A DNA stretch of 64,000 nt from Terriglobia bacterium. Lineage in GTDB: Bacteria; Acidobacteriota; Terriglobia; Acidiferrales; UBA7541. Positions 1-64,000 of this stretch are shown here, in pieces. The stretch spans positions 1,056,001 to 1,120,000 of the forward strand of contig OY968796.1 in NCBI GenBank assembly GCA_963695545.1, written 5' to 3'. How positions within the stretch are numbered: position 1 is the first letter of the stretch; every line of letters begins with the position of its first letter. Made by a program: the position numbers and the translations under genes. The notes below the pieces were generated by a model, which was not told the origin of the DNA, made no database searches, and was given only the letters and a program-made list of their open reading frames with translations.

Positions 1-415
1 AACTGTTGACCCGTTTCGCGCGTTTCTTGCGGAGACCGGCCTGGGGAATCAGGCGGGCGAATCCGCACCAGCGGCTTGGATTCCGGCCGTGGATATTTAC
101 GAGACCGAGAACGAGCTAGTGGCGAAGATCGACCTGCCGGGAGTCAACCAGAAGGATCTGGACGTCCGGGTGGAGAACAACACGCTGACAGTCCGTGGCG
201 AGCGAAAATTCGAGAGCACGGTATCGGAGGACAACTACCTACGCGTGGAGCGTGCGTATGGCACCTTCAGCCGCAGCTTCTCATTGCCGCCGCGGGTGAA
301 TACCGAAGCCATCGGCGCGGAGTACAATGAAGGCGTGCTGACGCTGCGAATGCCGAGGCGCGAAGAGGCAAAACCGAAGCAAATCCAAGTGAACGTGACG
401 ACCAACGGCAAGTAA
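1..415 (+). CDS. Hsp20/alpha-crystallin small heat-shock protein (5'-truncated by window edge)
   Basis: Frame is open from position 2 (TVDPFRAFL...WIPAVDIYETENELVAKIDLPGV). ERAYGTFSRSFSLP and YNEGVLTL are typical Hsp20 motifs. Lies upstream of clpB. Confidence 0.92.
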   Translation, partial: TVDPFRAFLAETGLGNQAGESAPAAWIPAVDIYETENELVAKIDLPGVNQKDLDVRVENNTLTVRGERKFESTVSEDNYLRVERAYGTFSRSFSLPPRVNTEAIGAEYNEGVLTLRMPRREEAKPKQIQVNVTTNGK

Positions 416-444
416 AGCCCCGGCTGTCCGGTGGGAGAAAGCGC

Positions 445-480
445 GAAGGGCCGGCGGGATGTATGCGTAACCGGCCCTTC
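445..480 (+). promoter_or_regulatory. Intercistronic hairpin between hsp20 and clpB
   Basis: GAAGGGCCGG (445-454) pairs perfectly with CCGGCCCTTC (471-480); no U-tract follows. Confidence 0.45.
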
Positions 481-552
481 GGCATCTAATCACCCAGAGA
501 GTCAGGCCGACGCAAACGAGGAAATTAATCAGCGGTAGAAAGGAAGTTCGCA

Positions 553-3243
553 ATGTTTCGATTCGACAAACTCACGGTAAAGGCGCAAGAGGCGGTGCAG
601 GAAGCGCAGGAGATCGCGGCGCGGCACGATCAGCAGCAGATCGAACCGCTGCACTTGCTCGCCGCGCTGGTGGCGCAGCCGGAAGGAATCGTCGCGCCGC
701 TGCTGCAACGGCTGGGGGTGCGCCCAGAGGGTCTGGAGAGTGAGATCGAAGCGGCGCTCGACCGGTTGCCCAAAGTGACCGGTGTGGCGCAGCAGCACAT
801 GGGGCCGGCGTTGAACAAGGTTTTGGAACGCTCGTTCGATGAAGCTGAACATTTTAAGGACGAGTTCGTTTCGTCGGAGCACCTGCTCCTGGCGATCGCG
901 GCGCAACCGAAGGATCCCGCGGCGGAACTTCTGGCGCGCAATGGAGCGTCGCGCGAGGCGCTGCTGCAGGCGCTGGCGACCGTGCGCGGCAGCCATCGAG
1001 TGACATCGCAGAATCCCGAAGGCACATTCCGCGCGCTCGAACAATATGCGCGCGACCTGACGGATATGGCGCGGCGGCGCAAACTCGATCCGGTGATCGG
1101 GCGGGACGAAGAGATTCGGCGCGTGATGCAAATTCTGGCGCGCCGCACGAAGAACAATCCGGTGCTGATTGGCGAGCCGGGCGTGGGCAAAACCGCGGTG
1201 GTGGAAGGACTGGCGCAACGCATTGTTTCGGGCGACGTGCCCGAAGTGCTGCGGCCGAAGCGAATCGTGGCTCTGGATTTGGCGGCGCTGATTGCCGGCG
1301 CAAAGTATCGCGGTGAATTCGAGGATCGCCTGAAGGCCGTGCTGAAGGAAATATCGGAATCGAACGGGCAGATCATTCTGTTCATCGACGAATTGCACAC
1401 GCTGGTGGGCGCAGGCGCCGCGGAAGGTTCGATGGACGCTTCCAACATGCTGAAACCGGCTCTGGCGCGCGGCGAACTGCGCGCGATCGGCGCCACCACG
1501 CTGAACGAATACAGAAAACATATTGAGAAGGATCCCGCACTCGAGCGACGCTTTCAGCCGGTGTTGATTCCGGAACCGACAGTGGAAGACACCATCGCGA
1601 TTTTGCGCGGACTTAAGGATCGTTACGAACTGCACCACGGCGTGCGCATTCAGGACGCGGCGATATTGGCGGCGGCTACGCTATCGCACCGTTACATCAC
1701 CGATCGATTTCTGCCGGACAAGGCGATTGACTTGATCGACGAGGCGGCGGCCAGCCTGCGCATGCAGATGGATTCTCTGCCGCTTGAGATCGACCAAATC
1801 GAGCGGCGCATCCTGCAACTGGAGATCGAGCGGCAAGCGCTGCTGCGGGAATCCGATTCGCATTCGCGCGAACGATTGAAGGCGCTCGAAGGGGAATTGG
1901 CCAAGCTTCGCGAAGAGTCGCACGCGCGGAAGGCGCGCTGGGAAGTGGAGAAGGATGCGATCGGCAAAATCCGCAAGCTGAAGGGCGAGATCGAACAGCT
2001 CAAGGCGGACGAACAACGCCTGGAGCGTTCCGGCGATTTGGCGAAAGTGGCGGAGATCCGTTACGGCAAATTGGCGGCCACGGAAAAACAATTGGCGAAG
2101 GCCCAGGCGTATCTAGCCGAAGTGCAGAAGGACGGCGCGATTCTGCGCGAAGAAGTGGGCGAAGAAGACATTGCAAAAATCGTGGCCAAGTGGACGGGGA
2201 TTCCCGTTGGCAGGCTACTTGAAGGGGAAGCGCGGAAACTCGTGAACATGGAAGAGCGCCTGAAGCAGCGCGTGGTGGGGCAAGACGACGCGGTGGCGCG
2301 CGTCTCGAATGCGATTCGCCGCAACCGCGCCGGGTTGTCCGATCCGCGGCGGCCCATCGGGTCGTTCATTTTCATGGGGCCGACCGGCGTGGGCAAAACA
2401 GAATTGGCGCGGGCGCTGGCGGAATTTTTGTTCGACGACGAGAAGGCGCTGATTCGTTTGGACATGTCCGAGTACATGGAAAAGCATTCGGTTGCGCGGA
2501 TGATCGGCGCGCCTCCCGGCTACGTGGGGCACGATGAGGGCGGGCAATTGACGGAGAAAATTCGACGGCACCCGTATGCGGTGGTGCTATTCGATGAAAT
2601 CGAGAAGGCGCATCCAGATGTGTTCAACGTGCTGCTGCAAATCCTGGAAGACGGCCGGTTGACGGACGGAAAAGGCCGCACGGTGGATTTCCGCAACGCG
2701 GTTTTGATCATGACCAGCAACGTGGGATCGACGGCGCTGTTCGAGCTTTCGGAGAAGGATCCGAAGCGCGCGCATGAGCAAGCCATGGAAGCGCTGAAAC
2801 AATTGTTCCGGCCGGAATTTTTGAACCGCATCGACGACATCGTTCTGTTCAATCCGCTGGGGCATGCGCAACTGGAAAAAATCGTGGACCTGGAGCTGGC
2901 GAAGTTCCGCAAGATGCTCGAAGGGCGCGGTGTGGAAATCGATCTGACGGCGGGGGCGCGCGAACGGCTGCTGCGCGAAGGCTACGACCCGGCGTACGGG
3001 GCGCGGCCGTTGCGACGGACACTGCAACGGCTGGTGCAGGATCCGCTGGCGCTGCAAATTCTCGACGGGAAAATTCTGCCCGGAGAACACGTGCGTGTGG
3101 ATGCCGATCCGGCGTCGGACCAGATGACGTTCGTGGGCGTTCCGGGCGCCGGCGCGGCGAGCGCGCAGGCTGCGGCGGCGAGTTCCTCGCCGACGCAGAC
3201 CGAAGCGCCGGTGCAGGCGAAATCGAGCAAGCGCGATCGGTGA
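553..3243 (+). CDS. clpB: ATP-dependent chaperone ClpB
   Basis: Clp N-domain, two AAA+ modules ([16 protein letters not shown]), coiled-coil M domain, [29 protein letters not shown]. Confidence 0.97.
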
Positions 3244-3276
3244 CGAAAACGGATTCGAGGCACGCCGGAGCGCAGT

Positions 3277-3305
3277 TTGACCGCGACTGTTGCGGCATCT
3301 AGACT
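3277..3305 (+). promoter_or_regulatory. Putative sigma70 promoter for htpX
   Basis: TTGACC-17 nt-TAGACT. Confidence 0.55.
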
Positions 3306-3346
3306 AATTTGTTCCGGGTTCTAGTCCGGAAGAGACTGAGGCGACC

Positions 3347-4210
3347 ATGAGAGGCATCAAGACATTATTTCTGCTGACAGCGCTGACGCTGCTGCTCGTG
3401 CTTGGCGGAGGGGCCCTGGCGGGCAGACAGGGCATGACCATCGGCTTGATCTTCGCCGTAGCCATGAACGGCTTTGCGTATTTTTTCTCGGACAAGATCG
3501 CGCTTAAATCAAGCCATGCGCAGCCCGTGACCCGCGAGCAGATGCCGCGGCTCTACGCCGTGATGGAGCGGCTGTGCGCCAAGGCCAATCTGCCGATGCC
3601 GAAGCTCTACGTGATCGCGCAACCGGCGCCCAACGCATTTGCCACGGGGCGCAATCCGAAGCACGCATCGGTGGCGGTGACCGAGGGACTGATGCAATTG
3701 ATGAACGACGATGAGCTGGAAGGCGTGATCGCGCACGAACTTTCGCATGTGCGCAATTACGACATTCTGACGACTTCGATCGCCGCGACGCTGGCGGGCG
3801 CGATCACCTGGATCGCGCACATCGCGCGATTTGAGATGTTCTTCGGCGGCGGATTCGGCGGAGGGCGCGGGAATCGAGGCGGCGGCTTGTCTGCGCTGAT
3901 GATGATGATTGTGGCTCCGATGGCGGCGCTGGCGATTCAACTTGGAATTTCGCGGCAGCGCGAATTTGCGGCAGATGCGTCGGGCGCGCGCATGGTCGGG
4001 CAGCAATATGGGCTGGTCAGCGCGCTGGAGAAGCTCGGCGCATACAACAAGCGGATTCCGATGAACGTGCCGGCCACGACGGCGTCGCTATTCATCGTCG
4101 CACCGCTGGCTCCCGGGCAGATGTTTCGCGGGCTGTTCAGCACGCATCCGCCGCTTGAGCAGCGCATCGCGGCGCTCAGGAACATGGTGATCACACCGTC
4201 GGGTCGCTGA
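3347..4210 (+). CDS. htpX: Zinc metalloprotease HtpX (M48)
   Basis: PNAFATGRNP, HELSH zinc motif, SRQREFAAD, FSTHPPLEQRI. Confidence 0.95.
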   Translation: MRGIKTLFLLTALTLLLVLGGGALAGRQGMTIGLIFAVAMNGFAYFFSDKIALKSSHAQPVTREQMPRLYAVMERLCAKANLPMPKLYVIAQPAPNAFATGRNPKHASVAVTEGLMQLMNDDELEGVIAHELSHVRNYDILTTSIAATLAGAITWIAHIARFEMFFGGGFGGGRGNRGGGLSALMMMIVAPMAALAIQLGISRQREFAADASGARMVGQQYGLVSALEKLGAYNKRIPMNVPATTASLFIVAPLAPGQMFRGLFSTHPPLEQRIAALRNMVITPSGR

Positions 4211-4475
4211 GGGCAACGGGCTGTGGGCGGCATAGAACCGTACCTGTGCCCCGGAAGAAAAGAGACACCCCGGCAAGAATTTCCCGATTCCGCCGAGGAT
4301 TTCCACAGGGCCCGTGCGTGGCAGGTTCCTAGCCCTCTGATAACAAAAGGCTTACCGGAATGGAAATTACTTTCACTATGGCTTTCGCATTGCAGAGACA
4401 TAGACGGCAGCAATCAGGGGAAAAGTAGTCGGGGTCAAGTTTGAGCTAACGAAGTCAGGAGCTGCCAAAAGAACC

Positions 4476-4676
4476 ATGAGTTGCAAAGAGACAATTCGCT
4501 TGATGTGTGAATTCATCGAAGAGCGGCTGACGCCGACGGTGGCGCACGAAGTGAGCATGCACCTGAGCCACTGCGAGAACTGCAGGCTGGTTCTGGAAGC
4601 CGCCGAGCATACGCTGGAGATTTACTTCGACGAACCGCACATGGCCACGATGCTCGAGCGATCGAGGGTCGCCTAG
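4476..4676 (+). CDS. Small zf-HC2 (ZAS, anti-sigma-like) zinc-finger protein
   Basis: MSC...HLSHCENC matches the C-x-H-x3-C-x2-C pattern; AGGAG lies upstream. Confidence 0.75.
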   Translation: MSCKETIRLMCEFIEERLTPTVAHEVSMHLSHCENCRLVLEAAEHTLEIYFDEPHMATMLERSRVA

Positions 4677-5074
4677 GCAGTTGCTCGTGTCGCGCGGCGC
4701 TTGCCGCGCGATTCGCCGAGGCTCCGCTCCGCGCACTTCCGATTTGCCCGCACCAATTCTCTCCTAAAGTTTCTTACTTCCGCCAATGCGTTTGCGCGCC
4801 CGTACCGAAGAAATCGGACCCGTGGCGATCTGCCAATCGGGGAGCTCGGCGACTTGACTGACACGAAAGAGTTAACAGAAATAACATACTGGACCGCGTA
4901 AACCTTACTCGATCACGGGGCGCGCGCGCCGGCGCGCAAAGTCTAGAACTCGCCGGCAAATGGCTTGCCCGCCGTGAGTTACGGGCCTCCCGAGCGAGCC
5001 GAGAGGGATTGGTTCGAGGCGTGCATATCTCCATGCGTGCAGGGGACGCACGCAAGTGCACAAGGAGAATTTCG

Positions 5075-5938
5075 ATGACCAACTTAATGGGGCACGAAGA
5101 AACACCGACTTCCGGAACAGAAGGCACGCCAACAGAAGGCACGCCGCGCTGGGTGGGTATCGCGGTGGCCGCGCTGGCGGCCGTATCGCTGATTGCGCTG
5201 GGAGTAGGCTGGAACGCGACAACGCAGGCGCGCAACGCGGAGCAGAGCCTGACGCAGCAGAGCAAGAGCTTTCAGCAGAATGAAGATTCGCTGGCGCAGC
5301 GCCTGACGCAAACCGAAGAAGCCGACGCGCAGGTGCAGAGCGATCTGAACGTGGTGACGAACAAGCTGCAACTGACGCAGAGCCAACTTGAAGCAGCGCG
5401 CCACCAGGAAACACAGATCAAGAAGGACTACACGAGCCAGATCGACAACGTGAACACGCAACTGCAAACCAAGGCCAGCTCCGATGACGTGAAGACGCTC
5501 GGCGGCGACGTGGACGGCGTGAAGACCGATCTCGCGAGCACCAAGGCCTCGCTCGCGAGCACGACCGACCAATTCGGGCAATTGATCGCCAAGAACCACG
5601 ACGAACTCGATCAACTGCGCCGGTTGGGCGAACGCGACTACTACGAATTCACGCTGACCTCGACGAGCCAGAAACAGACCGTTGGAGACATGCAGATCCA
5701 ACTGCGCGGCACGAACGTGAAGCACAATCAGTTCAGCCTGGCGCTCTATGTCGACGACATGCGTCTTGAGAAAAACAACCGCGCCGTGGATGAGCCGATT
5801 TACTTCTACACGCGCGGCACGCGCACCCCGCTCGAACTGGTGGTCAACCAGATCAGCAAGAACAAAATCACGGGCTACCTGAGCGTTCCGAAGGCCAGCC
5901 CGACGCAGACTTCGGCATCAGCCGGGGCCGCAAACTAA
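5075..5938 (+). CDS. Membrane-anchored coiled-coil hypothetical protein
   Basis: AAGGAG RBS before ATG 5075; one N-terminal TM helix, long Gln-rich coiled coil, beta-rich C-terminal domain; terminator follows. Confidence 0.8.
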   Translation: MTNLMGHEETPTSGTEGTPTEGTPRWVGIAVAALAAVSLIALGVGWNATTQARNAEQSLTQQSKSFQQNEDSLAQRLTQTEEADAQVQSDLNVVTNKLQLTQSQLEAARHQETQIKKDYTSQIDNVNTQLQTKASSDDVKTLGGDVDGVKTDLASTKASLASTTDQFGQLIAKNHDELDQLRRLGERDYYEFTLTSTSQKQTVGDMQIQLRGTNVKHNQFSLALYVDDMRLEKNNRAVDEPIYFYTRGTRTPLELVVNQISKNKITGYLSVPKASPTQTSASAGAAN

Positions 5939-5978
5939 GTCACGGCAAACTGACTCAGTTTTTTCCGCCAGAAAGCAG

Positions 5979-6008
5979 GAGGGCCCCTTCGGGGGCCCTC
6001 TTTTTTTT
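5979..6008 (+). terminator. Rho-independent terminator
   Basis: GAGGGCCCC-TTCG-GGGGCCCTC followed by T8. Confidence 0.92.
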
Positions 6009-6087
6009 GCGCAAAATGCCGCGGCCGCTCTTGTGAGGACGGCGGCTGGCGCGGGTGCGAGTGTTTCAGTAGGATGGTCGGAATCCG

Positions 6088-7281
6088 ATGCCGCCCTTAG
6101 CTATTTACGCGGAACGCGCGCTGACGCCGCTGAAAGAAATTCGCGACGCGGTGATCGTGGTGGATGGCGCGCGCATTGCGGCGGTGGGGCACAGAGGCGA
6201 GATTGAGGTGCCGCGCGGCGCGGCAGAATATTCGGCGGGCGCGGGGACGGTGGTGCCGGGATTTGTGGACGTGCACATCCACGGCGCGGGCGGGCACGAC
6301 GTGATGGAAGGGACGGAGGAGGCGTTCGACGCGGTGACGGAGACGGTGGCGCGGTTCGGCACGACGTCGTTCGTGGCGACCACCGTGACGGCGAGTCCGG
6401 AAGAGACGTGCCGCAGCGTGGCGGCGATCGCGCGGGCGGCGACGCGTGTGGCGTCGGAAACGGGATCGGGGCGCGCACGCGCGGAAATTCTGGGCGCGCA
6501 TTTCGAGGGGCCGTTCATTAGCGCGGCGCGGCGCGGTGTGCATCCGGCGGAGTGGATCGCGGCGCCGTCGATCGAGCTGCTCGATCGTTTTGTGGAAGCC
6601 GCGCACGACACGGCGCGGATGTTGACGCTGGCGCCGGAATTGCCGGGAGCGCTCAAGCTGGTGAGCGAGGCGCGGCGGCGGGGACTTATCGTGGCGATGG
6701 GGCATACGGACGCGAGTTACGCTGAGGCTGAGGCCGCGATCGCGGCGGGCGTGCGGCACGCCGCGCATGTGTTCAACGCCATGCGGCCGTTTTCGCATCG
6801 GGAGACCGGCGTGCTGGGCGCGGTGCTGACGTCGCACAAGGTCACCGCCGAATTGATCGCGGACGGCGTGCATGTGGACGACGCCGCGATTCGAGTGCTG
6901 CTGGCAGCTAAGGGTGTGGAGCGCACGGTGCTGGTGAGCGACGGCACGGCGGCGACCGGAATGCCCGATGGGAAGTATCGGCTCGGAACGTTCGAGGTGA
7001 CGGTTACCGGCGGCGTGTGCCGAAACGCGGAAGGCAAACTGGCGGGCAGCACGCTTACGCTCGATCGCGCGGTGCGGCACATGGTGAGCTTGGGTGTGGG
7101 GCTGTCCGATGCGGTGCGCATGGCCACATTCAATCCGGCTCGCGTGCTGGGCATGGAAACGCGCAAGGGAATTTTGGCGGCCGGCGCCGACGCGGACTTG
7201 GTGCTGCTGGACGAGAAAATGCAAGTTGCCGGGGTGATGGCGCGCGGATTAGGTTGGCCGGTTACTTCTTCGCGGGATTGA
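6088..7281 (+). CDS. nagA: N-acetylglucosamine-6-phosphate deacetylase
   Basis: PGFVDVHIHG, GAHFEGPFI, GHTDA, HVFNAM, LIADGVHV, LAGSTLTL. Confidence 0.95.
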   Translation: MPPLAIYAERALTPLKEIRDAVIVVDGARIAAVGHRGEIEVPRGAAEYSAGAGTVVPGFVDVHIHGAGGHDVMEGTEEAFDAVTETVARFGTTSFVATTVTASPEETCRSVAAIARAATRVASETGSGRARAEILGAHFEGPFISAARRGVHPAEWIAAPSIELLDRFVEAAHDTARMLTLAPELPGALKLVSEARRRGLIVAMGHTDASYAEAEAAIAAGVRHAAHVFNAMRPFSHRETGVLGAVLTSHKVTAELIADGVHVDDAAIRVLLAAKGVERTVLVSDGTAATGMPDGKYRLGTFEVTVTGGVCRNAEGKLAGSTLTLDRAVRHMVSLGVGLSDAVRMATFNPARVLGMETRKGILAAGADADLVLLDEKMQVAGVMARGLGWPVTSSRD

Positions 7282-7525
7282 GGGCGATGTTGAGTTCGCT
7301 CGAGAGAAGGTAGGGATCGAAGGGGCTGCAGGCGAAAAATTTGCCGGCGTGTTCGATGGTGGGGACTTTGCGGCGACCGTCGTTCACGCGAAGAATTAAA
7401 TCTTCGGCGTCGGGATCTTCATCGACGTCAACTTCGCGGTAGGCTACGCCGCGTTCGGTCAGGAATTGCTTGGCGCGATGGCAATCGCTGCACCAGGCAG
7501 TTGTGTAGAGTGTGATCTCGTCCAT
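7262..7525 (-). CDS. Glutaredoxin/mycoredoxin-like protein
   Basis: LYTTAWCSDC, VNDGRRKVPTI; start at ATG 7525; overlaps the nagA 3' end by 20 nt. Confidence 0.85.
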   Translation of the reverse strand: MDEITLYTTAWCSDCHRAKQFLTERGVAYREVDVDEDPDAEDLILRVNDGRRKVPTIEHAGKFFACSPFDPYLLSSELNIALNPAKK

Positions 7526-7677
7526 TCTCTTTCTCAATTCCAGTTGCGATCTTCTTGCCATCTATTTTCAGGCCGTGGCGAGGCAATTTCCAGGCGGATA
7601 GCAGAGTTGCTCCCGATGAGTTACGCGCCGAGCCGCACTTTGATTGGATGCAGACGACAGACGAGCGATGCAGCGGT

Positions 7678-8124
7678 TTACGCTTCGACGCCGACGGGAG
7701 CCCCGGCTGCGGCCGTGGCGCCGGCTGCGGCTGCGAGGCGCGCTTCGGCGCTGGCTAGCTCGCGCAGGATTTCGTCCCAATTGGTTGCCGCGTCGCCGTG
7801 GCTTGCGAGGAGTTTCCTGGCACGATCGGCGTCGGCTTGCGCTCGCGGGACGTCAATTTCTTCCGCGCGTTCGGCGGCGTCGGCGAGGACGATGACGCGA
7901 TCGGGCAAAACTTCGGCGAGGCCGCCGATCACGGCGATGAAAAATGTTTCGGAGCCTTCCTTATAGCTGAGCGCGCCGATGCCGAGTTCAGTGAGCAACG
8001 GCGTGTGGCCGGGGAGAATCCCGAGAAAACCGTCGCGGCCAGGCACCTGGATTTCGGAGACGGTTGCGCGCACGACGCTGCGTTCGAGCGTGACAACTTC
8101 GAGTTGGATGGCTTCGGGCAGCAT
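7678..8124 (-). CDS. atpC: F1 ATP synthase epsilon subunit
   Basis: LEVVT, PGRDGFLGILPGHTPL, GGLAEV; operon position. Confidence 0.95.
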   Translation of the reverse strand: MLPEAIQLEVVTLERSVVRATVSEIQVPGRDGFLGILPGHTPLLTELGIGALSYKEGSETFFIAVIGGLAEVLPDRVIVLADAAERAEEIDVPRAQADADRARKLLASHGDAATNWDEILRELASAEARLAAAAGATAAAGAPVGVEA

Positions 8125-8162
8125 CGCGTTTTATATTGTGTGTGCTCGGCGCGCTCGCCGGG

Positions 8163-10534
<2,372 letters not shown>

Positions 10535-10555
10535 AAGAGATCGCGCGCGCCAAAA

Positions 10556-12094
10556 CTACTTGGCTTTGGCCTTCTCTTTCTCGCCTTTGAAGCGCTCTTT
10601 GAACTCATTGATCGCGTTCTTGAGCGATTCGCGCATGGCGTCGTCGATCTGTTTCTTCGTAGCGATCTGCGCGAGCAACGAGCCGTACTTCGCGTCCATG
10701 AAAGCGATGAGATCGGCCTCGAAGCGCACGACATCGGCAACCTCGATATCGTCGAGATAACCGCCGGTGCCGGCGAAAATTACCAGCACCTGTTTTTCGA
10801 TGGGCAGCGGCGAAAACTGATTCTGCTTGAGCAGTTCGACCAAACGCTGGCCGCGAGCGAGTTGCGCCTTGGTGGCTTTATCGAGCTGGTCGGCGCCGAA
10901 CTGCGCGAACGCGGCGAGCTCGCGATACTGCGCGAGATCCAAGCGCAGCGTGCCCGCGACCTGGCGCATAGCCTTGATCTGCGCATTGCCGCCGACGCGG
11001 CTGACGGAAAGGCCGACGTTGATGGCCGGGCGAATGCCGCTGTTGAACAAATCGGCTTCGAGATAAATCTGGCCGTCGGTGATGGAGATGACGTTGGTCG
11101 GAATGTAGGCGGAAACGTCGCCGGCCTGCGTTTCGATCACGGGCAGGGCGGTGAGCGATCCGCCGCCGAGTTTGTCGTTCAGTTTTGCGGCGCGCTCGAG
11201 CAGGCGCGAGTGGAGATAGAAAACGTCGCCGGGAAATGCTTCGCGTCCGGGCGGACGGCGCAAGAGCAGCGAGATTTCGCGATAAGCCTGCGCGTGCTTC
11301 GAGAGATCGTCGTAGAAACAAACGGCGTGGCGGCTGGAATCGCGGAAATATTCGCCCATGGCGCAGGCCGCGTACGGCGCGATGTACTGCATGGTGGCAG
11401 GCTCGGTGGCGGAGACGGCGACGACGATGGTGTAATCCATCGCGCCCTCGTCGGTGAGCTGCTTCACGACCTGCGCGATGGTCGAGCGCTTTTGCCCGAT
11501 CGCACAGTAGATGCAGATCATATCGCCGCCCTTCTGGTTGATGATGGTGTCCAGAATGATGGCCGTCTTGCCGGTTTGCCGGTCGCCGATGATCAATTCG
11601 CGCTGCCCGCGGCCGATGGGGATCATCGAATCGATGGCCTTGATGCCGGTTTGCAGCGGCTCGCGCACGGGCTGGCGATCGACAACGCCGGGCGCGATGC
11701 GCTCGATGGGGATGCGCTTATCGGCGAGGATCGGGCCTTTCCCGTCGAGCGCGACGCCAAGCGGATTGACCACGCGGCCCACCAGCGCTTCTCCGACCGG
11801 CGCGGACATGATGGTGCGCGTGCGCTTGACGGTATCGCCTTCCTCGATCGCGGTGTATTCGCCGAGGAGCACGACGCCGACCTGGTCTTCTTCAAGGTTG
11901 AGCGCGATGCCGACGACGTCGTGGGGAAAGCTGAGCATCTCGCCGGCCATAACTTTGTCGAGACCATAGACGCGCGCGATGCCGTCGCCGACCGAGAGAA
12001 CCGACCCAACTTCGTCGACGGTGACCGACTGTTCGTAGTTGGCGATTTGTTCCTTCAGAATCTTGGTGATTTCATCCGCTTTGATGGGGGGCAT
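10556..12094 (-). CDS. atpA: F1 ATP synthase alpha subunit
   Basis: [31 protein letters not shown]. Confidence 0.98.
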
Positions 12095-12102
12095 GCGTGC
12101 TC

Positions 12103-12639
12103 CTATTCGGAAGACAGCTGTGCGCGCAATCGATCGAGCTGCGCCCGCACTGAACCATCATAAATCGTGGAACCTACGACCACACGCGCGCCGCCTATGA
12201 TCAGCGGGTTCACTCGATACGTCGCTTCAACCTTACCGCCGATCATGTGTTCGAGCGCGCGAACCAGTGCCGCCCGCTCATTGGCATCGATCTCTTCGCC
12301 GGTTCTGACGTCGGCGCGCGTGATGCCGAGCTTAGCGTCGAGCAGCGATCCGTAGGCTCGCTCGATCTCCGGCAGAAGCGCCGAGCGCCGGTGATCCACG
12401 AGCAACAACATGAAATTGCGCACGGTGCGGCTGGAACCCAAGCGTTCGGCCAGACGCTCGATCACGGCGTGTTTGCCGGAGCGCGGCACGGCGGGATTCG
12501 CCATCAATTGCCGCAACGCAGGCGATTCGTCGAAGAGGCCCTCAAATGCGGCGATTTCCGTCTGAACCTGCGGCGCGGAATTGCGCTCGAGCGCCACATC
12601 GGCAAGCGCGGCTGCATACCGCTGAGACATTGCTTTCAA
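12103..12639 (-). CDS. atpH: F1 ATP synthase delta subunit
   Basis: RYAAAL, IIGG...GSTIYDGSV; operon position. Confidence 0.93.
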
Positions 12640-13235
12640 TTCCGCATTCTCCCAAGTTGCGCGAGAAACGATTGGAACAACGCGGTTCGTGCGGCTTCAT
12701 TCGTGGGCAAGTTGGCGCGCAATTCCTTTTCGGCCGCGGCCACGGCCATCTGGGCGGCGCGCGCGCGCAATTGCTGGCGGCCGGCTCGCTCCGCGGATTC
12801 GATTTCAAACAGCGCGGCGCGGTCGATGCGTTCGATCTCGCGGCGGCCGGATTCGGCCTGGCGCTGCGCTTCCGCAGCCTCTTCCCGAACGGCATCGGCG
12901 CGCACGCGCGCGATTTCCTGATCGAGGTGCGCGACTTTATCCTCGATTTCGCGCAACTCGCGCTCGGCTTCGGCCTTGGCCGCCGTCGCATCGCGAATGG
13001 CCACGCCGATTTCAGCGCCGCGTCCGCGAAAGTATGGGCCGCCCCAACGCGCCAGAACGTAAGCGAGCGCGCCAAAGACGAGAATGAAATTCAGCCAGCG
13101 AAAAATCAGGCCGGCGGTGGAATCGGCCGCCTCGGCTGGTCCACCATCCGCCGCGAATGCCGGCGCGGCGAACACCGCCATAACTAGAAGCGCAGTGGCA
13201 AATCGCCGGGCCAATTTTACGCAGAGGCGTTTCAT
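12636..13235 (-). CDS. atpF: F0 ATP synthase subunit b
   Basis: FRWLNFILVFG TM helix followed by a charged coiled coil; operon position. Confidence 0.85.
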   Translation of the reverse strand: MKRLCVKLARRFATALLVMAVFAAPAFAADGGPAEAADSTAGLIFRWLNFILVFGALAYVLARWGGPYFRGRGAEIGVAIRDATAAKAEAERELREIEDKVAHLDQEIARVRADAVREEAAEAQRQAESGRREIERIDRAALFEIESAERAGRQQLRARAAQMAVAAAEKELRANLPTNEAARTALFQSFLAQLGRMRN

Positions 13236-13702
13236 CGCTGACCTGCAAGGCCCGGTCCTGGGGCATCGGGCGGAAGGAAAGTCTTGGCGATTTCGCGGCC
13301 CAGAGCGATGCTGGGCGCTTCGAGGGCCGCGCGGGCCGCGGCGAATTCCTGCTCCTGCTGCCGCTTCGCGGCGCGAACGCGCTCCTGCGCGGCGGCGCGG
13401 GCGGCGCGGACAGCAGCTTCGCGCTGCTCGACCGCGTGACGGCGCGCGGTCTCCTGCTCGGTGAACAATTGCAGGCTGGCATTCTTGAGCGCGGCGCGGT
13501 AGCCGCGCAGTTTTTCCTGTGCTTCGCGGTGGATCGTCTCCGCGGAGTGGCGCGCGCCTTCGATGCGCGCGCGGCGTTCCGCCAGAACGCGCGCGATCGG
13601 CGTGAAAAAGCTCCAGCGCAGGAAAAAGTAGAACAGAAAAACCATCACGACGGTGGGCAGGGCCGCTAGAAACAACTGGCCCAGTTGATGGACGACGTCC
13701 AT
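13232..13702 (-). CDS. F0 ATP synthase subunit b' (second b paralog)
   Basis: N-terminal TM helix, FFTPIARVLAERRARIEG, coiled coil; first gene of the atp operon. Confidence 0.85.
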   Translation of the reverse strand: MDVVHQLGQLFLAALPTVVMVFLFYFFLRWSFFTPIARVLAERRARIEGARHSAETIHREAQEKLRGYRAALKNASLQLFTEQETARRHAVEQREAAVRAARAAAQERVRAAKRQQEQEFAAARAALEAPSIALGREIAKTFLPPDAPGPGLAGQR

Positions 13703-13807
13703 GTTCGTTTAAGGGGCGCTCGGGCGCCCCGATTGTGGATCTCCGTCGGAAAAACAGAGGGCGAGCGCCACCCTGCTGGCTATTTCAAGCCTTTGTGAAA
13801 GCAAGGA

Positions 13808-13836
13808 TTTATAGCATCGGCAGCGGGTTCCGTCAA
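13808..13836 (-). promoter_or_regulatory. Putative sigma70 promoter for the atp operon
   Basis: Minus strand TTGACG-17 nt-TATAAA with a TG extension. Confidence 0.65.
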
Positions 13837-13916
13837 CGAGGCACGGGATGCCGCGAAATATGTTTAACGGCGCGGCACACTGGATTCGCCGTGCAGGGGC
13901 CAGCGACTCGCAAGCT

Positions 13917-15017
13917 TCAGTCGTAGGCCAGCGCTTCGACTGGGTCCTTGCCGCTGGCGAGGTAGGAGGGATAGGTGGCGCCCAAGAGGCCCGCGGCGAC
14001 GGAGATGGCCGCGGCGCGGATGATCCAACTGATGGAGATTTCAATGGTGATCGTCGGAAACGCCGAGAGAAACGCGGCGCGCGTGAGGTAGCTCAAGAGA
14101 ATGCCGGCGACGATCCCAACGCCGCAGATCAGCAGCGTTTCACCCAGGAGCGCCTTAACGATGTAGCCTTTGGACGCTCCGAGGGACTTCAGAACTCCGA
14201 TATCGCGCGTGCGTTCGATCACCGTGGTGTACATGGAGAGAAAAATCACCAGAAAGCCGATGGCCACGGCCAGGCCGATCATGCTGCGGACGAAGGCGTC
14301 AAGACCCGGCAAGCTGGTCTGCGTCATCAGGGAGAGATAATCCTTGAGAGGCCGAATCTGATAGCCGCGAAAAATGTCGCGCATCTCGTCCATCACGGCG
14401 GCGGTGCGGTCGGGGTGCGTGCACTTGATGAAGAAGACCGAGGTTTTGCCCGGCGAGGCGGTCAAGTCTTGCAGCGTCGAGAGCTGCACGAATATTCGCG
14501 CGCCCTTGCCGTGCTCGACGATCCCCGCGACGTTGAAATCGTGATCGAGCATGCGGAACGTGCTGCCGACGGTGAGGTGCTTGGACTGCGCGAGAACGTC
14601 GTCGGCCAACATGTCGTAAGGGCCCTGCAAATCATGTCCGGAGAGAAACACGAACCCGCCGGAAACGTCGCGGAAGCTATCGGGATCGATACCGTAGAGA
14701 ATGTCCACACCGCCGGTCAAATTGAAATAGAAAAGCACGGGCGTGTACGACTGAATATATTTTATTTCGCGCAGCTTATCGCCGAGCTTGATGGGCATCG
14801 GCGCGCCGCTGAAGGCGATGAAAACTTGCGCCGATGGCGGCTGGAGCATGATATCCGCGCCGATGCCTTCGATGCGCTTGCCGGCGTCCTGCATCATGCC
14901 GCTAGTGAGTCCGACGACGATGATCACGAGCGTCACCTGCACGGCGACGGCCAGGATGCTGACGATCGTGCGCACGGGGCGATGCACGACGTTGCGGTAC
15001 ACCATCTGGCCCATCAT
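13917..15017 (-). CDS. MacB/LolE/FtsX-type ABC transporter permease
   Basis: TM1, periplasmic domain, then three C-terminal TMs; ERTRDIGVLKSLGAS; DPVEAL C-terminus. Confidence 0.9.
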   Translation of the reverse strand: MMGQMVYRNVVHRPVRTIVSILAVAVQVTLVIIVVGLTSGMMQDAGKRIEGIGADIMLQPPSAQVFIAFSGAPMPIKLGDKLREIKYIQSYTPVLFYFNLTGGVDILYGIDPDSFRDVSGGFVFLSGHDLQGPYDMLADDVLAQSKHLTVGSTFRMLDHDFNVAGIVEHGKGARIFVQLSTLQDLTASPGKTSVFFIKCTHPDRTAAVMDEMRDIFRGYQIRPLKDYLSLMTQTSLPGLDAFVRSMIGLAVAIGFLVIFLSMYTTVIERTRDIGVLKSLGASKGYIVKALLGETLLICGVGIVAGILLSYLTRAAFLSAFPTITIEISISWIIRAAAISVAAGLLGATYPSYLASGKDPVEALAYD

Positions 15018-16024
15018 GGCTTGGCCTCGGGCTGGGCGGCGGGCTGGTTGTCTTTCTGGGTGCCGGCGGCCTCTTCGTCGACGTTCACGAGCTGCGAGCC
15101 GGCCGGTTGCGCGAGCTGAAAACGATCGGCGGAAATCGGAGAATTGAGCGTGACCTTGGTGGTGCGAATCTCGAGCTGATAATCCTCCTGGGGGCGACGA
15201 AGGTGGATATCGCGCGCAAATTGCGGAGTGGACGCCGGGGATGAGGGCGCCGCGGCGGGCGGATTCGTGGCTGGCGGCGTCGCAGCAGCTTGCGCAGCGG
15301 AAGGCTCGGCGTCCGGCGCGGCCCAGTCGGAGTACGTGATGTCGGAATCGAGGCGGCCTTCGGGTCCATACACCTGAACGCGCGAGATGGAAAGATCGGC
15401 GCGATCAAACCAAATCTTGCGCGCGATTTCCGGACCTGCATCGGCGCGGCGCAACAGCGTCAGAATGTAGAAGCGATCGGGCGAGACATCGAACTGTTCG
15501 ATCAGCACGGGCGAGCCGTCCGGAATTTCCGGCCAGAACAGCGCGTCGAGGACGTGCTGCGGACGCAGATTTTCGATAGGCTTCTTGCCGGGGCGCACAA
15601 GAGCATCCGAGCCGACCAGGAATTTATTCTGCGACGGAATGAAGATGCGGAACGTTTTTCCGTCGCTGGTCATATCGAAAACGTCCTTGGCGACAACGGG
15701 TGCTTGGCCGATCATGCGAATCGAAGCAGGGCGCTGGGCCAGGATGAATCCATGGACGTCATGATACTGCTCGATGACGCCGCTATAGGCGGAACCGGCG
15801 GTGGGGATTAAATCCACCGTGGCGTTCAGGCTTTGAATGCTGCTGGCCTGCTTGTTGTACGCGGCGAGAAGCGCGGCTTTCGTGGCGTCAAGCGCCGGCC
15901 GCGCGATTTGCGATGGAGGAACGGTCGTTTTTGTAGAAATCCTGCACCCGGCGGCGGCAAGGACGAGCAGAAGGCTGGCGGCGCGGGCCGTCCGGAAGGA
16001 TCGATCGAGGATGGTGTTCTTCAC
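15014..16024 (-). CDS. Putative lipoprotein, LolA/DUF4292-like beta-rich fold
   Basis: Signal peptide with LAAAGC lipobox; C-terminal pattern KVTLNSPISADRFQL resembles LolA-like proteins; coupled to the permease. Confidence 0.6.
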   Translation of the reverse strand: MKNTILDRSFRTARAASLLLVLAAAGCRISTKTTVPPSQIARPALDATKAALLAAYNKQASSIQSLNATVDLIPTAGSAYSGVIEQYHDVHGFILAQRPASIRMIGQAPVVAKDVFDMTSDGKTFRIFIPSQNKFLVGSDALVRPGKKPIENLRPQHVLDALFWPEIPDGSPVLIEQFDVSPDRFYILTLLRRADAGPEIARKIWFDRADLSISRVQVYGPEGRLDSDITYSDWAAPDAEPSAAQAAATPPATNPPAAAPSSPASTPQFARDIHLRRPQEDYQLEIRTTKVTLNSPISADRFQLAQPAGSQLVNVDEEAAGTQKDNQPAAQPEAKP

Positions 16025-16077
16025 GTTGATTTGTGATTGCTCGCTAGTCGGCGAATCGTCTTGTAAGCAAACTTGAA

Positions 16078-16106
16078 AATTTAGCAGCGCCGTACGGCAG
16101 CGTCAA
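16078..16106 (-). promoter_or_regulatory. Putative sigma70 promoter
   Basis: Minus strand TTGACG-17 nt-TAAATT with a TG extension, upstream of 16024. Confidence 0.55.
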
Positions 16107-16122
16107 CAAAGCATGTCGCGCG

Positions 16123-16731
16123 TCAAGCCGGTTCGGCGCGCACGATGTCGACATTCAAAGGCAGTTTCTTGAGCGCCGGCTGCAGTCGGCGAATCACTTC
16201 CTCACTCGAGAGGCGATTCGTCAGCAACGTCAAAAAGCCATTCTCGAAATCGCAGACAGCGCAGAACAAGTAAGAATCGATCACCGGCGCGTAGGCGTCA
16301 ACGCCGCCGCTTGAAAGCGTGCCTTCGAGCGCGACATCCTCGGCCGGCAGCGATCCTCCGGCGCGCGCGCCGAAAGTTTCCGCAGCGAACCGCTCGACGA
16401 GTCCGGCCAACGCGTCCGGCGCAAGCTCGGTCGCGGGAATGACGAGCGAGCGCGACGCGGCTTGGCGAAATTCGATCTCATGACGCGCGCAATAATCGCG
16501 CACGCGATCGACGTGCGCGAAGAAATCAAGCGCCCAGGGCTCGCCGGCGGCCATCGCGGAAAGAGACGCGCCCCAAATGCGCCCAGCGTCGGGACCGCGC
16601 ACGGGTTCGCGCGTGGAGCGCTCGATAAGCTCAAAACCCACGCCTTTCGCGCCGGCGCCGAGATCGAGCGGATCAATCTCGAGCTTGTAACCCAGGTCCG
16701 GCGTCTCCGCGCCATTTCCCCCTGGCGTCAT
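16123..16731 (-). CDS. Hypothetical protein
   Basis: 202-aa ORF with ATGA overlap to the upstream gene; protein-like composition. Confidence 0.7.
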   Translation of the reverse strand: MTPGGNGAETPDLGYKLEIDPLDLGAGAKGVGFELIERSTREPVRGPDAGRIWGASLSAMAAGEPWALDFFAHVDRVRDYCARHEIEFRQAASRSLVIPATELAPDALAGLVERFAAETFGARAGGSLPAEDVALEGTLSSGGVDAYAPVIDSYLFCAVCDFENGFLTLLTNRLSSEEVIRRLQPALKKLPLNVDIVRAEPA

Positions 16732-17312
16732 GCGTCCTCCCTGGACGCAGGCGAGCCAAAGCGCGCGACGAAATCAGGCGACTGCTTGCGAATTTCGAGC
16801 CAATCGAAAAATGTTTCCGGCGTTTCGAGCCAGATGCGAAACCATTGCAGGATTTCTTCCTTGTCGGCGCGCTTCTGCCGGTCCACTTTCCGATTGCGCG
16901 CGATCATTTCGGCGCGCCGGCGGCCCAGGCGGCCGACTTCAAGGACGCGCTCGGCGGCGGCGCGGTCGTGTTCGGCGCGGAATTTTCGCAGCATTTCGTC
17001 AAGCCGCACCAGACACATCTCGGCTTCTTCGAGCGTGGCGAAACGCAGCAGATCGCGAAACTCCTCTTCGTGCCGGCCGTCGGTGTCTGACTGCGTGGAG
17101 CGCGCGACGCGCAAGCCGGCGTCTTCCAGCACGTCAGTGACGTAATCGACGGAAGTCTTGCCGGGCGCGCCAAGACGCGCCGCGAGCTGCCGGCGAATCT
17201 GCTCGATCTCGGCGGGCGTGTAGCGCGTGACGCGCAATTCCGCCGCGATCGCCAGGATCACGTCTTTCTTGGAAATTTTGGAAGCGCTCATGAGCATCAC
17301 CTTCAGATTCAC
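16728..17312 (-). CDS. Hypothetical helical protein
   Basis: Coupled to the mltG stop; ends WFRIWLETPETFFDWLEIRK. Confidence 0.75.
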   Translation of the reverse strand: MNLKVMLMSASKISKKDVILAIAAELRVTRYTPAEIEQIRRQLAARLGAPGKTSVDYVTDVLEDAGLRVARSTQSDTDGRHEEEFRDLLRFATLEEAEMCLVRLDEMLRKFRAEHDRAAAERVLEVGRLGRRRAEMIARNRKVDRQKRADKEEILQWFRIWLETPETFFDWLEIRKQSPDFVARFGSPASREDA

Positions 17313-18367
17313 TTCGGCTTCGGCGCAGTTTGCGCGGCGTGGTCGTTTTGAGCCGGGGCGCTTTCCTGGGCCGCGCGCAGCTTGCGGTAGCGCGCGACGT
17401 TGCGATTGTGCTCGGCAAGTGTCTTGCTGAAAAAGTGGCCGCCCTGCGTGTTCGCGACGAAGTAGAGATAATCGGTGGGCGGCGGATCGAGAGCTGCGCG
17501 CAACGAAGCTTCGCCGGGATTCGAGATCGGGCCCGGGGGCAGGCCGACAACTTGGTACGTGTTGTACGGCGATTTAAAATGCAAGTCGGCGTCGTCAAGC
17601 GGTCCCGTTGAGCGGCCGGCGAGCGCGAGCGCGTAGGCCACAGTGGGATCGCATTCGAGCGGCATGTTGCGCACCAAACGATTCGTGAAGACGCCCGCGA
17701 CGAGCGGCCGCTCGGCGTCGAGCGGCGTTTCGCGCTCGACGAGCGAAGCGAGCGTCACCACGCGCTCGACGGGCACGGGAAATCTGGAATTTGGCTGCGG
17801 CAGAGTGTCCCACTCTTCGCGAAATTTATTCACCATGGCCTGCACCATTTCCGCGGCGGTGATGTGGCGCGGAAACTCATACGTCGCCGGAAACAAAAAC
17901 CCTTCAAGGTTCGGCGCCGTCGGGGCGAGATCCAGAATCGGAGCCGGATCGGCCGCGGCGGCGAGAAATTCATCGCGAGTCACAAGGCCCTCTTGCTGGG
18001 CCAGGTCCGCGATGTCGAACATGTTGTAGCCCTCCGGAATGACCAGCGGAATCACAAAAACGCGGCCGCTGGCGATCGCGTCGAACACCTGGCGCTGCGT
18101 CTCGGCGCGATCGAAGTAATACTCGCCGGCTTCAAGCGGGCGCAGATCGCGGAAGCGCGCCAAAATTTCAAACGCCAAACGGCTGCGTATCACGCCTTGC
18201 TCGGCGAGCAACCGGCCGATCGTGCGGCGCGATGCGCCGTGCGGGATATCCACATAAACGCCGGGCGGCGAGGCGAATCCTTGATAGGGCAAGTACCACG
18301 CGGCAGCGAGCCACGCACCTGCAGCCACGATCGCCAGAATCAGTAGCGTCCAAAAGGCGCGGCGCAT
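17309..18367 (-). CDS. mltG: Endolytic transglycosylase MltG
   Basis: N-terminal TM, LEGFLFPATY, LASLVERET, CDPTV, SPYNTY..GLPPGPISNPG. Confidence 0.95.
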   Translation of the reverse strand: MRRAFWTLLILAIVAAGAWLAAAWYLPYQGFASPPGVYVDIPHGASRRTIGRLLAEQGVIRSRLAFEILARFRDLRPLEAGEYYFDRAETQRQVFDAIASGRVFVIPLVIPEGYNMFDIADLAQQEGLVTRDEFLAAAADPAPILDLAPTAPNLEGFLFPATYEFPRHITAAEMVQAMVNKFREEWDTLPQPNSRFPVPVERVVTLASLVERETPLDAERPLVAGVFTNRLVRNMPLECDPTVAYALALAGRSTGPLDDADLHFKSPYNTYQVVGLPPGPISNPGEASLRAALDPPPTDYLYFVANTQGGHFFSKTLAEHNRNVARYRKLRAAQESAPAQNDHAAQTAPKPK

Positions 18368-18368
18368 T

Positions 18369-18881
18369 CTAGCTGCCGACCGAACTTGATGCGCCCGAAT
18401 TGTTGGATGCATCGGACGATCCGGTTGCGCGCGCGGGCTTGGCGGGGCGCTCGCGAAGCAAGTATTCGTCGAGGATCAGCGCAGCGGCGCGCGCGTCAAG
18501 GCCAACATCGCCGCGGCGCGGCGCACGCTCCTGCGCGGCTTGCCAACTGGTGAGGCGTTCGTCGGCCAGCGCGACGGGCAGGCCCAATTGCCGCCCGAGT
18601 TGAATCGCAAAGCGACCGGCTTCGGCGGACATTTCGCTGGGCGCGCCATCGAGATGCAGCGGCAGGCCGACGACGATGCGGCGCACGCCGTGGCGGCGCA
18701 CAAGCTCGCGCAGGCGCGTGATATCGCGGCGGCGATTCGTGCGAATCCAGGTGGCCAGCGGGCGCGCGGTCACGCCGAGGGCGTCGGAGAGCGCAAGACC
18801 CCAGCGTTTGCGGCCGTAATCGATGGCCAAGACTGGGCCGAAACGTGGCGGCGACGGCTTGCCTAAAGCGGCAGCACTCAT
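18369..18881 (-). CDS. ruvX: RuvX/YqgF family nuclease
   Basis: LAIDYGRKRWGLALSD, VVGLP, DERLTS, DARAAALIL. Confidence 0.92.
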   Translation of the reverse strand: MSAAALGKPSPPRFGPVLAIDYGRKRWGLALSDALGVTARPLATWIRTNRRRDITRLRELVRRHGVRRIVVGLPLHLDGAPSEMSAEAGRFAIQLGRQLGLPVALADERLTSWQAAQERAPRRGDVGLDARAAALILDEYLLRERPAKPARATGSSDASNNSGASSSVGS

Positions 18882-18901
18882 GCTTCTATTATAGCGCGGC
18901 G

Positions 18902-20008
18902 TTAGCTGCGCCAGCGGAGCGTCACGGGACCGGGAATGGGATGTTCAAAGGGCCGGCCGGTGCGGCGCGAATCGAGATAGGCCTTTTTCAATTGGAAATA
19001 CCAGCGCGCGGGTCGATCGGCGTCGTCCACAAGCATCAGCGTGGGATGGCTGCGCAGGCCGACCACTTGCTTTTCCATGGTGCGCTGATCCTGGCCGATG
19101 AATCGCGTGGCGAACGAGCGGAAAATCGGCACGACGAAAGGCATCCACGGAAAAATATTCCACGCGGCGCAGAAGTCGATGCGGCACTTATCGGCGGTGA
19201 CCGGCGTCACGGTGGTGCGGCTTGAAAACCAGAAGCGGCCGCAGTGAATCACTTCGAGGCGATGATTCGGCAAGATGAAGTCGATGGTCGTGGTGATGGG
19301 CTCTTTGTAAATGCGCAGAAGCTTGTACGCGCCGCTATTGGCCGAAGGCTTGTGCGCGCTCATGCGAAAGCCCAGCGGAATCGGCTCGAACATTTTTTCC
19401 TTGGTTTGGATGCTGCGCCGCGATCGCCACCACCACGATTGGTGAACGAACGGGCCGTGCGCGGGGTCCATCAGGCCGATGATGCCGTGATCGACATTGC
19501 TGGGAAGATCGGCTTCGAGACGCGTGATGCGATAGCGCGCGCTGAACGTTTCCAGTTTCGGCGCGGGCGGCGGATCGACGGCGCGCGCGGCCGGTCCGCG
19601 CAGCGCTTCGTCGGGCATATAGACCCACACGTAGCCATCGTGCTCGGCGGCGGGAAAACTGCCGCAGTAAATGCGCTCGACCTTGAGCTTTGAATCCTCG
19701 GTGATCGAAGGAACCAATCGGCATTGGCCTGTGTGCGGCTCGAATTGCCAGCCGTGATAGCAGCATTCGACATTGTCGCCTTCAAACCGGCCGGCGCTGA
19801 GCGGCATTCCCCGATGCGGACAAACATCGCGCAACGCAAACGCACGCCCAGAAGGATCTCGCCCGATCACCAGTGGCTCGCCAAGCAGATGCACGGCAAG
19901 AAGGCCGCGCTTCGGCACGCGCGCTGTCAGCGTCGCGGGATACCAGAAACCGCGAAGCATTTCGGCTCCGACAGTTTGATCGGTGGATGGCGGCTGGAGT
20001 TCGGTCAT
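18902..20008 (-). CDS. Rieske non-heme iron oxygenase alpha subunit
   Basis: Rieske ligands CPHRG...CCYHGW; mononuclear iron motif DPAHGPFVH. Confidence 0.9.
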   Translation of the reverse strand: MTELQPPSTDQTVGAEMLRGFWYPATLTARVPKRGLLAVHLLGEPLVIGRDPSGRAFALRDVCPHRGMPLSAGRFEGDNVECCYHGWQFEPHTGQCRLVPSITEDSKLKVERIYCGSFPAAEHDGYVWVYMPDEALRGPAARAVDPPPAPKLETFSARYRITRLEADLPSNVDHGIIGLMDPAHGPFVHQSWWWRSRRSIQTKEKMFEPIPLGFRMSAHKPSANSGAYKLLRIYKEPITTTIDFILPNHRLEVIHCGRFWFSSRTTVTPVTADKCRIDFCAAWNIFPWMPFVVPIFRSFATRFIGQDQRTMEKQVVGLRSHPTLMLVDDADRPARWYFQLKKAYLDSRRTGRPFEHPIPGPVTLRWRS

Positions 20009-20124
20009 TCGGATCGAATATCGCGCTCGCTGATTTTTTCGTTTCGCGCGGCAAGCGTACTACGCGCTCTCACTCGGAGCAATGACATGCCAGGATACCG
20101 CGATCGACCCGAGCGCTCGTCCGA

Positions 20125-21255
20125 TCACCGCGGTCCGGCTTGCTTCATGAGCGCCTCGGCCTCCGCGCGCGAAAGGCGCGGCCCGAGCGGGGCCACATCT
20201 TCGGCGACGTCGAACGCGGTGACCCCAGCAATTGCCGCGTGGCGCCCCAATTCCTGAAGATCTGGTTGGTCGAGCGTGATCGAGGAAGCCGCGTTCCACT
20301 GTTGGGGTTCCGCAACAATCGTGGGCACACCTTGTAGAAGGAATTGCAGAGTGCAGTTGGCGTCGGCATCGGACTCGGAGTAGGAGTCCGGCGCCGGCGC
20401 CAGCTTTTCGAGGGGTTTCAGGGCTTCACTCACTTGCGGCTCAATGTCTTGTCGGCCGTTTAGGAGATAACGCGTGCCCCGACCCATGCCCTGCGCCACG
20501 AAGATTGCGGCGATCGTGCCGTCCAATTCGGCAACGTGCGCGCTAACGTAGTCGGACGCGCCGCATTCGTCCGTTCCCGCGGCATAGAAAAGAACGAAGC
20601 GAATTGTGCGTCGGGGCAGAAGGCCGGTGGCCGCGATATCGCGCGCAGCTTCGACCAACACAGCGGCATTGGCGACCCCATCAGGGTCGCCTTGGAGGCG
20701 AAGAGATGAACCGACTGCCGCGGCCAGGATGACAACTTCGCCCGGTTTTTCGCGGCCGCGGATTTCCGCGACGACATTTTCCAACCCGGGTGCGCGCGGT
20801 GAAGAAGGCTCCGTGTGCACCTGGAGTCCCGCCGCGCGAAATGCGGCCACGGCCCAATCGACCGCGCGCACGTCGTCAACGACACTTTGCGGAGCCGCCG
20901 CTCCCATGGCGTGGCCGCCTTCTCCGCCTGCCAGAATGCGCAGATTCGCCTCAATCGTCGAATCTTTGCCCATGGCGTTGGCGATGATCTTGGGCGCGGC
21001 TTCGGCGCAGAGAGTGGGTTCGGCTTCGGAGCAAACCTGCGCGGGAGGCTGCGCTCGAATGCGCGCGAGCGGATCGGGCTCGGGCGGCGTTACCTGCGAG
21101 AACGCGGGGACGGCTGCGAAAAGCAAGAGTGCTGGGAGAATGGTCAGCGCCAGGAAGGCGGCTCGCGATTTCACGCGCGTTGCGAACCGAGCGGGCGGTG
21201 GTGCCGCGAAGCGCAAGAGCCTCTCCTGTGGCGCACTGGGCTGCCGGACAATCAT
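20125..21255 (-). CDS. M28-family peptidase-like exported protein with degenerate active site
   Basis: NVVAEIRGREKPGEVVI and PRRTIRFVLF match the M28 scaffold, but the metal ligands are missing; signal peptide present. Confidence 0.7.
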   Translation of the reverse strand: MIVRQPSAPQERLLRFAAPPPARFATRVKSRAAFLALTILPALLLFAAVPAFSQVTPPEPDPLARIRAQPPAQVCSEAEPTLCAEAAPKIIANAMGKDSTIEANLRILAGGEGGHAMGAAAPQSVVDDVRAVDWAVAAFRAAGLQVHTEPSSPRAPGLENVVAEIRGREKPGEVVILAAAVGSSLRLQGDPDGVANAAVLVEAARDIAATGLLPRRTIRFVLFYAAGTDECGASDYVSAHVAELDGTIAAIFVAQGMGRGTRYLLNGRQDIEPQVSEALKPLEKLAPAPDSYSESDADANCTLQFLLQGVPTIVAEPQQWNAASSITLDQPDLQELGRHAAIAGVTAFDVAEDVAPLGPRLSRAEAEALMKQAGPR

Positions 21256-21300
21256 TGTAGCGTGGACGTGTACCGCGGCGGCCCACGAGTCCCGGTGCGC

Positions 21301-22182
21301 TTAGATGCCGTCGAGCACCGAGTCGGCCACGCGCGCGACCTGGGCCATTTCGGCGACATCGTGAACGCGAACGATATGCGCGCCGCACAGGATGGCGGCC
21401 GTCACGGCGGCCGCTGTGCCCCAGAGACGCTCGGCGACCGGAGGCACTTCGGTTTTCCCAGTCTGCGCCCAGCCGATTGAGCTTTTGCGCGAAGGCCCGA
21501 TCGCGATGGGGAATCCGAGACGAGCGAGTTCGGGCAGGCGCGCGAGCAACTCGAAATTTTGCGCGTGCCGCTTGCCAAAGCCGAAGCCTGGGTCGAGCAC
21601 GATCCGATCTTTTGTGACGCCAGCGGCGCGGGCTTGGCGCACGGCGCGGCGCAAACTTCCGACAACATCGCGCATGGCGTCGCGCGCGAATGGACCGCGC
21701 TGCATCGTGGCAGGCGTGCCGCGCATGTGCATCAGGATCAGCGCGAGGCGATGGCGCGCGGCGACTTTGGCTAATTCCGGGCCAGCGCGCAGCGCGGAGA
21801 CATCATTCAGGATTTGTGCGCCGCCATCCGCCGCGGCTTCCGCGACCTCGGCGCTCTGCGTATCGACGGAAATCGGAACGCGCAATTGGCCGCGCAATTC
21901 TTTGAGCACCGGCAGCAGAAGCCTGATTTGCTCGGCTGGGCGCACGGGCACCGAACCGGGGCGCGTGGATTCGGCGCCGATATCGATCAGATCAGCGCCG
22001 GCGTGCTCCATCGCGAGCGCGTGGGCCACGGCGGATTGCGAATCGAGATAAAGCCCGCCATCGGAGAAACTGTCGGGCGTGACGTTGAGCACGCCCATCA
22101 CCAGCGTGCGCTCGCCCAGCACAAGCGCGCGCGATCCGAGACGCAGACGGAAACGCCGGCGAGCCGTCGTCTTTATTGGCAT
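21301..22182 (-). CDS. folP: Dihydropteroate synthase
   Basis: MGVLNVTPDSFSDGG, IDIGAESTRPG, DPGFGFGK, SRKS, IVRVHDV. Confidence 0.96.
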   Translation of the reverse strand: MPIKTTARRRFRLRLGSRALVLGERTLVMGVLNVTPDSFSDGGLYLDSQSAVAHALAMEHAGADLIDIGAESTRPGSVPVRPAEQIRLLLPVLKELRGQLRVPISVDTQSAEVAEAAADGGAQILNDVSALRAGPELAKVAARHRLALILMHMRGTPATMQRGPFARDAMRDVVGSLRRAVRQARAAGVTKDRIVLDPGFGFGKRHAQNFELLARLPELARLGFPIAIGPSRKSSIGWAQTGKTEVPPVAERLWGTAAAVTAAILCGAHIVRVHDVAEMAQVARVADSVLDGI

Positions 22183-22191
22183 TTGTCGTCG

Positions 22192-22506
22192 CTAATCGAG
22201 ATCGTAATCGCGGAGGGGTTTTTCAACCGGCTGGTCCTTGGCTCGCTTCAGGGCTTCTTCAAATTTGCGCGTCAGAACGTCTTCCTTGTTTTTTTCCGCT
22301 TCGCAGGACTGGCGGAATTTATCTTCGCGCAGCCGCTCCTGCTCGGCCAGGATATTCGCGGAGTCGGTCAGATCCACGCCCGGCGCGGCGCGAGCAGGCA
22401 GCTCGTGCGCGAGAACCACGGCGAGCTGCGTATCGATCGTCAACTTCGCCCGGCAGCACGGGCAATCGACTTCGATGGTGGATGGGACTGCCGGCTTCTG
22501 CGCCAT
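22192..22506 (-). CDS. Hypothetical protein with N-terminal CPCC zinc-ribbon-like motif and coiled coil
   Basis: EVDCPCCRAKL; TAGAAT lies 6 nt before the ATG. Confidence 0.75.
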   Translation of the reverse strand: MAQKPAVPSTIEVDCPCCRAKLTIDTQLAVVLAHELPARAAPGVDLTDSANILAEQERLREDKFRQSCEAEKNKEDVLTRKFEEALKRAKDQPVEKPLRDYDLD

Positions 22507-22595
22507 GCCGGTATTCTACGCCACATCGCCGTGGTGGAGGTATCGAGAGCAGCGCCGAATAGCTCCGTGCGGGCTTATGATGTGCCGGGGGCGAC

Positions 22596-24368
22596 ATGAC
22601 ACAATTATTCGAACGGCGGACGTTGATCGGCGCGGCGCTGGCGTTGGCCGCAGCGGCCTTGCTCGCGGGACCACACATCTACGGAGCACAGCAGGCCGCC
22701 GCGCCGCAGGCCACGGCGCCCGCTAACACTTCGCCGACCGGTGAATCGGCCACACCGCCGGTAGTGATCGACGTCGACGCCGCGCATCCCGGCGGCGAAT
22801 ACCGTCCCGCGTGGAATTTCTTCGGCGCCGACGAACCGAATTACGTCTACACGCCGGACGGCGAAAAATTGCTACATGAACTCGCCGTGCTGAGCCCAAC
22901 GCCCGTGCACATACGCTTGCACAACCTGCTGACGAGCGGCGACGGCACACCATCGCTCAAGTGGGGATCGACAAACGCGTATAGCGAGGATGCCGCGGGC
23001 AATCCCATTTACAACTGGACGATCACGGATCGAATTTTCGACGCGCTGCGCGACACGGGCGTCGAGCCTCTGGTGGAAGTGGGCTTCATGCCCGAGGCGC
23101 TTTCGACGCATCCCGAGCCCTACCGGCACACGTTTCCGAATACCGGCGTTAGCGGCATTTTCACCGGCTGGTCATATCCGCCGAAAGATTACGCGAAGTG
23201 GGGCGCGCTGGTGACGGCGTGGGCCACGCATCTGCGCGATCGCTATGGCGCCGACGCGACGCGCGGTTGGCTGTGGGAAGTCTGGAACGAGCCGGACATC
23301 GGATATTGGCACGGCACGCCCGAAGAGTACGACCGTTTGTACGACGTGACCTCGGCCGCGATCCGCAGCGTGCTGCCCGACGCGAAAATCGGCGGCCCTG
23401 ATTCGACCGGCCCCGGCGGTGAGCGCGCGTCGGCGTTTCTCACACAGTTCCTCACGCATTGCAGCAAGGGCGTGAATTCCGCGACGGGCGGCGTTGGTGC
23501 GCCACTCGACTTCATCAGTTTTCATCCGAAGGGCGCGCCGAAAATGGTCGATGGGCACGTGCAGATGGGCATTCGGAATCAACTCGCTGCGATGGATCGC
23601 GGAATGAAAATCGTGGCCTCGTTTCCGGAGTACCACAACACGCCGATCATCCTGGGCGAAAGCGATCCGGAGGGATGCGGCGCGTGCTCACTGGCCACAA
23701 ATCCCGTCGAGGCGTATCGCAACGGGCCGCTCTACGGAGTTTATGTGGCGGATGCCGAGGCGCGCACGTATGAGCTCGCGCGGAAAAATGGCGTGAACCT
23801 CGAAGGTTCGGTCACTTGGGCGCTCGAATTCGAGGGCCAGCCATATTTCGCGGGATATCGCGATTTAGCCACGAACGGCGTGGATAAAGCCGTGCTCAAC
23901 GTTTTCCGAATGCTGGGAATGCTCAAGGGCAATTGGCTGCCGGTCACAAGCTCCGGCGGATTACCGGTCGAAGATATTTTGGCGAACGGCGTGACGGGCG
24001 CGCCGGACGTGAACGCCATCGCGACGCGCGCGGACAGCGAAGTGGACGTGCTGGTCTGGAATTACCACGATGACGACGTGAAAGCGTCCGCAGCCAGCGT
24101 ACAAATTCACGTGGATGGGTTGCAGAAAAAACAGGTAAGCGTCGAACAATTTCGTATGGATGAAACTCACAGCAACGCGTATCGCGCCTGGCTCGACATG
24201 GGTTCGCCCGCCTCACCGACGGCGGAGCAGCAAACGGCGCTCGAGCGCGCGGGTGGACTGGCGGCACTTGGAAATCTGCAAGAACTGAAGGTTAAGGGCG
24301 GAACATTGACGCTGCCGCTTGAACTTCCCCGGCAGGGCGTGGAACTCGTGCGAATCAGTTGGCGATGA
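22596..24368 (+). CDS. GH39 family beta-xylosidase/alpha-L-iduronidase-like hydrolase
   Basis: Signal peptide, RLHNLL, GFMP, WEVWNEPD (acid/base), ISFHPKG, GESDP. Confidence 0.9.
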   Translation: MTQLFERRTLIGAALALAAAALLAGPHIYGAQQAAAPQATAPANTSPTGESATPPVVIDVDAAHPGGEYRPAWNFFGADEPNYVYTPDGEKLLHELAVLSPTPVHIRLHNLLTSGDGTPSLKWGSTNAYSEDAAGNPIYNWTITDRIFDALRDTGVEPLVEVGFMPEALSTHPEPYRHTFPNTGVSGIFTGWSYPPKDYAKWGALVTAWATHLRDRYGADATRGWLWEVWNEPDIGYWHGTPEEYDRLYDVTSAAIRSVLPDAKIGGPDSTGPGGERASAFLTQFLTHCSKGVNSATGGVGAPLDFISFHPKGAPKMVDGHVQMGIRNQLAAMDRGMKIVASFPEYHNTPIILGESDPEGCGACSLATNPVEAYRNGPLYGVYVADAEARTYELARKNGVNLEGSVTWALEFEGQPYFAGYRDLATNGVDKAVLNVFRMLGMLKGNWLPVTSSGGLPVEDILANGVTGAPDVNAIATRADSEVDVLVWNYHDDDVKASAASVQIHVDGLQKKQVSVEQFRMDETHSNAYRAWLDMGSPASPTAEQQTALERAGGLAALGNLQELKVKGGTLTLPLELPRQGVELVRISWR

Positions 24369-24407
24369 GGCCGATGAGACGTGACGGCGTCTCGCGACGC
24401 GCGATCG

Positions 24408-26342
<1,935 letters not shown>

Positions 26343-26576
26343 GGCTTTCCTCGCCTGCGGGGAGAAGAGAACTATAGTCCGCCCAAGCCCGCGACAACCC
26401 CGCGCCCTGCTTCGGGCGTCTTCCCAATATAAAACAAATCTACACGCACGCCACGACTTCGTGCCTGCCCGTAGCCTGCTAGATACTTAGATGCGCCAAC
26501 CCGCAAGAGGTCACCCGCATCCGGTTGAACCGAGACGTGAGACGAGCCGCGGAAATCGCGGTCGTATCCCTCGGCG

Positions 26577-28109
26577 TCACAACAACTCCTCCTCGATCAC
26601 CACCCCAACTTCGGTCCCTGCCGCCGCGGCGAATTCCGCTGCCACCGGAAACCCCCGCGCCCAAACAATCGCGCCGGCACTGGTAAGCACCGGCCAGCCT
26701 GCGCGATCGCGTCGTGAAATGCGCGACTCGAGCAGCAGCCGTTTCAACTTGCGATTATGCCGCCGCCCGGAAGGACGAAACGTATCACCCGGAAGCCAGC
26801 TCCTCACCACCAGCGGAGAGCGCAACCGATCCCGGTCGAGTGCAATCTGCCCAACTCTAGTTTCGCCCGTGGCTCGCGGCCAGTCAATCAATTTGAGCCG
26901 GAGTCGCCGGCCGATTTCGGGGACCGCGACCTCGGCCGATTGCGCGCCTTCAATTTGAACCGGATACTCGAAACGCGAGGCTTCGCGAGATGCGGCCGCG
27001 GCCCGCGACTCGGTGCTGTCCGCGGGCACCGCGAAAAAGCGGACCATGTCAAAATTGCGCTCCACGCGCACGCCCGGCAGGTGTGTTTCTGCGCCGCTCG
27101 GCGATCTCTCTTGCTGGCCCGCGCCATCCGAGTGAGAACTTCTCGCGAGGCGCAGCACCTGATCGGTGTGGCGTGCCGTGAGTCCCATGCGATCACCGCG
27201 CAATTCTTGATAAATCCGCCGCACCAAGCGCCGCGAAAATGCCGCGGAGGCGAAAGCGGCGCCGACGCCGGGGGCGGCGCCCGGAGCGGCGCCCGGAATC
27301 GCAAAACCGGCTGGCTCGAGCAAGTCGGCCGCGCGAATCGAGATCGTGCCCGAAGCTTCGCGCTGCGTCTTGCTTTGAAACGCTGCGGCAACCCACGAAT
27401 CCCAGAACGCTTCTTCGTCTGCCGCCAGCGACGCGAGCCGGCACAACTGCGCCACCATCTGCGGCTCGAAATCTTTTTCGAGAAACGGCAGCAGCCGATG
27501 CCGGATGCGCGCGCGCAGGCGCGTGGTGTCTTCGTTCGTCGAATCCTCGCGCCACGGTTGCCCTGCGGTCACCAAGTACTCGCGCAATTCACGCCGGCGA
27601 ATTTCAAGCAGAGGCCGGACGATCGTCCCAAAGACGGGATGAATCCCCGCAAGTCCGGTCAGTCCCGTGCCGCGCACCAGATGCGCCAGCACGGTTTCAG
27701 CCTGATCGTCGGCCGTGTGCGCAACAGCCACACGTGTCGCGCGGCCTTGCGCGACGACTTGATCGAAAAATTGATAGCGCAGCCTGCGCGCGGCGTCTTC
27801 GAGATTCCAGCTTTTCTGGCGCGCGACCCCGCGCACATCCTGCGCGCTTACTTCACAAGCCGCGCCGAGTGCCGCCGCCAATTCTTCGACAAAACGCTGA
27901 TCGGCATCCGCGTCGGCGCCGCGAAGCTGGTGATTGAAATGCAAAACCAGAAGACCAATGCCCAGCCGGTCGCGCAATTCCAGCAAAATCCGCAACAGCG
28001 CGACCGAATCGGCGCCGCCGGAAACGGCAACGCCCAACGTATCGCCGGCGCGCACCATCCGCTGCCGCGAAACGCTATCGAGAATCCGCGATTGAATTGA
28101 GGATTGCAT
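26577..28109 (-). CDS. tilS: tRNA(Ile)-lysidine synthetase
   Basis: AVSGGADS PP-loop, AHTADDQAETVL, RPLL, EDSTN, C-terminal TilS domain; probable start ATG 28109. Confidence 0.95.
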   Translation of the reverse strand: MQSSIQSRILDSVSRQRMVRAGDTLGVAVSGGADSVALLRILLELRDRLGIGLLVLHFNHQLRGADADADQRFVEELAAALGAACEVSAQDVRGVARQKSWNLEDAARRLRYQFFDQVVAQGRATRVAVAHTADDQAETVLAHLVRGTGLTGLAGIHPVFGTIVRPLLEIRRRELREYLVTAGQPWREDSTNEDTTRLRARIRHRLLPFLEKDFEPQMVAQLCRLASLAADEEAFWDSWVAAAFQSKTQREASGTISIRAADLLEPAGFAIPGAAPGAAPGVGAAFASAAFSRRLVRRIYQELRGDRMGLTARHTDQVLRLARSSHSDGAGQQERSPSGAETHLPGVRVERNFDMVRFFAVPADSTESRAAAASREASRFEYPVQIEGAQSAEVAVPEIGRRLRLKLIDWPRATGETRVGQIALDRDRLRSPLVVRSWLPGDTFRPSGRRHNRKLKRLLLESRISRRDRAGWPVLTSAGAIVWARGFPVAAEFAAAAGTEVGVVIEEELL

Positions 28110-28252
28110 CGGATAGACCCCGCGGCTCGCCCGCCAAATCGGGTCGTACGTATCGTAGCAGCCGGAGCGCTGCACTCACAATTTTAGGAAGGCAAGCGGA
28201 GGGATAAGCGCTTCATCTTTCCGCAAAAAACGGTCCTGAGAAAATGACGGAG

Positions 28253-28660
28253 CTACCTCTTTGGAATCTGACCGCTCATCAACGCGCGGCTCGAAGCAAT
28301 CCGATGATCCAGCGCCACGGCCGCAAAGTAAGCGCATCCGCCGCGTTCGCCCTCGAGCCAATCCGCAAAGCCGCGCGACGTCCATCCCAGCGAAGTACGC
28401 ACGCCGCCCAAAAACGCGTAGTAGAGGCGAACTGGAGCCAGCGCCGGACCGCTGCCGGCCAGCACCGGGCACAGGCGCATCAGTTGCAGCACGCGGCCGA
28501 ACTCGCCTCCGCTGACATTCCGCACGGTGAAACCCGTGACCGCTCGCGCTTGTCCCGATAGCTCCAGATCCCGCGATGCGCGAACCAACGCGTGGCAGTA
28601 GCAGACGAAAAACTGCAAGAGCGCGGTTACCGAGATCACGAGAATCAGAAAGTCCATCAT
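28253..28660 (-). CDS. Hypothetical membrane-anchored protein (135 aa), third gene of the peptide/7TM operon
   Basis: ATG 28660 overlaps the upstream TGA (ATGA); N-terminal hydrophobic helix DFLILVISVTALLQFFVCYC. Confidence 0.75.
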   Translation of the reverse strand: MMDFLILVISVTALLQFFVCYCHALVRASRDLELSGQARAVTGFTVRNVSGGEFGRVLQLMRLCPVLAGSGPALAPVRLYYAFLGGVRTSLGWTSRGFADWLEGERGGCAYFAAVALDHRIASSRALMSGQIPKR

Positions 28661-29376
28661 CGGTTCGACATCGGATCCGAAATCGGACCGGAAGCCGCGA
28701 CGCTGGCCACAGCCAGTCGCGCATCCTCGCCGACTTGCGAATAGGTGTAGGCCCACGCGGCGGGCAGGCAAATTCCCAGAATTGGCGGCATGTATTGCCA
28801 GAGTGTGATGCGTGGATAGAGATTGCACAGCGCATACGTCGCGGCAAATGCGCTGAAATAGACGCCGAGCGAAAGCACGAACTGAATCAGCCGAGTGCGC
28901 GTCTCGCGAAGCTTCATCACCGCGCCCCACAGAACGTAGGTGAGCACCAGACCCACGAAATAAAGATTCTGCGAAAGCTCCACCACAAACAGCGTCAACA
29001 TCTTGCCGTGCGACGCTGCCACAATCTTCAGCGAGACTCCCGCGGTGGCCAGCAGGATGAGCATCGCTCCTGCTCGAACGTATTTTCCCAGGCCCAGTTC
29101 AGCGAAAACGTGCGTGTACAAACCCATCAGCACGAAGAAGAGAAAGATTGACAACAGTACGTCGGAATAGAAGTAGAAATAAAAGTATTGGTGGGAATTG
29201 TAGCCGTGAGTTTTCAGGATGCCGTAGCTGACAATCGTGAAAACACCCGCTGTCACGATGTACAGATTGAGGGTGAAATATTTGAAAAAGGACTTGGAGC
29301 GGATTGCGCACACCAGTGCGAGAGCATCCATAAGGACGCTTGCAGCCCATAACACGTAATCAGCCGGACTCAGCAA
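28657..29376 (-). CDS. Predicted 7-TM integral membrane protein (239 aa)
   Basis: Seven hydrophobic segments with short loops; rich in Tyr, Phe and Trp; TTG start after GAAAGG. Confidence 0.8.
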   Translation of the reverse strand: MLSPADYVLWAASVLMDALALVCAIRSKSFFKYFTLNLYIVTAGVFTIVSYGILKTHGYNSHQYFYFYFYSDVLLSIFLFFVLMGLYTHVFAELGLGKYVRAGAMLILLATAGVSLKIVAASHGKMLTLFVVELSQNLYFVGLVLTYVLWGAVMKLRETRTRLIQFVLSLGVYFSAFAATYALCNLYPRITLWQYMPPILGICLPAAWAYTYSQVGEDARLAVASVAASGPISDPMSNR

Positions 29377-29403
29377 CCATGCCTTTCAGCAGCTGAGTCC
29401 GAC

Positions 29404-29430
29404 AAACTAAGGCCAACGAGGCCTTAGTTT
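29404..29430 (-). terminator. Hairpin (weak terminator or mRNA stabiliser) between precursor and 7TM gene
   Basis: Perfect 11-bp stem AAACTAAGGCC / GGCCTTAGTTT with a 5-nt loop, 7 nt after the precursor stop. Confidence 0.65.
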
Positions 29431-29437
29431 TTCAGCT

Positions 29438-29776
29438 TCAGCTCACCACCGCGGGCGGTGGTAGAGGCGGAACCGGCCCACCGATATTAGCGGTGAGTAC
29501 GCTTCCCCGGGCCGGCGGCGGTAGTGGCGGAACTGGCCCACCGATATTAGCGGTGAGTACGTTCGCCCTTACCGGTGGTGGTAGCGGCGGAACTGGCCCA
29601 CCGATGTTAGCGGTGAGCACGTTCGCCCTGGCCGGCGGTGGCAACGGCGGAACTGGCCCGCCGATGTTAGCAACGAGTGCGCTCGTGCCGGCATGATGCG
29701 CCGTCACGACCCCACCCATGGCTCCCGTAAGTACCAACAACGTTGCTACTACGACTACTGCGAGGTACTTGGGCAT
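29438..29776 (-). CDS. Secreted multi-core peptide precursor (112 aa; 4 x ANIGGPVPPLPPP)
   Basis: GGAGG RBS before ATG 29776; signal-peptide-like N-terminus; repeat cores differ only at synonymous positions, which supports this reading frame. Confidence 0.85.
   Translation of the reverse strand: MPKYLAVVVVATLLVLTGAMGGVVTAHHAGTSALVANIGGPVPPLPPPARANVLTANIGGPVPPLPPPVRANVLTANIGGPVPPLPPPARGSVLTANIGGPVPPLPPPAVVS
29453..29671 (-). repeat. 60-nt coding tandem repeat, four copies
   Basis: Cores at 29633-29671, 29573-29611, 29513-29551 and 29453-29491. Confidence 0.95.
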
Positions 29777-30150
29777 ATAGCCCTCCGAGAGAGACAACAA
29801 CGGAGGGACTATACACCGAACTGTGCCAGAATGGTACTAAAGTACTATTTTTTCTTCGTACGCGAACACCCCCGGCTTTGGCCGTCCCGGCGGGGTCTAG
29901 CCCGCCAAACCGGCCAATTGCCTGGAAATGTCCCGCTGTCAGGGTAAGAACACGGACCATCGCGAACAATAGTACGGAAGTTCTAATGGGCTAACGGATT
30001 GGAATCTCGTGACGCAGCACCTTCCTCGAAGCTGTGCCGTTGCGGCACAGAGCGCCCGCGGCGCAGCCTCCGCTGGCTCGACGAGCGTCTTCCGAACTCC
30101 GCGTGCCGCGCTACGCGGTGTTATCCGAGCTGTGCCCGGCTTTCGCGCGC

Positions 30151-30180
30151 TTGACAGTCACGGAAGCGCATCCGTACCAT
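30151..30180 (+). promoter_or_regulatory. Putative sigma70 promoter for the tRNA
   Basis: TTGACA-18 nt-TACCAT about 20 nt upstream of the tRNA. Confidence 0.65.
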
Positions 30181-30201
30181 GCATGTCGAAGTCCCGCAAA
30201 T

Positions 30202-30276
30202 GCCGGCGTAGCTCAGGGGTAGAGCGAGGGTCTCATAATCCCTAGGTCGTGGGTTCGAGTCCCACCACCGGCACCA
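30202..30276 (+). tRNA. tRNA with CAT anticodon, most likely elongator tRNA-Met
   Basis: Cloverleaf: GCTC/GAGC D-stem, CTCATAA anticodon loop, GTGGG-TTCGAGT-CCCAC T arm, encoded CCA. G1-C72 argues against initiator tRNA. Confidence 0.93.
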
Positions 30277-30286
30277 TTCTTGCTTT

Positions 30287-31270
30287 CTATCCCGGATACC
30301 AGATCTTGCGCTCGTCGCCCGCGACGCGTTGATAGGTCCAAGCTTCTTCGATGAGTCGCGGCAATTCGTAGCGCGGTCTCCAGCCCAGCAGAAATTTCGC
30401 CTTGGTATTGTCCAGCCACGTTGAGTGATAAAGAGTGCTGATCTCAACCGCCGGCAATCCACGTGTCCCGCGCAGATAGTCCGCCACGTCTTTGTAATCC
30501 ACCGGCTCATTCGTACAGATGTTGAACGTTTGCTGGCGGGCCTTCGGATTATCGACGGCCGCGATGATGGCCTCCACCAGGTCGGTTACGTGCACAAAAT
30601 TGCGCTTCACGGGCTTTCCATCCGGATCAAGCATCAGCGGCACCGCGCCGCTTTTCACATACGCATCGGCGCGCTCCGCTCCCACCAAATCCCTCCAGCG
30701 CGGCCCGCCGAAAACGTCTTCGCCAAACGAGAGTGAATATTTGAAATCGTCCTTCTCCATGATCCATGGAGCACGCAGGCAACATCCCGTTAGATCGTAT
30801 TGCACGTAATACTGCTCCAGCATGACCTCTTCGAGGACCTTCGATAGCGCGTAACAACCGGGATAGGCGGTGTGCTTTTGCTCCTCAGTCACCGGGATCG
30901 GGTGCGCGTAAAAAAAATGTCCAACCGCTCCATCCCCGCCAATCAGTATGAACTGCTCAAAAGTTTGGCTAACGCGGCATTCCTCGAGCAACCAGAACAA
31001 ACCCTTGACCGTTACGTCGATCACCTCGTCGGGGGTCTCCTTGCAAGTGGCGCAATGCAGCACATGAGTCACGCCCTGCATGGCTTCGCGGACCACTTCG
31101 CGATCGGCGATGCTGCCTCGCACAATTTCCAGGCGCTCGTGCGCACCAAGCGCCCGGTTGTGGCACAGCGCTCGAACACGCGCGTCCCGCCAATCGTCGG
31201 ACTCGAGGATCCGCTTGATGGCATGCGATCCCACTTTGCCTGTTGCGCCGGTGACAAGAAGGCGTTTCAT
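30287..31270 (-). CDS. NAD-dependent epimerase/dehydratase (extended SDR)
   Basis: LVTGATGKVG, YALSK, RNFVHVTDL. Confidence 0.9.
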   Translation of the reverse strand: MKRLLVTGATGKVGSHAIKRILESDDWRDARVRALCHNRALGAHERLEIVRGSIADREVVREAMQGVTHVLHCATCKETPDEVIDVTVKGLFWLLEECRVSQTFEQFILIGGDGAVGHFFYAHPIPVTEEQKHTAYPGCYALSKVLEEVMLEQYYVQYDLTGCCLRAPWIMEKDDFKYSLSFGEDVFGGPRWRDLVGAERADAYVKSGAVPLMLDPDGKPVKRNFVHVTDLVEAIIAAVDNPKARQQTFNICTNEPVDYKDVADYLRGTRGLPAVEISTLYHSTWLDNTKAKFLLGWRPRYELPRLIEEAWTYQRVAGDERKIWYPG

Positions 31271-31421
31271 AGGTCTGGACAGTCTACACTTGTTTCGGAG
31301 AGCCCATCGTCATCCTCATTTTTGTCCCGTTTCACTCGCTCCGTTCGCGTCAGCAACGGTTACAATATTTAGCGCGTTGCGCGCTCACGCAGTTTCCAAA
31401 TCGAATCGGAGGTTCATCGAC

Positions 31422-32990
31422 GTGCTGCCCAGCCGGCCGGTCCTCATATCGTGCTGCGTCATCTTATATTTTGCGTTTTTCACTCCGTTCGAGACGGTGC
31501 GCGCCGAGGTAAAGCCCGCGGCGCTTTTCAGCGATCACATGGTGCTTCAAAGCGGCATGCGCGTACCCATCTGGGGAACCGCGGGTCCCGGCGAAAAAGT
31601 CACCGTGACTTTCGAGAACCAAAAAAAATCCGTGATCGCCGGCGCCGACGGTAAATGGATGGTGCGCCTCTCCAAGCTCACCGCCGGCGGCCCCTTCGAG
31701 ATGACCATTGCCGGCGACAATACCATCACCGTGAAGGATATTCTGGTCGGCGAAGTGTGGCTTGCTTCCGGGCAATCGAACATGGCGTTCACCGTCTCGA
31801 AGCAGCACGCGTCTTACGCCGGCCTGCTCAACGAGGATCAGGAGATCGCCGCAGCCAACTATCCGCAAATTCGCATGTTCACCGGCAAAACGGCAAAGGA
31901 CTACGAACCTCAGTCCGAGATCGAAGGCCAATGGCTGGTGTGCAGTCCGGAAACTGTCGGCGATTTTTCCGCCGTCGGCTATTTATTCGCGCGCGACTTA
32001 CAAAAAGTGCTCGACGCGCCCGTCGGAATCGTCACCGAAGCCTACGGCGCGAGCACCGCCGAATCGTGGATCCGCCGAGACGCCATCGCTTCCGATCCCT
32101 TGCTCAGGCCCATGCTCGAAAAGTTCGACGCGCTCGAGGAGTTCTATCGCGACAATCCAAATGCCACCACCGCTCAAGCGCCGCCCGCGCCGCAAACCCT
32201 CAACGCTCGCCCCGGCGCTCCGGGGCCTTTGCGCGATCCCGTCCAGGACCAGCATGAGCCCACGGTTCTGTTCAACGGCATGATTAATCCTGTAATCCCG
32301 TACGCGATTCGCGGCGTGATTTGGTATCAGGGCGAATCCATCGTCGGCGGCGAATCCGGTGTCACGCTCTATGCGCACGTCATGGATACGCTGGTCACGG
32401 ACTGGCGCAAACTTTGGGGCGAAGGTAATTTCCCGTTCTATGTTGTGCAGCTTGCCGCGCTCAAGAACGTCAGCAACAATCCCGTAGTGCGCGAAGCGCA
32501 AGCGGCGGTTCTCTCGCTGCCGAACACGGGGATGGCCGTCACTATTGATATCGGCGATCCCGACAACGTCCATCCCAAAAATAAAGAACCGCTCGGCGAC
32601 CGCCTCTCTCGCATCGCACTGGCCAAAACCTACGGCCGCGAGATTGAATATTCCGGCCCCGTCTACGAATCAATGACCGTGGAAGCCAACGCCATCCGCG
32701 TTAAATTTTCCCACGTGGACGGCGGCCTGGTCGCCAAAGATGGACCGCTGAAGTGGTTTCAAATTGCCGGCGCCGATCAGAAATTCGTGGACGCCGAAGC
32801 CACCATCGACGGCGACACCGTCGTCGTGCACAGCCCCGAAGTCACCGCCCCCGTCGCCGTTCGCTACGCGTGGGACAATTACCCCGAAGGCTGCAACCTC
32901 TACAACGCCGCCGGCCTGCCCGCCGCGCCGTTCCGCAGCGATCAGTGGGACGCCCTCAGCAAAATCGCCCAGGAATTCACAGGCAAATAA
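31422..32990 (+). CDS. Sialate O-acetylesterase (SASA family)
   Basis: LFSDHMVLQ, GEVWLASGQSNM, GVIWYQGES, DNVHPKNK, LYNAAGLPAAPFR; GTG 31422 follows GGAGG. Confidence 0.92.
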   Translation: MLPSRPVLISCCVILYFAFFTPFETVRAEVKPAALFSDHMVLQSGMRVPIWGTAGPGEKVTVTFENQKKSVIAGADGKWMVRLSKLTAGGPFEMTIAGDNTITVKDILVGEVWLASGQSNMAFTVSKQHASYAGLLNEDQEIAAANYPQIRMFTGKTAKDYEPQSEIEGQWLVCSPETVGDFSAVGYLFARDLQKVLDAPVGIVTEAYGASTAESWIRRDAIASDPLLRPMLEKFDALEEFYRDNPNATTAQAPPAPQTLNARPGAPGPLRDPVQDQHEPTVLFNGMINPVIPYAIRGVIWYQGESIVGGESGVTLYAHVMDTLVTDWRKLWGEGNFPFYVVQLAALKNVSNNPVVREAQAAVLSLPNTGMAVTIDIGDPDNVHPKNKEPLGDRLSRIALAKTYGREIEYSGPVYESMTVEANAIRVKFSHVDGGLVAKDGPLKWFQIAGADQKFVDAEATIDGDTVVVHSPEVTAPVAVRYAWDNYPEGCNLYNAAGLPAAPFRSDQWDALSKIAQEFTGK

Positions 32991-33102
32991 CGTCTCGGCC
33001 CAGCTAAGACGCCAGTGTAGACCAGCGCATCACCCAAAAAATCGCGGCTAGCGCCCCCTCCTCGACGCCGCGAATCCGCGGGTCTCACTCGCTTGGGATG
33101 TG

Positions 33103-33137
33103 ACTGCGCGCCGGCGCCGTTCGCACCGGCGCGCAGT
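33103..33137. terminator. Strong hairpin between convergent genes
   Basis: ACTGCGCGCCGG ... CCGGCGCGCAGT, 12-bp stem. Confidence 0.55.
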
Positions 33138-33146
33138 TCCTCCAGC

Positions 33147-33437
33147 CTAAGCGTGTCGCCCTGGAAAAGTTTGCGCGGTGCTCAGATCCAGCAGCGTGTT
33201 GTAAAGCCAGCCAAACAGAAAGCCGGCAATCGCTCCGTCGATTAGTCCGTCAAATGCGCCAATCGCCACAGTGACGATCTTGTCCGGCGAATGAAACAAC
33301 GGATACACCGAGCCGATCATGGTGAGAAAATACGTTCCGTACGTCGGCCTCGCGAGATTGATTAGACCGACGAGCAGAATCGCCCCGCCCCATAAAAGCG
33401 CCGCGGCAATTGTGGTGCTCTTGATTGAGAGTCGCAT
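33147..33437 (-). CDS. Small membrane protein (2-3 TM)
   Basis: AAGGAG RBS; hydrophobic; ends GFLFGWLYN. Confidence 0.75.
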   Translation of the reverse strand: MRLSIKSTTIAAALLWGGAILLVGLINLARPTYGTYFLTMIGSVYPLFHSPDKIVTVAIGAFDGLIDGAIAGFLFGWLYNTLLDLSTAQTFPGRHA

Positions 33438-33504
33438 ATCAATTTTCTCCTTTCATGCGATGCTGTTGATCTTGAACATTTCGCCCAAAATTGCGCTCAT
33501 CGGG

Positions 33505-35313
33505 TCAGTTGCCCGAGCCCGAATTGCGCATTTGCGCCGTCTCGCTGCTGTGCGTCTTTGACGCGGATTCGACCGCATGCAAGCTTGGTGTGGGCCGCTC
33601 CCAAAGTATGCGTGCCGCGGGCGCGTCGTTTGGATACGCCTCGGCCGATGCATCTCCCGCCGGCTCGAGAACAATGTCGACCCTGCGGTTGTACGCGAGC
33701 CACGTTGCCTTCTTGTGGTCCATCATCCATTTTTGAGGTGACTGCGGGTCGCGCGACTGGATTCCCATCACTTGAACTTCCGTGAGTTGATCCTTTTTGC
33801 CGTCGGCGCGGATCTCAATCTTGTCCGCCGGCACACCTTGCGACACCAGATATTTTTTCACGAGCTGCGCTCGCCTTTCGCTCAGCCCCAGATTGAATTT
33901 TGCGGACCCGCGCACGTCGGCGTGTCCCACGACCATCAACATGTTCTGCGTGTCATATTTGTCGTTGTTCATGAAAGTTTGTGCAGCTTTCGCGAGCTCC
34001 CGCTCCTGGCTGGGCAGCAGGCCTACGCTCGAATGCCGCCGCTCGGGATATTTTGTGGGATAAAAAATACTCGCCAGCGTCACCGGCGGGGGAGGCTCGA
34101 TCGAGCCGACGATGTGCAAAGTTGCCGTTTTGGTGGTTGTTCCGCCGCAGGCGTTGGCCACATGCAGCGTATACGCCACGTCTTGATTGACGGGACCCGT
34201 GCTCGCTTGCGTGGGCGTCGCTTCAATCGACATGCTGCCGTCGGCCGCGACGCTGCCCAACGGCGTGATCGTGACCGTGCTCCCATCGGCCGTCGACCAG
34301 GTCAAGGTCGCGGCGTCCTGCTCCACGACTTTATCGCCGATCTTGCGGTAGGTAACTTCCGGCTGGCTGAACGCTATCGTGGCCGTCGGCTGCGCGTTCA
34401 CGCCGATCGTCGCGCTCCGTTCCACTTCGCCCCCGGGACCTTTCGCCAGCAGTTCGTAGGTGGTCGTTTGTTTTGGCGTCACCGTCTGATCGCCGCTCAC
34501 CGGTACGTTCCCGATGTTGCCTATCGACGTATCCGCCGCATCGGTGGCGTGCCAGTTCAACGTGGCCGATTGCCCGCAGCTCGCTTGGGTCTGCGACGCG
34601 GAAAGTTCCGCCGAAGGCGGCGCGACCGGAATCATCGTGCTGGCTATCCCTGCTTCGAAGCGCGGCTGCGGCCCTAGCGTAAGACCTCGCTTAAAGTTCC
34701 GCGACTCGATCTTGCCGTCGTGGTTGAGAAACACAATTTGGCGTTGCCCGGCCTTCACGTCCACCGGTCCTGACCAGATCGTTTGCCCCTTCTGCCTTAC
34801 CGTCACTTGATAGGTGCCCGGCCTTACCAGCAGCCATTGATGCCACAACCAGTTGTTATCGAACTCATCGACATGGCCCACGAAGTAGGCCGGAGTAGTG
34901 CCGTTCAGAAAGACGGCGCCTTGCGGATGTCCCTTCAATTCGATGTCGCCGAATGGCCCGCTCACTTTGTCGCCGGTCCTATTCAGGGCGACGCTGAGGT
35001 CGGTCGTTTTTCCGGCAACCACGCTTACCGTTTGAGTGTTCGGCGCATAACCATAGTTGTAAACTCCGATAGTGTGTTGGCCCGGACTCAGCTCGATCGT
35101 TTGATTTCCGAAACGATTGGCCTCCCCATCTACGAATACATAGGCTTGCTTTGGATCAACGTGCACTTTCAGTTTTCCCGTATTTGTGGATGACTGCGTG
35201 AATGCGGGCAATGCACATAAACAACTCACAGCCGACACAGCGAGGGCAAGAATTACGGATTTCGTTCGCATTTCGGGATTGATCCTTTCTGGCAATGATT
35301 CCGGCTTGGGCAT
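33505..35313 (-). CDS. Exported PEGA/Ig-like repeat protein with C-terminal OmpA-like peptidoglycan-binding domain
   Basis: Signal peptide, PEGA-like VHVDPKQAYVFVDG, GHADVRGSAKFNLGLSERRA, NRRVDI; alternative start at 35271. Confidence 0.85.
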   Translation of the reverse strand: MPKPESLPERINPEMRTKSVILALAVSAVSCLCALPAFTQSSTNTGKLKVHVDPKQAYVFVDGEANRFGNQTIELSPGQHTIGVYNYGYAPNTQTVSVVAGKTTDLSVALNRTGDKVSGPFGDIELKGHPQGAVFLNGTTPAYFVGHVDEFDNNWLWHQWLLVRPGTYQVTVRQKGQTIWSGPVDVKAGQRQIVFLNHDGKIESRNFKRGLTLGPQPRFEAGIASTMIPVAPPSAELSASQTQASCGQSATLNWHATDAADTSIGNIGNVPVSGDQTVTPKQTTTYELLAKGPGGEVERSATIGVNAQPTATIAFSQPEVTYRKIGDKVVEQDAATLTWSTADGSTVTITPLGSVAADGSMSIEATPTQASTGPVNQDVAYTLHVANACGGTTTKTATLHIVGSIEPPPPVTLASIFYPTKYPERRHSSVGLLPSQERELAKAAQTFMNNDKYDTQNMLMVVGHADVRGSAKFNLGLSERRAQLVKKYLVSQGVPADKIEIRADGKKDQLTEVQVMGIQSRDPQSPQKWMMDHKKATWLAYNRRVDIVLEPAGDASAEAYPNDAPAARILWERPTPSLHAVESASKTHSSETAQMRNSGSGN

Positions 35314-35734
35314 AAACCATCTCTTTAGAAGTTTTGTTGCGAAGCTGCGGCAAACACTTTATTGGGCCCGCTTCATTTCGCCTCCGTTGACCGCTGGCGG
35401 CCACCCCAGCCAGGAGGCGTAGTCCACAGTTTCATTATATCGTGATGCGATATACTTGTGAAGTGTTGCATGGCGGCATATATCGTAGTACGATAGATCG
35501 CAATTCACGGGTGGGCCAGCCGCCGCCTCGCGCGTTTCCTCCATCGGCGGCATGATCGAGCGCTGGCCCACCAACCCAAAATGCCGCGGGCCGTAACTTC
35601 GCGCTCGCGCCGCCTCTCGCTAGTCCGCGCTGCATGATTCGCTGTATGTGCCGTTATTGCGGGTCGCGCTGTCCCGCGCCGAACACCCGATGGCCGGGTG
35701 CGGTCCGCACGCCAAGTGCGATTTGTACCCTAAA

Positions 35735-36067
35735 TTACAGGCTTCCTTTGAACGCGAATGCCACCGCAGCCAGGATGCATACGAAGCTCGCTACGTAATT
35801 CCACTTCGGCGGGGCGCCCAGATAAAAGTACGCAAATACCGCGAACACGGTGAGCGTGATCACTTCCTGGATGATCTTCAGTTGGTACGCGGTGAACTCA
35901 CCATAGCCCCAGCGATTTGCCGGAACCTGAAAACAATACTCGCCGAGCGCAATCATCCAACTGAACACAATCGCCTTGTACAGAGGCACGCTCGGATATT
36001 TTAAATGCCCGTACCACGCGAAGGTCATGAACGTATTTGAAACGCACAGCAGGAGAATTGTTCGCAT
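35735..36067 (-). CDS. DMT family small membrane protein (DUF486-like)
   Basis: SNTFMTFAWYGHLK, EYCFQVPANR, QLKIIQEVITL. Confidence 0.88.
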   Translation of the reverse strand: MRTILLLCVSNTFMTFAWYGHLKYPSVPLYKAIVFSWMIALGEYCFQVPANRWGYGEFTAYQLKIIQEVITLTVFAVFAYFYLGAPPKWNYVASFVCILAAVAFAFKGSL

Positions 36068-36250
36068 CGTGCCCCCTTAGCATCGGCGCCACTGGACGCT
36101 TAAATCCTAACGCAGGAGGGTCCAAGGCGGCAGTTTCAACATGCTAAAATCGACGCGCTTATTTCGGACCAAGAACTATTTGCGAAATCGTTGGCGCGTA
36201 TCGCGTCTCGAAAACAGCACAACTCATTAGAAAGGCAAGGTCCCACGGAC

Positions 36251-37831
36251 ATGACGGAACGAAACGAACGGGCAATTCGCGGCGATCAGCTCGCAATTCT
36301 GACGGCGCTTCTTGTGATGGCGCTGCTCGCGTTCGCGCCGCGGGCGCGCGCGCAATTCGGGCCCCCGAATAACGGCACGTCGCAGCCGGTGGCCACTCAG
36401 CTTCCGCTGTCCGGCCGGACTGGACAATCCGGGTCAGTTGCCACAGCGGATCAGTCCGTGCCCGGAACCACGACCAGCGTCGACACGCTGAACCCCACGG
36501 TGCAAGTGTCCGGCCCCTACACCGGCAGCGCCAGCAGCGCGGCGAAGATGCCGTTCTCCGGCAAGCTATCGCTGCGCGAAGCCATTGCGCGCGGGCTCGC
36601 TTACAATCTCGGCGCCGTTGGCGTAACCCAAGCCGTGCGCCAGGCCGAAGGCCAAAGCCGCGTGGCCCGCAGCACCCTAATGCCGAACGTGAGTGGCGAC
36701 ATCGCCGAGACGTTCGAGACCGAGAATTTAGCCGCGCTCGGCATTCGCATCAACGTTCCGATTTCCGGCTTCACGTTTCCGACGCTTGTGGGTCCGTTCA
36801 ATTACATGGACGTGCGCGCGCGATTGTCGCAGACCGTCGCGAACATGACGGATCTGAATAATTATCGCGCGGCCAAAGAGACCGCAATCGCCGATCAGCT
36901 TTCGGCCGACGACGCGCGCGATCTCGTGGTCCTCGCCGTCAGCGGCGAATATCTCGAAGTGATCGCCGCTCAGGCTCGCGTGCAATCCGCGCAAGCGCAA
37001 CTCGAAACCGCCAACGCCGTCTTCGGCCAAACGCAACAACAATTTCAATTCGGAAAAGTCGCGCAGGTCGACGTCAATCGCAGCCAGGTGGAAGTGTTGA
37101 CCGAGCAGCAGCGCCTGCTCTCGCTCCAGAACGATTTGTCGAAGCAAAAGATCAATCTCGCGCGGCTCACCGGCCTGCCCCCCACCGATCAGTACGAACT
37201 CACCGACGACGTTCCCTATTCCCCCGCGCCGCCGATCACGGTGGACGATGCGTTGAAGCAGGCGTTCGACAATCGTCCGGATCTAAAAGCCGCGGAAGCG
37301 CAGGTCCGCGCAGCGGAGCTTGCCAAGTCCGCCGCGCGCGATGAGCGCCTTCCCTCGCTCGCCGTGAGCGCGGATTTCGGAGCGATCGGCACCAACCCGG
37401 GCGATGCCCGCGCCACTTACACCGTCAGCGGCACGCTCACGGTTCCGATCTGGCAAGGCGGCCGCGCCGGCGGCGACGTCGAAGAAGCCGACGCCGCGTT
37501 GGAACAGCGGCGCGCGGAACTCGACGACGAACACAACCAGATCGAGAGCCAAGTGCGCGAAGCGTATCTCGACGTCGAAGCCGCGGCGAGCCAGGTGGAA
37601 CTGGCCGACAAGAACCGCCAGGTGATCGAGGAGACGCTTGGTGAAACGCGCCTGCGATTGGGCGCCGGCGTCAGCGACAATGTCGAGCTGGTGCAATCGC
37701 AAGAATCGCTGGCCGGCGCGGATCTCGATTACATCGACAGCGTGTTCGCGCACAACGTGGCCAAGCTCAGCCTGGCGCGCGCGATCGGCGGCGCGGCGGA
37801 GAGCCTGCCACAATTCCTGAAAATGCAGTAA
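36251..37831 (+). CDS. TolC family outer-membrane efflux protein
   Basis: LSLREAIARGL, two OEP-like helical repeats, NRPDL, LTVPIWQGG. Confidence 0.88.
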   Translation: MTERNERAIRGDQLAILTALLVMALLAFAPRARAQFGPPNNGTSQPVATQLPLSGRTGQSGSVATADQSVPGTTTSVDTLNPTVQVSGPYTGSASSAAKMPFSGKLSLREAIARGLAYNLGAVGVTQAVRQAEGQSRVARSTLMPNVSGDIAETFETENLAALGIRINVPISGFTFPTLVGPFNYMDVRARLSQTVANMTDLNNYRAAKETAIADQLSADDARDLVVLAVSGEYLEVIAAQARVQSAQAQLETANAVFGQTQQQFQFGKVAQVDVNRSQVEVLTEQQRLLSLQNDLSKQKINLARLTGLPPTDQYELTDDVPYSPAPPITVDDALKQAFDNRPDLKAAEAQVRAAELAKSAARDERLPSLAVSADFGAIGTNPGDARATYTVSGTLTVPIWQGGRAGGDVEEADAALEQRRAELDDEHNQIESQVREAYLDVEAAASQVELADKNRQVIEETLGETRLRLGAGVSDNVELVQSQESLAGADLDYIDSVFAHNVAKLSLARAIGGAAESLPQFLKMQ

Positions 37832-37842
37832 CGAGCGCCGCG

Positions 37843-38226
37843 CTATTTATCAGGTTTCTTGCGATCGACTTTGAGCTCGAGATTCACGCTCGTGCGCGAA
37901 TCGAAGCTCGAGATGGTGTGCGTCGAGGAAGTCATTCCCTCACGTTCGGCGTAAATCTGGTAATCGACGTTCGGATCAAGGCCGCTGTAATTGTAGTTGC
38001 CTTGATCGTCCGAGATATGACTCTGCACGCTCTTCGTGCTCATATTCTCGAGGTAAATGATGGCCTCCGCGATGGGGTTTTCGTCCTTATCCACCACCTG
38101 CCCGGCGACGGTGCGCAACTGCGGCCCCTTATTCTTGCCCTTGCCCTGGTCCTGGTCCTGCGCGAGAGCGCAGCCGGCAGCCAGCAACACGCAAATAAAA
38201 ATCGCAGCCGCGCGCGCCTTCATCAC
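37843..38226 (-). CDS. Exported carboxypeptidase-regulatory-like (transthyretin-like beta-sandwich) domain protein
   Basis: Signal peptide; GQVVDKDENPI...SDDQGNYNYSGL. Confidence 0.8.
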   Translation of the reverse strand: MMKARAAAIFICVLLAAGCALAQDQDQGKGKNKGPQLRTVAGQVVDKDENPIAEAIIYLENMSTKSVQSHISDDQGNYNYSGLDPNVDYQIYAEREGMTSSTHTISSFDSRTSVNLELKVDRKKPDK

Positions 38227-38618
38227 GATTTGCCTCCTCCGACTGGTACCAAGTGCAGCGACAAATCCGCGCGGTCATCTTGCGTGGTGTCGATGTCTTG
38301 CGTCAGCACCTGGTAGCCTTTGGCATCCACGCGCAAGGTGTAGTGCGCGCCCTGCGGAACGTGCAGCGCAAATTCGCCTTCGTCGTCCGAAGCCGTTTCC
38401 CAGCGCCACTTCTTCTCGCCGGCCACGCTCATGCGCACGCGCGCATTCGCGACGGTGAAACCTTGATCGTTGAATATCGTCGCGTGAACCAGGAAATCCG
38501 GTTGGCGCGTTTTCTGCGCAGTGCCCGCGGCGGAAACCGCTACTGCGGCGGCGCAAATCGAAAGCAGTATCACAACGAGACCTGCGCGGAAAATATTCCC
38601 GGACTGCGCGGAGCGCAT
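38223..38618 (-). CDS. Exported carboxypeptidase-regulatory-like domain protein
   Basis: Signal peptide; SDDEGEFALHVP..YTLRVDAKGY; coupled to the downstream paralog; start uncertain. Confidence 0.75.
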   Translation of the reverse strand: MRSAQSGNIFRAGLVVILLSICAAAVAVSAAGTAQKTRQPDFLVHATIFNDQGFTVANARVRMSVAGEKKWRWETASDDEGEFALHVPQGAHYTLRVDAKGYQVLTQDIDTTQDDRADLSLHLVPVGGGKS

Positions 38619-38692
38619 TGCTTCAAACGATTTGACCGGGCTACATCCCAAGGAGATTCTGGCCCTCGATTGCTTTCGACGACGCCTCCGTT

Positions 38693-38941
38693 TCACTCCT
38701 CGTCGTCGTCCTCATCATCGTCATCGTCGTCAGCTTCCAGATCGTCTTCGGGGCCTTTTGCGGGCTCCGGCTCGTCGTCATCGTCGTCGTCATCGTCGTC
38801 GGAAATCACATTCACGTGGACGGGCCGCTTCTGGACGACTTCGAGATCCGTCTCACACTCCAGGCAGGTCAGGATCTCGCCCTCTTCGACCTCGTCCTCG
38901 TCGACATCAACTTCAGCGCCGCATTTCGGACATCGAACCAC
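38693..38941 (-). CDS. LysW-like zinc-ribbon protein with acidic tail (82 aa)
   Basis: GTG start after AAGGAG; CPKCGAE...GEILTCLECETDLEVV. Confidence 0.75.
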   Translation of the reverse strand: MVRCPKCGAEVDVDEDEVEEGEILTCLECETDLEVVQKRPVHVNVISDDDDDDDDDEPEPAKGPEDDLEADDDDDDEDDDEE

Positions 38942-39001
38942 GGTGAGGATCTCCTTCCGAAGGGCTGCTGCCGAGCCACTTCGGCGTATTATATACCGCC
39001 G

Positions 39002-39637
39002 ATGGTAAGCGCGCGACGAACCGAAATCAAGAATCGACGCGAATTCCCAACCCTCCCCGTCGTTGGCGTGGGCGGCGTGGTGATTGACGGCGACACCGCT
39101 CTTCTGATCCGCCGCGGCCACGAACCGCTGAAGAATCAGTGGTCCATTCCCGGCGGCGCGCTCGAACTGGGCGAAACCATTCGCGCCGGGCTCGCGCGCG
39201 AGATGCTCGAAGAAACCGGCTTGATCGTGCGCGTCGGCGAACTGATCGAAGTGTTCGAGCGCATCATCTTGGATGATGGGCCGGACCGCGCGGAGCGCAC
39301 TGCTTCAGCCGATTCAGACCCGAACGCGAAGCCCGATCCAAAATCCGCTTCCGTGCGCGAATCTCAATTGAAGTCGCGGCCGAAGCGCAAGCCGCGCGCG
39401 AAATCGAAACCGGATCGCGCCACGGATCACAGCAATAACGCCGATCGCCCGCGCTACCACTTCGTGATCCTCGACTATCTCTGCGAGCCCATCGGCGGCT
39501 CGCTGCGCGCCGGCAGCGACGTCACGGACGCCCGCTTCGTCCGCCGGCAAGATTTGCCGACGTACGGCCTAACCGAAACCGCCTCCCGCGTTCTGCGTAC
39601 GGCTTTCGAGATGGCGCGCGCACGAGCGAAGAGCTAA
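39002..39637 (+). CDS. NUDIX hydrolase
   Basis: WSIPGGALELGETIRAGLAREMLEETGL Nudix box. Confidence 0.88.
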   Translation: MVSARRTEIKNRREFPTLPVVGVGGVVIDGDTALLIRRGHEPLKNQWSIPGGALELGETIRAGLAREMLEETGLIVRVGELIEVFERIILDDGPDRAERTASADSDPNAKPDPKSASVRESQLKSRPKRKPRAKSKPDRATDHSNNADRPRYHFVILDYLCEPIGGSLRAGSDVTDARFVRRQDLPTYGLTETASRVLRTAFEMARARAKS

Positions 39638-39683
39638 CGCGCGTCGTTCTGTTACGCTCCGCGGTGCGGCCGCCGCCGAGCCG

Positions 39684-40358
39684 TCACCAACCGTACTCGC
39701 CGACCAGCGGCACGAATCGGCAATAATAAAGCGCCACCGACCGCAATTCCCCGGCGACTTTCCGCCCACACATCAACTGCTGTTCATTTGTGCCGCCGAC
39801 CGGCACGATGATCCTGCCGCCCTCGGCCAATTGCTCGATCAGAGGTGGCGGAATCTCCGGCGCCGCGGCCGCCACCAGAATCGCGTCAAACGGCGCAAGG
39901 TCCGGCAATCCCAAAGTGCCATCGCCCGCGTGCACGTGAACGTTGTCGTAGCCGCCGAGCCGCGCCAGTCGCTCGCGCGCGGCAAGCGCCAAGCCCGCGC
40001 GGCTCTCGATCGTGTAAACCTCGCGCGCCAATCGCCCGAGCACCGCCGCCTGATAACCAGACCCCGTGCCCACTTCCAGGACGCGCTCGCAGCCCATGAG
40101 TTCGAGCGCCTCACTCATCGAAGCCACCATGTACGGTTGTGAGATTGTCTGCCCTTCCCCAATCGGCAGCGGCGCGTCGTCATAAGCCCGGGCCCAATAT
40201 TGTTCGGTCACAAATTCGTGCCGCGGCACAACCAGCATCGCCTCCAGCACCCGCTCGGACCGAATTTTCCGCCCGCGTAGTTGCCGACTGACCATTTCCT
40301 CGCGCTTTTCGCGCCGCGCCTCGGCCAGCGTTTCCGGTGTCTCGGGAAGATGATGCAT
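39684..40358 (-). CDS. pcm: Protein-L-isoaspartate O-methyltransferase
   Basis: VPRHEFV, LPIGEGQTISQPYMVA, VLEVGTGSGYQAA, GDGTLG, FVPL. Confidence 0.95.
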   Translation of the reverse strand: MHHLPETPETLAEARREKREEMVSRQLRGRKIRSERVLEAMLVVPRHEFVTEQYWARAYDDAPLPIGEGQTISQPYMVASMSEALELMGCERVLEVGTGSGYQAAVLGRLAREVYTIESRAGLALAARERLARLGGYDNVHVHAGDGTLGLPDLAPFDAILVAAAAPEIPPPLIEQLAEGGRIIVPVGGTNEQQLMCGRKVAGELRSVALYYCRFVPLVGEYGW

Positions 40359-40396
40359 CGAGCGATTATAGCTGCTCACGCTAGTTGACAATATGT

Positions 40397-40527
40397 ACCC
40401 CCCCTCCCCCCGGGTGTTTTTTGGAAGTGTTGATTCTGAACGACTTTAAGTCCTTTGCGCCAGAACTGGTGATTCTAATGGGGTTAAAATGCCGTTTTTC
40501 AGAACTGGTCATTCTAAAAGAGTTGGG
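40397..40527. repeat. Intergenic element: C-rich tract plus three 39-nt-period imperfect repeats
   Basis: Units start at 40423 (GGAAGTGTTGATTCT), 40462 (AGAACTGGTGATTCT) and 40501 (AGAACTGGTCATTCT). Confidence 0.75.
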
Positions 40528-40815
40528 ACGCGAAAATGGCAAAAATGGCCGAATTTGAGTCAAGGAAGCGCCGCGCGACGAGCATGGATGAGACGGGGAA
40601 TGCTCGCGCGGGCGATTTCGTGGGGCGGGGCAGGTTGCCGAAACATTCAGCCGCGAGGGTATGTGGCTGCGATTCATTCCTTATGATAGCATGATGGTAA
40701 TTTCTATGTCAATGTTATTCATCGGCTATTCGAATGGCTGTGGAAATTATTTCGAATGGGACGGCTATGCCGAAAACATCCTTCACAAATCTCGCGCTTA
40801 AGGATGCGCTGCCGT

Positions 40816-41244
40816 TCAATCGACGCGGAGAGCCTGAGCTATCGCCGGCAAGGCGTCAGAGAAATCGCGGTAGCCGTGGGTACGCCTGCTTGTCAATTCA
40901 ATTTGCCACTTGAAGCAATCGTAGTGAATCCGCCGCTGCCACGCCTCCATGTTGGGGTATTCCTGGGCGACTGCGCGAGCCGTGTCGACGTAGGCGTCGA
41001 GCATTCCAAATTTCCCCCTGGCTCTACCGCGCAGCATTTTCTTATGCAAAACGCGCCCCCTAAACGTGCCAAGCGATTCCGAGGTGGCTTTACCGCCGCT
41101 AGTCGTTGGCGCCGTTATCCTATCCAGAGAAGGAATCGTGAGTTCCGGTTCAACGTGGGGTTGGGTCGACCGCAGCTCGTGACTGGCCCAAACTGTTTCA
41201 TTCGCGATTGCAGTGATCAGAAGAAGTGGCAAGGTGGCTTTCAT
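40816..41244 (-). CDS. Possible hypothetical protein or degraded ORF in a lower-GC patch
   Basis: 142-aa ORF with a signal-like N-terminus; no recognised motif. Confidence 0.3.
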   Translation of the reverse strand: MKATLPLLLITAIANETVWASHELRSTQPHVEPELTIPSLDRITAPTTSGGKATSESLGTFRGRVLHKKMLRGRARGKFGMLDAYVDTARAVAQEYPNMEAWQRRIHYDCFKWQIELTSRRTHGYRDFSDALPAIAQALRVD

Positions 41245-41286
41245 TGTGTTGGGCTTTGGCTTGCAGCCTAGGATGGGATTGAGTGG

Positions 41287-41619
41287 TCACGCCGCGCTCA
41301 CAACTCGCATGCGTCCAGACCGCCGCGAGCGGGGCGCGGTCCTTACGACAATTTCGACATCGCGGCCGAGAAGGGTTAAAAAGTGCATCAGTCTTCCAGT
41401 GGAGAAACCAGAGAAGTGGCCCCGCAGAAGCCGTGATATTTTCGGTTGGTCGATCTTCAAGATGCGCGCCGCGTGAGCTTGAGTAAGGCGGCGCGCACGG
41501 ATCGCCTCACCGATGCGAAAGGCGAGGCCCGCCTTAGCGATGTGTTCTTCAGGGTTTGGCAGCCCGATGTCGGCGAAAATATTTCCGCTGCTCTCTTCCA
41601 CTTCGATCACCTTGCTCAT
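41287..41619 (-). CDS. XRE-family HTH antitoxin-like regulator (HigA-like)
   Basis: SSGNIFADIGLPN, LTQAHAARILKIDQPKISRLLRG, FSTGRL; AGGAG RBS. Confidence 0.88.
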   Translation of the reverse strand: MSKVIEVEESSGNIFADIGLPNPEEHIAKAGLAFRIGEAIRARRLTQAHAARILKIDQPKISRLLRGHFSGFSTGRLMHFLTLLGRDVEIVVRTAPRSRRSGRMRVVSAA

Positions 41620-41653
41620 GTTCGCTTGTCTCCTGCCTGTCGCTCCATCCATT

Positions 41654-41671
41654 TATGCCTAAACGAGCATA
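41654..41671. promoter_or_regulatory. Palindromic operator within the putative promoter of the XRE gene
   Basis: TATGC-N8-GCATA lying within minus-strand TTGAAG-17-ATAAAT. Confidence 0.5.
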
Positions 41672-41730
41672 GCCTTCAAGTGAAAATTGCCGTTCGCTTT
41701 CGCGCGGCCTGCAAGGCCCGTACTACGCGA

Positions 41731-42207
41731 TTAGAACCGGGACGCGATCAGCAGGCCGGCGGCGATCGCCAGCGCATCTCCCAAGACGGCGATGACGAAA
41801 TCGGGAACCTTGAGCGCTTTGACGAGACCTGTGCGAAGCGCGTAACCCGCGAAGGCGCCGGCGACGGCACCGACCGCGCCCAAGACGGTGGCGAGCGCGA
41901 TTGATTGCATTCCCGCGGCGGCAAGGCACGCGCCGGAAAGGGCGCCGAGAATGATACGGGCAAACATGCCGCGCGGTTTTAATCGGCTGGGAGTTGAGGG
42001 GAGTTTATCCATGATCAGCTCGAAGACCGCGAGCAGAGTGAAGATCACGACGGAGGCGGTCGAGCCCATGAAGGCAAGGCGCGTGTAGTGGAGATTGAGC
42101 CACTTTAAATGAGCGCCCCAGGCCACGGTGGCGGGCGCGGTGAAGGAGCGCAAGCCAGAGACGGCACCGATAAGAAGTGCCAGAAGCAAAACTTCGGAGG
42201 GATTCAT
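41731..42207 (-). CDS. DUF4126-like membrane protein
   Basis: GAVSGLRSFTAP, ELIMDKLPSTPSR; four hydrophobic segments. Confidence 0.78.
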   Translation of the reverse strand: MNPSEVLLLALLIGAVSGLRSFTAPATVAWGAHLKWLNLHYTRLAFMGSTASVVIFTLLAVFELIMDKLPSTPSRLKPRGMFARIILGALSGACLAAAGMQSIALATVLGAVGAVAGAFAGYALRTGLVKALKVPDFVIAVLGDALAIAAGLLIASRF

Positions 42208-42292
42208 CGGCGATCTCCTCAGTACGTAAGTTGCTCGGGCGTTAGCGGCCCGCCTGCGCCAGACGCCTTCGCTGGCGCTACTGCGGCTTCGT

Positions 42293-42660
42293 CGCGGCTA
42301 GGGCGACGGAGAGATCCCTTCCGCCGCGGCGGACTCGGGATGACCGTGCACGAACCGCACGGTCACGGCTACCGAGAGATCCCTCGACGGAGCTCGGGAT
42401 GACCGTGCACGAACCGCACGGCTACGGCTACCGAGAGATCCCTCGACGGGGCTCGGGATGACCGTGCACGGACCGCGCGGCTAGGGCGGCGGAGAGATCC
42501 CTCGACGGAGCTCGGGATGACCGCGCACGGACCGCACGGCTACGGCTGCCGAGAGATCCCTCGACTGCGCTCGGGATGACCGTGCACGAACCGCACGGCT
42601 ACGGCTGCCGAGAGATCCCTCGACTGCGCTCGGGATGACCGTGCACGAACCGCACGGTCA
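42293..42660. repeat. Tandem array of six REP-like palindromic units (59-nt period)
   Basis: GAGAGATCCCT...CTCGGGATGACC at 42309, 42374, 42433, 42492, 42551 and 42610. Confidence 0.92.
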
Positions 42661-45600
42661 CTTGTAACGCTTGCGGATGATGAAGTCGAGGCCGAAGGTG
42701 CCGTTTTCATCGCGGAGGGCGACGATGGAAAGCGTGCGGCTGATGTCGTATTCGATTTGGATGACTTGCTCCTGCGTGGAGGAGACGTTGGTGACGTAGG
42801 TGACGGAGAGATTGCGATTGACCTGCTGCTCGATGGTGACGCGCGCGGCGTTGGTTTGAATGGAAGTGGGACCGCCGAGAAATGGATCGACGCGGAAACT
42901 GGTGACGCCGAAGAGGCGCTCGACGCGCGAGCCGAGCTGGCTGGAGATGGCTTCGGAGAGCAGGGTGGTGGCGCCGAGCTCGGGCGTGGATGTGCCGGAG
43001 GTTCCGCGCAAGCCGCTTTCTTCGCCGGTCTGGCCGAGAGCGAGGAGCGAGATGATGTCGCTCGAGGGCAGCGGCGGATCGGCGCGATAGGAAAGCGCGA
43101 GGCGGCTGGCGGGTCCGGTGAAATCGAGCGTGACTTCGTATTGCTGGATGGTGGTGGTGGCTTCGACGTTGAGCACGGGATCGAGACGAAACGGATTTGA
43201 GAAATTTAATTCTCCGCGCGTGAGCTTGAACTGATTGCCGCGGAAACTCATTTCGCCCGACAGCAGATGAATGTGTCCAAGCAGGATGGGGCGGTCCCAG
43301 GTGCCGCGGACGCGCAGGCTCGCGTCGATCTGAAAACTCGCGCCGGGCCATTGCATGCGAGCGTCGGGGCTGCCATCGATTTGAAGATCGAATTGCAGAT
43401 TGCGCAGGAAGGGCGAACCGGTGGTGGGCGCGCCGATGGGTTCGTTCGAGGAACTGACGAGCGAGGCGAGATCGAAGCCTTCGGACATGAGCAGGCGGTT
43501 GACGATGACGTGCCCGGAGAGCACGGCGGAATTTGAATCGCCGACGAGGCGAATCGTGCCGCCGGCGAGCCAGCTCATGCCGACGGGGTAGCGCACGCGC
43601 ACTTGATCGGAATTCGCGGAGAGATCGAAGCGCAGCGGGCCATCGCCGTAGGTGATGGCGCCGGTGATCTGCGCGGTGCCGCCGCCGGTTTGCGCGGTGA
43701 CGCCGTCGAGGACCAGGCGCGTGGCGTCAAAAATGAAATTGCCGTTGACGTGGCTGAGGCCGGAGGGGAAATCGCCGTAGTTCGCGGATGCGTCTGCGAC
43801 ACGGATGTTTCCGCGAAGGCGCGGGGCGGAAATGGTGCCGGCGATATCGGCGTTCACTTGCGCGCGGCCGCCGGCTTCGAGTTGCGGCCAGAAGCCGCCG
43901 ACAAGCTGGAGATTAACGGCGCCGACGACGTGCAGATCGAGAGCTGAGTTGGCGCCGAATTTTGCGTCGCCGGAGATGCTGACGTCGGTGTCGGGTCCAT
44001 GGAGATTAGCCTGGCCGATGCGGACTTCGCCGGTGCGGTAATTGAGATGGATGGGGCCGGCGTTTACGAGATCGACGGATTCGACGTGGAACTCGATGCG
44101 CGATAACGCGAGTTCGACAGACAACGTATCGGGCTGCGCGAGGAAACCGGCGAAGGCGGCGTGGCCATCGGCCGAACTGTGTCCGGTGAGGCCGACGAGA
44201 TGCAGAGCAGCGATGAGAAACGGATCGAGATCGAGATGATCGAAGGTCATCTGGCCTTGCACGGGATCGTTGCCGCCGAGGGAGACTTCGAGTTGGCCAT
44301 CGAGATGGCCGGTGGACATGGCGGAACTGAGTTGCAGCGACATCGTGCGCCCATTGCCGGTGAGGCGGCCTTCAAAGCTGCCGACGGTGTCGCCGCCGAG
44401 CTGCAGATTCACTACGCGCAGCGAGCCTTCGGCGGTGGGCGCGGCGAGCGGGCCAGAGCCGCGCAACTCAAAACTCAGTTGGCCGCCGACGGAGAGTTTG
44501 GACAATTGCACGCGCGAAATAGTTTCGAGAGGAATCGCGGCGCCGGTGACATCGAACGAGACGGTGCGATTATTTGTGTTGTACGAGAATCCGCCGGTGA
44601 CGAGGCCGGGCGGCGCTGCGGCCGGCGCTCCCGCGGCGGCGGGCAAGCGGAGCTCGGCATTCGAGATGCTCACCGTGCCGTGGCTGAGCGCGAGTTCGCC
44701 GCGCGCGCGAGCGAGGCGCCAGCCCCAACCTTCAAGATCGGTGACGTCAAATAATCCGGTGAGTTCGGGATCGGCGCGCGTACCACGGCCGTGAAATTCT
44801 CCGGTGAGCGTGCCGTGCGCGGGATACGACCAGCCGAAGATTTGCTGCACGTCGTCGGTATCGGCTCCCGATAAGCTGACGTCGAGCGTCCATGCGGAGG
44901 AGGGAGCGAACGTCCAATCGTCGAGCGCGAGCGTGAGGTCCAATTGCGCGGTGGATTTGCCGCGGCGCGCGACGGTGTGCGCGAGGGTGAATTCGGATGG
45001 ACCGTAAGTGAGCGCGCCGGCGAATTCGTCCCACGCGAGCGAGGCGTAGCGAGCTTGTTGCGCGCGAACGGAACCGGCGAACGTGGGCGAGCCGATCGGG
45101 CCGGAGATCGTGCCGTCCCAATGGACTTGGCCGCCGATCACTTCGGGCTCGGAGTCCACACCGCGCAGGCGATTGATGAAGTCGTCCCAATCGGCGAGGC
45201 GCGTGGTGTCGAACTTCAGATCGAGCGCGGAATTGTACTTGCCGATGACGCCTTGGAAATCGACCGTGCTCGTGGGCGTCGAGATTTGGCTGGGGCCGAT
45301 GCGCACGATTTGCGGCGTGACGAAGTAGTCGAAGTCGATGCGCGCGGTTGTCGGAATCGTGCCGGGGGCGGGCGCGTCGGGGGGAGCGAAGAGAGCGACG
45401 CCGCGCGCTTCGACATCTTTAAAGCCGCCGGTCCACGTGGTGGTCGAGGTGACGGCGACGCTGCCGGACCAACGCAGCGGCGCGAGCGGAAATCCGCGGT
45501 GCTCGACGGCCTTGAAAACCTCGGCGAGATCGGCGCCGCCGCCGGTGGTGTCAGCGCGGAAACGAGGCCCGGCGTAGTCCATGTGCAGGCGACCGGCGAA

Positions 45601-46662
45601 GTGGCCGCCGAGAGCGGCGATTTCGAGATCGGGAACGTCGAGGCCGCCCGGCCCTGCCTGGTAATCGCCGCGCGTGGACATGCCGCGATCGTGAAACCAT
45701 AAATGAGAGATCGCAATCTGCTCGCCATCGTAGTGACCGCTGACGCCCCATTGCGGCGCGGCGTGGCTGGCTGGGCCAGCGGAGGCGTAGCGGCCTTGGC
45801 CGGTGAAATCGACGAGGCCAGTGGGCGCGGTGGGCGCGTGGAAAATGTCGCGAATATCCTGGAGGTCGAGGCGGCCGCGATAGCGGAAGTTCAGGACGGG
45901 CGTTGCGAAACTTTCCAGATCGGCCTGCGCGTCGAGCGTGGAGTGCGGCAATTGCAGAACAAGTTGCGTGAGATGAAAACCGGGCTCGGTGAGCGTGAAT
46001 CGCGCGGCGAGATCGGAAGGAAACGGCAGGAGGCGCCCCTCCTGAAATTCGGCGTGTTTCCATTCGAGATCGCCGATGTAAAGCGGCGCTCCGGAAGGTG
46101 TGGCGTAATCCATGGCGAGGTGAAATTGTTCGGCCTGGAAATCGATGGGGCGGCGTACGTCGTTGTAGAAAAATTCTCCGTCGTCGAGGCGAATCGCGCC
46201 GATGGCCAATTCGAACAGGCGCGTTCGCCACGGAGTCTGCGGCCTTCTTACGGCGGGCGAGGGCACGTTCGTCGAACCGTCGGCCGCGACGAGGAGGTGA
46301 ACCGAGGGATGCTCGACCTCCAGGCTTGAAAGCGAGAGCGCGCGCCGCCAGAGAGCATCTCCGCGAATGCCGACGACGATACGGTCGGCGTGGAACAACG
46401 GCGCGGCGGCGGCGAGTTCAGTGCCGTGGAGCGTGAAATTTTCGAGCGTGACGCGCAGCGAAAACCATTCGATATGCACGCCGCCCAGTTCGGCTCGGCC
46501 GCCGGTGCTTTTCTCGAGTCTTGAAACGACGGCGCGGCGGGCCCATTGTTCGACAACGCCGGTCCAGATCAGAACGCCTGCGACGAGCGCGAGAAGGATC
46601 GCCAAGGCCGCGATGGAAACGAACGCGCGGCGAAGAGAGCGGAAGATTTGCCGGGCCTTCAT
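42658..46662 (-). CDS. tamB: Translocation/assembly module TamB (AsmA-like)
   Basis: About 1330 aa; N-terminal TM anchor, beta-taco-type sequence, C-terminal DUF490-like region (F.NPFRLDPVL, YRADPPL). Confidence 0.88.
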   Translation of the reverse strand: MKARQIFRSLRRAFVSIAALAILLALVAGVLIWTGVVEQWARRAVVSRLEKSTGGRAELGGVHIEWFSLRVTLENFTLHGTELAAAAPLFHADRIVVGIRGDALWRRALSLSSLEVEHPSVHLLVAADGSTNVPSPAVRRPQTPWRTRLFELAIGAIRLDDGEFFYNDVRRPIDFQAEQFHLAMDYATPSGAPLYIGDLEWKHAEFQEGRLLPFPSDLAARFTLTEPGFHLTQLVLQLPHSTLDAQADLESFATPVLNFRYRGRLDLQDIRDIFHAPTAPTGLVDFTGQGRYASAGPASHAAPQWGVSGHYDGEQIAISHLWFHDRGMSTRGDYQAGPGGLDVPDLEIAALGGHFAGRLHMDYAGPRFRADTTGGGADLAEVFKAVEHRGFPLAPLRWSGSVAVTSTTTWTGGFKDVEARGVALFAPPDAPAPGTIPTTARIDFDYFVTPQIVRIGPSQISTPTSTVDFQGVIGKYNSALDLKFDTTRLADWDDFINRLRGVDSEPEVIGGQVHWDGTISGPIGSPTFAGSVRAQQARYASLAWDEFAGALTYGPSEFTLAHTVARRGKSTAQLDLTLALDDWTFAPSSAWTLDVSLSGADTDDVQQIFGWSYPAHGTLTGEFHGRGTRADPELTGLFDVTDLEGWGWRLARARGELALSHGTVSISNAELRLPAAAGAPAAAPPGLVTGGFSYNTNNRTVSFDVTGAAIPLETISRVQLSKLSVGGQLSFELRGSGPLAAPTAEGSLRVVNLQLGGDTVGSFEGRLTGNGRTMSLQLSSAMSTGHLDGQLEVSLGGNDPVQGQMTFDHLDLDPFLIAALHLVGLTGHSSADGHAAFAGFLAQPDTLSVELALSRIEFHVESVDLVNAGPIHLNYRTGEVRIGQANLHGPDTDVSISGDAKFGANSALDLHVVGAVNLQLVGGFWPQLEAGGRAQVNADIAGTISAPRLRGNIRVADASANYGDFPSGLSHVNGNFIFDATRLVLDGVTAQTGGGTAQITGAITYGDGPLRFDLSANSDQVRVRYPVGMSWLAGGTIRLVGDSNSAVLSGHVIVNRLLMSEGFDLASLVSSSNEPIGAPTTGSPFLRNLQFDLQIDGSPDARMQWPGASFQIDASLRVRGTWDRPILLGHIHLLSGEMSFRGNQFKLTRGELNFSNPFRLDPVLNVEATTTIQQYEVTLDFTGPASRLALSYRADPPLPSSDIISLLALGQTGEESGLRGTSGTSTPELGATTLLSEAISSQLGSRVERLFGVTSFRVDPFLGGPTSIQTNAARVTIEQQVNRNLSVTYVTNVSSTQEQVIQIEYDISRTLSIVALRDENGTFGLDFIIRKRYK

Positions 46663-46747
46663 CGGGCGCTCCACTTTATTTTGGCGTTCCACATTATCGC
46701 GGCACTCCAAATCATCTTGTAGATGCTGATCATTTTGAACGCACGCG

Positions 46748-47449
46748 TCATTTCGGCGCCCCGGCCGAGCTCGGCGCTCCGCTTGATTCCGCTGCCTGAC
46801 CGGGCGGCGGCACGATTTCGATGCGCAGACGATCCTTCGATTCGTCGATCCATTGGGCGGCGAGGCGATTGATCTGCTGCTGGGTCAGCAGCTCACGGAT
46901 GTGATCCTGCACATCGCCAAGCGGCGGCGCGGCTTGGCCTTGCTTTTGCAAAGCGGGAACGAGTTGATCGTTGTAGTACGCGTCGATTTGCTTGGGATCG
47001 ATCTGCACGGAATCGCGGAATTTTGAATCGAGGTAGCGCTCGAGATACGCCTGCCGCGCCACCATTTGATGCACGTCGTCGGCCGAAAGGCCAAGCTCGG
47101 CCAAACGCGCACGGTACGCGTCGGGCGTCGGGAATTTCTTCTCGATTTCGGCGACGTCGCTTGCTACTTCCGATTCCGGCGCGGCCGGAAAGTGCGCAGA
47201 TTGGGCCTCGGAATTGACGATCCATTGTTCGATCAGCTCTTCCGTGAGGCGGTCGTCGGAATCGGCGCTGCCGGTGACGAGCTTCTGATAAGCGGCCAAT
47301 TGATCGAGATCGCTCTGCGTCAAAATATCGTCTTCGATGCGCACGACGATGCGATCCACGATCTGCTGCGCGCGGAGAAGCGGCGCGGCGAGCGCGGCGA
47401 CAAAGACGGCGGCAAAAAGCAGCGCGGCGGTGAGCGCTTTGGGCCGCAT
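46748..47449 (-). CDS. SurA N-terminal domain-like periplasmic chaperone
   Basis: Signal peptide then IVDRIVVRIEDDILTQSDL; no clear parvulin domain. Confidence 0.75.
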   Translation of the reverse strand: MRPKALTAALLFAAVFVAALAAPLLRAQQIVDRIVVRIEDDILTQSDLDQLAAYQKLVTGSADSDDRLTEELIEQWIVNSEAQSAHFPAAPESEVASDVAEIEKKFPTPDAYRARLAELGLSADDVHQMVARQAYLERYLDSKFRDSVQIDPKQIDAYYNDQLVPALQKQGQAAPPLGDVQDHIRELLTQQQINRLAAQWIDESKDRLRIEIVPPPGQAAESSGAPSSAGAPK

Positions 47450-50400
47450 CAGAAGCCACCTCCCAAATTCACGAAGAATTGGAATGCCGGCAGGCGCTGC
47501 AGCATCAAGCCGCCGCTTGGCGCGGGCAGAAGGAATTGCGCGGGATTGAGCTGATAGCCCAAATCTACGCTGATGGGCCCGACGGGCGTGGCGTAGCGAA
47601 ACTCGAAACCGACGGTGTGAGAAAAATAATCGAGTTGGTTCGAGCAGTTTTCAATGCAAGTGGTCGGACTGGTTGAGCTGAAGACCGGAGTCGGCGGCGA
47701 GGCGCGCAGCGTGATGGCCTTGAAATCGCTGAAGACGTTGCCGCCGTCGTAGAAAATTCCGCCGCCCAGACGATTGCCGATCCACGGCAAGTGCATGGGG
47801 AAGCGCAGATCCTGATTGAACTCCAGGAGAGCGAGACCGCCGACGGGAAATCCCGTGAGCGGATCGCGAGGGCCGGCCTGATTCAAACCGAATCCCTGCA
47901 AGGAACCCCCGCCGCCGGCGAAGAATCGCTCGGGGAGCGGAATATCGTCGGCGACACTTCCGGCGTAGGGAGATTGCACGCCGAAAGATGTGGAGCGGGC
48001 GAAGACCAGGTGGCGGCCGAGAGGGGTGTATGTGGAATCCTGCACGAAAAATCGAATGAAATTGGAGCTCGAATCGAGCGCCTTGGTAGCGATGCTCAAG
48101 TCCGCGTTGTCGAATTCGCCGTGTGTGGGATCGCCCGGGTTGTCGCGGCGGTCTCGCTCCCAGGCCAAGCCGAAACCCGAGGCTTGCGTCGGCTGGCTGA
48201 ACAAGGGAATTTCTTCCGGATCGATCTGGAGGTCGCTGGCCAGCACGCGGCGATAGAAATATCGCCCGAGAAGTTTACTCGATGACGAAAGGCGGTCGGT
48301 GAGCTGGAACGAGCCTTCTTCGCGCGTCGAAGTGAAGGTCTGAATGTCGCGCGTCTTGTCGGCGTAAGCGGTGACCTGCAGGCTGAAGCGCGCCTTGCCG
48401 AATGCGTTGGGATGGTCGTAACTCAACACGGCGCGGCCCTGCAGGGTGCTTGCGCGGATCTTGAAACTCAGCGTGTCGGCGCGGCCGGTTAGATTCAATT
48501 TGGCGATCTCAAAGGTGACGCGCGGGCTGAATTCCAGTACGGTGCCGGTGGGGCCGGAACTCGCGGTGCCGATGCGTTGCGCTTCAAAACCGATGCCGTA
48601 GGCCAGCGTGAGACTTTTCGCCTCCTGGACCAGAACGACCATGGTCTTATTCGGATCGTCGCCGGCGGGATTTTGCGGCGCAACCTGCACGCTCGAAAAA
48701 ATTCCCAGATTGTAGAGGCGGCGCTGCGTCTCAAAAACCTGGCCTTCGGAAAGTGGCTGGCCCGCTTTGATGGTGATCTCGCGCTCGATCACGCCGAGCC
48801 GCGTGCGCTCGAAACCGGCCACATAGACGCCCGCAACTTCTTGCTGCGTACCTTCGGCGATCGAGTATGTGAGATCGACGCGAGGCGTGCCACCGGACTC
48901 GGCGGACGGCAGATTCTCGATGCGGCTGGTGAATTGGGCGTCGGGAAAACCCTCATCGTAATAGAGCGCGAGGACGTTGGCGCGGTCCGTGGCGACGTTG
49001 AATTCGGAATACGGTTGGCCGACCGAAGAGCCGATGACTTTTTGCAATTCGGCGGTCGAGAGAACTTGGTTGCCTTGCACCTGCAGTTCGCCGACACGCG
49101 TCTGCGCGCCCTCGTGAACGTGAAACTGGACGAAGATATCTTCGCTCTTGCCGTGATAGTTTTCCGAGGTCTCGGCATCCACCTGAGCCGCGAGAAATCC
49201 GTTGGCCTGGTAGAGAGCGAGGATCGAAGCGGTGTCCTGATCGAGCAACTCGCGACTGAATCGGCTGCGCACGGCGAAGGTGGCGGGCTCGATGTGCAGA
49301 CGGTTGCGCAAGAGAGCGTCGCTGAAATACAGATTGCCATCGAACGAGACGCCGACGAGGCGGCGTCGGTCTCCGCGATTCACGGTGTAGATGATGTTCT
49401 CGGTTTTGCCGGCGGCGGGAGTTGTGGCAGGCGCCGCGATTGGCCCCGGACCGGCTGCGGCGGCCTGACCTTCGTCGACTGCGGTGGTCTGGCCTTCGGG
49501 GTTCGGCGCCGGTTGCTGAGTTTCCCTATTGGCGGGAACCGCACCGGGAGGCTGAGCCACCGAATAATTTACGGTGGCGTCGAAATAGCCATCGCGTTCA
49601 AGAGCGTTGCGCAGGTCGCGGCGCCCTTCCTGGAGCAGATCGTCATCGACGGCGCCCTCCTGATAAATCGGCAGCAACTGGCGCAGATCGTGGCTGGATA
49701 TCTTCCATCCGACGACCTGGACGGTTACTTTGAGGCCGGTGGTGACGGCGACGGCGAGCGGGATGGTGTTCGATGCCGCGGCGTAATCGCCGCGAGTGAG
49801 CGTGACGCGCGCGCTGAGGTAGCCGCGTCCGACGAGCCAGTTCCGCAATCGGTCGGTGGCCTTCTCCAATTGATCGGAGGTGACTTCCTTTCCGGATTTC
49901 AATTTGAGGTGGGCGCGCAGATCTTCGGAGGACATTCTCTGAGACGCTTCGATGGCGATGGCGCCGAGGCGCGCGCGCGGTCCGGGCGTGACGCGCACGG
50001 TGATGTTCATCGCGTTTTGGTCGGGGAGCGGCGTTAGCTCGGGATCGAGCTGCGCTTGGTAAAAACCATCGTTCGCCAACGTCTGACGGAGGCGCGCGAG
50101 CGCGGGATCCAGATCGCTCTGGCGAAAAGGAACGCCGAGCGCCAACTGAAGCGAGGATTCGGCCAGCCCCTCGCTGGGCGGCTCGCGCAAGCCGGTGACG
50201 AGAACTTGATTGATGAAAAGATTCGGGCGCACGACGTAATCGAGGCGCACACCTCCAGCGACCGGCGTGAGCACGGCGCGCAAGTCGGCATAGCGACCCG
50301 TGAGAAACAGCTCACGCAGGGTTTGGCGTTCGGCGTCCAAAGAGAAGAGCTGGCCGGGCTGGAGCGTCAGTCGTGCGGGATTCTCTTCGAGAACGGCGCC

Positions 50401-50550
50401 GGATTCAGCGACGATGCGGACGGCCACGACTCGCGGCGCCGCAGCCGGCGAGCCGGACTGCGCGGCCGCGAAAACGGCCGAGCCGAGGCAAAGCAGCGCC
50501 AGGCAAACGGCGAGCCGTCGCGAGACATTCCAATCGATCGACATAAACAT
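47449..50550 (-). CDS. Omp85 family (TamA/BamA-like) protein with multiple POTRA domains
   Basis: Repeated POTRA-like units, ERFFAGG, YATPVGPISVDLGY, C-terminal F. Confidence 0.9.
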   Translation of the reverse strand: MFMSIDWNVSRRLAVCLALLCLGSAVFAAAQSGSPAAAPRVVAVRIVAESGAVLEENPARLTLQPGQLFSLDAERQTLRELFLTGRYADLRAVLTPVAGGVRLDYVVRPNLFINQVLVTGLREPPSEGLAESSLQLALGVPFRQSDLDPALARLRQTLANDGFYQAQLDPELTPLPDQNAMNITVRVTPGPRARLGAIAIEASQRMSSEDLRAHLKLKSGKEVTSDQLEKATDRLRNWLVGRGYLSARVTLTRGDYAAASNTIPLAVAVTTGLKVTVQVVGWKISSHDLRQLLPIYQEGAVDDDLLQEGRRDLRNALERDGYFDATVNYSVAQPPGAVPANRETQQPAPNPEGQTTAVDEGQAAAAGPGPIAAPATTPAAGKTENIIYTVNRGDRRRLVGVSFDGNLYFSDALLRNRLHIEPATFAVRSRFSRELLDQDTASILALYQANGFLAAQVDAETSENYHGKSEDIFVQFHVHEGAQTRVGELQVQGNQVLSTAELQKVIGSSVGQPYSEFNVATDRANVLALYYDEGFPDAQFTSRIENLPSAESGGTPRVDLTYSIAEGTQQEVAGVYVAGFERTRLGVIEREITIKAGQPLSEGQVFETQRRLYNLGIFSSVQVAPQNPAGDDPNKTMVVLVQEAKSLTLAYGIGFEAQRIGTASSGPTGTVLEFSPRVTFEIAKLNLTGRADTLSFKIRASTLQGRAVLSYDHPNAFGKARFSLQVTAYADKTRDIQTFTSTREEGSFQLTDRLSSSSKLLGRYFYRRVLASDLQIDPEEIPLFSQPTQASGFGLAWERDRRDNPGDPTHGEFDNADLSIATKALDSSSNFIRFFVQDSTYTPLGRHLVFARSTSFGVQSPYAGSVADDIPLPERFFAGGGGSLQGFGLNQAGPRDPLTGFPVGGLALLEFNQDLRFPMHLPWIGNRLGGGIFYDGGNVFSDFKAITLRASPPTPVFSSTSPTTCIENCSNQLDYFSHTVGFEFRYATPVGPISVDLGYQLNPAQFLLPAPSGGLMLQRLPAFQFFVNLGGGF

Positions 50551-50683
50551 TCACAGGAGCAAGGGTAGCACAGGCGCGCAAGGACGCCTCCGCGGATTCT
50601 GTCTGGCGTGCGTTCGGCGCTATGATGGACGAGGCGAGTCGGCCTGCGCGGAGCGCATTGCTTTAATAGATTCAAGATCGGGT

Positions 50684-51748
50684 ATGGACCCAAAACTCTA
50701 CGAACGATATTCACGGCAGATTCTGTTCGAGGGGATCGGCGAAGCCGGGCAGCAGCGCTTGCTCGAGAGTTCCGCCGTGCTCATTGGCTGCGGGGCGCTG
50801 GGCACGGCCGTGGCGAATCTTCTGGTGCGCGCGGGACTTGGCCGGCTGCGGATTGTGGATCGTGACTTCGTGGAACCGTCAAACCTGCAGCGGCAAACGC
50901 TGTTCACCGAATCCGACGCACGGCAGGCGCTGCCGAAGGCGATTGCGGCCGAACGGCGGCTGGGCGAAATCAATTCCGGTGTGCGCGTGGAAGGCGTGGT
51001 GGCGGATCTGCAACCCGCGAATGCCGCGGAGCTGCTGGGTGGATTTCCTTTGATTCTTGACGCCGCGGACAATTTCGAGACGCGCTTGCTGATCAACGAC
51101 GCGAGCGCGAAATTTGGCGTGCCGTGGATTTACGCGGCGGTGGTCGCAAGCTACGGCGTGACCATGACGATTCATCCGGGACGAACGCCGTGCCTTGCGT
51201 GCCTGGTGGAATCGGGCGGCGAGGAAGATTCGCTCGCGCCGGGCTCGGGCGCCGAGGCGACTTGCGACACGGCCGGCGTGCTGGCATCGGCGGCGACAGC
51301 GATCGCCGCGCTCGAGGCCGCAGCGGCGATTCGTCTGCTTAGCCGCGCTCCAGGTGAATCAGATGAATCGGAAAGCGCGGGCGGGCGATTGCTTTCGCTC
51401 GACGTGTGGTGGGGCCGCTCGCAAGCGATTCGCGTGGCGCGGCGCGAGAATTGCCGCGCGTGCGTGCGCCACGATTTGCGATTCCTCGAGGGCCATGCGC
51501 AGCCGCACTTGACGATGTGCGGGCGCGATTCGGTGCAGATCCACGAGCGGCGGAGGCAGCTTGATCTGGCCGCGCTCGAGACGCGTCTTGCGGCGACGGC
51601 GTCCGATGTTCGGCAAAACCACTTCTTGCTGCAATTCCGCGTGCCTCCGTATCAGATGACGGTGTTTGCCGACGGCCGCGCGATCGTCAAGGGCACGCGC
51701 GATCCGGCCGTGGCGCGATCACTTTACGCGCGCTACATCGGAACTTAG
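50684..51748 (+). CDS. ThiF/MoeB family adenylyltransferase
   Basis: ERYSRQI, GCGALG, DRDFVEPSNLQRQ, DNFETR, CLAC, TCDTAGV, FADGRAIVKGT. Confidence 0.92.
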   Translation: MDPKLYERYSRQILFEGIGEAGQQRLLESSAVLIGCGALGTAVANLLVRAGLGRLRIVDRDFVEPSNLQRQTLFTESDARQALPKAIAAERRLGEINSGVRVEGVVADLQPANAAELLGGFPLILDAADNFETRLLINDASAKFGVPWIYAAVVASYGVTMTIHPGRTPCLACLVESGGEEDSLAPGSGAEATCDTAGVLASAATAIAALEAAAAIRLLSRAPGESDESESAGGRLLSLDVWWGRSQAIRVARRENCRACVRHDLRFLEGHAQPHLTMCGRDSVQIHERRRQLDLAALETRLAATASDVRQNHFLLQFRVPPYQMTVFADGRAIVKGTRDPAVARSLYARYIGT

Positions 51749-51782
51749 ATAAATAAATCAGGACGGCGGGAGTGGAGTTCGT

Positions 51783-52127
51783 TCAGTTGCCGCCGGTGCG
51801 GCCGACGGGGGCGCGCAAGGCGGCGCGATCTAGATTTTCGCGGAGATTGATGAGCGTGAGGAAGGTGTTGAGCGCGCGGGCCTTCAATTCGTCGGTGAGA
51901 TGCACGCCGCTGGTGGTGACGCGCGCGAGCAATTCGCCGTGTGTGGCGATAAAATTGATGATTTCCACCTGGCGTTCGCGCGCCGCGTTGCCCAGCACGG
52001 TTTCGCGGCGCATTTCGGCGCAGGAGCGTTCGATTTCAAGCGTGAAATGCAGAACGCAGAATTGCTCCTCTTTGAGCGCCGGCGGCACATCGCTTTTGCA
52101 TCCCGCCGCTTTGCAAGTGGAAGCCAT
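51783..52127 (-). CDS. Hypothetical protein with N-terminal Cys/His cluster
   Basis: CKAAGC...FCVLHF; protein-like composition; start uncertain. Confidence 0.6.
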   Translation of the reverse strand: MASTCKAAGCKSDVPPALKEEQFCVLHFTLEIERSCAEMRRETVLGNAARERQVEIINFIATHGELLARVTTSGVHLTDELKARALNTFLTLINLRENLDRAALRAPVGRTGGN

Positions 52128-52394
52128 AGAATTGAGAGCGAACTCGAGTGTCTGCCCAGTAAGTGCCCGGCGAATTGCCAATCCGTTTCCGATGACGGAT
52201 CAGTTCCCGTAGGACGATTGTTAGCATCACGGCCGGGGAAAATCTACAAACTCGAATCCGCGTGGCGCGAAATGAACATCGGGCGGGAGGCGGGCGTGGC
52301 CAGAGCGCTTTTCGGCTCACGGCCGGGGCGGCGCGCATGCTACACTGACCCGGCAAAACCGATAATATAGACCGCAGGCGCAAGGAGTTCTTCG

Positions 52395-53150
52395 ATGTCC
52401 GGGCATTCAAAGTGGGCAACCATCAAGCATAAGAAGGCGGCCACCGACGCCAAGCGCGGCCGCATCTTCACCAAGCTGATCCGCGAAATCACCATTGCGG
52501 CGCGCGTCGGCGGGGGCGACGCGGACTCAAATCCGCGGCTGCGCACCGCCATACTGGCGGCCAAGAATGAAAACATGCCCAACGACAATATCGAGCGCGC
52601 GCTGCAGCGCGGCACGGGACAGCTCGAGGGCGAGCAATTCGAGGAAGTGAATTTCGAGGGATACGGTCCCGGCGGCGTGGGGATGATCGTGCAGGTGGTC
52701 ACCAGCAATCGCAACCGCATCGTCAGCGACCTGCGCCACATGATGAGCAAGCACGGCGGCAACATGGCGGAAACCGGAAGCGTGGGCTGGATGTTCCAGC
52801 GCAAGGGCGACATCACGGTGCCGAAGGATCAAGCGAACGAAGACAAAATGCTTGGGATCGTGCTCGACGCGGGGGCCGAGGATTTGCGCGACGACGGAAC
52901 GGAGTGGGAAGTGGTTTCGCCGCCGGAAAGTTTCGAGACCGTACGCGAGGCGTTGACCAAAGGCGGGATCACGCCGTCAGGCGCAGAGATCGCCTGGGTG
53001 CCGCAGAACTACGTGAAGCTGACCGGCACACAAGCGGGACAGATGCTGCGCCTGGTGGAAGCGCTTGAAGAGCACGACGACGTGCAGCATGTCTTCGCCA
53101 ACTTCGATATCGACGAAAAAGAGATGCAGGCCGTGATGGCGGAGAACTGA
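52395..53150 (+). CDS. yebC: YebC/PmpR family protein
   Basis: MSGHSKWATIKHKK, EGYGPGG, LEEHDDVQHVFAN. Confidence 0.97.
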   Translation: MSGHSKWATIKHKKAATDAKRGRIFTKLIREITIAARVGGGDADSNPRLRTAILAAKNENMPNDNIERALQRGTGQLEGEQFEEVNFEGYGPGGVGMIVQVVTSNRNRIVSDLRHMMSKHGGNMAETGSVGWMFQRKGDITVPKDQANEDKMLGIVLDAGAEDLRDDGTEWEVVSPPESFETVREALTKGGITPSGAEIAWVPQNYVKLTGTQAGQMLRLVEALEEHDDVQHVFANFDIDEKEMQAVMAEN

Positions 53151-53234
53151 GCGTTTCAGTTCGCGTCACCGCGGCGGCAACTCGCGATTAAAAATTCCTA
53201 CCCCTCGTGTTTCTCCGGGCCGTACACTCTTGCC

Positions 53235-53960
53235 GTGAATACGCATATCGACGTCGTGCGCTCCGAGGACGTGACTCTGCTGCGCGTTCTGGGATTGGAC
53301 CCCGCGCTTGCGGGCGCGACGGGTTACGGCGTGGTTGAAAGCGACGGCCGGCACTGCCGCATGGTGCGGCTGGGCGCGCTGCGGCCGGCGCGCGTTTCGA
53401 TGTCGCAGCGCAAGCGTGACGGCGCGGGCCTGGCGGCCACGACGATCGCGCACGAACATCTTTGCCGGATTCATCAGCTGGTTTCGGAATTGATCGAAGA
53501 GTTTGCGCCGCATAGCGTGGCGGTGGAATCCGTTTTCACGGCGCTCAATCGGCAAACGGCACTGCGTTTGGCGGAAGTGCGCGGCGTGGTGCTGCTGGCC
53601 GCGGCGCAAAAGGGCGTGCCGGTGCGAAGCTATTCGCCGCGCGAGATCAAGGCGCACGTTTCGGGCTACGGCAACGCCGGAAAAGAGCAGATGCAGCAGA
53701 TGGTGCGCGCTCTGCTGGGACTGGCCGAAACGCCGGAGCCTGCGGACGCGGCCGACGCGTTGGCCGTGGCGCTGTGCCACATCCAGGCGGCACAAGCCGA
53801 ATCGCGGATGGCCGCGGGCTTGGCGCGCGGCGGCAAGCTCGCGGGCCGCAATGCGCGCACAACGCCACGGGCGTCATCGGCGCCAGCATCGCGCGCGCCG
53901 CGTCAGGCGAGCCCTCGACAAATAACTCGGCTAGGCCCCACAATCCCAGTTTCGCGATGA
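53235..53960 (+). CDS. ruvC: Holliday junction resolvase RuvC
   Basis: VLGLDP...TGYGV, VAVESVF, GYGNAGKEQM, DAADALAVALCH; follows yebC. Confidence 0.93.
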   Translation: MNTHIDVVRSEDVTLLRVLGLDPALAGATGYGVVESDGRHCRMVRLGALRPARVSMSQRKRDGAGLAATTIAHEHLCRIHQLVSELIEEFAPHSVAVESVFTALNRQTALRLAEVRGVVLLAAAQKGVPVRSYSPREIKAHVSGYGNAGKEQMQQMVRALLGLAETPEPADAADALAVALCHIQAAQAESRMAAGLARGGKLAGRNARTTPRASSAPASRAPRQASPRQITRLGPTIPVSR

Positions 53961-54688
53961 CTCTCAGCCGGCCTCTGCGTCTCGCTCGGATCTGTATTTC
54001 GCTCGGGGTGCTGTGCCTCGCGTGGGCCGCGCCGGGCCGCGCCGGCGACGCCACCGTCATTTACAAGAAAATATTCCCGGGCAGTTCGCCGGAGTTCGTG
54101 GAAATTCATGTCGGTCAGGTTCAGGGCGCTAGTTGGGACGTCCGGCAGCTCAGCGATCCAGCCGACCCCGAACCGCTCGAGATTCGGCCCGCGCTGCGCG
54201 CCAGAATCTTCGAGTTGGCCGCGGCGCTGAATAATTTCGCGGGGCTGCAATTGGATGTACATCGGCGGCTCGCCAATCTCGGACAAAAAACATTTCGCTA
54301 CGAGGACGGCGGGGTGGTGCACGAGACGACGTTCAACTACACGACGGACCAGAACGCCAATCAATTGCTGGACATTTTCGAGGGGCTGAGCCGGCAGCAG
54401 CAGGATTTGCAAGCCATCAAGCACAGCATGAAATACGACCGGCTAGGCGTGAACGACGCACTGCTCCAATTTGAAAGCGACCTGGATCGCGAGTCGTTGC
54501 CGGAGCCCGATTGCCTGCTGCCGGCGCTCGACCAATTGGCGGCGGATTCTCGGTTTCTGAATATGGCGCGGGAGCGGGCGCGCTCGCTGGCGCAACGCAT
54601 CCGCGCGGCCGAAAATCTTCCGCTGAGCCCGCCCAGTTCACAGAACCAGCAAGCTCCCCAAAACCCAGCGAACGCCCAGAATCCTTGA
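53957..54688 (+). CDS. Exported hypothetical protein
   Basis: ATGA overlap with ruvC; signal peptide. Confidence 0.75.
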   Translation: MTLSRPLRLARICISLGVLCLAWAAPGRAGDATVIYKKIFPGSSPEFVEIHVGQVQGASWDVRQLSDPADPEPLEIRPALRARIFELAAALNNFAGLQLDVHRRLANLGQKTFRYEDGGVVHETTFNYTTDQNANQLLDIFEGLSRQQQDLQAIKHSMKYDRLGVNDALLQFESDLDRESLPEPDCLLPALDQLAADSRFLNMARERARSLAQRIRAAENLPLSPPSSQNQQAPQNPANAQNP

Positions 54689-54863
54689 AAATGGCCGTGC
54701 TTGTTTCTGGAACCTCCCAGGCTTGACACCGAGCGCGGGCAGGACCAGGATGTGGGAACGGTGAGAGCGCCCGACGCTGCGGTGCGCCGGTCCGGCGGGA
54801 AGAAGCCGGCACTTTCGAGATCCGAGCTCCCCGAAGAAGTGGTCCTTTCGCAGGGGGTGTGCT

Positions 54864-56402
54864 GTGCGCAAGCGATCGATTCCCACAATATTGCTGCTGC
54901 TCGCAGGGATGAGTTGTGCGCTTTCCGCGCGCGCTGGGTCCATTACCAACAATCAGACGAGCTACGCACGCGTGGTTCGGCTGAGCTTGGTTGACGGCGC
55001 TGTGAGCATCGCGCATGCGGGCGAGTCCTACTGGCAACCGGCGCTGGCCAACATGCCGATTCAGGAAGGCGATACGCTCGCGAGCGCGAGCGGATTCGCG
55101 GAAGTCGAATTTGAAAATGGATGTGTGGCTTACCTGGCCTCGAATTCCACGCTGCAATTCACGAAGCTGTCGCTTGAAAACGGCGGCCGCATGAGCGAAA
55201 TGACGGTCACGCAAGGAGCGGCGAGCTTCTATGCCAATCCGGCCAGCCAGGATTCCTTTGAGGCGTCCACGCCGGATCTGAGCGTGGCGGTCCCCAACAA
55301 GGGGCAGTTCCGCGTGGATGTCACGACCGGCGGCAGCTCGGTGAGCGTGTATTCGGGCGCGGTTTCGGTGAGTTCGAGCGCGGGGACGAATTCGCTGGCG
55401 AAAGGCCAGACGCTCACATTTCGCGCGGAAGGCAGCCAGGAAGTGAGCGTCGCGAGAAATTCTGAAGCGGACGCTTTCGATCGTTGGGTCAGCGGCCAGA
55501 CACAGTCGATTCTCGCTGCGACGAACGATTCGCGCGGTTACCTGAATTCGCCTTACTCGTACGGGCTCGCCGATCTCGATGGCTATGGCTCGTGGCTTGA
55601 CTGCCCGGGTGTGGGCACGTGCTGGCAACCGGGGGGAATGGCCGCGGGTTGGATTCCGTATGCCGACGGATTCTGGTCACCGTTCGACGGATTGGGCATG
55701 ACGTGGATCAGCTATGAACCGTGGGGATGGATGCCCTATCATTTCGGAACTTGGGAAATGTCGCCGATGTACGGTTGGGTGTGGGCGCCCGGCATGATGA
55801 CCGAATGGCAGCCGGCGATGGTGGCTTGGGTGCAATCCGGAGGACAAGTGGGATGGGTTCCGCTTGCGCCGAACGACGCAACAGGCAGGCCGCTCGCAAA
55901 TCTGCAGCGCGCGTTTGTGGTGAGCCCTGCGGCGACGGCCGTGGGCGCGGCCGCGGTGAATCACGCGACCCCAGTTGCCGACGCGCACGCGACGATCGTC
56001 ATCGCGCATCCGCCCACAGGTTTCGTGAGCGGAACGTCGCCATCTTTCGCGCGGACCTCCACTCCGGGCGCGGGCTTTGCGGGGCGCGGGCCGCAGCCGG
56101 TGGTGTTTGATCGGGCCACGCACGCGTTCGTAAACGCACCTGCTTCGGGGGCGTTCCGCGCGCCACAAAATTCCGATGTCGCCAGGAACACGTTCCGCTC
56201 GGCTCCCGCTCCGATGGCCATGCCCAGCCGCTCGTTCGGCGGGCAGGGCGGAGGGGGGCAAGATCAATTCGGCGGCGCCGCGGCTCGCGGTGGCCAAGGA
56301 AACTCAGCGTCGATGAACTCGACACCGCGAGCTTCTGGACCGGTCGCGCCCGCGACAGCGCCAGCGGCAACCGCGCCGGCGCAAGCCGCGGGGCGCCATT
56401 AG
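54864..56402 (+). CDS. FecR-domain / DUF6600-like exported protein
   Basis: Signal peptide, ARVVRLSLVDG, FecR-like beta domain, Trp/Gly/Pro-rich WISYEPWGWMPYHFGTW, low-complexity tail. Confidence 0.82.
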   Translation: MRKRSIPTILLLLAGMSCALSARAGSITNNQTSYARVVRLSLVDGAVSIAHAGESYWQPALANMPIQEGDTLASASGFAEVEFENGCVAYLASNSTLQFTKLSLENGGRMSEMTVTQGAASFYANPASQDSFEASTPDLSVAVPNKGQFRVDVTTGGSSVSVYSGAVSVSSSAGTNSLAKGQTLTFRAEGSQEVSVARNSEADAFDRWVSGQTQSILAATNDSRGYLNSPYSYGLADLDGYGSWLDCPGVGTCWQPGGMAAGWIPYADGFWSPFDGLGMTWISYEPWGWMPYHFGTWEMSPMYGWVWAPGMMTEWQPAMVAWVQSGGQVGWVPLAPNDATGRPLANLQRAFVVSPAATAVGAAAVNHATPVADAHATIVIAHPPTGFVSGTSPSFARTSTPGAGFAGRGPQPVVFDRATHAFVNAPASGAFRAPQNSDVARNTFRSAPAPMAMPSRSFGGQGGGGQDQFGGAAARGGQGNSASMNSTPRASGPVAPATAPAATAPAQAAGRH

Positions 56403-56436
56403 AAATTAGAAATCGCGGCGTTGGGCGCGTTTCGCG

Positions 56437-57297
56437 TCAGCGAATGACGACGCCGGCATAGCCCACAACTTCTTCGCGCTCGCCGTTGACGTCACCGGAA
56501 GTCGCGTAGCGAATCAAGTCCGATTCGGTCGCGCCCAAATCGCGCGCCGCGATCAGCACGCTCACCGCAGGGCCAACGCCACACATCGAGATCTGTTCGC
56601 GCCGCACAACGTCGAATAGCCCCTGCGGATCGAGCGCGAGAATGCGGTCGAGCGCTTTGCGATCTTTTGCGCGCGTGACGGCGTCGGACTCGTGGTGATT
56701 CATGTCGGAGCTGACGACAATCAGCACCGGCTCGGCGGCGTGCACAACCGCTTTGGCGATGGCGCTCCCGAGCAATTCAAGTTCATCGTAGCGAACGTTT
56801 CCGAGCGCGATGGGAACGAAACGAAAATCGCGCGCGCGGCGCTGCAGAAATGGCAACTGCACTTCGAGCGCGTGCTCGCTTTGGTGGGCCACGGCGTCCT
56901 CGCGCAGCACCGGACTCGCGGCCCGCAACTCGGCCGCGAGCGGCGCGTCGATCTGCGCGTCGCCAAGCGGCGTGCGCCACGCGCCCTCGGACAAAATGGC
57001 CATTTGCGCGCCGCGCGGATAATGGCGCGGGCCGACTAGAATAAAACGTGCGGGCAAATCGAGCTGCGCGTAAACGGCTCCTGCGACGTGCCCGGAATAA
57101 ATGTATCCGGCATGAGGAACAAGGCAAGCGATGGCCGGACGCGGTGCAACTTCAGCGGGTGCGCGAACCGCGCGAAGACCGTTGTTTTGAAATTCGGCGA
57201 GGGGCGCGGTTTTCTGAAGCAGCGAATCCACTTGCTGTTCGAGCAGAGCGCGCTCGGCGGGATAAAATCTGCCGGCGACGGCGGCGGGACGAATCAG
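56437..57297 (-). CDS. AmmeMemoRadiSam system protein B (Memo family)
   Basis: RPAAVAGRFYP, PHAGYIYSG, EHALEVQLPFLQ, SSDMNH, SMCG, VVGYAG; probable CTG start at 57297. Confidence 0.92.
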   Translation of the reverse strand: MIRPAAVAGRFYPAERALLEQQVDSLLQKTAPLAEFQNNGLRAVRAPAEVAPRPAIACLVPHAGYIYSGHVAGAVYAQLDLPARFILVGPRHYPRGAQMAILSEGAWRTPLGDAQIDAPLAAELRAASPVLREDAVAHQSEHALEVQLPFLQRRARDFRFVPIALGNVRYDELELLGSAIAKAVVHAAEPVLIVVSSDMNHHESDAVTRAKDRKALDRILALDPQGLFDVVRREQISMCGVGPAVSVLIAARDLGATESDLIRYATSGDVNGEREEVVGYAGVVIR

Positions 57298-57314
57298 GGG
57301 AAAGCCTCGCTGAC

Positions 57315-57701
57315 TTAGGCGGGCTTCGAGGGCCTGCCGCGAACGTCCAGCGCTATTTTTGAGCCGGCGAGCGTGGTGACCACGACTTTATCGCCGTTCT
57401 GATAGCCGCCGGCATCCAGAATTCTTTGCATCTTCGGCTTCAGCTGTGGCGAAAAAGTGAACGTGCGGAGTTCGTTCGGGTGATTGGGATCCAAACTGCG
57501 CACGGTAATGAAGTCCGGAGACTGATTGACGACTCCGCCGTGAAACTTCACACGTTTCGGGTGCGGCGCCGGAAGCGTGGCGACTTGCGTGGTCTGCGCG
57601 GCCGGCGAACGAACCGCTGCGGCGCGGGCGGCGGATGCGCAAAAGGCAACCGAAGCAAGGCCGGCAACCAGCAGCGGCGCGATGAGTTTAGAGCGATTCA
57701 T
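57315..57701 (-). CDS. Exported hypothetical protein
   Basis: Signal peptide followed by a small beta-rich domain. Confidence 0.7.
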   Translation of the reverse strand: MNRSKLIAPLLVAGLASVAFCASAARAAAVRSPAAQTTQVATLPAPHPKRVKFHGGVVNQSPDFITVRSLDPNHPNELRTFTFSPQLKPKMQRILDAGGYQNGDKVVVTTLAGSKIALDVRGRPSKPA

Positions 57702-58038
57702 CCAGTGAAATCTTGAGCGATTTCAGAAAGCGGAGATCCTGTGGCGTCATCTCGAATTTCGACGCCTGGCCTTCTTCCTCGAAAACTTCTTGATCCACCT
57801 GAATGTGCAGCGCCTCGAGGAAGGTGCGGTCGTTCGAGGTGATGCGCTCGGGCTGGCCGGCTTCCGAAGGCGGGCGGCGGGCAAGGCCGATTGTCGCGTC
57901 AAGCTTGAGCACGATGTCATAACCGGCGGCGCGCACACCGGCGATCGCCGCGACGATGCGCTCGGATTCCGAGACCGTGTCGTTGATGGCGTGGCCCAGC
58001 TCACGCAACAGCTGCTTCAAGTGATCGTCGAGTTGCAC
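57688..58038 (-). CDS. Hypothetical protein with duplicated T..D..FL..L.I motif
   Basis: GTG start after GGAGGAGG; ITSNDRTFLEALHI and MTPQDLRFLKSLKI. Confidence 0.75.
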   Translation of the reverse strand: MQLDDHLKQLLRELGHAINDTVSESERIVAAIAGVRAAGYDIVLKLDATIGLARRPPSEAGQPERITSNDRTFLEALHIQVDQEVFEEEGQASKFEMTPQDLRFLKSLKISLDESL

Positions 58039-58229
58039 GGAGTGCCCTCCTCCAAGTTCGACCCTATTTGCATTGTAGGATGGGGGTGCACGGCAAACAA
58101 GCCCCCAGAGCGGCCTGCGCGTGCCCAATCCGTCCCCTCCCTGCCCCTTTTGATGAAAATGACGAGAACAACGAGACGCGGCGCGCGCAATTTCTTCGCA
58201 TCCACGCAGCTCTGTACTAAAATCCGCAT

Positions 58230-58478
58230 GTGAGTCTTGGGGCGATTTACGCGGCGGTGCGAGGTTTCTTGAAGGCGCTGTGGCGCGCCACGCGGCAAGT
58301 GTTCCATGAAACCACCGGAACGCTGTTTCTGCTGCTCGCGCTGTCGGGCGCGGTTTCGGTGCTGCGCAATTGGCAGCACGGTCCGCCGCTGTGGCCGACG
58401 TGGCTGGCCCTGGCCTACACGCTGATGATGGCGGGATTCGGCGTCTCATCATTTCGCATGGCGCGGCGCGTGCGCTAA
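58230..58478 (+). CDS. Small two-TM membrane protein
   Basis: TAAAAT 6 nt before the GTG; two hydrophobic helices. Confidence 0.65.
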   Translation: MSLGAIYAAVRGFLKALWRATRQVFHETTGTLFLLLALSGAVSVLRNWQHGPPLWPTWLALAYTLMMAGFGVSSFRMARRVR

Positions 58479-58517
58479 GGCGGGCGTTGCGCTGCGCTCT
58501 CGAATTCCACGAATGCG

Positions 58518-60152
58518 ATGAAACAGACCTCCGACAAATCCGCTGCTTCCGATCCGCGCAAACCGAGACTCACTACGCTCGGCGGAATCCCGCTCGCGCC
58601 ATGCTACGGACCGGAAGATGGCGCGAACGAAAACGACGAAGAGTCGATCGGCTATCCCGGCGAATTTCCGTTCACGCGCGGAATCTACCCGACGATGTAT
58701 CGCGGGCGCCTGTGGACCATGCGCCAGTACGCCGGGTTCGGCGCCGCCGCGGAATCGAATCGCCGCTATCGCTATCTGCTCGAACAGGGACAGACGGGGC
58801 TTTCGGTGGCTTTCGATCTGCCGACGCAGATCGGACTCGATTCCGATCATCCGCGCGCACTCGGGGAAGTCGGACGCGTCGGCGTGGCCATCGATTCGCT
58901 CGAAGACATGTTGACGCTATTCGATCAAATTCCACTCGAGCGCGTTTCCACTTCGATGACCATCAACGCCACGGCAGCGATTCTTCTGGCGCTATACGTC
59001 GCGGTTGCGAAACGGCAGGGCGCGGATTTAACGAAACTCTCCGGCACCGTGCAGAACGACATTCTGAAGGAATACATCGCGCGCGGCACATACATATATC
59101 CCGTGCGCCCCGCGATGCGCATTGTGACGGATTTATTCGCATGGTGCCGCACTGAACTGCCCGCGTGGAACACAATTTCAATTTCCGGTTATCACATTCG
59201 CGAGGCCGGATCGACCGCCGCGCAGGAAGTGGCCTTCACGCTGGCCGATGGAATCGCTTATGTGGAGGCGGCCATTGCCGCCGGCAGCGCCGTGGATGAA
59301 TTCGGGCCGCGGCTTTCTTTCTTCTTCAACGCGCACAATGATCTGCTGGAAGAAATCGCGAAGTTTCGCGCCGCGCGGCGTTTGTGGGCGCGTATCATGC
59401 GCGAACGATTCGGCGCGCGCGATCCCCGATCAATGATGCTGCGCTTCCACGCGCAAACTGCCGGCAGCTCGCTCACTGCGCAGCAACCGGAAAACAATTT
59501 GGTGCGCGTGGCGATTCAGGCGCTCGCGGCCGTGCTAGGCGGCTGCCAATCGCTGCACACAAATGCGCTCGATGAAGCCCTCGCGCTGCCGAGCGAGAAC
59601 GCGGCCCTGCTGGCGCTGCGCACGCAACAGATCCTGGCGCACGAGACCGGCGTGGCGCAGACTGTCGATCCGGTCGGCGGCTCCTACGCGATCGAGCATC
59701 TGACCGACGAGATCGAAACGCGCGCCCGCGCGGCGATCGAAAGAATCGACGCGCTGGGAGGCATGCTGCGCGCCATCGAGACCGGCTACGTGCAGCGCGA
59801 AATCCAAAAATCGGCGTATGAATATCAACAGGCCGTCGAGCGGCGCGATGAAATTGTGGTCGGCGTGAACCAGTACGCCGCGAGCGAACAAGGTGAGCAA
59901 CCCCGCGTGCCGCTGCTGCGCATCGATGAAACTACCGAGCGCGATCAGATCGAACGGCTTCGCGCCCTTCGCGCGCGCCGCGATTCGGCCCGCGCCGCGT
60001 TGGCCGTCGCAGAAGTCGGGCGGCGCGCGCGCACAGCGGAGAATCTTTTGCCGGCGATTCAAACGGCGGTCGAGGCGTTCGCTACCGTCGGAGAAGTCTC
60101 CGACGCGATGCGACAGGTTTTCGGCGAGTATCAGGAAACTGTGAGTCTCTAA
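58518..60152 (+). CDS. Methylmalonyl-CoA mutase, substrate-binding (large) subunit
   Basis: [51 protein letters not shown]; no B12-binding DxHxxG domain. Confidence 0.93.
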
Positions 60153-60160
60153 TCTCCATC

Positions 60161-60781
60161 ATGGAAGGCAAACCTTCGCTCATTCTGGCTTCGGCTTCGC
60201 CGCGGCGCGCGCAAATCCTGCGCGATGCGGGCATCCCATTTGAAGTCGTTGCGCGGCATGTCGACGAAACTGTCGTGCCTGGAGAATCCGCCGAGGCGAT
60301 GGTGCTTCGCTTGGCTGAGGCTAAGGCCCGCGCTGCGGCAGGATCGCTGCCGGCCAACGAGCGCGGGATTTTCGTGCTGGGAGCGGACACGACGGTCGTC
60401 GCCGACGACGGCGCGACGATTCTGGGCAAACCCAGTTCGCCGGCGGACGCGGCGCGCATGCTGCGTTTACTGAGCGGCCGCACGCATCGCGTGCTCACCG
60501 GCATCGCCGCGATCCGGCTGCCCGGCGGTGAATTTCGCAGCGCGGTGGAATCCACTCTCGTCACATTCGCGGAATTTGGTGCCGACGAAATTGCGCGCGC
60601 CATCGCGAGCGGAGAGCCATTCGACAAAGCCGGCGCATACGCGATTCAGGGCCGCGCGGGCCGTTTCGTCGAGCGCGTGGATGGATGCTATTTCAATGTC
60701 GTGGGACTGCCTCTCCATCTCGCGTGCAAGCTGCTCGGCGAGTTGGGCTGGTCCGCCGAGCCAGCTTCGTCTTCGGGGTAA
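60161..60781 (+). CDS. maf: Maf family nucleoside triphosphate pyrophosphatase
   Basis: LILASASPRR, GADT, LGKP, DKAGAYAIQG, NVVGLP. Confidence 0.95.
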   Translation: MEGKPSLILASASPRRAQILRDAGIPFEVVARHVDETVVPGESAEAMVLRLAEAKARAAAGSLPANERGIFVLGADTTVVADDGATILGKPSSPADAARMLRLLSGRTHRVLTGIAAIRLPGGEFRSAVESTLVTFAEFGADEIARAIASGEPFDKAGAYAIQGRAGRFVERVDGCYFNVVGLPLHLACKLLGELGWSAEPASSSG

Positions 60782-60802
60782 AAACGCTCGCGTGAGGCGT
60801 CG

Positions 60803-60837
60803 AAAAAAAATCGAGCGGCCCGCAAAGGCCGCTCGAT
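60803..60837 (-). terminator. Rho-independent terminator after tatA
   Basis: ATCGAGCGGCC/GGCCGCTCGAT stem followed by a T-run on the minus strand. Confidence 0.85.
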
Positions 60838-60878
60838 GGAAATTCGCAAAATCTCAGTATTCGATGCTGTGCCGCGGG

Positions 60879-61085
60879 CTACTTCCTCTCTTCGGTCGCA
60901 GACGGCGGCGGCGCGGTGGTCGTGCTCGAAGGCGGGGCCGTCGGCGGCGGATCGCCGCGCATCCCTTCCTTAAAGCTGCGGACTCCCTCGCCCATCCCCT
61001 TCATGACCTCGGGGATCTTTTTCCCGCCAAACAAGATTATCACGACTGCCGCGATGATCAGCAAATGCCATGGAGAGAATTCCAT
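60879..61085 (-). CDS. tatA: Twin-arginine translocase TatA/TatE
   Basis: WHLLIIAAVVIILFGGKKIPEVMKGMGEGVRSFKEG; GGAG RBS. Confidence 0.93.
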   Translation of the reverse strand: MEFSPWHLLIIAAVVIILFGGKKIPEVMKGMGEGVRSFKEGMRGDPPPTAPPSSTTTAPPPSATEERK

Positions 61086-61262
61086 ACAGATAACTCCTTC
61101 GCGCCCTGCCCGCGGCAAGCGCGCACTTCCGGACGGAACAACTTGGCCGCAATCGGCAAGCTGCAGTATAACACGTTCGGATCGTGGCGGCGGCGATCCT
61201 CGCTGCAATCGCCCTCTAAGTTACCCAATTGCCGAGCTGGCTCCGCTACGGAGGCCGAGCGT

Positions 61263-62015
61263 TCAGGAAGGCAACGCCGCAGCCATTTCTTCGACGATCG
61301 CATTGGCCGCCGCGACTGGATCCGCCGCAGCTGTGATGGGCCGGCCGATGACGAGGTAGTCTGCTCCCGCGCGAATCGTGGCGCCTGGCGTCGCGGTGCG
61401 CGACTGGTCGTCCTTCTTCGCTCCACCGAGCGCCAGCCCAACGGCCGGGCGTATACCCGGCACCACGATCAGGAATTCCGGTCCGCAGGCCCGGCGAATC
61501 GCCTTTACTTCGTGTGGCGAGGCCACCACGCCGTCGAGGCCCGCCTGGCGCGCCAACACGGCCAGGCGCCGAACTTCTCGTTCGACTGGGCCTGAGATCC
61601 CCACCCGGCGCAGGCCGGCGGCGGAGTGGCTGGTTAGAATTGTTACAGCAATCACGCCAGGCCGGCTCGAGCCGCCCCCGCCCGAGCGGCCGGCCTCGGC
61701 GGCCGCGGCCATTGCTTCGGTGCCGGCCAGGGCGTGCATGTTCACCAGCCGCACGCCGGGCGATGCCACGGCTGATCGTATCGCACCCGCGACTACGCTG
61801 GGAATATCATGGAATTTGAGATCCAGGAAGACTCCTGGGCCAAGGCCGGCGAGTTTCTCGACCGCAAACGGGCCGACGGCTGTAAATAAGTGTGTATTTA
61901 TCTTAAACATACCAACGTGCGGGGCTAACAACTTGGCGAGAGGGAATGCGGATTCGAGATTATCAAAATCGAGGGCGAGGATCAGGCGCTTACGGGCAGC
62001 GTCTATTCGTGACGT
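61263..62015 (-). CDS. pyrF: Orotidine-5'-phosphate decarboxylase (start codon non-canonical or uncertain)
   Basis: RLILALD, FLDLKFHDIP, AVTILTS, VPGIRP, DDQSR, VIGRPIT. Confidence 0.93.
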   Translation of the reverse strand, partial: TSRIDAARKRLILALDFDNLESAFPLAKLLAPHVGMFKINTHLFTAVGPFAVEKLAGLGPGVFLDLKFHDIPSVVAGAIRSAVASPGVRLVNMHALAGTEAMAAAAEAGRSGGGGSSRPGVIAVTILTSHSAAGLRRVGISGPVEREVRRLAVLARQAGLDGVVASPHEVKAIRRACGPEFLIVVPGIRPAVGLALGGAKKDDQSRTATPGATIRAGADYLVIGRPITAAADPVAAANAIVEEMAAALPS

Positions 62016-62431
62016 GGGGGCACCTCCAGAAGTTCGATTCTGAGCCGCGATACGCCGCGCCCGACCATTCCCAAATTACACGCCACTTGATACGAAACGT
62101 CAAGATCGCGCCCATCAACATACGGTCCGCGGTCGTTGATACGGACCAATTGGGACTTTCCAGTTCTCATATTCTTGAGCCGGACGATCGAGCCGAAGGG
62201 CAGATTGGGCTCCGCGGCTGTATTGGCGTTCATGTCGAAAGGCTCGCCGCTGGCGGTCGTTCGGCCCTGAAATTCCTGGCCGTACCAGCTGGCATTCGCC
62301 ATCCAAACACGGATGGGCTTGTTCGGCTGAGGGGCAAGGGCGACGACGGGTTCCTGCGCAAGAGGGATAGCCAGAAAGAGGAAGAGCGCCCAGAAAATCC
62401 CTCCCCGAACGATCTTCAGGAGGCGGCGCAT
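62003..62431 (-). CDS. rlpA: RlpA family septal lytic transglycosylase (DPBB domain)
   Basis: ASWYG..FQGRTTASGE.FD, LPFGS, VRINDRGP. Confidence 0.88.
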   Translation of the reverse strand: MRRLLKIVRGGIFWALFLFLAIPLAQEPVVALAPQPNKPIRVWMANASWYGQEFQGRTTASGEPFDMNANTAAEPNLPFGSIVRLKNMRTGKSQLVRINDRGPYVDGRDLDVSYQVACNLGMVGRGVSRLRIELLEVPPRHE

Positions 62432-62488
62432 AGTGTCTCGCTTATGGTACACATCACGACTAATTATACCAGGGCGCGAAGCCTAAAT

Positions 62489-63424
62489 TCAATCAGAAAC
62501 GTCAGAGAGTGATCCTCGTATCTTGCTGATACTATGTATCTTGTTGGATTTACATAGCTTTCTTAGGCCCTCAATGATGCGCTCGCAGGCCTTGGGGTCC
62601 GCAAACGAGGCCGTGCCCACCTGTACCGCAGTGGCACCCACGAGCATATATTCCACTACATGCTCCGGCGATTCGATGCCGCCGAGGCCGATAACGGGAA
62701 CTCGAACCGCGTGGCAAACCTGATAGACCTGCCGGAGGGTGATGGGCTTGATTGCGGGTCCGGAAAGGCCGCCGCTGATCCGCCCGAGACGCGAGCGGCC
62801 CGTTTCGGAATCAACGGCCATCGCTGGGTAGGTGTTGGCGACCGTCAGGGCGTCGGCGCCGGACTCCTCGGCGGCCCGGGCGATAGACGCGATATCTGTA
62901 ACTAAAGGTGACAGCTTCACCCAGAGCGGGTGCCGCGCCACCGGGCGGGCGGCCGCGACGAGCTGGGCGACCAAGCGGGCATCGGCGCCGAATTCCATGC
63001 CGCCGCTTGAAACGTTGGGGCAGGAAACGTTCAGCTCATAGGCGGCAACGCCATCGGCCTCTTCGAGCACGCGGATCACGCCCAGGTACTCGTCGATGCT
63101 GCGTCCGAAAACGTTGGCGATGATCGGTGTGCGATAGGCTCGGAGCTGCGGCAGTTTTTCGGCGACGAACGCGCGCACGCCGATATTTTGCAGACCGATG
63201 GCATTCAGCATCCCCCCACGCACTTCGCAAACGCGCGGCGCGGGAGCGCCCGCCATCGGCTCGAGCGAGAGCCCTTTGACCACGATGCCGCCAAGCTTGT
63301 TGAGATCGACGAGGTGAGCGAATTCGACGCCGTAGCCAAATGTGCCGCTTGCGGCGATGACGGGATTCTCGAAGCGTAACGCGCCGATCGTTACGCTCAA
63401 ATCGACTGCGTTCGGCGGAGCCAC
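62489..63424 (-). CDS. pyrD: Dihydroorotate dehydrogenase, family 1 catalytic subunit
   Basis: NPVIAASGTFGYG, NAIGLQN, ELNVSCPN, VKLSP, GGLSGPAIKP. Confidence 0.94.
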   Translation of the reverse strand: MAPPNAVDLSVTIGALRFENPVIAASGTFGYGVEFAHLVDLNKLGGIVVKGLSLEPMAGAPAPRVCEVRGGMLNAIGLQNIGVRAFVAEKLPQLRAYRTPIIANVFGRSIDEYLGVIRVLEEADGVAAYELNVSCPNVSSGGMEFGADARLVAQLVAAARPVARHPLWVKLSPLVTDIASIARAAEESGADALTVANTYPAMAVDSETGRSRLGRISGGLSGPAIKPITLRQVYQVCHAVRVPVIGLGGIESPEHVVEYMLVGATAVQVGTASFADPKACERIIEGLRKLCKSNKIHSISKIRGSLSDVSD

Positions 63425-63520
63425 TGCGCGAATTGTAACATGACGCCACAAGTTGCCGGCGACGGCGCGCTCGCGGCGGCTCTGTCGGGGCGACGGACAG
63501 TGTGCTAGAATACGCAACCA

Positions 63521-64000
63521 ATGCGGGTCGTCGAGAAGACGCAGTTGATGTCTGCGACGGAGATTGACCGCACCCTCCAACGGGTAGCTCACGAAATTGT
63601 CGAGCGCAGCGGTGGCACTGCGCATTTGGCGCTGATTGGAGTGCGCCGGCGCGGCGTGCCGCTCGCGCAACGCATTGCGCGAGCGATGCGCGCGATTGAC
63701 GGCGTGGATGTGCCCGTCGGCACGCTGGACATCACTTTATATCGCGACGATCTCTCGATGGTCGCGGCGCAGCCCGTTTTGCAATCAAGCGAAATCCCGT
63801 TCTCCGTCGACGGCAAAGATTTGATTCTGGTGGACGACGTGCTGTACACCGGCCGCACGATCCGCGCCGCAATGAATGGCCTGTTTGATCTCGGGCGGCC
63901 GAGCCGCGTGCGCCTGTGCGTGCTGATCGATCGCGGCCACCGCGAGATGCCGATCGAAGCGGCGTTTATCGGGCGCACAGTACAAACCAGCGACATGGAA
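63521..64000 (+). CDS. pyrR: Bifunctional pyrimidine regulator/uracil phosphoribosyltransferase PyrR (3'-truncated)
   Basis: Translated by hand: IDRTLQRVAHEI, LIGVRRRGVPLA, LDITLYRDDL, LVDDVLYTGRTIRAA, DRGHREMPI. Confidence 0.95.
   Translation, partial: MRVVEKTQLMSATEIDRTLQRVAHEIVERSGGTAHLALIGVRRRGVPLAQRIARAMRAIDGVDVPVGTLDITLYRDDLSMVAAQPVLQSSEIPFSVDGKDLILVDDVLYTGRTIRAAMNGLFDLGRPSRVRLCVLIDRGHREMPIEAAFIGRTVQTSDME

Follow-up and report, generated by a model that had tools for sequence, protein, structure and literature searches.

In yeast, the alpha-factor precursor MFalpha1 consists of a signal peptide followed by tandem peptide cores, and the receptor, Ste2, is a seven-transmembrane (7TM) protein. 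The Phr peptides of Bacillus and the arbitrium peptide AimP have a single core, which is re-imported to a cytoplasmic receptor of the RRNPP/TPR type, whereas the apidaecin-type Pro-rich antimicrobial peptides of insects come from multi-copy precursors and are strongly cationic. To our knowledge, peptide signalling in bacteria makes use of histidine kinases or cytoplasmic RRNPP receptors. Multi-core precursors have also been described among fungal proteins, in the form of the Kex2-processed repeat proteins (PMC7329392). In the literature searched, no account was found of a seven-helix protein of the GPCR/rhodopsin fold class that stands alone and is genetically tied to a secreted peptide present in multiple copies.

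The locus considered here lies in a window of 64,000 nucleotides from an Acidobacteriota genome (Terriglobia bacterium, contig OY968796.1), to which all positions below refer. It comprises three genes on the minus strand: g1 (29438–29776; an open reading frame with a translation of 112 aa), g2 (28657–29376; TTG start, 239 aa) and g3 (28253–28660; 135 aa). An earlier note on this DNA had placed three co-oriented genes between tilS and a tRNA, and these coordinates hold: tilS (26577–28175, probable start near 28112) and ftsH (24408–26342), both identified with Pfam, follow downstream of the trio on the same strand, and a tRNA-Met (CAT) gene (30202–30276) lies upstream on the plus strand. Genes for an NAD-epimerase and a SASA esterase (Pfam) are found on the far flank. 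With these neighbours, the claim that the trio adjoins no RiPP enzyme, peptidase-ABC exporter, kinase or RRNPP family also stands; no RiPP modifying enzyme or leader peptidase was found in the trio (Pfam, NCBIfam) or the flanking genes (Pfam), and no RRNPP/TPR or Opp family in g2, g3 or the flanks (Pfam, NCBIfam). None of the three proteins has a match in Pfam, NCBIfam or PADLOC at E ≤ 1, a family search of the ESM Atlas gave unnamed Acidobacteriota clusters and nothing else, and Rfam (E ≤ 1, positions 26000–32000) returned the tRNA and two chance hits and nothing else. The trio does not belong to the anti-phage defence systems modelled in PADLOC, which has no match for any of the three proteins at this threshold.

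The arrangement resembles MFalpha1/Ste2 in having tandem identical cores after a signal-like N-terminus, a variable copy number and a seven-helix GPCR-type receptor candidate, and many g1 genes have, like the alpha-factor precursor, a basic residue after each core. It differs in being bacterial and in having the receptor-candidate gene and the precursor in one operon-like unit; unlike MFalpha1, g1 has no dibasic Kex2 sites, and unlike Ste2, g2 has a one-TM partner instead of a G protein, with no sequence relationship found in Pfam or among PDB sequences. As in the Phr and AimP systems, a small gene encoding a Sec-type signal (putative in g1) and a short C-terminal peptide lies beside a sensor gene (here a candidate), but g1 has one to six cores and a membrane 7TM partner, and the locus has no RRNPP, Opp or TPR gene.

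The ATG of g1 sits 5 nt past a GGAGGG Shine-Dalgarno sequence. The protein begins with MPK and a 23-residue uncharged hydrophobic run carrying a G-A-M-G small-residue motif (N-terminal region, about aa 1–27; 29696–29776, minus strand), followed by four identical 13-aa cores, ANIGGPVPPLPPP, at aa 36–48 (29633–29671), aa 56–68 (29573–29611), aa 76–88 (29513–29551) and aa 96–108 (29453–29491), all on the minus strand and separated by ARANVLT-like spacers. Tandem Repeats Finder reports a 60-nt period over 29454–29671 (3.6 copies, 88% matches). The signal-peptide-like N-terminus and the four identical Pro-rich cores ascribed to this gene in the earlier note are both present, and NIGGPVPPLPPP, the sequence given there, falls within the core ANIGGPVPPLPPP. 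In all 86 unique g1 genes, a K/R is followed by an uncharged run (median 18 residues), the family consensus being MxKWLxVVxLVLLVLxGAMGL, and a small-residue site at −3/−1 is found in 86/86 by a crude rule that does not discriminate. This N-terminal region would serve as a Sec signal peptide or else as a signal anchor. The run, in the family as in the window, is long for a cleaved signal peptide and its sequence is unusually conserved; with its G-A-M-G motif, it is as compatible with a permanent anchor in the membrane as with a signal peptide. A-x-A-like small-residue motifs come after the run, many g1 genes stop exactly at an aromatic residue or one K/R beyond it, and in most of them a Pro-rich motif lies 0–7 residues from the stop codon. 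Past the hydrophobic run, g1 is close to neutral: its median net charge is about +0.4 per 10 aa, and the window core contains no charged residue.

Across the family, the core unit takes the form G-x-P-x-P-P-x-P-aromatic, and one to six copies are present per gene (86 genes, 17 with a single copy). A foreign core that differs from that of the window is exemplified by NGGAPVPPTPWK. Nine of the 39 core nucleotide columns vary among the four copies in the window, all synonymously; the simulated probability of such a pattern is about 1e-5, so this repeat is more than a product of chance. In the 69 multi-copy g1 genes, 511 of 2388 core nucleotide columns are variable, and 497 of these are third codon positions; the copies inside one gene are identical in protein sequence and near saturation at synonymous sites. 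On this evidence from codon variation, purifying selection acts on each core copy. The copies retain positional orthology from species to species, and core positions have undergone 12, 18 and 21 changes among the 57 tips of the g2 tree. At loci L087, L077 and L014, some copies use TCN and others AGY for one and the same serine, which implies that the substitution took place in parallel in each copy; this is what one would expect if every copy has to fit one partner. The switching of core residues in all copies together, at times via different serine codon families, points to the peptide as the selected object. With co-variation between core and g2 in view, a single trait contrast, of terminal W versus Y/F against x1 A versus V, yielded only two independent pairs.

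The g1 leader (29777–29815, minus strand) contains a TATAGT −10-like box and a hairpin in which CCCTCCG pairs with the Shine-Dalgarno sequence CGGAGGG. In the window, it has a minimum free energy (MFE) of −18.7 kcal/mol (z −6.8). Among relatives, pairing holds in 84% of cells, versus 40–62% when it is slid; 24 cells are compensatory, and none of 500 shuffles attains the value observed. Two stem-loops are found in the g1–g2 intergenic region (29377–29437, minus strand), the first directly past the g1 stop codon and the second over the g2 Shine-Dalgarno sequence and TTG; their MFE in the window is −28.8 kcal/mol (z −3.2), and the stems have no trailing U-run. The intergenic structure has a median z of −1.1 across 86 loci, with z below −2 in 22. 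A consensus promoter/terminator scan revealed no terminator-like site on the gene strand from g1 to tilS. RNA of g1 is present: six contigs from four metatranscriptome runs of one study cover 29351–29871 with zero mismatch. The g2 and g3 genes lie outside the cover of these contigs, which can neither show absence nor rank expression.

The seven hydrophobic segments of g2 noticed earlier correspond to seven transmembrane helices placed by AlphaFold2, all of them long (4–26, 34–57, 62–94, 98–120, 126–155, 161–186 and 196–214; pLDDT 84.6, pTM 0.79). Its topology is probably N-out, C-in, according to the positive-inside rule, the K/R loops RSKSFFK and KLRETRTR being on alternate sides. The best 50 VIA matches for g2 are all GPCRs of several classes, LYCHOS, microbial rhodopsins or heliorhodopsins, or a designed GPCR-like fold, with an rmsd of 3.5–5.6 Å over 170–214 aligned residues and Z values of 10.6–14.5; by VIA's own note, unrelated helical bundles often give values as high as about 13. 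The top Foldseek matches are mostly GPCRs and rhodopsins, with the ZnT1 zinc transporter at rank 5, and sensory rhodopsin II (PDB 4gyc and 5jje) is among the matches; the best E-value is 0.023. Since none reaches E ≤ 0.001 and the VIA Z values overlap with those of unrelated bundles, the GPCR/rhodopsin-like fold of the g2 model is to be read as suggestive only. The g2 family profile matches no PDB sequence (E ≤ 10), and curated 7TM receptor families (7tm_1-3, 7TMR-DISM, Dicty_CAR and others) gave no match to g2 in Pfam or NCBIfam at E ≤ 1. The searches of Pfam, NCBIfam, PADLOC and PDB sequences also returned no characterised transporter or enzyme, a match that would have counted against the proposal of the earlier note, where no enzymatic motif had been recognised in this protein. 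Helix 7 (196–214) has no lysine, and there is no Bac_rhodopsin match in Pfam; without this lysine, g2 cannot bind retinal in the manner of rhodopsins.

A total of 3484 g2 homologues were found at E ≤ 1e-3, forming 585 clusters at 50% identity. The invariant residues are G58, S61, Y68, N137, F140, G142, L149, W150, G171 and A182, and the invariant or near-invariant residues of the predicted outer helix halves and loops include G58, S61, Y64, Y66, Y68, Q136, N137, Y139, F140, Y181 and P188. On the side predicted to be cytoplasmic, the RETRTR loop and E217/R220 are conserved. No fused form of at least 430 aa was found, in a search that is weak evidence by its own note. As a weak lead, one family member, P0208, has an N-terminal zf-HC2 anti-sigma domain (26.8 bits against a cut-off of 22.2); it is a singleton on one 1790-nt contig, with no relatives of the same architecture, and could be a gene-calling artefact. 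The ftsH neighbour prompted consideration of g2 as a possible BI-1/YccA-like FtsH modulator, for which there is neither a Pfam match nor any such fold among the VIA matches listed.

The ATG of g3 (28660–28658) overlaps the TGA of g2 (28659–28657), confirming the ATGA coupling proposed in the earlier note. This overlap is 4 nt long in 73 of 81 loci and 1 nt in five more, and g3 is, as judged from the reading frames, translationally coupled to g2. In the AlphaFold2 model of g3 (pLDDT 89.7), an N-terminal helix (2–30) is followed by four further helices. The single N-terminal TM helix that had been assigned to this protein is, thus, retained, and the domain described simply as soluble is helical in the model; g3 is probably bitopic, with its helical domain in the cytoplasm. 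Searches for a related fold gave generic helical hairpins in all cases (best Foldseek E 0.74, VIA Z ≤ 7.0), and no recognisable output domain was found in g3 with Pfam, NCBIfam, a PDB sequence profile, Foldseek or VIA. Like sensory rhodopsin II and HtrII, g2 and g3 combine a prokaryotic 7TM protein, suggestively of such a fold class, with an adjacently encoded, membrane-anchored helical partner. Unlike in that pair, g2 lacks the helix 7 lysine and the presumed input is a peptide rather than light, and unlike HtrII, g3 has one TM helix, not two, and neither a HAMP nor an MCP domain.

In 98 of 105 related loci, an intact g1-like ORF precedes g2, with a gap of 44–89 nt. Of the remaining seven loci, four are truncated at contig ends, one offers too short an upstream stretch for a judgement and one carries a frameshift; the last is an additional g2 copy, which has no g1-like ORF of its own and sits behind a g3. 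Of 12 homologues or paralogues that are only distantly related, with E-values for g2 down to about 1e-5, 7 have an ORF with a signal and Pro-rich cores and 5 lack one, and their cores are quite different (for example, three copies of AAGPWPFPDDSAGGNI, or two of DGSAPVPPIPS). In the related loci, homologues of the 7TM gene, thus, almost always have an upstream peptide ORF, a point on which the earlier note had made its proposal depend. A one-TM helical protein also occupies the g3 position in the distant paralogues; homology to g3 is not detectable (hhalign probability 8.5%), the likeness being one of position and architecture only. Within the order of the window, the locus is part of the core, being found in 35 of 41 relatives and in 25 of 27 high-quality genomes, and it occurs as a single copy in conserved synteny. 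In the 74 loci with enough sequence, tilS is co-oriented downstream of the trio in 44 and not nearby in 30, and the distant paralogues are located elsewhere than tilS. Three paralogous modules adjoin REC-HD-GYP, PAS-GAF-HK-REC or GGDEF genes, which provides a weak lead. The three genes make up a membrane module that is conserved and vertically inherited within one Acidobacteriota order (Candidatus Acidiferrales/Acidoferrales, Terriglobia).

The explanation that we favour, tentatively and at somewhat less than an even chance, is that g2 is a GPCR-fold receptor which takes the exported multi-copy g1 peptide as its ligand and acts through g3. Expression of g1 would be driven by its own promoter-like box and a strong Shine-Dalgarno sequence, which the leader hairpin would mask, and the N-terminal signal would direct Sec export. 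Outside the cytoplasm, g1 would then show one to six identical Pro-rich units, either released as short peptides or kept as one multivalent chain. These units may dock on g2 from the periplasmic side, at its cluster of invariant polar and aromatic residues, and g2 would relay the signal to the helical domain that g3 is predicted to have in the cytoplasm, the two proteins being made in a fixed ratio. The export, cleavage and processing of g1, its binding to g2, signalling by g3 and the output are all presumed in this scheme. Complex prediction for g2, g3 and g1 with alignments gave an ipSAE of 0.00 twice, against a mark of 0.32, values that, obtained without controls and with an uncertain fold for the partner, speak neither for nor against a complex. 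In a cell with two membranes, Sec export takes a peptide no further than the periplasm, and the locus has no linked outer-membrane exporter or protease, so signalling from cell to cell is less well supported than sensing within the cell's own periplasm. It is more doubtful that the family as a whole constitutes a bacterial GPCR-fold peptide receptor system, in which a Sec-exported precursor with one to six identical Pro-rich peptides co-evolves with its seven-helix receptor and a one-TM transducer, each species, and within a genome each paralogous module, having a private peptide as its signalling channel. If it does, the parallel codon changes in all repeat copies would be the footprint of ligand–receptor co-evolution.

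Pro-rich periplasmic spacers are known, for instance in TonB, and g1 might likewise belong to a stable membrane complex, an explanation that we consider unlikely. The protein would not be released; its N-terminal helix would pack against g2, g3 or both, and the repeats would form a stiff periplasmic arm, which might be a tethered ligand or might span the distance to the wall or outer membrane as a spacer. The complex would have a role in envelope upkeep or sensing that may be tied to FtsH. The hydrophobic run (median 18 residues, 23 in the window) speaks for such a complex, being unusually conserved and carrying the G-A-M-G motif, as do the conservation of g1, g2 and g3 as a unit and the 44 of 74 loci with tilS-ftsH co-oriented downstream. 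Against it stand the other 30 loci, where tilS is not nearby, and the distant paralogues found elsewhere. The length of the arm is not conserved, given the range of one to six copies with 17 single-copy genes, and the ending of g1 at an aromatic residue or one K/R later, together with the A-x-A-like motifs, gives it the look of a cleaved pro-peptide. A spacer also requires no selection for identical copies that switch rapidly from species to species.

It is more improbable that g1 is an arrest (monitoring) peptide. It resembles SecM, MifM, VemP and ApdA/ApdP, as these are described in two accounts (PMC7897499, PMC10987492), in being a small ORF with a putative N-terminal export or insertion signal, a C-terminal Pro motif, stem-loops and a membrane-protein gene downstream. 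The ribosome would stall at the Pro-rich end of g1 until export of the N-terminus freed it, and the stall would remodel the g1–g2 stem-loops and set the translation of g2 and g3, perhaps also of tilS-ftsH. The layout of a monitoring substrate is there, with a signal or TM segment at the N-terminus and the Pro-rich motif 0–7 residues from the stop in most genes; stem-loops extend from the stop codon onward and across the g2 start, and PP-containing motifs are reported to slow ribosomes (PMC7897499, PMC10987492). Unlike in those systems, the downstream gene does not encode Sec, YidC or a known localisation factor (Pfam, NCBIfam, VIA), and the motif occurs up to six times, with each copy held identical by selection, although the intergenic RNA would be within reach of the last one only. 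The window g1 has no RAPP, RAPG or RGPP motif, and the intergenic structure is weak across the family, with its median z of −1.1 and 22 of 86 loci below −2. The main text of one survey of arrest peptides mentions neither Acidobacteria nor ftsH nor the term proline-rich (PMC10987492).

There is a similarly slight chance that g1 gives rise to an exported product, antimicrobial or RiPP-like, which g2 and g3 process, export or protect against, in the manner of AgrB/AgrD or bacteriocin immunity. Multi-core precursors with identical cores are typical of products such as the cyanobactins and the fungal Kex2-processed repeat proteins (PMC7329392), a hairpin comes after the precursor gene, and the RNA contigs recover g1 only, though this does not show g2 and g3 to be silent; but no modifying enzyme, protease or ABC exporter is found in or beside the locus (Pfam, NCBIfam), the invariant residues of g2 include none of the acidic, His or Cys type that would suit catalysis, and the locus is core in the order, not patchy like bacteriocin loci, with no match in PADLOC. 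The Pro-rich antimicrobial with immunity proteins, which the earlier note had named as its main alternative, looks less likely: g1 shares with the apidaecin type short Pro-rich units repeated in one precursor, here predicted to be secreted, but its units are near neutral where such antimicrobials are cationic, and the chromosome carries them next to membrane-protein genes, in a core, syntenic locus.

The soil Acidobacteria to which this locus belongs are abundant and known almost solely through metagenomics, and for the majority of the genes conserved among them no function has been assigned. Whatever its function, the trio defines three new protein families and offers a clean evolutionary signal, with parallel substitutions keeping the peptide copies identical. 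A small operon and synthetic peptides make the locus directly testable. If g2 is a receptor for the g1 peptide, the module would represent a new class of bacterial signal system and would bear on the long-standing question of the origin of GPCR-type ligand receptors.

The trio lies on the minus strand and comprises a small precursor-like gene, g1 (29438–29776; 112 residues), a gene for a seven-helix membrane protein, g2 (28657–29376; 239 residues), and a gene for a partner with one transmembrane (TM) helix, g3 (28253–28660; 135 residues). The ATG start of g1 is 5 nt after GGAGGG, g2 starts with TTG, and g3 overlaps the g2 stop codon as ATGA. In the g1 product, MPK is followed by an uncharged hydrophobic run and then by four identical 13-residue proline-rich cores (ANIGGPVPPLPPP) with 7-residue spacers between them; Tandem Repeats Finder places the repeat at 29454–29671 (60-nt period, 3.6 copies). 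Seven long helices are predicted for g2 (AlphaFold2, from a 37-sequence alignment; pLDDT 84.6, pTM 0.79), and an N-terminal helix followed by four further helices for g3 (AlphaFold2; pLDDT 89.7). A tRNA-Met gene is located upstream of g1 on the opposite strand, tilS and then ftsH lie downstream on the strand of the trio, and the remaining neighbours encode an NAD-epimerase and a SASA esterase. The earlier note had described three co-oriented genes in this place, with a signal-like N-terminus and four identical cores in the first product, seven hydrophobic segments in the second and an N-terminal helix plus a soluble domain in the third, and this description was borne out; likewise, the immediate neighbourhood lacks any RiPP enzyme, ABC exporter, kinase or RRNPP regulator. 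The longest tilS ORF (26577–28175) has a GTG start about 20 codons upstream of the point at which the alignment with homologues begins; its true start is probably near 28112, which would leave about 140 nt between g3 and tilS.

The same organization was examined in 105 loci bearing g2, 26 from related genomes and 79 from public genome contigs (some genomes are in both sets; g1 is represented by 86 distinct DNA sequences). In 98 of the 105, an intact g1-like ORF terminates 44–89 nt short of g2; it is small and co-oriented and encodes a basic start, then a hydrophobic run and proline-rich cores. Elsewhere, the 3' part of g1 is visible and cut by the contig end (L005, L031, L074 and L090), upstream DNA is limited to 90 nt (L065), g1 is frameshifted (L054), or the locus is that of a second g2 copy sitting behind a g3 (L078). 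The repeats of L054 (2768–3025) are out of frame past the signal region, reflecting either assembly repeat collapse or a real frameshift; in L078 (2387–3681), g3 directly upstream of the second g2 constitutes a tandem duplication of the receptor pair. The g2–g3 overlap is 4 nt in 73 of 81 loci and 1 nt in 5 more. Downstream, tilS is co-oriented in 44 of the 74 loci with enough sequence, a link that is common, not obligatory.

Twelve distant homologues or paralogues of g2 extend this picture. In seven of them, g2 is immediately preceded by a signal-plus-Pro-core ORF whose cores are quite different: three copies of AAGPWPFPDDSAGGNI in L107, two of DGSAPVPPIPS in L110, GGLPIPPWPP in L111 and DGSPAPPFPPP in L117, the others being L109, L115 and L116. 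No such ORF was found in L106, L108, L112, L113 or L114, the last two being very weak g2 matches. Homologues of the 7TM gene usually have a peptide ORF upstream; the earlier note had named its usual absence as grounds for rejecting the idea. A one-TM helical protein overlaps or abuts the g2 stop in five divergent modules (L110, L111 and L117, together with the more distant orthologues L019 and L116), and homology between these proteins and g3 is not detectable (hhalign probability 8.5%). The conserved element is the architecture, which persists despite sequence divergence that has erased similarity in two of its three parts. Some genomes carry several g2 paralogues (L108–L111 in G010; L005 and L112 in G006); G010 has at least three modules, with cores STGLPMPPTPY, DGSAPVPPIPS and GGLPIPPWPP, plus one g2–g3 pair without a peptide gene.

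The cores themselves bear the mark of selection. Among the 86 g1 genes, the core is present once in 17, twice in nine, three times in 34, four times in 15, five times in eight and six times in three. The family pattern, G-x-P-x-P-P-x-P, is completed by W, Y or F, except in the window's genus, where P, H or R occupies this final place. In the window, 9 of 39 nucleotide columns vary between the four cores, all synonymously (eight third codon positions and one TTG/CTA leucine switch), an outcome reached in about 1 in 100,000 simulated trials of random changes at nine sites; the spacers, unlike the cores, differ by 1–3 amino acids. In 69 multi-copy genes, 511 of 2388 core columns vary, 497 of them at third positions; as the core was defined here as the longest identical peptide, "all synonymous" is true by construction, and the telling point is the amount of silent change within identical peptides of 8–16 residues. 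The peptide nevertheless changes between species: on a g2 tree with 57 tips, the final residue changes 12 times and two x positions 18 and 21 times. Positional orthology of the copies is kept between species, third-position matches in a pair with 98% identical g2 being 9, 10, 10 and 8 of 11 on the diagonal versus 2–7 off it. Within single genes of L087, L077 and L014, copies of the core are split between TCN and AGY codons for the same serine, a rare, clear footprint of parallel replacement in tandem repeats. Gene conversion was rejected as the source of identical copies, because it would have erased both the TCN/AGY and the positional differences. These differences are most simply explained if each copy was driven independently of the others to one and the same new residue, which suggests that the peptide must stay uniform and that its fitting partner is encoded elsewhere in the genome.

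No Pfam or NCBIfam match (E≤1) and no PADLOC match was obtained for g1, g2 or g3, no solved-structure sequence matched g2 or g3 (E≤10), and the ESM Atlas yielded unnamed Acidobacteriota clusters only. Foldseek found nothing in the PDB for the g2 model at E≤0.001; its best rows (E 0.02–0.2) are dominated by GPCRs and microbial rhodopsins, the SRII/HtrII complex among them, with one ZnT1 zinc transporter at rank 5. The top 50 rows of VIA-align, which is independent of Foldseek, contain only GPCRs (classes A, B, C, F, T and adhesion), the LYCHOS GPCR-like domain, microbial and heliorhodopsins and a designed GPCR-like fold (Z 10.6–14.5, 170–214 residues aligned); since unrelated helical bundles reach Z ~13, this likeness is taken as placing g2 in a fold class rather than a family. 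These 50 rows include neither a transporter nor an enzyme, and none of the sequence searches above matched g2 to a characterized protein of either kind, a match that the earlier note would have counted against its idea. A retinal protein was considered and rejected, helix 7 having no lysine. The alignment contains no invariant acidic, His or Cys residue, which argues against catalysis. Its (near-)invariant residues (G58, S61, Y64, Y66, Y68, Q136, N137, Y139, F140, Y181 and P188) form one cluster, in helices 3, 5 and 6, on their outer halves, and in the adjoining loops, and a second cluster (the RETRTR loop, E217 and R220) is on the side predicted to be cytoplasmic. The first cluster would make an outward-facing pocket rich in tyrosines, the type usually bound by Pro-rich ligands, as in SH3, WW and EVH1 domains. 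In g3, no basic residue precedes the single TM helix and R/K follow it, which makes a cytoplasmic location of the helical domain probable; fold searches with g3 returned generic helical hairpins (VIA Z ≤7.0).

Homologues of g2 number 3484 at E≤0.001 in a 90%-clustered collection; those bearing a name are labelled hypothetical, and the named records are Acidobacteria. Against 1.84 billion representatives, the g2 profile matched 585 clusters at E≤0.001, 287 at E≤1e-10 and 74 at E≤1e-30, full-length matches being nearly all stand-alone proteins of about 220–260 residues (many rows are fragments). The gene is present in 35 of 41 genomes related to that of the window (a count including three unpublished genomes, G013, G007 and G031, used for this tally only), in 25 of the 27 of high quality, and in 9 of 401 sampled across the phylum; the family is, therefore, mainly one of the window's own order, and record titles name Candidatus Acidiferrales/Acidoferrales and Terriglobia. 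The window's own genome has one g2 and one g1. Loci L034, L035, L061, L066 and L080 are titled Saccharimonadales, Verrucomicrobiia, Binatus, Dormiibacterota and Elarobacter, yet carry this typically acidobacterial locus at about 52–55% identity to the query, as acidobacterial records do; their bins or labels are probably wrong. In one family protein, P0208 (426 aa), the g2-type domain is preceded by an N-terminal anti-sigma domain of the zf-HC2 type, which contains two HxxxCxxC motifs, and by an extra TM helix; no relative with this architecture was found, and this singleton from one 1790-nt metagenome contig may represent either a genuine fusion or a gene call in which two genes were merged.

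RNA libraries show the presence of g1 sequence: contigs without mismatch to the window come from four metatranscriptome runs of one study, and six of them together span 29351–29871, covering g1, about 95 nt upstream and the intergenic region to the g2 start; such contigs cannot rank genes and are no sign that g2 or g3 is silent. The g1 leader forms a conserved minus-strand hairpin (29777–29815, and at the same place in L002–L105) in which CCUCC pairs with the Shine-Dalgarno sequence. GGAG is at least half paired in all 73 of 73 MFE folds and fully in 43 (median z −3.5). In a 47-sequence alignment, 84% of cells pair, versus 40–62% with the partner slid, and 24 cells are compensatory; the observed value was attained in 0 of 500 shuffles. 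The hairpin has no Rfam match and could act as a translational switch or a thermometer, or stabilize the 5' end. A TATAcT box lies directly upstream of it in the family, and one RNA contig extends past the window's promoter-like TATAGT box. Further upstream in most relatives, about 78–100 nt from g1 (A5 columns ~33–56), is the near-palindrome GGTGTnTAcCGTTTAGaCAC, degenerate in the window (29852–29873), which has lost the second half-site. A regulator may bind to this motif; alternatively, as the start of one RNA contig is close by, the motif may belong to a longer leader RNA. The g1–g2 spacer has stem-loops (window z −3.2) with no U-tail after them, the signal over 86 loci being modest (median z −1.1; 22 below −2).

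The best-supported reading, a sharpened form of that proposed in the earlier note, is that the multi-copy Pro-rich peptide would be exported and serve as the cognate ligand of g2, a GPCR-fold receptor that would act through its coupled bitopic partner g3; we hold it tentatively, at somewhat less than an even chance. Weak leads favouring signalling are the zf-HC2 singleton and the signalling genes (REC-HD-GYP, PAS-GAF-HK-REC and GGDEF) adjoining three paralogous modules. Classic quorum sensing is a poorer fit on two counts: in a diderm, Sec would carry the peptide no further than the periplasm, an outer-membrane route not being linked to the locus, and the N-terminal helix of g1 is long and unusually conserved, with a G-A-M-G motif. 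The peptide may therefore stay tethered by this helix instead, which we consider unlikely. An arrest peptide is improbable: the layout is common with SecM/MifM-type monitors, as described in PMC7897499 and PMC10987492, but neither the identity of the genes downstream nor the selection seen on every repeat copy agrees with this explanation; Acidobacteria, ftsH and proline-rich are not mentioned in the main text of the latter survey, although its supplements could list candidates. A natural product accompanied by its own machinery or immunity is just as improbable, given a near-neutral peptide, a core and syntenic locus and no enzyme or exporter there.

In its logic, the trio is closest to the yeast alpha-factor precursor and Ste2 and, more broadly, to fungal Kex2-processed repeat proteins; in architecture, the nearest prokaryotic analogue is sensory rhodopsin II with HtrII. 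The trio is a member of neither the alpha-factor/Ste2 nor the SRII/HtrII system, since sequence-family tests, the retinal lysine and HAMP/MCP domains all fail. No published description of such a gene module came up in literature searches.

Follow-up and report, generated by a model that had tools for sequence, protein, structure and literature searches.

A repeated proline-rich peptide gene beside a predicted seven-helix membrane protein: a candidate peptide-signalling module of Acidobacteria

What is made by a gene that spells the same short proline-rich core four times, in copies of DNA that have drifted apart without changing a single amino acid? Such a gene lies on the minus strand of a 64,000-nucleotide stretch of DNA from a Terriglobia bacterium, hereafter the window (Table 1). 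The initial annotation of this locus had proposed a processed peptide under purifying selection. The chief feature absent from it is the conserved seven-helix (7TM) membrane protein encoded downstream, together with its partner. In this study, the cores, their precursor and the adjoining genes were compared across related genomes, and the readings that could account for them were weighed.

Table 1 Features of the peptide module in the window (all on the minus strand)
Feature	Position	Strand	Basis or remark
Peptide precursor gene, 112 aa	29438..29776	-	ATG, GGAGGG 4 nt upstream; RNA contigs
Likely Sec signal peptide or signal anchor, residues 1-26	29699..29776	-	Sequence
Core copy 1	29671-29633	-	Sequence; likely mature start at the Asn after Ala
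Core copy 2	29611-29573	-	Sequence
Core copy 3	29551-29513	-	Sequence
Core copy 4	29491-29453	-	Sequence; four residues and the stop codon come next
Likely -10 element TATAGT of the peptide gene	29808..29813	-	By eye, from upstream regions of relatives
5' leader hairpin including the ribosome-binding site of the peptide gene	29781-29807	-	Similar pairing visible in many relatives
Palindrome GTGT-N11-RCAC, left half	29865..29872	-	Complete in many relatives
Perfect 11-bp hairpin between peptide and 7TM genes	29404..29430	-	z -6.0 for the 86-nt region
Second predicted hairpin, over the 7TM ribosome-binding site and TTG start	29367-29400	-	Folding prediction
7TM membrane protein, 239 aa, likely receptor	28657..29376	-	AlphaFold2 model, structure search, topology
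Membrane-anchored helical partner, 135 aa	28253..28660	-	ATGA overlap with the 7TM stop codon

Silent divergence of the cores and processing of the precursor

A sequence scan of the window located ANIGGPVPPLPPP in four identical copies. Eight of its 13 codons vary among the copies (the Asn, Gly, Leu and five Pro codons), and the nine variable nucleotide columns, eight at third and one at first codon positions, cause no amino-acid change; a recount of the copies thereby bore out the initial annotation. The four cores are separated by at least 10 changes, all silent, for which the neutral chance is about 1e-5, a figure that is partly circular because the core had been picked for being identical. 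A core defined by position, starting four residues ahead of each motif's first Pro and ending six residues past it, gave 11 silent and 0 replacement changes between adjacent copies of the window gene, against 5 silent and 4 replacement changes in the spacers. The linkers read ARANVLT, VRANVLT and ARGSVLT, as had been claimed, and both silent and replacement changes are present in them among copies 2-4. The Ala of the ALVA and VLTA motifs is the first Ala of the core itself, one residue counted in both. Metatranscriptome contigs without differing letters over 29500-29781 and 29377-29588 support the four-copy sequence from outside the assembly.

The comparison of cores with linkers that the initial annotation had suggested was extended to homologues by a looser rule, which collected 118 precursors: 35 with a single core, a few of which are false picks and none of which enters the pair counts, and 83 with 2-13 copies. 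Between adjacent cores of the 83 multi-copy precursors pS was 0.479 and pN 0.026 (ratio 0.055), and between equal-length spacers of the same precursors 0.354 and 0.096 (ratio 0.27); these are uncorrected values from related genomes, for copies that share at least 6 of 11 residues and have the anchor Pro fixed by definition. At a 7TM identity near 92%, position-matched copies of two loci differ no more than copies within one gene (9 pairs, some of them near-duplicates), and the duplications are therefore old. The silent divergence, the low core ratio across the family and this age speak against a recent slippage repeat and a generic Pro linker, in agreement with the earlier view.

Purifying selection on an exact peptide, also proposed there, holds within a gene but not between species. 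Precursors carry 1-13 copies with cores identical within the gene, yet 109 distinct cores occur among the 118 precursors, and all copies of a gene change together from one species to the next. In place of the NIGG- of the window gene, its closest relatives have TLGG-, TIGG-, TAIG-, NGFG- or NGSA-. Mean core identity is 0.33 for 7TM identities of 20-30% and climbs to 0.99 where the 7TM proteins are at least 90% identical, a trend that is confounded by kinship, which alone can yield it. At the level of sequence, uniformity within genes combined with diversity between species is the pattern of pherotype-like ligands. One core, at locus L015, has a GPGPIPSPHGGGH ending and, presumably, resembles plant PIP/CEP peptides.

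The precursor consists of a hydrophobic N-terminus, a short pro-region and the four cores, and its layout is common to 30 of 30 loci of relatives, one of which (L005) ends at a contig edge. By eye, residues 1-26 hold a Lys in the n-region and then a hydrophobic stretch, a feature also found in relatives, and the precursor is likely exported via Sec. The ribosome-binding site of the gene is strong. Six metatranscriptome contigs without differing letters cover 29351-29871 (four of four RNA runs, all from one study), which suggests that the peptide gene is transcribed, DNA carry-over in the libraries being the alternative source. In the same runs the 7TM, partner and tilS genes had no contig coverage, and such contigs cannot rank expression. 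The exact precursor sequence is absent from a collection of 15 billion proteins.

The likely -10 element was not picked up by a consensus promoter scan. Farther upstream, the full palindrome GTGT-N11-RCAC was found in 43 of 68 closer loci against 1.9 expected from shuffles, for a pattern that was picked after viewing the data, and in 0 of 43 distant loci. In relatives it precedes the precursor start by about 90-105 nt; the corresponding region of the window (29848-29872) keeps the left half only, and its own genome has no full site. The palindrome may serve as an operator or fold into an RNA hairpin. The hairpin between the peptide and 7TM genes is modestly conserved (z < -2 in 38 of 110 relatives) and is a possible attenuator or mRNA stabiliser, and the second hairpin, if it forms as predicted, would hold 7TM translation low. 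A tRNA-Met at 30202-30276, the sole match in an Rfam search, points away from the peptide gene and has a sigma-70-like promoter at 30151-30180; tRNA-like sequence also occurs upstream in several relatives.

As to the mature product, an N-terminal boundary after Ala, already part of the initial annotation, gained support from the 10 closest loci, where 31 of 34 cores are preceded by Ala and the other three by Arg, without a spacer. An Ala stands five residues ahead of the first Pro in 62% of the 118 first cores and in 38% of later cores. Because Ala precedes the cores, NIGGPVPPLPPP is favoured as the product, a peptide of 12 residues that a cut after Ala would release. Release near Arg, by contrast, was not supported: Lys or Arg follows 42 of 204 internal cores, a dibasic site none of the 204, and most close relatives lack the Arg, so that an Arg site is not general. 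The C-terminal end would be trimmed as far as the Pro run. In the neighbouring ORFs scanned (84 of 299, E 1e-12) there is no recurrent protease or tailoring enzyme, trans-acting enzymes being the alternative, and no recurring cyclisation or hydroxylation enzyme was found among these 84 either.

The 7TM protein, its partner and their distribution

The 7TM gene begins 61 nt after the peptide gene. The AlphaFold2 model of its product has seven helices (pLDDT 86.8), and a wide structural search returned a designed GPCR fold as the best match (Z 14.7, rmsd 3.4, 190 aligned), with LYCHOS (Z 13.5), EP2 (13.2), GABA-B (13.0), Ste2 (12.5) and heliorhodopsin (10.8) among further matches; nearly all 50 rows were GPCR-fold or rhodopsin entries. 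Foldseek placed bacteriorhodopsin in the top row (E 0.013) and gave no match at E ≤0.001. The protein is predicted to be GPCR/rhodopsin-like in shape, and since Z values of about 13 are near the level that helical bundles reach by common arrangement, these model-based scores are to be read as shape, as neither homology nor function. Lys and Arg number 2.5-3.3 per inner loop against 0.9-1.5 per outer loop, a distribution that predicts an N-out, C-in topology. Among the conserved positions are a Tyr-rich stretch, located at the first outer loop and where TM3 begins, and Glu/Asn in TM5; by residue type they comprise Tyr, Gly, Ser, Asp, Glu and Asn. The columns conserved at ≥75% contain neither His nor Cys, and no metal-binding motif is conserved. 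TM7 is without Lys in 144 of 144 rows of one alignment (A6) and has it in 1 of 76 rows of another (A3). Complex prediction with 7TM residues 1-226 (A6) and a 32-residue two-core segment (A5) gave a score of 0.01, the mark being 0.32, which weighs neither for nor against binding.

No Pfam or NCBIfam family matched the 7TM protein, no Pfam family recurs among 76 members, and a PDB profile search produced weak V-ATPase subunit e matches only. Close homologues are annotated merely as "hypothetical protein", some of them from Candidatus Acidiferrales, and the close matches in the Atlas are unnamed Acidobacteriota clusters only. In one homologue, P0213, the 7TM part is preceded by a zf-HC2 domain of the anti-sigma type and one additional helix, a single case whose layout would fit the N-out topology and a sensing role. 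Two further homologues, P0253 and P0254, have terminal extensions. Longer fused forms were absent among 8000 candidates, which is weak evidence. A PAS-GGDEF-EAL protein matched weakly in its membrane part (hhalign probability 33%) and was dropped as a relative; a 772-aa membrane protein was rejected as an LptF/G-type permease by eye.

In most loci inspected, the partner gene comes next after the 7TM gene, usually with a 4-nt overlap, and it is absent in some families. Its AlphaFold2 model (pLDDT 89.8) comprises an N-terminal membrane helix and a helical domain without a clear fold match (best Z 6.6; Foldseek best E 1.6), and the protein is likely a transducer or accessory subunit. Neither precursor nor partner has a Pfam or NCBIfam family, and no known output domain was found in the 7TM protein or the partner. 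Two tandem stand-alone copies of the partner, without 7TM or peptide, occur elsewhere in the same genome (C1:1707124-1708056, L174), next to what by eye are nucleotide-sugar-enzyme-like genes and a fabH-like gene.

The 7TM protein was matched in 35 of 41 related genomes, its own included, and in all 30 retrieved loci of relatives a Pro-rich ORF with 1-7 cores ends 48-92 nt upstream of it. Within the class, 115 of 201 genomes had a match to a wider profile; the family of the genome under study contributed 31 of 31 and one other family 0 of 26. Across the phylum 30 of 251 genomes matched, a few of them weakly, and a representative library yielded 620 matches. By one fixed rule, an ORF with a signal and a Pro-rich segment was present within 220 nt upstream of 117 of 151 distinct 7TM genes, a set that leaves out 6 genes with too little upstream DNA and 4 with the N-terminus missing. 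The same rule passed 63 of 2563 control ORFs of the genome under study, two of which are the genome's own modules. The other 34 of the 151 comprise 4 second members of tandems and 30 that fail the rule; about 10 of the 30 have, by eye, a less Pro-rich or more distant precursor, and the remainder look peptide-less. No peptide is visible beside the 7TM genes at L036, L046, L098 (three in tandem), L102 and L114. Such peptide-less genes may encode orphan receptors. The module keeps a fixed site and has been passed on largely by vertical descent, as indicated by the same-family genomes and by a tree, a quick version with 78 of 146 rows for descriptive use, and no match was found in 50,697 phage records.

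Downstream of the three genes of the window lie tilS and then an ftsH-like gene, the latter recognised by eye; with a tRNA and an epimerase these make up the neighbourhood, in which no regulator is nearby. The same genome holds a second module (C1:2567100-2565375) with a different, single core. Its locus (C1:2565375-2568357, L040) reads, in order, XRE-type HTH, divergent 159-aa gene, peptide, 7TM, partner and REC-HD-GYP, and the XRE-linked layout recurs in L041, L045, L083-L085, L170 and L171. A REC-HD-GYP protein, histidine kinase, response regulator, GGDEF protein or sigma-54 activator accounted for 12 of the 84 neighbours scanned, and a minority of modules have such signalling genes beside them. 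In one family (L087, L089, L093, L096, L101) an AAA_22 (ExeA-like) ATPase gene is located directly upstream of the peptide gene, and L087, L099 and L107 have an OmpA-family gene on the downstream side of the 7TM gene.

A receptor reading and its rivals

The reading that we regard as fairly probable is that of a peptide signal, a 7TM receptor and a membrane-anchored transducer. Its observed part is the three-gene unit, its conservation, the selection on the cores, the copy number, the species-specific cores and the RNA contigs. The remainder of the mechanism would run as follows: the precursor, exported by Sec, would be cut after Ala into identical 12-residue peptides whose C-terminal ends would be trimmed to the Pro run, several cores per gene giving a higher peptide dose. 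Polyproline helices are usually bound by aromatic surfaces, and the peptide would bind its cognate 7TM protein at the conserved Tyr-rich outer face (G58, S61, Y64, Y68 and D72, with E133/N137). The 7TM protein would then signal inward via the membrane-anchored partner, which may act on trans-acting transcription or c-di-GMP regulators with a quorum- or envelope-state-type output. This reading is supported by the linkage of peptide and 7TM genes (117/151 against 63/2563), the core selection, the specificity pattern, the fold and the topology, and further by the zf-HC2 domain of P0213, the position of the second module beside XRE and REC-HD-GYP genes, the 12 signalling genes among 84 neighbours and the RNA contigs over the peptide gene. 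It is weakened by the lack of an output domain, of a fused form and of a regulator at the tilS-ftsH site, by fold scores that common helical arrangements can reach and the absence of a Foldseek match at E ≤0.001, by the 30 of 151 7TM genes that fail the peptide rule, by families without the partner and by the lack of a dedicated protease nearby.

An unlikely alternative is that the precursor stays uncut in the periplasm, where its N-terminal helix might tether it and where it would serve the 7TM protein as a multivalent cis ligand; its loss or cleavage would then tell the same cell about the state of its envelope or proteases. In favour of this, members of the closer family are alike in the N-terminal helix and the segment that follows, several precursors (L002, L024, L144) lack spacers between cores, there is no common dibasic site, and a 12-mer would not diffuse readily across a diderm envelope. 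A defined processed product, however, would fit the 1-13 identical cores per gene, the many precursors that end at or just past the last core, and the fixed four residues between Ala and the first Pro. It is quite improbable that the 7TM protein is instead the processing enzyme or transporter of the peptide, with the true receptor elsewhere. Substrate and maturation enzyme are often adjacent, as in agrD/agrB, and no other dedicated protease recurs near the module; yet the 7TM protein lacks a conserved His, Cys or metal-binding motif, its fold matches receptors rather than proteases or transporters, and the precursor carries a signal-like N-terminus of its own.

Rapid core diversification, tight linkage and 7TM copies without a peptide would also suit a bacteriocin-like peptide with the 7TM protein and partner as immunity proteins, and multi-copy precursors of Pro-rich antimicrobials exist, for example that of apidaecin. 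Pro-rich antimicrobials are Arg-rich, however, whereas the cores of the module are mostly uncharged, and the largely vertical inheritance at a fixed site, the absence of phage matches and the signalling genes among the neighbours make this explanation very improbable. Hardly credible, finally, is a structural, low-complexity polyproline protein without a specific partner. Silent changes are common in such a sequence because Pro and Gly codons are highly degenerate (a silent share of 32% among single changes), but the core pN/pS ratio is low despite correction for this degeneracy and the linkage to 7TM genes is far above background, by which that view is largely refuted.

Relation to known peptide systems

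The module is built similarly to yeast alpha-factor/Ste2 and fungal KEPs, with a signal and repeated near-identical cores (PMC6339444), the module's secretion signal having been judged by hydrophobicity. The dibasic KEX2 sites of the fungal precursors flank none of the module's 204 internal cores. The module further differs from the yeast system in being bacterial, in having no G protein and no Pfam match, and in the adjacency of peptide and 7TM genes followed by the partner. With GPCRs the 7TM protein shares the predicted bundle and the N-out/C-in arrangement (Z 13-14.7), but by sequence it matched no GPCR family, and the module has an unrelated helical partner instead of a G protein. Microbial rhodopsins have a 7TM fold like that of the module, but their retinal-binding Lys in TM7 is absent here and no rhodopsin family matched.

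According to a review of Gram-positive systems (PMC7595303), either histidine kinases or cytoplasmic RRNPP proteins detect the peptide signals. CSP-ComDE and BIP-BlpHR, treated in the same review, resemble the module in a small peptide gene beside a membrane protein and in pherotype-like diversity, but the module has no double-glycine leader, C39 ABC exporter, kinase domain or fixed response regulator, and has several cores per precursor and a diderm host. The RRNPP systems Phr-Rap and PapR-PlcR (PMC7595303) likewise have a Sec-type precursor, a short peptide and an adjacent partner; theirs is a cytoplasmic TPR regulator, whereas the module pairs a core of the form xGGxPxPPxP with a membrane 7TM protein. 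No TPR family was found among the neighbours in the window or the 84 neighbours scanned at E 1e-12. RiPP loci with dedicated modifying enzymes contain a conserved adjacent tailoring enzyme, and none recurs in the 84 of 299 neighbouring ORFs of the module that were scanned. AgrB, CPBP, M48/M50, rhomboid and exosortase peptidases have catalytic His, Cys, HExxH or GxSG residues; these are not conserved in the 7TM protein, which matched no such family. The plant CLE, CEP, PIP and IDA peptides and the hydroxyproline-rich systemins combine a signal peptide with one or more short Pro-rich cores, some precursors being multi-core, and have LRR kinases as receptors. Their likeness to the module is a resemblance, not a claim of homology, and no hydroxylase recurs near the module.

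Neither the module nor any peptide signalling in Acidobacteria was described in the mainly open-access literature covered by a full-text search. The module is real, widespread in Acidobacteria and undescribed in that literature, its function being what we infer; the design of peptide signal and receptor is known from yeast, and no bacterial case was found in the same search. Acidobacteria may, as a more tentative idea that we hold to be about as plausible as not but no better, possess a eukaryote-like peptide-hormone system, with species-specific Pro-rich peptides, stand-alone GPCR-fold receptors, a non-G-protein membrane transducer, several paralogous channels in each genome, and receptors without a peptide that perhaps hear neighbours. 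If the receptor reading is true, a peptide-sensing GPCR-fold protein in a diderm phylum that is abundant in soil would be a third route besides kinases and RRNPP proteins. The cores, short and apparently without modification, can readily be synthesised, and more than 100 natural peptide-receptor pairs would be at hand for specificity tests. The module would then allow the origin of peptide-binding 7TM receptors to be studied in a testable prokaryotic model.
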